Assembly: GCA_030618315.1 (NCBI GenBank)
Contig: JAUXDO010000002.1
Coordinates: 1-33,713 of the forward strand
Length of the DNA: 33,713 nucleotides
DNA from: Candidatus Peregrinibacteria bacterium
GTDB lineage: Bacteria > Patescibacteriota > Gracilibacteria > UM-FILTER-43-11
Reading direction: 5' to 3'
Position numbers and translations under genes: made by a program. Shown piece by piece: positions 1-33,713 of the stretch. How positions within the stretch are numbered: position 1 is the first letter of the stretch; the number at the start of each line of letters is the position of its first letter. Under the pieces are notes generated by a model that searched no databases, had not been told where the DNA came from, and saw nothing but the letters and a program-made list of their open reading frames with translations.

Positions 1-338
1 TTGCTAGTATAATTGAGACTTTCAGGGAGGGGCGTAGTTTCCTGAGAGTCATGAATGGTTGTTTAGTTAGTGGTGAGTATATTATATAATGATTTGGGGA
101 ATGTCAAGGGGTAGTTTTAATCTTCTTATATTTTTTCCCGCTACTAAATAATGAATGAAAAAACAAAAATAGGGAAACACTTGAATCACATTAAATTTTC
201 TGCGCTAAAGCTCCGCAGATTTAACATGATTCATCCTGCGTTTCAGTCGTCCCACTAAGCAGGACTCCTTACACTTCGGAACATGTTTCTCGCTACTAAC
301 TAAATATGCTAAAATGTGCAGTACCTATTTAGTGTTAC

Positions 339-3300
339 ATGCTTAAAAACTTAACAAAAATTTGTTCCTCCAGGAAAATTCAAAAATTCTTTTTTGTTCT
401 CCTTTTTCTTGTGCTGATTTTTAGCATATATATCACAATTCCATATCCTTATATTCTTGGAGCTGATGCGCCACAACATTTAAACAAAGTAAGCATAAAT
501 GCGCCAATCACTATGCATTTTAGCCAAAGCATGAATAAGCAAAGTGTTGAAGATAAATTTCAAATACACCCGCAAATAAATGGTGATTTTGTTTGGCCTA
601 ATAAAAAAACACTTGAGTTTTATCCAAGTGAAACATTCAAAATTGGAGATAGGTATAAAATAACTATAAGTTCTCAGGCAAAAAATATTTATAGAAAGTC
701 GCTTGGGTCGAATATTGCGATGCATTTTTTTATTACGGGACCTCCTTATGTAAAATTTGTTTCACCAAATTTTCCAATAGAGAGGCAATTGATAAGCTAT
801 GGAGGTTCTATGGAGAGGCAATCAACAGCCCCTCAAGAGCCTATCAAAAGCCCTTCAATAGAATCCGTTCCTATTATTTCATCGGATCAAGTAATTACCG
901 TTATGTTTGATAGACCGATGGGCTGGTCGGATAATACAAAAATTGATTTACTTCGGATTAATCCTCATGTTGAAGGTGAATATCGATTTCTGGGTATGAG
1001 TGCATTTCAATTTATTCCTGAATCCTGGCCTACCGGCACACGTTTTAAATTAACTGTTCCATCTAATATTCAGGCTCGTGATGGTGGTGAAACTGAAGAT
1101 GAATTTAGTTGGTATATTGAGACATCACCACTTCGCATTGTTAAAACTACTCCTGAAATTGGTGAAGAAAATGTTGGGACTAATACTCCTTTGACAATAG
1201 TTTTTAATCAGCCAATTGATTTAAATCAAATTCAGCCGGGTAATAACTCTTTGATATATCCATCAAACGACGTTGATGCGGATGTTAATCCAAAATCTGA
1301 CGGCTTCTTTAATACGGAAATAATTTACGGAAAAAACTCTCAGGGGATTACTGATAAAGCCATATTGGTTTTTGAGCCTACTTTTTCGTATTTATATGAC
1401 ACTGAATATAAATTTGTTATGAAAGCTGGGCTTTCAGGTAATTCTACGGATGCGATAGATGGCGTCGGGTCGTTAGGAATGAAGCAGGATTATGAATTGA
1501 CTTTTAAAACTACACAGGCTCCTGGTGTAATTGATTTTACAGGTCCATCTGATAAAAATCCGAATATTTTTATCTCATTCTCAACAGATATGACTGTAAA
1601 AGAGATTATGGAACACTTGATGATCAGCCCCGAGCCCCTTTCGCCGATAACGATAATAATGAGTGAAAATAACAGAGAGGCTGAAATTCATTGTAAATTT
1701 GCAGTTAATACAGATTATGAACTTGAGCTGAATGCACCACTAAAAGATATTGCTGGAAATGAAATAAAAAATAGTTTTAAAAAAGCATTCAGGGTGAAAG
1801 ATCCATATCAAAAATTGCAATGGGACACGGGTGATAATCTGGATTTATTTGCAAGAGAAGTTAATCCGGAATTTATTATAAAAAGTAAGAATATTAATGA
1901 GCTTAATTTGGAATTATGTAAGGTATCAGAGCGAAATTTTATGACAACCAATGAGAATCAGAATTGGGAGAACTATAGTTGTTATTCAAACCCAATTTCA
2001 TATAAAATCCATCCGGATAGTGGCTCTGCATTGCTAAATTTGTCCTCTATATTTAATAGAGAATTTCAACCTGGTATATATTATTTTTCAGCAAAAAGTA
2101 GTAATTCTTCCAAAGTCGGAGACAGCAAAAAAATATATAAAATATTTCTGGTTTCTGATACAGCTCTGATTCTTAAAAAATCTCAAAATAGCTTACTTTT
2201 ATGGGCAACAGATATTGTTACAGGTGAACCTGCCGCGCGTATGGAGCTAACTTTTTATAGTTATGATGGAAAAGAAATCGGCAGAGGCGTTACAGATGGA
2301 GATGGTATCTATAAGATTATTCGTGATTATGAAGAAGGAGTATATATTGTTGGAGAACAAAATATTGGTGAGAAAAAAAGATGGACGATGATTTATGATT
2401 TTTGGCTTACCTCTGAGCAAAATATTTCAAGTTCAATAAATTCTGAGTGGATAAAGAATGGTGAACTGCGTGCATATTTAATGTATAACAAAAATGTATT
2501 AACTGCCGGTGACAAGATGGATATTAAGGGCATACTCCGGGTAGATAATGATGCGCAATTTTCTATTCCCGAAGAAAAGAAAGTAATAATTGCAATTGAA
2601 GATAGTCAGCAAAATTTACTGATTGATGAAACTATTGCAATTAGAAGAAATGGATCATTTGACACCTCTATTACAATCCCACCCGATGCCTTTTCTGGTA
2701 ACTACCGCATCGTTGTATATAGCGCTTCTGGTGATAAACTGCAGACGAATGAGTCGGTCATTACTATTAATAGAGAGGATTCCCCCTTTCTTATGAACTG
2801 GATTAATCCCAAAAATGATTATTTTGCGCATGAGACTGTATCTGTAACGCTAAAAGCTAATTATTTTGTTGGAATCCCTGCCTCCAGCCTAAGGGGCTCA
2901 TGGGATCTTTATAGAAAACCGTACTACTTCAATAATTATAAAAACAACTCATTCTATTCTTTTGGTAATAAGGAAAATATTCTCTGTTCCAATGGCGGTT
3001 GCCCTAATGATGAAGAATTTGTTGCCAGTGGTGAATTTAGTTTTGATCCTAATGGCATAGCTCAAATTGTACTGGCAGATAATGAAAGAAGTTATCTTAA
3101 ATCAGAAAATGAATACTATTTAGTAGCAACCGCAAGCAGTGTCAACGGTAGTAAGGTATCAAAATCTCTTAGATTTATTGTCCATAATGGAAAACAATAT
3201 GTAGGGCTTAGCTCCAAGCATTATTTACTTAAACAGAATGAAAGTGCGGAAATTTCGATTGTTGTTTCTGATACCAAAGGAAATTTAATTGAAGATAAAA

Positions 3301-6300
3301 AAGTAAATCTGTCTTTAATTCAAATGTCTGATGGAAATGAGGGGAAGTCGCGTTACAGTGACAATATTATCGTTACCTCAGAACCTGTTAATCTTTCGAT
3401 TCCAATAACAAACAAAATACCCGAGGGAATATATAAGCTTAAAGCAAAAAGTCAGGATGATTTTGGAAATTATACAATTTCAGAACTCGAACTATATGTA
3501 ATAAATGGAAATGGCAATGCAATTTTTAATGATTTGAAAATTTTAATGGACCAGCCTGAATACTATGTTGGAGGCAAAACCCGTATGCTTATTAACTACC
3601 CTGATGCTTCATCGGAAAAACCCACAACAGCACTTGTAACTTATGAACGAGTAGGTGTTCTTGGCTATAGAATAGTTGAATTAACTTCGCCTCTAACCGA
3701 AGTTGATATTCCAATTATTAAAGAAATGATTCCGAATATGCATATTTCAGTTACTCTGATTGAGCAAAATTCTGATAAGCTGGATGATCTACTTCAAGCT
3801 CAGGAAAAACGTCGTTTAGAAATTAAAAGCAGACAAACTGAGGTTGAAATCATATTGCTGGAGGAAGAACTTGCCTTGCTGCAGGCAGATGAAAATTCGA
3901 ATGAAGACGATGTAGAACTTTTACTTCAGAAAATTGAATTATTTAACGAATCAACTATTGAAATATCAGACGATGAAAATGACGGTGATATTAAATTCAT
4001 GCCAACGATAAAAAGAGATGATATCAATGTGATTATCAGTAATCCTGATCAGATAATAAATATAGATATTTTGCCGGAACCGTCTAATCCCCGCCCTGGT
4101 GAAGAAGTAACTATAAAACTTCACACATATGATTATCAAAATCGCCAAATTCCGTCAGTAGTTTCATTGAATATTTCTGAAAAACAAATGGGATCTGACA
4201 GCAATACAAATCTTACACTTTTTGATTATTTTTTGAAACTACGGGATTCTCAGGTGTTTATGTCTTCCAATATTTCGCTATTAGATGATCAACTCTCAAG
4301 ACAACAATCCGTTTTGCCTTCTTATTCCCTGAATCAGATGAGTGAAATCAGTAATTCCTCATATTTCAATCCATTGATTCTTACTGACGATAGCGGTTAT
4401 GGAGAAATTACTTTTACGCTTCCGGATAAGCATATGGCTTGGCAAATAAATGCGTTAGCCACAAGTAAAGAAAATAATTTTGGCAACTCAAGCATGAATT
4501 TATTTGCCAAGAAGAGATTAGTTATTACTCCAATATTACCAGCATTTGTTATTCCTGGTGATCAAATAACGATTACTGCCAAAGTTCAGAATTTATCTGA
4601 CTCGGATATAAAAACGGCCATTGAATTACTTGCCGGTGAAATTGATGTAAAAGGAGGAACAAAGAAAAACCTAACAATAAAGTCGGGGGAGACGATTAAT
4701 ATTGATTGGGACGTAATTATTGGATTTTTTAATGAAGAAACTAATTTCAAAATAGCTTTTCGCTCACGAGAAGATTATGTTGAAACTAATTTACCTATAA
4801 AAAAACTAAAAACTTACGTAATTTTTGGAAATAGCGGAATAATTTCTGCTAAAGGCGGATCCACCTCTGGCGAAGAAGATGAACGAGTGGAAAGCATCAG
4901 AATTCCTCAAAATGCTGTTTCTGACGTTGGGGATTTAAGCTTATCACTAAGCGCATCACCTATCAGTATTGCAAAAAATTATGCAAAATCTCTTGGGGAT
5001 TATTCTTTTAATTCAACTGAAAAAATAGCTAGTCGCCTTATTTCTGACATTATTTTTCTACGTCCTGAAAAAAGTGACATGACAACCAAAACACTTAGTG
5101 ATGAAATTCAATCTACAGTTCTTGAGTTACAAAATCTTCAAAGACAAGACGGTGGGTATGCATTTTTTAAAGGAGCTGATGAAAGCAATCCTTGGCTTAC
5201 TGCCTATGTTACTTATGCATTAGGTTTAGCTGATGGACTGTTCGATGTTTCAGCAAATTCAAAAGAGGCCGGAATTAAATACTTGTGGGGAAAATTAAAT
5301 AATGAATCTTTATCAGACCAATTTTTTATTCTGTGGGCATTAAGTGAGCTTGAGGAATATGACACAGTTACTACATTGGATTTATATAAAAAACGTAATG
5401 TGAGTTCGCTTTCCGGAAAAGCATTTTTACTTATGAATATTCAAAATCTGGTTGAAGCTGGTCAAAAAAGTGCCCAACCTTTTCTCGAAAAGCTAAAATC
5501 AGAAATTGTTGAAGAAAAAATTACCGATGATAACTGGATTTATTTTGAAGAGGAAAAAGGAGAAAATTTGGATACCGATATTCGTAGTACTGCAATTGTT
5601 CTGATGTCACTAGCCAAATTAAGTGATGAAAATCCAATATTAATGCCGATTATTGAATATTTAGCTTCAAATACAACTACGCTTATTAACAATTTTAACT
5701 CGCAGGAAGTCATATGGTTACTTCTTGCATTGACTGAGATGACAAACCAACATGAATTAAATGTTAATTTCACTACAAAAGCAAAAGTGAATAATAAAAC
5801 TGTAATTGATGAATCTATTCAGACGGAAAATATTCAGGATATTTATTCCGCGATTTTGCCGATTTCTGAACTTAAAGGAACTGACCAAGTGAATGAGCTA
5901 AGAATCAGCAAAGAAGGTAGTGGTGATCTTTTCTTCAGCACATCACTTTCTTATTCATTACAGAATGATAAAATACTGCCGATTGAAGAAAATGCGGTTA
6001 TTACTAGGAATTACTACACACTTGAAGATTTTAATGAAGAAACGCCTCTTTCTGAACTGATGTCTGGCATATTATACAAAGGGGTCTTGACTCTGGTAAT
6101 ACCAGAAGATACTACCTATATTGCAATTGAAAATCCACTACCAGCCGGCCTTAAAGCACTTTCCTTTAATCCAGCTGTCAGCAATATTTCAATGCGATAC
6201 GAAAGGGATGAGTCCGCACGGGCGAACGGTCTTACATGGATAGATAATCCATTGTGGCTATTTGATTATTATTCGATTGAAGATGACAGAATGTTTCTTT

Positions 6301-6455
6301 ATTCGGAAAATCTGCCTGTAGGAATATATAAAATTGACTACTTAGTACAGGCTGGTATGCATGGTAAATACAATCACCTACCTGCGACAGTTAAACAGAT
6401 GTTTAATTCAGATATGTATAGCAGAACTGGTGGTGGATGGATGAGGATAAAATAA
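339..6455 (+). CDS. alpha-2-macroglobulin family protein, 2038 aa, membrane-anchored, thioester motif absent
   Basis: Single 6.1-kb ORF. It has an N-terminal hydrophobic anchor (FFFVLLFLVLIFSIYITI) and Ig-like Big_5/SbsA-type repeats near the N-terminus. A thioester-domain-like helical region (LQRQDGGYAFF...NPWLTAYVTYALGLA) and a C-terminal receptor-binding-domain-like block (IENPLPAGLKAL) are typical of bacterial A2M proteins (YfhM/YfaS/MagD). The expected thioester position reads FNSTEK rather than (Y)GC(L/G)EQ. Confidence 0.85.
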   Translation: MLKNLTKICSSRKIQKFFFVLLFLVLIFSIYITIPYPYILGADAPQHLNKVSINAPITMHFSQSMNKQSVEDKFQIHPQINGDFVWPNKKTLEFYPSETFKIGDRYKITISSQAKNIYRKSLGSNIAMHFFITGPPYVKFVSPNFPIERQLISYGGSMERQSTAPQEPIKSPSIESVPIISSDQVITVMFDRPMGWSDNTKIDLLRINPHVEGEYRFLGMSAFQFIPESWPTGTRFKLTVPSNIQARDGGETEDEFSWYIETSPLRIVKTTPEIGEENVGTNTPLTIVFNQPIDLNQIQPGNNSLIYPSNDVDADVNPKSDGFFNTEIIYGKNSQGITDKAILVFEPTFSYLYDTEYKFVMKAGLSGNSTDAIDGVGSLGMKQDYELTFKTTQAPGVIDFTGPSDKNPNIFISFSTDMTVKEIMEHLMISPEPLSPITIIMSENNREAEIHCKFAVNTDYELELNAPLKDIAGNEIKNSFKKAFRVKDPYQKLQWDTGDNLDLFAREVNPEFIIKSKNINELNLELCKVSERNFMTTNENQNWENYSCYSNPISYKIHPDSGSALLNLSSIFNREFQPGIYYFSAKSSNSSKVGDSKKIYKIFLVSDTALILKKSQNSLLLWATDIVTGEPAARMELTFYSYDGKEIGRGVTDGDGIYKIIRDYEEGVYIVGEQNIGEKKRWTMIYDFWLTSEQNISSSINSEWIKNGELRAYLMYNKNVLTAGDKMDIKGILRVDNDAQFSIPEEKKVIIAIEDSQQNLLIDETIAIRRNGSFDTSITIPPDAFSGNYRIVVYSASGDKLQTNESVITINREDSPFLMNWINPKNDYFAHETVSVTLKANYFVGIPASSLRGSWDLYRKPYYFNNYKNNSFYSFGNKENILCSNGGCPNDEEFVASGEFSFDPNGIAQIVLADNERSYLKSENEYYLVATASSVNGSKVSKSLRFIVHNGKQYVGLSSKHYLLKQNESAEISIVVSDTKGNLIEDKKVNLSLIQMSDGNEGKSRYSDNIIVTSEPVNLSIPITNKIPEGIYKLKAKSQDDFGNYTISELELYVINGNGNAIFNDLKILMDQPEYYVGGKTRMLINYPDASSEKPTTALVTYERVGVLGYRIVELTSPLTEVDIPIIKEMIPNMHISVTLIEQNSDKLDDLLQAQEKRRLEIKSRQTEVEIILLEEELALLQADENSNEDDVELLLQKIELFNESTIEISDDENDGDIKFMPTIKRDDINVIISNPDQIINIDILPEPSNPRPGEEVTIKLHTYDYQNRQIPSVVSLNISEKQMGSDSNTNLTLFDYFLKLRDSQVFMSSNISLLDDQLSRQQSVLPSYSLNQMSEISNSSYFNPLILTDDSGYGEITFTLPDKHMAWQINALATSKENNFGNSSMNLFAKKRLVITPILPAFVIPGDQITITAKVQNLSDSDIKTAIELLAGEIDVKGGTKKNLTIKSGETINIDWDVIIGFFNEETNFKIAFRSREDYVETNLPIKKLKTYVIFGNSGIISAKGGSTSGEEDERVESIRIPQNAVSDVGDLSLSLSASPISIAKNYAKSLGDYSFNSTEKIASRLISDIIFLRPEKSDMTTKTLSDEIQSTVLELQNLQRQDGGYAFFKGADESNPWLTAYVTYALGLADGLFDVSANSKEAGIKYLWGKLNNESLSDQFFILWALSELEEYDTVTTLDLYKKRNVSSLSGKAFLLMNIQNLVEAGQKSAQPFLEKLKSEIVEEKITDDNWIYFEEEKGENLDTDIRSTAIVLMSLAKLSDENPILMPIIEYLASNTTTLINNFNSQEVIWLLLALTEMTNQHELNVNFTTKAKVNNKTVIDESIQTENIQDIYSAILPISELKGTDQVNELRISKEGSGDLFFSTSLSYSLQNDKILPIEENAVITRNYYTLEDFNEETPLSELMSGILYKGVLTLVIPEDTTYIAIENPLPAGLKALSFNPAVSNISMRYERDESARANGLTWIDNPLWLFDYYSIEDDRMFLYSENLPVGIYKIDYLVQAGMHGKYNHLPATVKQMFNSDMYSRTGGGWMRIK

Positions 6456-6624
6456 TTGTCGTTGGTCGTTTGATTAACCGTTTGCAGTTTATGCGAAGTT
6501 GACCAGTGGTAAAATATCACGAAATGCACCGCTGGGCAATTTGGGCGAGCGAGCTTTGCGACCGCTCGTCCAAAATAGGGCAAAGCTTGTGAGCCGTACA
6601 AACTGCTGTTGTGTGTCTTTCTTA

Positions 6625-7662
6625 TTAGTCTAGATATGGTTTAGGGCATATCTCGTATCCACTACAGTAGTCACCCTTGCTTTCTGCTGTGATCCTGCAA
6701 CCGCCTAAACACTCATTCCATGTGTCACAAGTATTGCAAGGTTCACCGACTAGAGCTTGAGTTAAATTATTGCGTGCCAATATAATCTCCGAATTGCGCG
6801 CTTTTTTAATAGCATTCGGTTCATTTATGTTTGCCAGAGAAATCTGATCGCTTGCTGAGCAGGCTTTTATGTCACCATTGAGTGCAAAGTAGAGTTGATT
6901 TCTATAATATGCGCAACCATAAAATATGTGTGGCATTGCAATCCCTGCCTCGCTTATACCTATATCATGTTGAACCTCTTGGAGTTCTTTTATTAAGTCA
7001 GCAATTTGTTGGGTTGATGGGGATATTTTCCAATAGTCGTCATCAATTTCACCTCCACAACTCATCAATTCAAAATCAGCTCCAACATTATTTTTCAGAC
7101 ACCATCTGTAAAAATCAGGCGTAAACTGAATGTTATCCTTTCTTACTAAATTATTTAACCTAAATAATGATTCATCATAACCTGCTTCTTTAAGGTGTTT
7201 GATACCATCAATCATTCTTTTTGCCATTCCTTCTGATTTTCCTATCATCCTGGCCTGTGTTTGAATCTGACTAGCATCTCCGTCAGGATTGATGTCTAAT
7301 TTTCCGGTTATTTTTACACTATTTTGCATCAAAATTTCTGCTAATTCCGGATTAAGCGCAATCATATTTGTGTAAATTTGAATATCAATTCCTCTTTCTT
7401 TTACAATTTCGATAAACTCTTTCAAATCTTTCCACAATAGTGGTTCACCACCGACGAGTTGCACTTCCGCGATTTCTCTCCCTTTATATTCTTTGCTCAA
7501 ATCAACAATCCTTTGGGCTTGATCTAATGTTAATTGGGAACTTTTGTCATTTATTAAATTGTCTTCATGCATATAGCAGCCAGGACAATTGCATTGGCAT
7601 GCATGAGTGGTCTCCATGATAGCAATATCATAGTCCGAATAATTTTCTGACTTGAATGACAT
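6625..7662 (-). CDS. radical SAM protein with C-terminal SPASM/twitch-like Cys cluster
   Basis: The N-terminal CQCNCPGCY contains the CxxxCxxC [4Fe-4S]/SAM motif, and a GGEPLL glycine-rich SAM motif is present. The C-terminus is Cys-rich (CSAS...CNTCDTWNECLGGCR...YCSGYEICP), consistent with an auxiliary-cluster SPASM-type domain. Confidence 0.85.
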   Translation of the reverse strand: MSFKSENYSDYDIAIMETTHACQCNCPGCYMHEDNLINDKSSQLTLDQAQRIVDLSKEYKGREIAEVQLVGGEPLLWKDLKEFIEIVKERGIDIQIYTNMIALNPELAEILMQNSVKITGKLDINPDGDASQIQTQARMIGKSEGMAKRMIDGIKHLKEAGYDESLFRLNNLVRKDNIQFTPDFYRWCLKNNVGADFELMSCGGEIDDDYWKISPSTQQIADLIKELQEVQHDIGISEAGIAMPHIFYGCAYYRNQLYFALNGDIKACSASDQISLANINEPNAIKKARNSEIILARNNLTQALVGEPCNTCDTWNECLGGCRITAESKGDYCSGYEICPKPYLD

Positions 7663-7792
7663 AAAATATTAGTACCTAAAAGCAAGGGTGTTATCTTACC
7701 TCAAATATTAAAATATGTCACATATCTAATAACTAACTACGTTTAATGCATATGAGCATATTGGTTTGTTAATTTTTTAGCAGTGGAAATAC

Positions 7793-7821
7793 TTGCTTTT
7801 TTGTTTTATTTATGTTATAAT
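7793..7821 (+). promoter_or_regulatory. sigma70-type promoter for the PP2C gene (TTGCTT-N17-TATAAT, TG-extended)
   Basis: TTGCTT 7793-7798, TG 7813-7814, TATAAT 7816-7821, 30 nt upstream of ATG 7851. Confidence 0.55.
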
Positions 7822-7850
7822 AAACTACTAAAAAGAAAATATAAAATAAT

Positions 7851-9182
7851 ATGAACAATATAAATAATGCACAAAATTTAGAAGCAAGCATACCAATTGA
7901 AGTAGATATATCTGATTACGCAAGATCTAAATATCCTGATGGTTCTACCGTGCTTCTTCCGCATAAAGGCAAAGAAATCGAAGCGAAGATAATGCATTTT
8001 AATGAGGAATCCGGAAAATTTAGAGTAATTTGGGAAAAAAATGGGGCTATTAATTCAAAAAATATCAGTCTTGAGGAATTAGATAACTATAACGAAACAG
8101 ATCTTTCGCCAGAAAAACAAAGAGCTGAAGTTTTAAGTATTATTAACAGTCCTTCGGGCTATAAATCCGAATTAACAGAAGATGCTTATACAAGTGTGGC
8201 AGATTTTGCTGAACAAATTGGAGAATCTGGTAACTCTAAATTGCTTGATGGTGAAAACGCAAAAAGTTTGGCTGATGGAATGAGGTCATTTGGATTTGCG
8301 GATTTAGCTCGTATTACGGCATCTACCGATATAGGTGTAGGAAAAACAGAAAATCAAGACCGCGTTATGATAAATAGTAAATTCGGTGTGACAGCTGTAA
8401 TCGATGGCATTGGTGGTGAAGAGGATGGTGGTATTTTTGCACAAATATTCTCAGAAGAACTGGGAACATCACCTCTTGCACCAATACAAGCAGCATATAA
8501 TGCTTTAGAAAAAGCAAAAAAATTAGGATTGAATAAAATGGCAGCAGCCTGCTTCATGTCCGCAAGACTTCACCGTGAAGATAATGGAAAATTGTATTTT
8601 ACCGACATTGTTCAGGCCGGAGATGTAAAAATGATTATTCTGGATGACAATGGAGATGTTTACTGGAGCTCAAGGGATCAGTCACTTGTGGATTTGATAG
8701 CCAATGGTGATGTGACCTATAAGCAATTAGCTACGCAAGTACCTAAAAATAATCCTGTAATGAGAGTTATGAAAGAGAGATCAAAAAAAGGACAAGTGCT
8801 TTTATCAAAAGACGAAGCAATTTATTCCACCCTTAGAAGTAGGGTTGTTAATTATGTTGGAGGTGAAATTGAAGTTGATTTAAAAGATTACCGAGATGTT
8901 CCTGTAAAAAAAGGATACAGGATGATAATGACAAGCGACGGTGTTTCAGATAATTTTACTAATGAAGAAATCGCTGATTTAGTGCGCGGAAAAAGTGCTG
9001 AAGAAGGAATGATAGCCCTTTCAGAATCCACAACTAATAGGATGCTTAATGGAAAAAAGATAATCGAAGAAACCAATAGATTAGGTGGCAGAGCTAAGCT
9101 TGGAAAATTTAGCGATGGATTTAAAACTTTGCCAAAAGCTAATGGTGATAATCGCGGAGTAGTTATTGAAGATGTTTTATAG
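7851..9182 (+). CDS. PP2C-family (PPM) Ser/Thr protein phosphatase with about 150-aa N-terminal extension
   Basis: PPM motifs occur in order: GKTENQDRV, AVIDGIGGEEDG (DGxGG), MTSDGVSDNF (SDGxxD), GDNRGVVI (DN near the C-terminus). The N-terminal 150 aa are unassigned. Confidence 0.8.
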   Translation: MNNINNAQNLEASIPIEVDISDYARSKYPDGSTVLLPHKGKEIEAKIMHFNEESGKFRVIWEKNGAINSKNISLEELDNYNETDLSPEKQRAEVLSIINSPSGYKSELTEDAYTSVADFAEQIGESGNSKLLDGENAKSLADGMRSFGFADLARITASTDIGVGKTENQDRVMINSKFGVTAVIDGIGGEEDGGIFAQIFSEELGTSPLAPIQAAYNALEKAKKLGLNKMAAACFMSARLHREDNGKLYFTDIVQAGDVKMIILDDNGDVYWSSRDQSLVDLIANGDVTYKQLATQVPKNNPVMRVMKERSKKGQVLLSKDEAIYSTLRSRVVNYVGGEIEVDLKDYRDVPVKKGYRMIMTSDGVSDNFTNEEIADLVRGKSAEEGMIALSESTTNRMLNGKKIIEETNRLGGRAKLGKFSDGFKTLPKANGDNRGVVIEDVL

Positions 9183-9235
9183 CTTTCAAATATAGCCTTA
9201 ATTTGGATTTTGTATAATTTAATGTGCTTTTTTAT

Positions 9236-9263
9236 TTGACATATCTAAAATTTTCAGTATAAT
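9236..9263 (+). promoter_or_regulatory. sigma70-type promoter (TTGACA-N16-TATAAT)
   Basis: TTGACA 9236-9241, TATAAT 9258-9263, 25 nt upstream of ATG 9288. Confidence 0.6.
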
Positions 9264-9287
9264 GACATCCTATTTATAGAATATTTT

Positions 9288-9662
9288 ATGGATGACACCC
9301 CTAATGACACAATAATTGACGAAGAAGATGAGGAAGATAGCTTTTTTGACATTAGTAAAATAGAACTTTCAAATGATGTTAAAATATCTGATCAACAAGT
9401 TTTTGCTATGAGTAAGCTGATTGAGGAAGGGCGAAAAATAACATTCGAGGGCGATGGCGATGCTATGAAAAATGTCAAATTTCATAAAAATAGGTCTCAT
9501 TTATCTAGGTCAGCTGATAGTGTGCATCTTGCATTCTCTCAAATAATAGGAGAAAGCAGAATGCGTAGCACAGTATTTCTTACACAATCTGATGCTAATG
9601 ATTTTGGCATTGATTTGAAAAAGATACAAGAGATGCGAAAGGATATACCTGAAAATTATTAA
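9288..9662 (+). CDS. hypothetical protein (124 aa, acidic N-terminus)
   Basis: ORF preceded by a TTGACA-N16-TATAAT promoter at 9236-9263. No family recognised. Confidence 0.5.
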   Translation: MDDTPNDTIIDEEDEEDSFFDISKIELSNDVKISDQQVFAMSKLIEEGRKITFEGDGDAMKNVKFHKNRSHLSRSADSVHLAFSQIIGESRMRSTVFLTQSDANDFGIDLKKIQEMRKDIPENY

Positions 9663-10675
9663 TATTTAATACATTTTTCAGGTCCTACAACTTCATTACC
9701 GTCGATTATTTCAACACATTTACTGCATCCTTTCACAAGTTTGACGGTATTTTTTATATAATCGTAATCAAAAGTCGTTTCAAAAGAACATCCGGCATCA
9801 CCTGTTGATGCGTACACAGGCACTATGCTGTCTTTTCTTTTTCCAATATCATAAAATCCTGCTGAACAATCATGTACTTCGCCTAAAATATCTGCTTCCT
9901 GTAGTGATTTTTCTTGCGTGTAATATCTATAAATATTTCCTCTTGAACAATATGCACCAGAATTATATACAGCAATAACGAGTGACCCGTCCTTTGATAA
10001 ACACATGACCTGTATATTATTTGTGTCACCAGTTTGAGTATTAAAATCATCAAACCACACCTTACTGCTGTATTTATCAGCATCTCCGCAACTGGCAAAT
10101 GGGATTTCATTGGTATCTTCTTCGATTACTTCCGTTGGCACTTCAATTGTTAATGTTTCGACCATTTTTAATAATTCATCATTGTCCCGATCATCAAAAT
10201 AAACTTTAAGAGATATAATACGATTTCCGTTTTTTGCGTAGTATCCTGTTGTTGCATAATTTTCGTTAACTCTGATTTTTATGAAGTCATTGGTGCCGAT
10301 TGTTGTATTTTCATATGAAACAAAATCATTTTCCGCCACTTGTTCTAATGTGCTGTCTCCAAATGTAAAATCAGCGACAATATACTCCTCAAGAGATTTG
10401 TCAGTAATTTCTGATTTAACTTCAACATTTGGAATTTGGCATGTACTGCATTCCATAGGCGGATAAATGTGCTTTTCATACCCCTCTTCAGTCCAGACAC
10501 CCATGTTGTCGGCAGTATATTCACCCGGATAATTGAAGCTAAATCCTTCACCACTATAAACCTTGTCTGGAATTGTTGGTATTTCTTCGATAGGTTCTGG
10601 AGTGGCGCACCCAAGTAAGGCAAAGGCTATTAAAGCAAAGGAAAAGGAAAAGGCAAGGGATAGTAATTTTTTCAT
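9659..10675 (-). CDS. predicted lipoprotein, Cys-rich, function unknown
   Basis: N-terminus MKKLLSLAFSFSFALIAFALLGC is a signal peptide with a lipobox (LLG|C). No catalytic motif recognised. Confidence 0.7.
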   Translation of the reverse strand: MKKLLSLAFSFSFALIAFALLGCATPEPIEEIPTIPDKVYSGEGFSFNYPGEYTADNMGVWTEEGYEKHIYPPMECSTCQIPNVEVKSEITDKSLEEYIVADFTFGDSTLEQVAENDFVSYENTTIGTNDFIKIRVNENYATTGYYAKNGNRIISLKVYFDDRDNDELLKMVETLTIEVPTEVIEEDTNEIPFASCGDADKYSSKVWFDDFNTQTGDTNNIQVMCLSKDGSLVIAVYNSGAYCSRGNIYRYYTQEKSLQEADILGEVHDCSAGFYDIGKRKDSIVPVYASTGDAGCSFETTFDYDYIKNTVKLVKGCSKCVEIIDGNEVVGPEKCIKY

Positions 10676-10789
10676 AATATTTAGTTAATTAATATTGCCG
10701 AAAGACAGATTAGGTTTCATTTTATAAAAAATATCGATAAATATCAAATGTTATCCAAAATAATCTTTTAATAAAAACAAAATAATTAT

Positions 10790-10817
10790 TTGACAAATTT
10801 AAAAAAAACTGTACAAT
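10790..10817 (+). promoter_or_regulatory. sigma70-type promoter (TTGACA-N16-TACAAT)
   Basis: TTGACA 10790-10795, TACAAT 10812-10817, upstream of ATG 10849. Confidence 0.6.
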
Positions 10818-10848
10818 TTATATCCGAATCTTATTAATTCTACATATT

Positions 10849-11559
10849 ATGAAAACTTTACGATTTATTTTATTAGTTCTTCTTGTTGCCTTATTGGTTG
10901 CACCAGCTGCATTCGCTAAGACAAAAACCCCTGTTTATATACAAAGTGCTGAGGTATATACCAAAAACCTCAATCAAGGTGTTCAGGCTGAAATAAAGGT
11001 GTGCAGTACTAATCAGTTCCGCACTAAATTTCAGGTTCATGTTGAAAACACTACTGTTAACGCTGAATATAAACGAAAATTATTGAGCATTGATAATGGA
11101 TGTCATTCATACACATTAAAATTCAATGACAAATTCTCAGATATTTCGACTGCTGGTGATGAAATGGTTTTTTCGTTAAGAAAAATACAAGCTCAAAGAG
11201 GTGAGGAAAAATTTGATGAACCAAAAACAGCGATAAGAACCGTTGAAGAAAGAGATACTGCGGAAACAGGATGCAGTGATCAAACTGGTGGAGATGATGT
11301 TTATACTGCCTGTGTTGGTGATTTTATAACTCATGAGCCAACCGGTCTTAGATTCAGAGTGAAAGCTTATGAAAAGAAGTATGTTGATTTAGTGGTTACC
11401 GGTGTTCGCTGGGGAGGTTCAGAGAAAGTCAGAATTTACACAGACAGAACAAAGAAAGTGATATCAGGAAACGAAAAATCAACAAGAGTTGAGATTACTC
11501 ATGTTGGCAGATCTGAAGATGGTGAAGTAGAATTACTGATTGAGACTACATCTAAATAA
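10849..11559 (+). CDS. secreted hypothetical protein (236 aa)
   Basis: Cleavable-looking signal peptide MKTLRFILLVLLVALLVAPAAFA|K. A promoter lies at 10790-10817 and a terminator hairpin downstream. Confidence 0.7.
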   Translation: MKTLRFILLVLLVALLVAPAAFAKTKTPVYIQSAEVYTKNLNQGVQAEIKVCSTNQFRTKFQVHVENTTVNAEYKRKLLSIDNGCHSYTLKFNDKFSDISTAGDEMVFSLRKIQAQRGEEKFDEPKTAIRTVEERDTAETGCSDQTGGDDVYTACVGDFITHEPTGLRFRVKAYEKKYVDLVVTGVRWGGSEKVRIYTDRTKKVISGNEKSTRVEITHVGRSEDGEVELLIETTSK

Positions 11560-11603
11560 ACTCTAAATCCGAAGTTCGAAATTCTAAACAAATTTTAAAT
11601 ACG

Positions 11604-11648
11604 AAACTCCAATGATTCAAACAGTTTGGTCATTGGGGTTTTTATATT
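11604..11648. terminator. bidirectional intrinsic terminator between convergent genes
   Basis: AAACTCCAATGA (11604-11615) pairs 11/12 with TCATTGGGGTTT (11630-11641) across a 14-nt loop. It is followed by a T-rich run (TTTTTATATT). The complementary strand also ends in a T-rich stretch. Confidence 0.6.
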
Positions 11649-11694
11649 GTTTAGAGTTTAGATATCAGAATTTAGAATTTTTGGAGTAATTAAT

Positions 11695-12012
11695 CTATCT
11701 AATATTTAGAAAAACAATGCCCAGGAGAACTGTTGCGATTCCTAAAAATTGCCAACCTGTAATATGTTCTTTAAATATAAAGTAGCCCATTTCTGTTACC
11801 AGAGCGACTGATATTGCTATCCACAACACGTTTGTAACTGCGGAACCTTCGTATTTAAGTGCTAATGCAAAAAAGAACCCCGCACCAGCAAATCCAAGAC
11901 AGCATCCAACCAGATAAATTGGTTTGTTAGTAATGCTCCACATTTTTCCGGCAAGTATGGCGAGTAAGTCGAGTGTATTGATTAGCGCGATGTAGATGTA
12001 GAATTTGGTCAT
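11695..12012 (-). CDS. small 4-TM membrane protein of SMR/DMT (EamA-half) type
   Basis: 105 aa with four hydrophobic segments. Size and topology resemble small multidrug resistance/ArnE-like proteins. No strict signature was verified. Confidence 0.55.
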   Translation of the reverse strand: MTKFYIYIALINTLDLLAILAGKMWSITNKPIYLVGCCLGFAGAGFFFALALKYEGSAVTNVLWIAISVALVTEMGYFIFKEHITGWQFLGIATVLLGIVFLNIR

Positions 12013-12041
12013 AAAACACTATTTATTTAACATAAATAGTG
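12011..12041 (-). terminator. hairpin plus T-run downstream of the ATPase/acidic-protein genes
   Basis: Perfect 10-bp stem CACTATTTAT / ATAAATAGTG (12017-12026 and 12032-12041) with a 5-nt loop. On the - strand it is followed by TTTTAT, just before the SMR-like ATG. Confidence 0.5.
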
Positions 12042-12073
12042 TAGGCAAAGGCAAGGGCAAAGGCAAGGATAGT

Positions 12074-12676
12074 TTACTCTTCCTCCCACTCAACATCATC
12101 TGGATCCATTGGTTCTCCTGACGGCATAAGCATCTTCAAACCATCGTCATCCTCTCCTGCCGAAACGTCTGGATGTGCTTCCACAAACTCCTCGCTCTGA
12201 ATATGCTCCAGAATGACTTTTTCTAAATTATCAAGTAATTGCTTTGGAGCCTCGATTTGCATCATTTCGAAAGCCAGTAACATGCTGGGTATCTGATCAA
12301 GTGGTGTTGGCATACCCATCTCAGCCATCTCAACAGCGCTTTCAATATCAGCATGAACCTCTTCCAAAGTTTCCGGACTTAATTCGCCCGATAGCAGAAA
12401 CATGCCTTCTAAATCTTCATCATGACATTTAAATACGAATAATGCCTCATCTGTTCCTTCTTTTGTTTCATCGTAAGTAACTGCAAAAATTTTCCGTGGA
12501 TCATTTCCTCGATAAAATCCGACAATAGTGAGTCCGTCTTTTCCAATATCACCGATTGTCAACTTATGATCTATGACTCCTTGCATAAGTGGTGCACTGG
12601 TAATCGATTCATCGATTTCAATGTCCTCTTCTGCCAACTTGGCCATAAGGTCTGAATTTTCTCTATAATTTTCCAT
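12074..12676 (-). CDS. highly acidic hypothetical protein (200 aa)
   Basis: ORF starts 15 nt after the stop of the upstream ATPase gene on the same strand. It is very D/E-rich, especially at the C-terminus (PMDPDDVEWEEE). No family recognised. Confidence 0.6.
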   Translation of the reverse strand: MENYRENSDLMAKLAEEDIEIDESITSAPLMQGVIDHKLTIGDIGKDGLTIVGFYRGNDPRKIFAVTYDETKEGTDEALFVFKCHDEDLEGMFLLSGELSPETLEEVHADIESAVEMAEMGMPTPLDQIPSMLLAFEMMQIEAPKQLLDNLEKVILEHIQSEEFVEAHPDVSAGEDDDGLKMLMPSGEPMDPDDVEWEEE

Positions 12677-12691
12677 GGCGCTGTTGGTTAA

Positions 12692-15508
12692 TTATTTTTT
12701 GTGAGGCTGTTTACCTCCTTCTTTTTTGTGACTGTCGTGTTTTGACTTTTGGTTATCGGGTTTCTTTTCGGATTTGTTATCCTGTTTTTGATTATCGGAC
12801 TTCTGATTATCAGGCTTACCTCCCGGCTTTTTATTATCTCCGCCAGAGGTGGATCCGCCTGAGGAGGAGGATTTTTTATAATCCCTCTTTCCGTTATCAT
12901 CTTTTCCGCCTTCAAGTTTTTTTGGTGGCTGAGCCCATCTAAGGATTTTATCTTCAACAACTTCACGTGGTTTACAGTAGCGTTCACGGGATAAACGGAC
13001 TATTTTTTCTCGTCGCTCTTCATCTATATCAACATCCTGAGGAGGAAGTGTAGAAAGTGAAAATGTCTGACTCGGCATTCCGTCAATCATCAATTTTGTA
13101 TAACAATTATATTTAGGGAGAGTGATTATGTCGTTTGGAAGAACTTCTTCAGAGAATTGATTTGAGAAATACTCCGCATCATCAAAACCTACTTGGAAAC
13201 AAAGACTTGTACCCACATTACCGAACACTGCATCGCGAACTTCATCCGGCATTTGCGCTACATACTGATTGGCCATTGTAAGATTAAGTTTATATTTACG
13301 AGCCTCAGAGAGGATTGTTGCGAAAGCATCTGTGGCGAAATTTTGGAATTCATCTACATATAAATAGAAATCTGTTCTATCCTTTTCTGCAGTATCCGCA
13401 CGACTCATCGCATCAAGCTGGAACTTGGTAATTAGCATTGAACCGAGAAGCGAAGAATTATCTTCACCGATTTTACCCTTGGAAAGATTCACAATAATTA
13501 TTTTCTTACTATCCATCATAAAACGGATATTTACAGTAGATTTAACCTGACCGACTATATTTCGTATCATGCTGGATGATAAAAACTGACCAACTTTATT
13601 TTGAATTGGCGACACTGCCTCAGTTCTTTGCCTATCCTGCCACTTATCAAATTCATCTTCCCAGAAACTCCTTACCATTGGATTTTGAATCTTTTCTACG
13701 ACCTTTTTTCTATAACTTTTGTCTACAAGTATTCTCATGATTCCAAGCATGGAAGTATTTGGATATTCCACGAGAGAAAGTAAACAGTTACGAAGTATGT
13801 GTTCAAGTCTAGGCCCCCAGCTTTCTGCATACATCTTTTTAAATACACCAAGTAATCCTGATGCCATCAGATTCCTCTTATTTGGATCATCAACATCTTC
13901 CAGCATATTAAAAGCAAATGGATGAGAAACGTCTGATGGGTCGAGAATAACAACATCATTAATTCTGTGAGATGGCACTGAACTGATAACCGTTTCTGCA
14001 AGATCACCGTGCGGATCTATTACGGCAACACCTTTTCCTGCCTGCACATCAGACTGCACCATGTTTTCCAAAAGTACGGACTTACCCATACCGGTTTTAC
14101 CGATAATATATATGTGTCTTCTTCGGTCAATCGTTTTTATTCCAAATAATTCACGATTGCCTCTAAAATTAGTTTTACCGATAATCGTCAATTCATTATC
14201 CGGAATAGTACCAGGAACCGGAAGGTCATTTGGCGGTTCAAGTTTTCTGGATGTAACCCAATGAACGTTTGGAGTTTTTACTTCCATTGAAGGCATATGA
14301 TATAGTGTGGCAATTTCTTCAACATTCATAAACATCGGGTCTATAACCGCACGCTTTTGGTAACGCTTTAGTATCTGAGAATTGTTTTTATTAATTCTGG
14401 CAATTTCAAAACCATTCAGATTTGGCAGATCAAATTGCTTAAGACTGCCGAAAATTTCATTTATTTTAACCTCTGCCATATCAATGTTTTCATGACGAGG
14501 CATATAAACTATCCGGATATTTGTTTCAAATGTTAACCGCGTGACTTTGTCTACAGCTGCGGATATTGGATCTTCGCGGTCATGAGTTCGTGACACCTCC
14601 TCGCCTAAATCCTGATCTGAACTACTCTTCATGCTTAAATTAGATGTTTTAAACCCACGAATTGACCAAAAAAACAGATAAAGAGGACTATAAAATAACC
14701 GCTTCCAAAAACCTCTGGCTAGATAAATATTTGTTGCGAACTTATTAAGCCAAAACACGTTATTAAAGAGTCCGTTGCTGACTATTTTTAAACATTTTAA
14801 ACCTCTCTTTCTCCACCAATCTCCTGTCGGCTTCATTGTAATCTGAATCCAGGCTTGCTCATCTGTAGCGTTTAATTTGGAGAGTGTTGCTGTAATACCA
14901 GCAAGCGGTTCGGTTGCAATTCTTGTTAACTTATCTTCAAATTGAGGATATCTTTTTATAGGATATATATCCGGGTCATCAAATTTAAGTTCCGCAGTAA
15001 CTGCGATACGCATTTGTGGCTTCTTTTTCTGGATTACTGCCGGCAAGGTTGCCCCTTTCGGTGCTGGAGTGTCATCGACAATTTTCTCACTTGCCTGAAC
15101 CAGTTTTTCATATGCGGATAACTGAACGCTTGTATAATCCTCCACTTCCTCAATTTCCACATCTGGATACTGTGCATAAATCTGACTTTCAATTACATTC
15201 TTATACTTTTTTGGTACCCAGATAAAGAACTGTATTTGATTATTTACATTCGCAATTTCCAAACTGATTCTTGGCCTTGTCCTTCCAGCCAGATAATCCC
15301 AAATACCATGATTCTCTCCGATTCCATGAAGAGCGGAATATATATGTTCAGCAACAATAGGCCCCTTTTCATTTAATCTGGAAACAGCGACACGAAAAAC
15401 CACAGATTCTGTTGAGTTTTCATAAGAAGTCCGACGAATACTAAGATAAATTCGGAATATTATATACAGGGCTATGATGGCGAAAATTACGAGAAGAGGA
15501 TTTATCAT
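12692..15508 (-). CDS. TraD/VirD4/TraG-like (type IV coupling protein-like) P-loop ATPase, membrane-anchored, with Lys-rich disordered tail
   Basis: N-terminal TM helix (LLVIFAIIALYIIFRIYL). Walker A is IIGKTGMGKSVLL and Walker B-like is FYLYVDEFQNF. The ARKYKLNLTMANQYVAQM block resembles the TraG/TraD C-terminal region. The last ~77 aa are low complexity (KPDNQKSDNQKQDNKSEKKPDNQKS). Confidence 0.8.
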   Translation of the reverse strand: MINPLLVIFAIIALYIIFRIYLSIRRTSYENSTESVVFRVAVSRLNEKGPIVAEHIYSALHGIGENHGIWDYLAGRTRPRISLEIANVNNQIQFFIWVPKKYKNVIESQIYAQYPDVEIEEVEDYTSVQLSAYEKLVQASEKIVDDTPAPKGATLPAVIQKKKPQMRIAVTAELKFDDPDIYPIKRYPQFEDKLTRIATEPLAGITATLSKLNATDEQAWIQITMKPTGDWWRKRGLKCLKIVSNGLFNNVFWLNKFATNIYLARGFWKRLFYSPLYLFFWSIRGFKTSNLSMKSSSDQDLGEEVSRTHDREDPISAAVDKVTRLTFETNIRIVYMPRHENIDMAEVKINEIFGSLKQFDLPNLNGFEIARINKNNSQILKRYQKRAVIDPMFMNVEEIATLYHMPSMEVKTPNVHWVTSRKLEPPNDLPVPGTIPDNELTIIGKTNFRGNRELFGIKTIDRRRHIYIIGKTGMGKSVLLENMVQSDVQAGKGVAVIDPHGDLAETVISSVPSHRINDVVILDPSDVSHPFAFNMLEDVDDPNKRNLMASGLLGVFKKMYAESWGPRLEHILRNCLLSLVEYPNTSMLGIMRILVDKSYRKKVVEKIQNPMVRSFWEDEFDKWQDRQRTEAVSPIQNKVGQFLSSSMIRNIVGQVKSTVNIRFMMDSKKIIIVNLSKGKIGEDNSSLLGSMLITKFQLDAMSRADTAEKDRTDFYLYVDEFQNFATDAFATILSEARKYKLNLTMANQYVAQMPDEVRDAVFGNVGTSLCFQVGFDDAEYFSNQFSEEVLPNDIITLPKYNCYTKLMIDGMPSQTFSLSTLPPQDVDIDEERREKIVRLSRERYCKPREVVEDKILRWAQPPKKLEGGKDDNGKRDYKKSSSSGGSTSGGDNKKPGGKPDNQKSDNQKQDNKSEKKPDNQKSKHDSHKKEGGKQPHKK

Positions 15509-15587
15509 TTTTTTATTTTCTTATATTTTGTTTATTTTACAGGATTTTCATCAAAATGCATAATCTTGCTTAAATATCTTGGGTTTG

Positions 15588-15616
15588 ATTATACTATATA
15601 TAAATTCTTTTGTCAA
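15588..15616 (-). promoter_or_regulatory. consensus sigma70 promoter for the T4CP-like ATPase gene (TTGACA-N17-TATAAT)
   Basis: On the - strand, TTGACA is the complement of 15611-15616 and TATAAT the complement of 15588-15593, with an exact 17-nt spacer. It lies about 80 nt upstream of ATG 15508. Confidence 0.65.
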
Positions 15617-15619
15617 TGT

Positions 15620-16411
15620 TTATCTGATACTTTTTATTGTTGATTCAATTTTTTTTCGAGCTTCTCCTACAATAGGTTCGAACTCCCTCATTGTATTTGT
15701 CATTAATATTTGGAATTCTGAATCTCCAATAAGTTCATCCTCAATCACTTCATACCCTTCATTATCAATGCGTACCATGTGTGGATCATAATTATAAACA
15801 GTGTCATTTAGGGGCCTTCTTGGTTTGCTTCCTTGATATCCTGCATTTGCATCTTCTTTAGCTGAGTCATAAGTTAAATCTATTGAAAATGAGGCTATTG
15901 TCTTTTTCTTTTTTTTGTCAAAAATATCTATCCAGCAATCAATCCCCCCAACATAGTCTAGCCACTTATCTCCAACTGAAGATAAAAATCTTACTTCTAA
16001 AAACTCATCATTAGGATCAATGCCAAGTCTTTTTTCAATTGACTCAATAATACCTCTGGCAAATTTAGATTGTGGAACACGTGAATTTTTGGTTCTTATT
16101 TGCTGTCTGGAAACTCTTTCCATTTGCTTTTCTAGCGCCCCCTTCTTTCTGAGCTGTTTTGCTAGCTCTTCCTTGCCTTCAGAAATTATGTATGTTTTAG
16201 TCTTTTCGTCGTTACCTCCAAACTTATTGTGTAATAATTTTGAAGCTTCAGCTCTACCATGATTTCTTATAAGAGCTTTAATCCCCACTTCTAACGCCTC
16301 CCTCTTATAGGTTTCGTAATCTGTTGGATGTTTTATCTTTCCAGCTAGTATTGCCTCACGATCCTTTCCATTAAGAACTGTTGGGCGTCTGCTTTTTGAA
16401 CGTTTACTCAT
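15620..16411 (-). CDS. hypothetical protein (263 aa, basic N-terminus)
   Basis: Long ORF with an upstream TTGCAA-N17-TATTAT promoter-like sequence on the - strand. No family recognised. Confidence 0.6.
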   Translation of the reverse strand: MSKRSKSRRPTVLNGKDREAILAGKIKHPTDYETYKREALEVGIKALIRNHGRAEASKLLHNKFGGNDEKTKTYIISEGKEELAKQLRKKGALEKQMERVSRQQIRTKNSRVPQSKFARGIIESIEKRLGIDPNDEFLEVRFLSSVGDKWLDYVGGIDCWIDIFDKKKKKTIASFSIDLTYDSAKEDANAGYQGSKPRRPLNDTVYNYDPHMVRIDNEGYEVIEDELIGDSEFQILMTNTMREFEPIVGEARKKIESTIKSIR

Positions 16412-16475
16412 CGGTAAAGAATAATAATAAATTATATTATATTATAATAGCATTTTTTAAGTTTTTTTGCAAGGA

Positions 16476-16769
16476 TTATACTCCTCTCACCCTTCCGTCT
16501 TCAGTTTCACATTCAATCTTTGTTATTTGAGACAATCTTGCGAAAGCATCGGCAATATATTCTCTGCTGGACAGTAATTTATCAAATAAATTGCGTATTT
16601 CTCCTTCAGAAACCAGATGAGCGTATCTTCCGGCAAAAATTACGTACGATTTAGCCCTGCCTTCATGCAAATGCATCCTTAATTCTCCGTCATAATCTAC
16701 CAGCTCTAGTAAACATTCATCTTTTTCAGCAGACTCAACTACCCTATGTTTTTCTGCCTCAGTGGTCAT
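16476..16769 (-). CDS. hypothetical protein (97 aa)
   Basis: ORF with an upstream TTGACC-N17-TAAAAT promoter-like sequence on the - strand. No family recognised. Confidence 0.5.
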   Translation of the reverse strand: MTTEAEKHRVVESAEKDECLLELVDYDGELRMHLHEGRAKSYVIFAGRYAHLVSEGEIRNLFDKLLSSREYIADAFARLSQITKIECETEDGRVRGV

Positions 16770-16894
16770 TAATCTTATAGTTTAAAAGGATGATATTTTA
16801 ACAGTATTTTGATGATTGGTCAAAGAACTACCATTGACACACTATAATAATGTTATTTAATAACTTCTTTTTTAAATAGTTTAGATGGAGTAAA

Positions 16895-18337
16895 ATGTTT
16901 TCGCATGATAATCCAATGGTGGCTCGAATAGTGGCTCAGCTTCGCGTGGCTCGAATAGTGGACCACAACTGGAGCCACCATATGAGCCACAACTTGAGCC
17001 ACAATATGAAATACTTTATTCAAACCTACGGTTGCCAAATGAACTATTCGGATTCCGAGAGGCTTGTTACTGTGCTTAAAAAACTGGGATATGAGGAATG
17101 TGATCATTATAGTAAGGCTGATCTTGTGATTCTGAATACCTGTTCGGTTAAACAAAATGCTGATAATAGGATCTATGGGCTTGGGGAACCATTTGCAGAA
17201 CTTAAAAAGAAAAACCCGAAACTCAAAATTGGTATTACTGGTTGTGCAATTCGTAAGTGCACTGGTATTCGGGGGGAATGCAAAGAGGAGATATTCAGGA
17301 GAATGGAAACTGTTGATTTCGTGTTCCGCATTAAGGATTTAATGCAATTACCGGACATTTTAAGAAAGCTCCATCATGTGGAAGGTGCAAATGAAATAAA
17401 AGATCTACTTCACTACTTCGATATAAATCCAACTATCACTAATATTGCTCAGGTTTTCATACCGATTATGGATGGCTGTAATAATTTTTGTTCATATTGC
17501 ATTGTTCCGTACGCAAGAGGGATGGAGGAGAGCAGAAATATACGGGAGATATTGGATGAGGTAGAAAAAATGGCTAAAAGAGGTGCAAAAGAAATAAATT
17601 TGGTAGGACAAAATGTAAATACTTTTAAGCCATCAGATGTCGATTCTAAATCAGATGAAACACCATTTACTCAATTGCTTAGAAAAATTGATAAAGTTAA
17701 TGGAATTGATAGAATTCGATTTTTTACAGTTCATCCAAAAGACATGACGGATGATGTGATTAATTTGTATGGGGAATTAAAGAGCATGGTCCCACATCTT
17801 CATCTACCCGTTCAATCCGGCTCTGACGCGGTTTTAAAAAGGATGAATAGACTTTATACGGTTGAAAGATTTAAAGAATTGGCAAAAAAAATGAGAAAAC
17901 GCATTCCAAACATCTCTATTACAACTGATATTATTGTTGGTTTTTGCGGTGAGACGGAGGATGAATTTATGGAAAGCTATAATTTGATTAAAGATGAGAA
18001 AATAGACCTTGTTTATGTATCAAAATATTCTGAAAGACCTGGAACATCAGCTCAAAAAGAGCAAAAAGATGATATTTCGGATGATATTAAGAAAGACAGG
18101 TTTGAGCGGATTACTGAGGTGATGAAAGATGTTTCACATGAATACAATCAGCAATTTTTAGGTAAAACAGTACAAGTTCTTATTGAAAAAGTGGATAAAG
18201 GATTCGCGAGCGGTAAGATCCCTGAATTTAAAGTGTGCAGATTTCCATCTGATAATCAAAATTTGATTGGAGAGTATGTAAATGTGAAGGTTAAAAAAGC
18301 TATGGAATGGTGTCTTGACGGAAGCGTTGCTTCCTAA
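16895..18337 (+). CDS. miaB: tRNA-2-methylthio-N6-dimethylallyladenosine synthase (methylthiotransferase MiaB)
   Basis: Canonical N-terminus MKYFIQTYGCQMN, plus the NTCSVK and GITGCA cysteines of the UPF0004 domain. Radical SAM CNNFCSYC motif and a C-terminal TRAM-like domain are present. The conserved core begins at ATG 17006. The ORF is open from ATG 16895 (GGAG 4 nt upstream) through a 37-codon repeat-derived extension, so the true start is ambiguous. Confidence 0.9.
   Translation: MFSHDNPMVARIVAQLRVARIVDHNWSHHMSHNLSHNMKYFIQTYGCQMNYSDSERLVTVLKKLGYEECDHYSKADLVILNTCSVKQNADNRIYGLGEPFAELKKKNPKLKIGITGCAIRKCTGIRGECKEEIFRRMETVDFVFRIKDLMQLPDILRKLHHVEGANEIKDLLHYFDINPTITNIAQVFIPIMDGCNNFCSYCIVPYARGMEESRNIREILDEVEKMAKRGAKEINLVGQNVNTFKPSDVDSKSDETPFTQLLRKIDKVNGIDRIRFFTVHPKDMTDDVINLYGELKSMVPHLHLPVQSGSDAVLKRMNRLYTVERFKELAKKMRKRIPNISITTDIIVGFCGETEDEFMESYNLIKDEKIDLVYVSKYSERPGTSAQKEQKDDISDDIKKDRFERITEVMKDVSHEYNQQFLGKTVQVLIEKVDKGFASGKIPEFKVCRFPSDNQNLIGEYVNVKVKKAMEWCLDGSVAS
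16916..17005 (+). repeat. 12-bp-periodic dyad repeat array (GTGGCTC x3, GTGGACC / GAGCCAC x3) at the miaB 5' end
   Basis: GTGG(C/A)(T/C)C at 16919, 16931, 16946 and 16958. The complement GAGCCAC is at 16972, 16984 and 16996. The 12-nt unit GTGGCTCGAATA occurs twice exactly. Confidence 0.8.
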
Positions 18338-18340
18338 TTC

Positions 18341-18438
18341 AAAATTAAAGATTGAAGATTGAAAATTCATGTAGTAATAAGACATAGTATAATTTAGAAT
18401 AATCTTGAATCTTGAATCTTCAATTTTTAATTTTTAAT
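18341..18438. repeat. AT-rich inverted repeat made of 7-nt tandem units downstream of miaB (possible terminator)
   Basis: AAAATTAAAGATTGAAGATT (18341-18360) pairs 19/20 with AATCTTCAATTTTTAATTTT (18415-18434). The right arm reads AATCTTG AATCTTG AATCTTC AATTTTT AATTTTT. Confidence 0.6.
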
Positions 18439-18440
18439 AT

Positions 18441-18590
18441 AAAATAAGTTATCTGTTTTTACAAAAAATGAAGCAAAATAAGTTATCTGTGCTTGTTGCA
18501 TTTATGGCTAAGATAAGTAGTTACTTGTATTTTAATTTTATATATGATATAATTAAAATGTAAATTTTTGCATCAAAATAAGTTATCTAT
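18441..18590 (+). repeat. three direct copies of AAAATAAGTTATCT(G/A)T upstream of and overlapping the fic start region
   Basis: Copies at 18441-18456, 18475-18490 and 18575-18590. A degenerate AAGATAAGTAGTTACTT lies at about 18509-18525. Confidence 0.75.
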
Positions 18591-18594
18591 ATTA

Positions 18595-19506
18595 ATGAAA
18601 TATATCGATAGAAAAGTTATCAAAGGGAAGGCTCAGTATTATCTTCAGTATCAAGGATATTCAAAATATATTGGTTCATTCCTGCCTGTCAGCCTAAAAG
18701 ATGAACTTTTAGATTTTTTTATTGAGTTATCTGAAGAAGAAAATGATAACCTCCCTAAAAATATAAAAAATGAATTTAAATATGGTGGCTTAGATAAATT
18801 AGAAAAATTACATTATTTTCATATTGCCCTGAATCATGACCTTCTAAAAAAGGAACATGACATCTTTTATAATGAATTCATAAAATTATATACTTACCAC
18901 TCAAACAGGTCAGAAGGATCAAGGACAACAAAAAAGGATATCGATAAATTTGTTTCAAAGAATATAAGAGTTCCGAAAACCAAAACTGATCAGGAAATTT
19001 TTAATTCATTTTTAGCGTTTGATTTCGCATTATCCGATGAAATGAAATGGAATATGAAATCCATAAAGCATATTCATTCTCTTTTGCTAGATGGCATTGA
19101 CCCAATGATAGCGGGAAAATGGAAGACTGAAGATAATGTCGCTCCCAATAGTCAACCGACATCCAGCTATAAAAATGTACAAAATGATATAAAGAATCTT
19201 ATAAAATGGCTAAAAAATGAATCCAGAAAAAAAACATATCCTCCAAAAATTGCCATTCAATTTTATGTAAAATTTGAGCATATTCACCCGTTTTTAGATG
19301 GAAATGGCAGGGTTGGCAGGATTTTACTTAATGCAATCCTCCATAAATTCAATTATCCACCTATTATATTTTTTAGCACAAATCATCAGCAACACTGCAC
19401 AGCTATGACATCTGCCATTAATGGCAGATGTGGAGGAATTAATAAACATTTTTTACAACAAGTTAAGAAAACAAATGATTCCTTATTTGCTAAAATTTTG
19501 CCATAA
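18595..19506 (+). CDS. Fic family protein (class II, intramolecular inhibitory motif)
   Basis: Fic core motif HPFLDGNGRVGR. The upstream SNRSEG matches the inhibitory [S/T]xxxE[G/N] motif. The ORF track starts at TTG 18568; I prefer ATG 18595 because the TTG extension is made of an upstream repeat copy. Confidence 0.85.
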   Translation: MKYIDRKVIKGKAQYYLQYQGYSKYIGSFLPVSLKDELLDFFIELSEEENDNLPKNIKNEFKYGGLDKLEKLHYFHIALNHDLLKKEHDIFYNEFIKLYTYHSNRSEGSRTTKKDIDKFVSKNIRVPKTKTDQEIFNSFLAFDFALSDEMKWNMKSIKHIHSLLLDGIDPMIAGKWKTEDNVAPNSQPTSSYKNVQNDIKNLIKWLKNESRKKTYPPKIAIQFYVKFEHIHPFLDGNGRVGRILLNAILHKFNYPPIIFFSTNHQQHCTAMTSAINGRCGGINKHFLQQVKKTNDSLFAKILP

Positions 19507-19527
19507 TAATTACTGTATAAAATACAT

Positions 19528-20622
19528 ATGAAGATAGCAATAGTAACAGACTGGCTTACGAATTATGGTGGCGCGGAAAGCGTTATATCAGCTTTTCATG
19601 ATCTTTTTCCGGAAGCACCGATATACACGACAATGTACAGACCAAAGAACATGAGGGAACTTGGAAAATTAAAAAATGTTAAGACGACATGGCTTGATAA
19701 AATTCCGACATCTAAGCATCAGTATCTGCTTAGCTTGATGCCGACAGCGGTAGAAATGATGGATTTGGATGAATATGATATTGTACTTAGCAGTTGTCAC
19801 AGTGTAAGCAAGGGGGTGATTACAAAGCCAAACACATTGCATATCAGCTATTGTCATACGCCTATGAGATATGCATGGGAAAGTTGGGATTTTGAAACAA
19901 GGCTGAAAAAATTCCCATCAATTTTTCATCCAATGATACGCAAGCAGATTGGGAAAATCAGAGAGTGGGATTATTGTGCGGCGCAGAGAGTTGATAAATA
20001 CATTGCAAACTCATCACATATCGGTAAACAGATTAAAAAGCATTATAAAAGAGATTCTGATGTAATTTACCCACCAGTTCATACCGAAAAATTTACTCCG
20101 GCTACCAATCCAACAGAAGATTTTTATTTAGCGGTTGGCAGACTTATTCCTTATAAGAAATTCGATTTAATTGCAGAAACTTTCAACAAATTAAAAAAGA
20201 AATTAAAGATAGTCGGAACAGGTCCTCAATATGACAAAATTAAAAGCATGGAAAGTGAATATGTGGAAGTTTTGGGCTATGTAAGTGATGGAAAACTGAC
20301 TCATTTGTACCAAAATTGTAAAGCATTCTTATTTCCGCAATTGGAGGATGCAGGCATTGTGCCACTTGAGGCAATGTCGGCTGGCAGACCCGTTATTGCG
20401 TTAGACAGAGGTGGTAGTTTGGATACTATGATAGACGGCAAAACGGGTGTTCTTTTTTCTGAGCAAACAGTTGATAGCTTATCGGATGCGATTAGCAGAT
20501 TTGAAAAGATGAAATTTGATTCAAAATTTATCCGAAAACATGCTGAGGAGTTTGATGTGGAGATTTTTAAAACCAAAATCCGGGATTATATTCAGGAAGA
20601 GTGGGAGAGGTTTAATAAATAA
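19528..20622 (+). CDS. glycosyltransferase family 4 (GT-B, retaining)
   Basis: C-terminal EDAGIVPLEAMSAGRPVIALDRGGSLDTMIDGKTGVLF contains the EX7E motif and nucleotide-sugar-binding pattern typical of GT4. Confidence 0.85.
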   Translation: MKIAIVTDWLTNYGGAESVISAFHDLFPEAPIYTTMYRPKNMRELGKLKNVKTTWLDKIPTSKHQYLLSLMPTAVEMMDLDEYDIVLSSCHSVSKGVITKPNTLHISYCHTPMRYAWESWDFETRLKKFPSIFHPMIRKQIGKIREWDYCAAQRVDKYIANSSHIGKQIKKHYKRDSDVIYPPVHTEKFTPATNPTEDFYLAVGRLIPYKKFDLIAETFNKLKKKLKIVGTGPQYDKIKSMESEYVEVLGYVSDGKLTHLYQNCKAFLFPQLEDAGIVPLEAMSAGRPVIALDRGGSLDTMIDGKTGVLFSEQTVDSLSDAISRFEKMKFDSKFIRKHAEEFDVEIFKTKIRDYIQEEWERFNK

Positions 20623-20824
20623 TACTGCTTCGCGTGGGGCAGGCTATCGCCGTTGGGCTGCGAGATTACTCGCGTAGGGCTGGGCTATCGCCCGTGGTTC
20701 TATTTTATTATGGGTGGATACTTTTAATAAACCTGTCAAAATAAAATAGAACCACGTCCTGTAATCAGGATAGCCCTACGTTTGTACTCAAACAGCCCCA
20801 CGTCGCTACTGCGACAGCCCTACA
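20620..20824 (+). repeat. GC-rich dyad-symmetric intercistronic element, copy A (REP/BIME-like)
   Basis: Fills the whole gap from the TAA stop of the GT4 gene to the next ATG. It has four GT(G/T/A)GGNC heads, an AT-rich centre and four inverted heads, with mini-hairpins between them. It shares 18-19-nt exact runs with the reverse complement of 29726-29946. Confidence 0.85.
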
Positions 20825-21109
20825 ATGAAATGGAACGTTATGACAAAAGAACAATCAATCAAAGAACTAAAGACAATTCCCTCAATCGGCAAAGCTCTTG
20901 CAGAGGATTTGTATAATATTGGAATCAAAAAAATATCAGATTTAAAAAATAAAGACCCTGAAGAATTGTATTTCAAGTCCTGTGCATATGACAATCAGCA
21001 ACTTTGCCGTTGTGTTTTATATACTTATAGATGTGCGATTTATTTTGCCTCCACAAAAAACCCCAATCCGGAAAAATTGAGGTGGAATTATTGGAAAGAT
21101 AACGCTTAA
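20825..21109 (+). CDS. helix-hairpin-helix domain protein (Cdd1 / 'pathogenicity locus'-like)
   Basis: LKTIPSIGKALAEDLYNIGIKKISDLKNKDPEELY is an HhH-like motif, followed by a Cys-containing block (CRCVLYTYRCAIYF) as in the small Cdd1-like family. This call rests on my recollection of that family. Confidence 0.5.
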   Translation: MKWNVMTKEQSIKELKTIPSIGKALAEDLYNIGIKKISDLKNKDPEELYFKSCAYDNQQLCRCVLYTYRCAIYFASTKNPNPEKLRWNYWKDNA

Positions 21110-21135
21110 ATGCGAATTTTAAATTTTAAATTTTC

Positions 21136-21969
21136 ATGAAAACATTAGGTTTAGCACTTGGTGGCGGAGGAGCAAGAGGATGTTTCCACATTGGTGCAAT
21201 TAAGGCTTTGGATGAGGCCAATATCACAATAAATTACATCGCAGGCACGTCTATCGGAGCATTTATTGGAGGTATTTATGTAGCTGGAGATATTCATGAA
21301 CTTGAAAACTATCTTATAAAAATTAAATGGAGAGATGTTCTTAAGCACTTTGATCCAGTTCTTCCAAGAAATGGTTTATTTGGAGGTAAGAAAGTAATGA
21401 AACTCATAAAATCTCTTTTACACTATGATAATTTTAAGAAAACTAAGATTCCATTTATTGCTGTTACTACAAATCTTGCCAATGGCAAAGAGGTTCATTT
21501 GTCTAAAGGAAAAATTTCAGATGCAATTAGGGCCAGTATTGCGATACCGGGGATTATAACTCCTTTTAAAAAAGGAAAACAGTATTTTGTTGACGGTGGT
21601 GTTGTGAATCCTCTTCCTATTAATGTGGTTCAAAAAATGGGCGCAGATATTGTCATTGCGATTGACCTGAATCATTATTTTATCAGAGAAGAGCTTAACA
21701 AAAGATATAAAACACCTAAAGGTACACTATCAAAAATTTTCGGTTCAAGCTGGCCTAATATTACTAATGTTCTGGAAAACTCATTTTTCTTAATGGAAGA
21801 TAAGCTCGCTGAAAAAAATCTTGAAATTTATAAAGCAGATATATTAGTTAGACCGATGTTGAGGCCCACAAGCATATTCGACTTTCATCATGCAAAACAA
21901 TTAATTGATGAAGGTTACGAGGTTACAAAAAAACAGATACTTGCAATTAAAAAACTCTTAAATACTTAG
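21136..21969 (+). CDS. patatin-like phospholipase (RssA-like)
   Basis: Oxyanion-hole GGGGARG, nucleophile elbow GTSIG (GxSxG) and catalytic Asp in VDGGVVNPLP. Confidence 0.85.
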   Translation: MKTLGLALGGGGARGCFHIGAIKALDEANITINYIAGTSIGAFIGGIYVAGDIHELENYLIKIKWRDVLKHFDPVLPRNGLFGGKKVMKLIKSLLHYDNFKKTKIPFIAVTTNLANGKEVHLSKGKISDAIRASIAIPGIITPFKKGKQYFVDGGVVNPLPINVVQKMGADIVIAIDLNHYFIREELNKRYKTPKGTLSKIFGSSWPNITNVLENSFFLMEDKLAEKNLEIYKADILVRPMLRPTSIFDFHHAKQLIDEGYEVTKKQILAIKKLLNT

Positions 21970-22647
21970 CTTCTTTTTACTCTTAGTTATCATCGGTTCT
22001 TTACCGTAATAAGGCTCGATTAAGTTGTAGGTTGTATGGTTTACGTTGAAAGCTTTTTTAACTACCCGCGCCCATGTTTCTTCAGGAGATAGCACGTCGG
22101 TGATTTGTGTAAAAGTGGATGGGAGTTTTGATAAATGGTCTTCTGAAAGCTCACCTAACCACATTTTTTTACCTGACAATTCCTCAATTGGAATAATCTG
22201 AGGTTTAATTTCGATTTTCGACTTGCCTGCCGGTAGGTAAGGTTTTCGATTTTCGATTTTCGAAATATAAACTTCCACTTTATTCATGCTTTGCAAATAT
22301 ACAAAATCAGACTCATCTGTTCTATATCTCCCCCATTCGTCTGTTTTTAGGCCGATAATTGGGATTTTGAGCTGATGTGCAAATTGATTTGCAACAGCTA
22401 TTCCGACGCGAAGTCCTGTAAAACTACCGGGGCCCTTTATTACAAAAATTCCTTTGAGATCGGTAAGTTCGATATCAGCTTTTTTAATTAGCTCATCAAT
22501 GATTATCAAAATTGTTTCGGAGGCATTAAGTGGATTAAGCTTCGAGTATCCCAGAAGGCGCGATTGGCCAATCGCGCCTTCTGGGGAGTGATTATCAACC
22601 AATGTTATACCTGCTTCCGATGTTGTTGTATCGATACATAAATACAT
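21958..22647 (-). CDS. tsaB: tRNA threonylcarbamoyladenosine (t6A) biosynthesis protein TsaB
   Basis: N-terminal CIDTTTSE and the GPGSFTGLRVGIAVAN signature of YeaZ/TsaB. It contains two unusual palindromic/repeat insert-like segments (see findings). Confidence 0.85.
   Translation of the reverse strand: MYLCIDTTTSEAGITLVDNHSPEGAIGQSRLLGYSKLNPLNASETILIIIDELIKKADIELTDLKGIFVIKGPGSFTGLRVGIAVANQFAHQLKIPIIGLKTDEWGRYRTDESDFVYLQSMNKVEVYISKIENRKPYLPAGKSKIEIKPQIIPIEELSGKKMWLGELSEDHLSKLPSTFTQITDVLSPEETWARVVKKAFNVNHTTYNLIEPYYGKEPMITKSKKKLSI
22208..22266. repeat. heptamer (TTTTCGA) tandem repeats flanking a 20-bp near-palindrome inside tsaB
   Basis: ATTTCGA TTTTCGA [CTTGCCTGCCGGTAGGTAAGG] TTTTCGA TTTTCGA TTTTCGA. 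The centre is palindromic about CCGG with two G:T positions. Confidence 0.7.
22550..22585. repeat. perfect 36-bp GC-rich palindrome inside the tsaB coding sequence
   Basis: CCCAGAAGGCGCGATTGG|CCAATCGCGCCTTCTGGG is an exact reverse-complement pair of 18+18 nt with no spacer. It is 12 codons long and in frame (SPEGAIGQSRLLG). Confidence 0.9.
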
Positions 22648-22659
22648 GTTGAAAATCGA

Positions 22660-22750
22660 ATTGTTGGACTGTTGTGGAACTATTGTAGGACAAATCGATT
22701 AGTTCAACAATACGTCCTCCAACTAGTCCAACCATCAGTCCTCCTATTCG
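22660..22750. repeat. 11-12-bp-periodic dyad repeat array (GTNGGAC x3 / GTYCNNC x4) in the tsaB divergent intergenic region
   Basis: GTTGGAC 22663, GTGGAAC 22674, GTAGGAC 22685, centre AAATCGATTA. Then GTTCAAC 22702, GTCCTCC 22714, GTCCAAC 22726, GTCCTCC 22738. The arms are imperfectly complementary. Confidence 0.75.
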
Positions 22751-22824
22751 TTATTGACTTATTTCGTCTGTTATCTTACATTATTCCTCTAAAGAACTCC
22801 TCCTATTTTTTTAATTAATATAAA

Positions 22825-23076
22825 ATGTCCAAAATATTAGAAATAAAAACAATAGCTGAAGAAGTTGAAGAAAAATTTATAACATTTGAAGATTTAAGTG
22901 AAATCTGTGACAATGCTGATGGAAATTTTGATCCAATAACTATATTTAATGAGCTTTGTGGCCTGAGCGAGAGTCAGCTTAAGAGGCTAAGCAATCATGA
23001 TGATGGTATTAAAGGGTTTATTGCAGATAATTTGGTGGCGAGGGAAGTTATAAGACGGACTACTGAATACACTTAA
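22825..23076 (+). CDS. hypothetical protein (83 aa)
   Basis: ORF only; no family recognised. Confidence 0.45.
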   Translation: MSKILEIKTIAEEVEEKFITFEDLSEICDNADGNFDPITIFNELCGLSESQLKRLSNHDDGIKGFIADNLVAREVIRRTTEYT

Positions 23077-23093
23077 TAAATAAATTAATTTAT

Positions 23094-23465
23094 ATGAGAC
23101 CGGATATCGAATTAACAAAAAAATACGGTCTTGATGATGAGCAATTCGACGCAATGTGTGGCATGTGTCATATGCTACCAAGACCGGTCATTTGGAGATT
23201 CAGAAAACATACACCAAAAGAAATTCGGGACTTGGTGGAAATTTGTGCTGATAAATTTATTAAAGATACCAGAAGTTTGGTTAGGGCTTTAAATGAAAGA
23301 TGGAAAAATCCTGAATTATTGGATGTAATAAATGACTATATGGCACGTATTATGAAAAATGCCGAACATAAAGATAGCATAATAGAAAAAAAACTTCGTG
23401 AAGAAAGTTTGCATGCTACTCAAAATTCAACTTCTCAATCTGAACTCCCTGATAATAGTATTTAA
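23094..23465 (+). CDS. hypothetical protein (123 aa)
   Basis: ORF 17 nt after the previous one. Its 3' end overlaps the convergent hydrolase gene by 50 nt. No family recognised. Confidence 0.45.
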   Translation: MRPDIELTKKYGLDDEQFDAMCGMCHMLPRPVIWRFRKHTPKEIRDLVEICADKFIKDTRSLVRALNERWKNPELLDVINDYMARIMKNAEHKDSIIEKKLREESLHATQNSTSQSELPDNSI

Positions 23466-26400
23466 TGATTTCATCGTAAGACTTACCCTCGTTGGCCTGT
23501 GATGTAGCGCCAAATCCACTGAGCCCGACTCCGTGGCCTCTTTTTACGCGACCTTCACACCATGGATCGGAAACTGATATTAGATAAGGAGTATGCGTCC
23601 AGCCCCAGACTTCCTGTGCGGAGTATGTTCGACCATCACTTTGGTTAAAGTATGGAGTTTTTATGAGCTCACCCTGATAAGTGACTACTTCATCTTTAGT
23701 AATTGCTGCTGCGCCGACGAAGTTTGGTGTTCTGGATTCCACGCCATAACCTAAATATCTTTGGAATATTGCAGGGTCATCACTGCCATCGTATGGTAAT
23801 CCTGGGAATTTGCGATTATCATCCGACATGTAGAAACGTGCGTATGACCTTGCGAGTATTGCGATAACTTTCTGTTTTTCAAAAGGTGCGTCATTGGATA
23901 CTTCTGCAAGACCCTTTATATAGTCTTCCATATAAAGTTCGTTGATGTATGCGACTTGTTCATTAATAACTCTGATTTCAAGGGCTCCTCTAAAACGATT
24001 GTCATTTAAATCCCTATTCCAGGCAGGTCTGTGTTCCCAACTTGTGATTTTAACAATTCCGCCTTCATCGGGGATAAATCTGATAACAGCATCACTTCTT
24101 ACAACACTACCTACCTGAACGTGCATATTATTTCCTGCCTGCCGAACTGCGACCGTATTGCCTGATGCTACAGAAAATAATTCATTATTATTACCATCAA
24201 CTACTTTAAAGTTCTTATTTGCAGATATAGTTGAATCCGCATCTGAATAAGAGAGTCTTACTCTGAACGGTCTATCGGAAATTGCTGAAGATGTGGTGGT
24301 TGTATCTGCCGATACAGTAGGTATGACGGGGGTTGTAGTTGCTATGCTCTTTGTAATAATTGTGGCACGTTCTTGGTTTAGACTTGCATCAGAGGTTGAG
24401 CTGGAACTGCTTCTGACTGTGTCTCCGGATACTTTAAATGTCCATCTGGCATTACCACCAACAACCCAGCCAACGTATTCCAAAACCAATTGAAATCCTT
24501 CTCCGTATATTCCTCTGGTGTAATTACGCACTTTAAATGTGAATGAACCGATTTCTCCCGGAGCAACTGTGTCTTCATTTAGATAAGCTGGCCTATATTT
24601 GTTTTCCCAGCCACCTGAAAAATAGAACTGACTTAGGCGGTCGCGTGGATTTGCATTGCCGAGATGAACGGCGTTTAATCCTTTTTTATTCCAAACCACA
24701 TTCCCTGTGTTTTTAAATTTCACAGTTATTTCTTTTTCCTGTCCTGGTTGCATATTTACATATGCATCACCCTGATCGATTAACTGAGCGCGCAAACCTG
24801 GTTGCGGGACTCTTATTACATAACGGGCTACACCACCTCTTATTGGGATTTTGTTAAATTTTGCACGCAGGAAAATGCTATGATACCCCTCTTCATATGG
24901 TGCTTGAACCCAAAAACTGAAATTTACTATTTTACCTGGTCCGACAGGCTCGGTTGGAACTAATTTGTTTTTAAAAACTTTTATTCCACGACCAAGTAAT
25001 GTCATTTGCATATTATCCGGATACCATGTTAAATCACCACGATTTTCCAGAGAAAGTTCAACTCTTTTCATTTCTCCTGGCTTTAATTCGTTGACTGTAT
25101 TTAGCTTTGTAACTCTTGCCAGATGTACTGGTTCTTTAACAGTTACCTTAAAACCAAGGGCTGTATCCTGAAGCCATTTAACCCTCTCAACAACTGGTAT
25201 AAATTGTTCAACAGCTATTCCTGTTTTTCCGATTGGCACTTCTAATTCAATAACAAAACGACCTGTCTCCCCTGGTTTGACTTCACTTTCAAGCAGGTAT
25301 CCTATTCTGGATGGATTTTGCTCAATAAAAATACTTTTTCTATCTTTTGGTCCTGATGTTCCAAGTGTAATTTGATTATCACCATAGTTTTTCCACACAA
25401 TATTTCCTTTATTTTTAAGTTCAATCCAGGCATTTATTTTCTGCCCTTGAAAAACTGTTCCGGATGGCAGATTTCTATTTATAACTTCATAATCAAAATT
25501 AGGTTCAGCTACTGTAAAGCCAATATCTACTGAAGATTTTGATACTTTATAGCGACCATTTACTACCGGTGCCACTTCAAATATATATTTACCAGGCTGG
25601 TATCCACCTTCTATCTGGACTGTGAATGTTCCAATTCTTCCCGGTGCAACAGAGCGTTCTTTCATGTCTGCGGCAACAAATGCTTTATCTGCAATTACCG
25701 GAACTATGCGAGCATTTGGATCGTTATTTAGTGCCACATGAAGCCATGTATTGCTATCCCAGGTTTTTTTACCAGTATTTTTAAATTGTAATTTTATTTC
25801 CTTTCGTTCATTTGGTTCAAGTAACACATTTCTATAATCGACTAAAGATTGTGCATTATAATCCAGATTTTCGGCTTGCAAACTCCCTTCGCTAAATGAT
25901 CCACTTCTGATTGATAAAGCTGCACGCTCTCTGATTTTAGAAAGCAATTTATATAGCACATCACCTGGGCACGATGTTGCGCCAACATCTCTGTGTCCAA
26001 TAACATTTGGTAATGTCTTGCCTCTTATACTTGATGATCCATTTGGGTCGATTCCGTGAACTCTTGCCCTGCTTGCAATTAAAGAAATCAAAGCCTGCTG
26101 AACGGGTTCCGGCACTGGCGTGTTTTGATAATTTCCAATAATTGAGATGCCTATTGTACCGTTATTGTAACAAAGAGCATGAGCACCAATTACATTATCT
26201 CCGCCATATCTGCCTTCATATATGTTCCCAAGTGGATCGATTAGGTAATTGTAGCCGATATCTCCCCACCCGCGTGAAACAGTGTGATAATGATAAATTG
26301 CACGAACTATCGCCTGATAATCACGATTATCCATTTTGGAATCACCATTAATATCTCTTATTTCAGAATCTGTATGATGTATTACAAATTTTCGAACCTT

Positions 26401-27093
26401 CTTCATGTATTGAAGAGGCCATGTTAAATCGTTACCTGAAGGACTTTTATCTTCAATTTTTGTAATACCAAGTTCTGATCTGTATGTTGATTCCATAACT
26501 CCACATGGATCTACATATGTTTTACTGGTACTTGCCCTTCTTCTGGCTGCTTCTTCCATTTCCGGTGTCCAGTATCTTAGTGACTCGTCTGCGCCCCATG
26601 AACTTCGTTTGATAATAGAATAATTTCTTGCGACTATTTGTGTACTCGCATACAGGTTGGAGGTATCAAGAGCTTCAGGCCCACCGATTTCACGGATCTC
26701 ATCCGGTTCATGATAAAAAATACTGAGTTTAAGAGTAATTGGATCACCCCTAATTCTCTTAAATTGAATCGTACTTGTTGGCGAACTGAATATAAGTGCC
26801 TCAGGTCCATATCCCTCATTTTCAATTATAACTTTTTCCCAGCCATAACCAATATCTACCATTAGATCGTCGATTTCTTCATCGAATTGTACAGCTATTA
26901 CATTAAATAGATTGTCTTCAAAAATAACTTCCGAAAGTATTTCGCCACCAACATTCTGCAAAGTTATTTCTTTTTCTGAATAATCCATTGCAAAAGTTTT
27001 TGGCACAATGACGCTGATTATCAGACTTAAAATAATTAACAGAAAACCGAATTTTAACAATCGAAGAATCATATTTATTTTTATTTTTTGCAC
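23416..27093 (-). CDS. multidomain peptidoglycan hydrolase: N-acetylmuramoyl-L-alanine amidase (amidase_2/PGRP) + 4 Ig-like repeats + SpoIID/LytB domain
   Basis: Amidase_2 block FVIHHTDS...[32 protein letters not shown]...[20 protein letters not shown]. Four repeats of about 115 aa follow (pattern KNTG..W...). The C-terminal SpoIID-like block is [34 protein letters not shown]...[19 protein letters not shown]. The track start is GTG 27093. ATG 27072 gives a better signal peptide ([28 protein letters not shown]). Confidence 0.85.
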   Translation of the reverse strand: [1225 protein letters not shown]

Positions 27094-27153
27094 CTATATA
27101 GGTTGTACAAATATTGTATACTACTTGCACATTTAAATAAAGAGATTTTTTGA

Positions 27154-27414
27154 TTATTCAACTAGACTAGTAACCTTTGCAATAAGTATTTCAAGTTCTT
27201 CTGTCGGTAATTTTACAAGTTCTTCTCTGGTACCAATAATTGTTATGCTTTTTGGTGCAAAAGAAGCACGACAACGCTTTGTCCCTAAAAGTATACTAAT
27301 AAGCTCTTCACGAGTATGTTTACCGCTACTTCTCAAGTCATCCAGATGAGACTTTAATCTACCCTCAAAAAGAAATGTACCTTCGGGACAACTAAGGTCT
27401 AATTTGTCATCCAT
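27154..27414 (-). CDS. hypothetical protein (86 aa)
   Basis: ORF only; no family recognised. Confidence 0.45.
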   Translation of the reverse strand: MDDKLDLSCPEGTFLFEGRLKSHLDDLRSSGKHTREELISILLGTKRCRASFAPKSITIIGTREELVKLPTEELEILIAKVTSLVE

Positions 27415-27551
27415 TATATTTGGTGAAATTAAGTTGGGCGATTATTATACAACTTTTTTGGCAATAATAACAATTATTACCCAATTTGATTTTTAATATT
27501 AATTTATTTTTGATACAATTGTGCTCAAGTTGTACCCTCTAATTAAATATC

Positions 27552-27809
27552 ATGAACAACAAAGAAAATAAACAACCTATAGCGTTTGTTTATCAAGAAA
27601 GCCCAATAAGTACTCCAAATTACAAAGTTTATAATGGAGATAATCAGGAGAGCTCTGAAGACCTTGCAGCTTTAGCTCATATTATTCGTGACTATAGAGA
27701 TCAGATTAAATTTCTTACACAGGCAGAAATTAATGATAGATATTCAATGGAGTCATCTTTGATAAGACCCTTTAGTGATAAGGAAATGGGACAAATACTT
27801 TTGGGATAA
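27552..27809 (+). CDS. hypothetical protein (85 aa)
   Basis: ORF preceded by an extended -10 (TGATACAAT, 27511-27519). No family recognised. Confidence 0.5.
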   Translation: MNNKENKQPIAFVYQESPISTPNYKVYNGDNQESSEDLAALAHIIRDYRDQIKFLTQAEINDRYSMESSLIRPFSDKEMGQILLG

Positions 27810-27965
27810 AGTCGACACTGTACGTTTATTGATAACCAAATCTGCCTGGTCCATCGTGGCGAACCCTATTTGTCGCGATTAATGCGTCTCGCTTTGCTGG
27901 ATGTAGAGCCAGCAATGGGTGAATTTTGAATATTTATATATTTTTGATATAATTGTTTATAAATA

Positions 27966-28424
27966 ATGCCCTTTAATAAAAAAATAAAAATGAATAATAA
28001 AATAGATAATTCGTTTTCAACCTCCTCGTCAGACAATCTTGGAAATTTTGATCATGCTCTAAGAAGTGGTTCGATGAGTGATATTCTTCCCAAACATGGC
28101 AATGGTTTTACATTTACAGCTCCGTATGGGATTGTCTCTGTTAAGCCAACTTCTGAAGCAATAGAGAAATTAATAGCTCTTATGAAAACATTTAATGTTT
28201 TTGAAAAAGACAATGAATCCATTCTGGATTGTTGGGTAAATCGTAAAGAATTGGAAGCTGGAGGCAATGTAAAGTGGGAATCCGGCCGTTATACGAGCAG
28301 GGCTGAAGATAAAATTACTTTGGAAGAGTGGATAGATGAGTCAAAAGTTGTTCCAATAAATAAAATGCAACAAAAAAGAAAGGAAATTGAAAACACTCTT
28401 GAGCATGTTAATCATGGCATTTAA
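27966..28424 (+). CDS. hypothetical protein (152 aa)
   Basis: ORF preceded by TTGAAT-N16-TATAAT with a TG extension (27926-27953). No family recognised. Confidence 0.5.
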   Translation: MPFNKKIKMNNKIDNSFSTSSSDNLGNFDHALRSGSMSDILPKHGNGFTFTAPYGIVSVKPTSEAIEKLIALMKTFNVFEKDNESILDCWVNRKELEAGGNVKWESGRYTSRAEDKITLEEWIDESKVVPINKMQQKRKEIENTLEHVNHGI

Positions 28425-29725
28425 CCAAATACCAATAAGTTTGGATTGATAAGAAGAATTAATCCGAGTGCTACCATAATAGTACCGCCTATTAAATGAG
28501 ACGCGCGGGTGTATTTGTGAGTGGTAAGACCTATGCGATCAAAGCTATACATAGCAATACCAAATATAATCAAGTCATCGACCATGTACATAAATATATA
28601 CATTGCGTTGTACATTTGCTTTCCTGCCCATGTCAAACCGCCAATATCAAGAATTTTTGTGAATGTCTGAGGTATCCCGACAGAGCATGCGAATTCAATA
28701 ATATTTACTGAGAACGCAAGCATTAAAATCCCAAGCATGGTAATAATTGTCATTGGACCTGTTGCATATGCCTTAATTTTTTCGGATGTTCTGCGTTTAG
28801 ATTTCAAACTGCCGACTTTGCATGCAGTATCTTCTTTATAGAATTTATATAAGAAGAATAATCCCGCTGATATAGCTACCAGACCTACTATAGGGGTAAC
28901 AATTGCATCCATTCCTACAAAATCCCATGCAGTCATCCAAACGTTTAGGATGAGATAATACATAACAGCTTCTGCAAAAATGAATATTCCTGCCATCTGG
29001 AACATGCGCTTTCGTGAACCGGCTTCCATCAAAATTGTTAAAAAGAGGACTAGTACCCACATTGCACATGGATTGAAGCCATCAACAAATCCTAAAATAA
29101 CAGAGAGAATCGGTAGTGAATATTTTTGAACATCCACTGGACCGATGAATGGGACAGTAACCCAATAATTAACATCATCTATTGCACATCCGATTTCCTC
29201 TCCGTCGATATTACATGTACCGGCAGAGGTTTCAATATGACTGCTTCCGCCAGCTAAGATAAACTCCTCAAATGTATATTGGGTCTGGCCTTTGGCATTG
29301 TCTACCAATGCACGTATTTTTTTACCTGTTGTTTTTTCTGTATCAAATCCCTGAAGAACAATACTATCTATTATTGTAATTGGAGTAACTTTTGGTATAC
29401 CTTCGAGTTCTGTAAGTTCTAAAAAATGACCCTTATGAATAGGGTCACCTATGTCATGAAAAACAACAATCAAATCTCCTCTTTCTTTTTGTAATTGATT
29501 TAAGAATTTTTTTTCAGCACGGCAATGATTGCAATTATCTCTTTCAAAAATTTCAATACGTACTGTTTCAGAGGCTGGAACAACGCAGTTTTCAGCAATC
29601 TCTTCGGCTACAGAGTCATTTATTGTTTCGACAGATGTGTCTTCGGCAGAATAGGCAAAAGGAGTCATCCCGCTTAGCGTGACGACCCCGATTGTTAATA
29701 TGATTAGTAGATTTTTGAGTTTCAT
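28421..29725 (-). CDS. fusion of secreted glutaredoxin/thioredoxin-like CxxC domain with DsbD/CcdA-like transmembrane thiol-disulfide transporter domain
   Basis: Signal peptide, then a thioredoxin-fold-like segment with CNHC (FERDNCNHCRAEKKFL). A polytopic membrane domain follows with Cys in TM segments (GFNPCAMW, EFACSVGIP), as in the DsbD_2/CcdA families. Confidence 0.7.
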   Translation of the reverse strand: MKLKNLLIILTIGVVTLSGMTPFAYSAEDTSVETINDSVAEEIAENCVVPASETVRIEIFERDNCNHCRAEKKFLNQLQKERGDLIVVFHDIGDPIHKGHFLELTELEGIPKVTPITIIDSIVLQGFDTEKTTGKKIRALVDNAKGQTQYTFEEFILAGGSSHIETSAGTCNIDGEEIGCAIDDVNYWVTVPFIGPVDVQKYSLPILSVILGFVDGFNPCAMWVLVLFLTILMEAGSRKRMFQMAGIFIFAEAVMYYLILNVWMTAWDFVGMDAIVTPIVGLVAISAGLFFLYKFYKEDTACKVGSLKSKRRTSEKIKAYATGPMTIITMLGILMLAFSVNIIEFACSVGIPQTFTKILDIGGLTWAGKQMYNAMYIFMYMVDDLIIFGIAMYSFDRIGLTTHKYTRASHLIGGTIMVALGLILLINPNLLVFG

Positions 29726-29946
29726 GGTTCTGTTCGGTTACGAACGTGGGCCTGCTGTCGCGTGGGCCTGTTTGAGTACAAACGTGAGCCTGTCCTGATT
29801 ACAGGACGTGGTCCTATTTTTATTATGATTAGTTGTATTACTAATAACAATAAGATAGTACCACGCGAGTAATCTCGCAGGCCCACGGCGTTACTACGCC
29901 AGGTCCACACGAGGTAATCCGAGTAGACCCACGCAAAGCAGTATTA
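29726..29946 (-). repeat. GC-rich dyad-symmetric intercistronic element, copy B (REP/BIME-like)
   Basis: Homologous to copy A in reverse complement. It begins (in gene orientation) on the TAA stop of the dsbA-like gene and ends at the ATG of the Grx-DsbD-like gene. Heads are at 29746, 29762, 29784 and 29808; inverted heads are at 29858, 29880, 29902 and 29926. Confidence 0.85.
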
Positions 29947-30663
29947 TTTAGCTAATTCCTCTTCAATTAAAGCTTCAAATGCAGCAAATGGCTGTGCGCC
30001 AGAAAGGAATCTTCCGTTTATAAAGAATGCAGGTGTACCTTGTACTCCGTAGCTTGAACCTTCCTTGGCATCAGCATCAACCTCGTCTGAGAACTTCTCT
30101 GAATCTAAACAATCTGCAATATCATAGCCCATATCGGATGCATACTTTTTTAAGCTGTCAGAATCAAGAGCTTGTGTATTTTCAAAAAGTTTGTCGTGGT
30201 ATTTCCAATAAGCCTCATCACCACCTAATTCATGTACACATTCTGTAGCCATTGCAGCAGGTTTTGCATTTTGATGAAATCCAAGAGGGAAATCACGGAA
30301 AACATATTTAACTTTTCCTGTATCTATGTATTTCTTTTGAATTTCTGTAAGCGTTTGATCTACATAACGTTTGCAGAATGGACATTGATACTCAGAAAAT
30401 TCGATAATTGTTACTGGTGCATTTGCATCGCCTTTAATGGCATCATCATCGATACTTACATCAATCGGTTCTGTTGGTGCAGGTGGCGGAGTGTTTTTCT
30501 CCTGTTGCTTCTTTACATAAGCTTCAATACTAACTTCAACTTTTTCATTAAAGTTTTCTTCTGCATGAAACTGAGCAGAACTAACTGTGGTGTAAACTGA
30601 AACAGCTAAAGCAATAACTGAAAGTGCAAGTGCAACAGATAAAAGTTTCTTATTATTAAGCAT
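29944..30663 (-). CDS. DsbA/BdbD-like thiol-disulfide oxidoreductase, membrane-anchored
   Basis: N-terminal anchor LLSVALALSVIALAVSVY. Thioredoxin_4-type block APVTIIEFSEYQCPFCKRY with the CPFC active site. Confidence 0.85.
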   Translation of the reverse strand: MLNNKKLLSVALALSVIALAVSVYTTVSSAQFHAEENFNEKVEVSIEAYVKKQQEKNTPPPAPTEPIDVSIDDDAIKGDANAPVTIIEFSEYQCPFCKRYVDQTLTEIQKKYIDTGKVKYVFRDFPLGFHQNAKPAAMATECVHELGGDEAYWKYHDKLFENTQALDSDSLKKYASDMGYDIADCLDSEKFSDEVDADAKEGSSYGVQGTPAFFINGRFLSGAQPFAAFEALIEEELAK

Positions 30664-30730
30664 AAATTATTTTTTTATTGAATAAATATTTGCTATTGAA
30701 TTTTACAGATTTTTAAAAAAAATACAAATT

Positions 30731-31030
30731 TTATTTGTTTTGAGCTATTTTTATTACTTTAAGCAATTCTTCTACCATTTCGTCTACTCTTTTTTTCCTG
30801 CCTTCTTTCACCGCATTCTTCACACAATTGTTCATATGCCCCTCTAAAAGAATTAAATTTGCGGATTTCAACAAACCGATTACAGCAAGATTTTGCTGGA
30901 TAATATCAATGCAATATCGATTGTCTTCCAACATTGTTACAACTTTTTCGAGCGAACTTTTGGCTTTTTTAAAGGCAATAAGTGCCTTGTCTATATTGTG
31001 TGCCATAATTTTAATAAAAGAAGTACCCAT
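30731..31030 (-). CDS. csoR: CsoR/RcnR-family metal-sensing transcriptional repressor (Cu(I)-type C-H-C fingerprint)
   Basis: About 90-aa all-helical protein. Cys in YCIDI, then His exactly 25 residues later and Cys 4 residues after that (GHMNNC), i.e. C-x24-H-x3-C as in Cu-sensing CsoR. Alternative start at ATG 31006 (MAHNIDKA). Confidence 0.8.
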   Translation of the reverse strand: MGTSFIKIMAHNIDKALIAFKKAKSSLEKVVTMLEDNRYCIDIIQQNLAVIGLLKSANLILLEGHMNNCVKNAVKEGRKKRVDEMVEELLKVIKIAQNK

Positions 31031-31044
31031 ACCAGAGGTATAGG
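31026..31044. promoter_or_regulatory. candidate CsoR operator: inverted repeat CC-ATACC-AGA-GGTAT-GG overlapping the predicted +1
   Basis: ATACC (31029-31033) and GGTAT (31037-31041) form a 5-3-5 palindrome, extended by outer C/G pairs. It sits directly downstream of the -10 box. Confidence 0.4.
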
Positions 31045-31047
31045 TGT

Positions 31048-31076
31048 ATTATATTTGGATTAAAAATTAAAAGCAA
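31048..31076 (-). promoter_or_regulatory. sigma70-type promoter of the csoR-like gene (TTGCTT-N17-TATAAT)
   Basis: On the - strand, TTGCTT is the complement of 31071-31076 and TATAAT the complement of 31048-31053, with a 17-nt spacer. The palindrome lies immediately downstream. Confidence 0.55.
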
Positions 31077-31344
31077 ATATTGTTCAAAAAACTTAATTGA
31101 CAAAATGAACAAATCTTTATTAAAAAAATGTGGGTTTTATTTTAAAAAAAATAAAAAATTTGCATATAATAAGTAAGTATAGTATTTTTTTGGAAGTTAA
31201 AGATTTAACTTAGCAAAAAATAAAAAATAAAAGCTTCAATCAAAAGCTGGCAAATAACTTATTAATCAATAAGTCGCACAGATAAATGTGCGGTGCTTTG
31301 CTAAATATTTAACATTTTATTTTATTAAATTTTATTACTTAATT

Positions 31345-33713
31345 ATGAACAAACATATGACAATTCATAAAAAAATGTTTTTAATCGGTGCCATTGTTGC
31401 ACTGATAGGTGTTTCTTTTATAAGTTTCAAAACTTATCTACAAACACAGGCTATTGCTGTAATTACCCCATGTGCCATGGAAGATTATGGCAGCACTGGT
31501 AATGTTGATGTATGGAAAGACGGTTGTATAAAATATAACTGCTGTAGTGATTCGCTCGCTTGTTCCACCACATTACTTACCGATTCAAATGGAGCATGTA
31601 CCAATTGGATACTAGATGGTGCTGATAAAGAAACATGCGCAGACGTTATTTATAAGCATAAAAGCGTTTGTCCAAATCTTATTCCGTTTTCATCATCTCA
31701 GGGTTGTATACCCGGATTAAAATGTTTGACAAACGACGAATGTTTTGACGGCAAATGTGTAAATATCACCCCTCCAGCATGTGAGTATGCTGTAGATCTA
31801 GAACAAGATTCTTCTTTAACTTGTGAAACAATTATAAAGCTGAATCCATGTGCTAGTATTTACGGTATTGGGACTACAACCGAATGTATTGGCGTTTCTG
31901 ATCCTTACCCTACTAATACTAAAGTTGTTTGTACTGGTGACAATGTAACTGATGTATTTTGCAGTCTGTTCCAGGAAAATCTAGTAGATGCACTATTTAC
32001 ATTATCAAAACCATCTGAATGTAACTTTGTTCTTTCTCCAGACGTATCATGTTCTCAATTAGATAACTCTGGGATTTGCGATACATTATGGGGGCCAACA
32101 ACACAACAGGCCTGTAAAGAAGATGTAGTAAATGGAATAACTAATTTATTTTGTGTCGGTGATAATGTAGGCGAAAACAAATGTACTACACTACCTGCTA
32201 AAATTACAGACACTATATTTTATAATGCACAAGCAGGATCTTGCATATGCCCAGGTGGAGATGTTTGTGGTGACGGTCAGATCACTGGTAGTGAAGAATG
32301 TGATATAAAAGCTAACCCAACTGGTTGTAAAGACACACATGACTGTATTGAATGTCAATGTATAGAGGCACCAACTCCATCTTGTTCTAATTATAATTTA
32401 GTTGCGTTATGTAAAGGTTTATCGGATATAAGCTGTGAGAATTCTTATGTTGAGGCTCTTCCAAATGATTTTCGTATGTGTGACTTAATTTATGATTTAA
32501 TAGGGAACACATCCTGTGTTATAGGAACACGGACCTGTGAAATGCCTGTTTGCGAAGAAGGTGCAATTTGCCAGATAAACGACGAATGTTATGGAGGAAT
32601 TTGCGAAGGTGAAAAAGATTATAGGTGTAATTACACACTGATAGAAGGAATTACATGTGATAATTCATTGCTTATTGATGCCTGTGTTAAAATTTATGGA
32701 AGTGAAGTGGTCCAAACCTGTTCGGATGATACTCTTCCAGGTGATAAACTTGGTGCATTGCTTAGTTGCACAGGCCCTGATGTTTATGTAAATGCTCAGA
32801 ACTGCAAAGTGATTGATACATATGTAGTAGATGCTCTGTTGAATAAAGGTATAGCAGGAAGTTGTACTAAATGCCCTTCAGTTTGTACTGATAACGATGG
32901 AGATAAATATTATGCGCAAGATAATTGTGGAACACCTGTAGATTGTGATGATAATGATCCAAAAATACATCCTGATATTCTTGATTCAGGATGTGATAAT
33001 ATTGATAACAACTGTAATGGTCTTATAGACGAAGATTATCTTCCTTACACATGTGGAATTGAATTCTGTGAAAGTTTAAGCATATGTGAAAAAGGTCAAA
33101 CATCTTGTACGCCTTTAGATCCAGTTGCTTTTTATCCAGACTCCGATGGTGATGGCTTTGGTATAAAGAGTGAACCCATTTTAACCTGTTCCCCTATTAC
33201 CGGCTATGTAAGCAATGCAGATGATTGTGATGATAAGAATGCAAATATATATCCTGGTGCTCCTGATGTATGTAACGAATATGGCGTAATAGTAGACATG
33301 GGTTGTGGAGACGGTTATGACGATTTGAACTGTAATGAATACTGTAAGGATAACGATATGGATGGATATACAATTGATAAGATGCCGGAAGACTGGGATG
33401 GTAAATATAGCTCTACATGCCCTTGGGTTATAGGAAACGGCGATTGTAACGATAAGAATGCAAATATATATCCTGGTGCTCCCGATGTATGGGGCGACGG
33501 AATTGATACAAATTGTGACAATATTGTTTGTGGCGTCTACAATAAACAATATATAAAGGATGTAGCTTGTTCAGAAACACCTATTGTAGTAAATAACGAC
33601 GATGAGCTTGCTGCTTATTTGAAAGACTATGGTTATAACGGAATTACTTATTCTGGTCTACTTATTAAGTACCATGTAAATCAAACAAATATAGACATTC
33701 ATTCTCCATGTGA
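31345..33713 (+). CDS. cysteine-rich membrane-anchored/secreted repeat protein with MopE-type putative metal-binding motifs (partial, runs off window end)
   Basis: Not in the ORF track. My own translation from ATG 31345 gives 789 codons with no stop. N-terminal anchor MFLIGAIVALIGVSFISF, with well over 100 Cys. CGDGQITGSEECD resembles the Myxococcus-type Cys-rich repeat. Three D.DGDG...DCDD.N..I.PGA.D.C..IDN.C.. units match the MopE-like putative metal-binding motif. A near-identical 48-nt duplication lies at 33223-33270 and 33442-33489. The antisense track ORFs at 33181-33549 are spurious. Confidence 0.8.
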   Translation, partial: MNKHMTIHKKMFLIGAIVALIGVSFISFKTYLQTQAIAVITPCAMEDYGSTGNVDVWKDGCIKYNCCSDSLACSTTLLTDSNGACTNWILDGADKETCADVIYKHKSVCPNLIPFSSSQGCIPGLKCLTNDECFDGKCVNITPPACEYAVDLEQDSSLTCETIIKLNPCASIYGIGTTTECIGVSDPYPTNTKVVCTGDNVTDVFCSLFQENLVDALFTLSKPSECNFVLSPDVSCSQLDNSGICDTLWGPTTQQACKEDVVNGITNLFCVGDNVGENKCTTLPAKITDTIFYNAQAGSCICPGGDVCGDGQITGSEECDIKANPTGCKDTHDCIECQCIEAPTPSCSNYNLVALCKGLSDISCENSYVEALPNDFRMCDLIYDLIGNTSCVIGTRTCEMPVCEEGAICQINDECYGGICEGEKDYRCNYTLIEGITCDNSLLIDACVKIYGSEVVQTCSDDTLPGDKLGALLSCTGPDVYVNAQNCKVIDTYVVDALLNKGIAGSCTKCPSVCTDNDGDKYYAQDNCGTPVDCDDNDPKIHPDILDSGCDNIDNNCNGLIDEDYLPYTCGIEFCESLSICEKGQTSCTPLDPVAFYPDSDGDGFGIKSEPILTCSPITGYVSNADDCDDKNANIYPGAPDVCNEYGVIVDMGCGDGYDDLNCNEYCKDNDMDGYTIDKMPEDWDGKYSSTCPWVIGNGDCNDKNANIYPGAPDVWGDGIDTNCDNIVCGVYNKQYIKDVACSETPIVVNNDDELAAYLKDYGYNGITYSGLLIKYHVNQTNIDIHSPC

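Follow-up and report, generated by a model that had tools for sequence, protein, structure and literature searches.

Two noncoding elements between same-strand genes

The window analyzed here (the whole stretch of DNA, 33,713 nt, from the uncultured CPR organism Candidatus Peregrinibacteria bacterium) contains two copies of an element of ca. 200 nt, located 9 kb apart: copy A at 20620-20824 on the forward strand and copy B at 29726-29946 on the reverse strand. Each copy occupies the gap between two genes of the same strand and begins at the stop codon of the upstream gene; the copies lie on opposite strands, yet their orientation relative to the flanking genes is identical. The original prediction of a discrete, noncoding element that has dyad symmetry and a homologue at a distance of 9 kb proved correct, as did the coordinates, motifs, heads, mini-hairpins and relative orientation that it gave. 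The surrounding genes are syntenic core genes conserved across relatives, and Pfam shows those flanking copy A (GT4, Cdd1-like) to be unrelated to those flanking copy B (DsbA-like, 434-aa protein), which rules out that the elements are remnants of a duplicated coding region. The features of the two loci, each listed from 5' to 3' along its own strand, are as follows.

19528-20622, forward strand: gene for a GT4-family glycosyltransferase (Pfam), upstream of copy A
20620-20638, forward strand: copy A leader, TAATACTGCTTCGCGTGGG, containing the GT4 stop codon, TAA (20620-20622), and with one mismatch to the copy B leader
20634-20700, forward strand: copy A left arm, with heads GTGGGGC, GTTGGGCT, GTAGGGCT and GTGGTTC and, between them, mini-hairpins GGC-TATC-GCC, GCGAG-ATTA-CTCGC and GGGC-TATC-GCCC
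20694-20755, forward strand: copy A centre, a 16-bp AT-rich stem (GTGGTTCTATTTTATT / AATAAAATAGAACCAC) with an AT-rich loop of ca. 30 nt; 17-nt self-inverted match
20750-20824, forward strand: copy A right arm, with heads GAACCAC, AGCCCTAC, AGCCCCAC and again AGCCCTAC and, between them, mini-hairpins GTCCTG-TAAT-CAGGAT, GTTTG-TACT-CAAAC and GTCGC-TACT-GCGAC
20825-20839, forward strand: 15-nt spacer between element A and the probable Cdd1 start (three homologues start ATGACAAA(A)G)
20840-21109, forward strand: Cdd1/HhH-like gene (Pfam, homologues), downstream of copy A
29944-30663, reverse strand: DsbA/Thioredoxin_4 gene (Pfam), upstream of copy B
29928-29946, reverse strand: copy B leader, TAATACTGCTTTGCGTGGG, containing the stop codon of the DsbA-like gene, TAA (29946-29944)
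29860-29929, reverse strand: copy B left arm, in which a local hairpin of irregular form (GGTCTAC...GTGGACC) is followed by GGCGT-AGTA-ACGCC, head GTGGGCCT, GCGAG-ATTA-CTCGC and head GTGGTAC
29803-29864, reverse strand: copy B centre, an imperfect AT-rich stem-loop
29726-29812, reverse strand: copy B right arm, comprising GGACCAC, GTCCTG-TAAT-CAGGAC, AGGCTCAC, GTTTG-TACT-CAAAC, AGGCCCAC, the closing strand GCGACAGCAG, GCCCAC, GTTCG-TAAC-CGAAC and AGAACC
28421-29725, reverse strand: gene for a 434-aa protein without a Pfam match, downstream of copy B

Copy A had been thought to fill the entire gap between the GT4 stop codon and the next ATG. This holds as far as the ATG at 20825; however, the true Cdd1 start is probably the ATG at 20840, because the closest homologues are 89 aa long and the three that were read begin ATGACAAAAG or ATGACAAAGG, and ca. 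15 nt would thus separate the element from the start codon. At the other locus, the ATG at 29725 lies immediately 3' of the copy B right arm, which is independently confirmed by a Logan contig (L115). An SD-like motif precedes one of the 26 genes, and leaders are AT-rich.

Both copies are compositional outliers, with GC contents of 0.50 and 0.49 versus 0.356 for the window, much as predicted; all other intergenic gaps but one fall between 0.10 and 0.37. Four exact modules of 18-20 nt are common to A and B (TAATACTGCTTYGCGTGGG, CTGCGAGATTACTCGCGT, CCACGTCCTGTAATCAGGA and ACGTTTGTACTCAAACAG), each occurring exactly twice in the window against a chance expectation of 0-0.05, and a repeat search of the window aligned a 60-nt block and a 31-nt block of the two copies at 90% identity each (E = 8e-15 for the 60-nt block in blastn-short). 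The order of the modules is non-collinear between the copies. The first 19 nt, TAA stop included, had also been proposed as a shared feature. They do match between A and B, and the copy A leader is identical to that of one relative (L106) over 16 of 16 positions in a blastn alignment, L106 differing at the next base; but the 5' TAATA is present at empty orthologous sites too, and may be ancestral context rather than part of the element.

Independent Logan assemblies reproduce copy A (L003) and copy B (L004 and L115, from different runs). Recovery of both copies and of an orthologue in independent Logan contigs rules out an assembly artefact. All five Logan contigs that reach an element terminate inside it, which is only suggestive of further repeat copies and could alternatively reflect loss of coverage at a hairpin.

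Anatomy, predicted fold and covariation

The element is built from units of ca. 22 nt, each consisting of a 14-nt mini-hairpin and an 8-nt head of the GTGGGSCT type; 13 such units are present, 11 of which form stems of 3-6 bp with 4-nt loops. Three to four units in one orientation face three to four mirror-oriented units across an AT-rich centre. Within each arm the units run head-to-tail, the heads being spaced regularly at 21-24 bp, and the head tags are mostly GTGG (GTAG once, GTTG once). Loop positions 1-2 are invariably TA, and loops of the left arm are complementary to those of the right arm (ATTA vs TAAT). Complementarity between the arms is limited to the 8- to 9-nt heads and the central stem; the mini-hairpins differ between arms, as at one junction where GGGCTATCGCCC on the left stands opposite GTCCTGTAATCAGGAT on the right. 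Units within one copy also carry different stems and thus are not recent slippage products. Three mini-hairpins (GCGAG-ATTA-CTCGC, GTCCTG-TAAT-CAGGA and GTTTG-TACT-CAAAC) have the same sequence in A and B, whereas the neighboring heads have diverged by compensatory changes.

When folded as RNA, copy A has a predicted minimum free energy (MFE) of -99.3 kcal/mol (z = -10.3) and copy B one of -95.8 kcal/mol (z = -8.6). The left-arm heads are predicted to pair with the right-arm heads in a stack of near-perfect four-way junctions, from which the mini-hairpins protrude, and an idealized ladder of this kind comes within 1.2 kcal/mol (A) and 0.1 kcal/mol (B) of the MFE. In copy B, the leader pairs with CCCACGCGACAGCAG (about 29770-29750), closing the predicted structure. 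DNA parameters return essentially the same branched fold (z = -8.8 and -8.7), and the copy A MFE structure obtained with them forms six of six mini-hairpins. The sense strand is predicted to fold 3-7 kcal/mol better than the antisense strand.

Across the unit stems, 94.3% of the cells are paired, compared with 51% in shuffles, and none of 500 shuffles scored as high. Double-sided changes were observed in five of five unit-stem pairs; this count comes from the seven in-register cores only, because whole-unit MAFFT alignment put hairpins of unequal stem length out of register. Compensatory changes are also found in the head helices when A is compared with B (CGTAGGGCT/AGCCCTACG vs CGTGGGCCT/AGGCTCACG).

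An Rfam scan of the whole window, as proposed along with the original prediction, returned no known noncoding RNA at the gathering score, and a permissive search with both copies produced only weak matches to hairpin models of miRNAs and thermometers, with scores far under the threshold; neither tRNA nor tmRNA genes were found. An intrinsic terminator or internal promoter was rejected, neither copy having a consistent T-run or sigma-70 match.

Distribution among relatives and interpretation

Comparison of orthologous loci revealed a presence/absence polymorphism, as would be expected of an element that duplicates or inserts. At site A, the element is absent in all six relatives examined, four of which (L006, L103, L111 and L113) share one conserved simple hairpin there and a fifth (L104) has another. 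At site B, it is found in one relative only (L106/L107, whose DsbA is 84% identical) and is absent in five others; presence and absence are mixed among equally distant relatives, L114 being an equally close one that lacks the element. Judged from these sequences, replacement of the ancestral spacer as a whole, rather than its simple interruption, seems to have taken place at both sites.

The copy B left arm is 95.7% identical to that of L106; in the DsbA coding sequence, identity is 79.0% overall and 58.8% in third codon positions, and in the next spacer it is 73%. Four substitutions separate the two left arms: two constitute a compensatory pair and one changes a G-C to a G-U. Conservation so far above that of the adjacent genes suggests selection for the fold rather than a neutral, selfish insertion; alternatively, the high identity could reflect recent recombination between populations. 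That the element is more conserved than its neighboring genes had not been anticipated.

The original prediction spoke of an element family, which here amounts to two paralogous copies and one orthologous copy. No third locus was found in 172 kb of related DNA, and the probes used against larger collections revealed no further copy. In GTDB genomes, the exact 19-mer CCACGTCCTGTAATCAGGA gave one coding chance match and one lone Niastella hairpin, rejected as further copies since their number is within chance expectation. A generalized head-spacer-head-spacer-head probe of JGI metagenomes returned 94 loci, all of which were either tandem repeats without relation to the element or a conserved segment of apparently eukaryotic origin, and three probes of IMG/VR returned only a 22-nt tandem repeat (L005) and a lone hairpin (L105), both unrelated. 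A phage or plasmid origin was set aside, there being no blastn match in phage and plasmid collections. No transposase, including the RAYT/IS200 type, is encoded by any ORF of the window, and neither copy shows clear target-site duplications or terminal inverted repeats. A diversity-generating retroelement, retron or integron cassette was rejected because the window has no reverse transcriptase or integrase, the elements are noncoding and the genes are syntenic core genes. A literature search found no paper on REP-, BIME- or MITE-like structured repeats in CPR/Patescibacteria.

We favor, at a probability of about 0.5, a lineage-restricted, duplicative, modular and structured intercistronic element of Peregrinibacteria that matches no described RNA or repeat family. 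As a single strand, the heads of its arms would pair and its mini-hairpins protrude to give a very stable ladder of four-way junctions, and the stop codon of the upstream gene would come to lie near the start codon of the downstream one. Transcribed together with both genes, the element would form a stable structural block in the mRNA, which may act as a barrier to 3'-to-5' decay or as a processing site that stabilizes the upstream cistron, and which, given the AT-rich, SD-less leaders, may dampen translation of the downstream cistron or insulate it. The element would in this way stand in for the simpler hairpins that relatives have at these junctions. Site A would have received its copy through duplication, at the DNA level, of a B-like copy or a third one, possibly by a single-stranded DNA mechanism of the REP/RAYT type.

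CPR/Patescibacteria genomes are small, streamlined and gene-dense, and repeated noncoding DNA is therefore unexpected in them. The placement between stop and start of a ca. 200-nt element, with a predicted energy of about -97 kcal/mol and conservation above that of coding DNA, suggests that it contributes to operon expression; because translation starts on AT-rich, SD-less leaders, stable intercistronic structures could have unusually direct effects. For a natural RNA or single-stranded DNA, a regular ladder of four-way junctions whose hairpins differ from one another is a distinctive architecture, and it may interest researchers of RNA structure. The element also provides a concrete sequence signature with which CPR genomes can be scanned for the repeat family and a possible partner enzyme.

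The conservation above flanking coding DNA, with substitutions that keep the structure, would be expected of a dedicated cis-acting structured RNA that is not a mobile repeat, such as a platform for one RNA-binding protein or a defined RNase processing site, maintained by purifying selection and vertical inheritance, with A and B the products of one ancient duplication that share a function. The three mini-hairpins that remained identical while the surrounding heads changed with compensation, the invariant TA of the loops, the small folding advantage of the sense strand and the retention of some hairpin at the same junctions in relatives all fit such an RNA. We nevertheless hold this account to be rather unlikely, as L114 at site B, and L103 and L006 at site A, lack the element although they are just as closely related, as it has no Rfam family and its modules are non-collinear between A and B, and as complementary loops fit DNA-level mirror symmetry better than a single RNA-binding specificity.

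More speculative, and unlikely as matters stand, is that the element represents a new class of functional nucleic-acid structure under purifying selection in Peregrinibacteria, not selfish DNA: a self-folding ladder of perfect four-way junctions, composed of 8-bp rungs, orthogonal 5-bp hairpins and TA-initiated tetraloops. Such a structure might offer a dedicated hairpin-binding protein a modular scaffold, or might appose stop and start codons and so couple or insulate the translation of two cistrons in an SD-less organism.

Direct arrays of heads at regular intervals of 21-24 bp, mirrored on the two sides of an AT-rich core, together with loops that are mirror-symmetric at the DNA level, would suit a double-stranded protein-binding array resembling iterons, a centromere or an origin, with four GTGGGSCT sites ca. 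22 bp (two helical turns) apart on each side of the centre and an incidental hairpin potential. We find this very improbable: the spacers between heads covary for intramolecular pairing, which a duplex binding array does not need, and one substitution yields a G-U on the sense strand. Origins and partition sites are, moreover, not usually wedged between the stop and start codons of housekeeping-type genes, as these two copies are, 9 kb apart. Least credible is local, independent expansion of hypervariable, slippage-prone spacers, with no element as such and with A and B made similar by convergence or because short tracts rich in GTGG/CCAC underwent gene conversion, for although site B spacers differ in almost every relative and are often rich in CAC/GTG repeats (L114 has a 12-nt tandem repeat, L108-L110 a GTGACTC/ACACGAC tract), and the irregular left end of copy B resembles the ancestral spacer of L006, convergence cannot yield exact 18- to 20-nt matches in four modules or a 60-nt block at 90% identity, and the stems differ among the units of one copy.

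Comparison with known systems

The element had been described as REP/BIME/REPIN-like. Its position after stop codons and its unit of a GTNG head plus a hairpin agree with that description, but the predicted pairing of the GTGG tag, the head-to-tail arrays and the arms that are not inverted copies depart from it; the comparisons that follow are analogies, not assignments to the REP, BIME or BOX families. REPs, which are known from Proteobacteria and other phyla, are 20- to 40-bp stem-loop units with an unpaired GTAG or CGTC tag at one end (Di Nocera et al. 2013, PMC3733652). They occur in tens to thousands of dispersed copies per genome, downstream of ORFs where the neighboring genes are unidirectional or convergent; the units mostly form inverted (HH/TT) dimers, and head-to-tail tandems are rare, absent or under-represented; the survey lists eight phyla, with CPR not among them (PMC3733652). 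The element resembles REP/BIME sequences in having a short hairpin unit of corresponding size beside a GTNG-type tag, clustered units that face each other and could form a larger stem-loop, a position just 3' of stop codons between same-strand genes, a high GC content relative to intergenic DNA, presence/absence polymorphism between relatives and a likely mRNA-level consequence, namely a stable 3' structure. It differs in that its tag, GTGG in most units, is predicted to base-pair with the opposite arm, the arms hold three to four head-to-tail units rather than inverted dimers, the stems are of 3-6 bp with a fixed 4-nt loop, and two copies are present in 33.7 kb.

In REPINs, two REPs are mutual inverted copies that form one long hairpin (Bertels & Rainey 2011, PMC3116915). 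The arms of the element, in contrast, are not mutual inverted copies, only the heads and the central stem being complementary. REPIN-RAYT systems have a cognate RAYT gene (an IS200/IS605-like Y1 HUH transposase), usually flanked by REPs, whereas the element's window has no RAYT gene. MITEs have terminal inverted repeats flanked by a target-site duplication; the ends of the element are TAATACTGCTT... and ...CAGCCCTACA in copy A, or ...CAGAACC in copy B, with no flanking direct duplication.

Integron attC sites stand in a cassette context, have R''/R' core sites in the canonical order and come with an integron integrase. Like an attC site, the element is an imperfect dyad directly after a stop codon, its head GTTGGGC fits the GTTRRRY core, and its function would depend on a folded single strand. 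Unlike attC, its order of core and inverse core is reversed relative to the gene, each arm has multiple heads, and it lies between syntenic core genes rather than cassettes, in a window with no integrase.

The BOX elements of Streptococcus pneumoniae are modular boxA-boxB(n)-boxC intergenic repeats of 100-300 nt, with modules of 45-59 nt, a variable number of internal modules and more than 100 copies per genome. Their terminal modules pair, closing a stable fold, and they are co-transcribed and can affect the expression of neighboring genes, without a transposase of their own. BOX is unrelated in sequence and phylum and does not form a regular ladder of four-way junctions, and the modules of the element are instead 22-nt hairpin-plus-head units; what the element shares with BOX is the build of a modular intergenic composite of 100-300 nt with a variable number of modules, probably co-transcribed and able to influence neighboring genes, closed by terminal pairing and without its own transposase.

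A repeat at two unrelated gene junctions

The segment at 20620-20824 has exactly the sequence described in the original prediction, and a related sequence does lie where its homologous copy had been placed, on the reverse complement of 29726-29946. The copies and their flanking genes are as follows.

20620-20824, forward strand: copy A, downstream of a GT4 glycosyltransferase gene and upstream of a gene for a Cdd1/HhH-like protein
29726-29946, reverse strand: copy B, downstream of a DsbA-like thioredoxin gene and upstream of a gene for a 434-aa protein without a Pfam match

Four modules are common to A and B (TAATACTGCTTYGCGTGGG, CTGCGAGATTACTCGCGT, CCACGTCCTGTAATCAGGA and ACGTTTGTACTCAAACAG), and each is present in the window only at these two places; the chance expectation in the window scan, with three mismatches permitted, is 0-0.05 matches per module. 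The longest common blocks, of 60 nt and 31 nt, are each 90% identical, with E = 8e-15 for the 60-nt block (blastn-short). GC content is 0.50 in gap A and 0.49 in gap B; that of the window is 0.356, and the remaining intergenic gaps, with one exception, range from 0.10 to 0.37. Because the genes flanking A are unrelated to those flanking B, a duplicated coding remnant, the alternative that the original prediction had raised against itself, is ruled out. An assembly artefact is likewise ruled out, since copy A is found in an independent Logan assembly (contig L003), as are the two arms of copy B (contigs L004 and L115). The closest homologues of Cdd1 are 89 aa long and three that were inspected start with ATGACAAAAG or ATGACAAAGG, so the gene downstream of A probably begins, judging from these proteins, at ATG 20840, ca. 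15 nt past the element. We regard two points as established: a discrete, non-coding element does exist here, and its modules were copied between two unrelated loci.

Unit structure, covariation and predicted fold

The arms on either side of an AT-rich centre are arrays of units that recur every 21-24 nt and consist of a mini-hairpin of 14 nt and then a head of 8 nt. If all arms of A and B are written in a single orientation, they follow the pattern ...CCCAC / G-NNNN-TA(A/C)(T/C)-NNNN-C / AG-SCCCAC / ..., of which the left arm is the mirror image, its heads being GTGGGSCT and its loops of the ATTA type. Of the 13 units in A and B, 11 form clean hairpins with a stem of 3-6 bp and a loop of 4 nt, with about eight different stem sequences among them. 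When seven distinct hairpin cores were counted in register, standard pairs occupied 94.3% of cells; shuffled sets reached 51% and slid controls 21-43%. None of 500 shuffles matched the observed pairing score, all five pairs showed double-sided changes, and the first two loop bases were invariably TA.

The left and right arms are not inverted copies of one another; their complementarity is confined to the heads and the central stem, and the mini-hairpins flanking each junction differ between the two sides. Three mini-hairpins are identical in A and B (GCGAG-ATTA-CTCGC, GTCCTG-TAAT-CAGGA and GTTTG-TACT-CAAAC); the surrounding heads show compensatory differences, such as CGTAGGGCT/AGCCCTACG in A versus CGTGGGCCT/AGGCTCACG in B. 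The other hairpins are unrelated between the copies, and the order of modules is not collinear. In the predicted fold, left-arm heads pair with right-arm heads, and thus the whole element is modeled as a stack of near-perfect four-way junctions, closed off at the end by an AT-rich helix of 16 bp with its loop. The sense-strand RNA has an MFE of -99.3 kcal/mol for A (z -10.3) and -95.8 kcal/mol for B (z -8.6), or -98.1 and -95.7 kcal/mol, respectively, with the idealized ladder enforced. The antisense values of -92.1 (A) and -92.5 kcal/mol (B) give the sense strand only a slight folding advantage. DNA parameters (sense strand, z -8.8 for A and -8.7 for B) yield essentially the RNA fold, with all six mini-hairpins in the MFE structure of copy A.

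Comparison of the window with the related locus L106 showed that the best-conserved stretch at site B, the DsbA junction, is the element itself, of which the left arm was compared. Nucleotide identity is 95.7% (88/92) in this arm, 90.3% in CsoR-like coding DNA, 79.0% in DsbA coding DNA (58.8% at third codon positions) and 73% in the CsoR-DsbA spacer. The element shows four substitutions here: two together replace U-A by C-G in the local hairpin and so compensate each other, the third turns a G-C pair into G-U, and the fourth falls in the leader. Given the covariation among units, the compensatory head changes and a conservation exceeding that of coding DNA, selection on the fold is established.

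Orthologous sites and further copies

The MiaB-like enzyme of the window, 84% identical to Candidatus Peregrinibacteria/Patescibacteria group proteins, identifies the host, on protein similarity, as a CPR bacterium. Flanking proteins led to 11 related loci. At site A (GT4 to Cdd1), the element is absent from all six relatives examined; in four of them, the shared sequence (A/C)CCC(T)GAAGGCGCGC... forms a simple GC-rich hairpin within a ca. 36-53-nt spacer.

L006, 12535-12572: simple hairpin at site A
L111, 12294-12375, reverse strand: simple hairpin at site A
L113, 8517-8568, reverse strand: simple hairpin at site A
L103, 48-95: simple hairpin at site A

L104 has a compound hairpin of 83 nt, and L109 lacks Cdd1. 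Because six relatives are without the element and four share the simple hairpin, copy A appears to have taken the place of an ancestral hairpin in a lineage-specific manner. In L006, the simple hairpin forms a perfect palindrome of 19 bp, and its stem changes across the four relatives look compensatory; it is not a classical terminator, since no T-run follows.

At site B, between DsbA and the gene that follows it, the same element is present in L106 and L107, which come from a population with 84% identical DsbA, but L114, whose DsbA is also 84% identical, has a tandem repeat in its place. The spacers of L111/L113, L108-L110 and L006 are short and unrelated to the element.

L114, 1074-1162: site B spacer, 12-nt tandem repeat TAGTCCACCAAT, four times
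L108, 10727-10808: site B spacer of L108-L110, low-complexity GTGACTC...ACACGAC dyad

Gain or loss of the element at orthologous sites of close relatives is thus established. The spacer downstream of DsbA is hypervariable across relatives, and the L114 repeat and L108-L110 dyad contain many GTG/CAC motifs similar to the heads of the element. VirD4/TraG-like coupling-protein genes (DUF8128 plus TrwB/DUF87; window 12692-15508, L108 7309-9849) occur repeatedly in the neighborhood; L108, L110 and L111 have another one directly upstream of the DsbA region, a sign of rearranged synteny around site B. A Fic-domain gene between MiaB and GT4 (window 18568-19506) represents a small variable insertion adjoining the element-bearing GT4 junction: syntenic L006 lacks it, and L111 has it on the other strand.

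No third copy was found in 172 kb of Peregrinibacteria DNA, a search for one exact 19-mer across 185,579 GTDB species genomes yielded hits at chance level only, and a generalized head-spacer-head probe returned 94 loci from JGI metagenomes, all unrelated. Nothing relevant turned up in IMG/VR or in the phage and plasmid collections, and no ORF of the window has a transposase domain. Each of the five Logan contigs extending into an element breaks off within it, which fits extra copies (assembly branches) and fits just as well a drop in coverage at a strong hairpin. A Niastella MAG (L001 3405-3452, reverse strand) has a lone long hairpin downstream of a gene, GTCGTGCCACG-TCCTGTAATCAGGA-GC-CGTGGCACGAC, including the exact module R1 19-mer flanked by CCACG/CGTGG; the 19-mer match count with this hairpin is within chance expectation for 596 Gb. 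The 22-nt tandem repeat GGCCCACGTTAGGGGACAACCA of an IMG/VR contig (L005 560-625, reverse strand) has the head and period of the element units without hairpin spacers, probably a coincidence of probe design.

Other repeats of the window were also recorded. A third GC-rich gap, between convergent genes at 6456-6624 (169 nt, GC 0.47, MFE -55.5 kcal/mol), has orthologous gaps of only 76-80 nt in L006 and L008. It carries a head-like motif, CGTTGGTC, directly after the stop codon, and the 8-mer GTTTGTAC, but blast gives no significant match between this gap and either copy. The gap may represent another kind of insertion or one that has decayed. Directly downstream of MiaB, a 257-nt AT-rich gap holds direct repeats (D4) and a 33-nt AT-rich inverted repeat (18337-18438; 88% complementary, 36-nt spacer). 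The last, open-ended ORF (32884-33491) contains repeated ca. 50-nt segments, GATTGTGATGATAA...TATCCTGG, that would encode a repeated Cys/Asp-rich motif.

Possible roles and known systems

The most economical interpretation is that of a structured, duplicative element, intercistronic in position and restricted to its lineage. That it acts in the transcript and not in duplex DNA is favored by several points: the junctions of relatives nearly always hold some hairpin; leaders are SD-less (an SD-like motif precedes 1 of 26 genes) and upstream regions AT-rich; and one substitution is G-C to G-U, alongside the small sense-strand folding edge. The survey took in all gene starts of the window (e.g., 7851, 9288, 19528 and 21136), and several sigma-70-like TTGACA/TATAAT pairs occur in the window (e.g., 9232-9263 and 10786-10817). 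There, the element would protect the upstream cistron as a barrier to decay or provide it with a processing site, and would also insulate or damp initiation at the downstream cistron. A putative REP/RAYT-like copying route through ssDNA would be compatible with the DNA-parameter fold and the mirror-symmetric loops. Among rivals, a dedicated, non-mobile cis-RNA fares best; spacer covariation speaks against a duplex protein-binding array, and the long exact A/B matches against independent local expansion. With moderate probability, this intercistronic element is a structured RNA or ssDNA of novel function.

A literature search found no paper on such repeats in CPR/Patescibacteria. The architecture is striking, well conserved and previously undescribed, and its host is unexpected. 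In modularity, it is similar to the pneumococcal BOX elements. The closest analogues are REP/BIME/REPIN elements (PMC3733652), and the original prediction of a REP-like family holds as an analogy in unit design, position and probable consequence. It does not hold as membership: the element has neither the unpaired GTAG or CGTC tag nor the predominant inverted dimers of REPs, and its arms, unlike those of REPINs, are not inverted copies.
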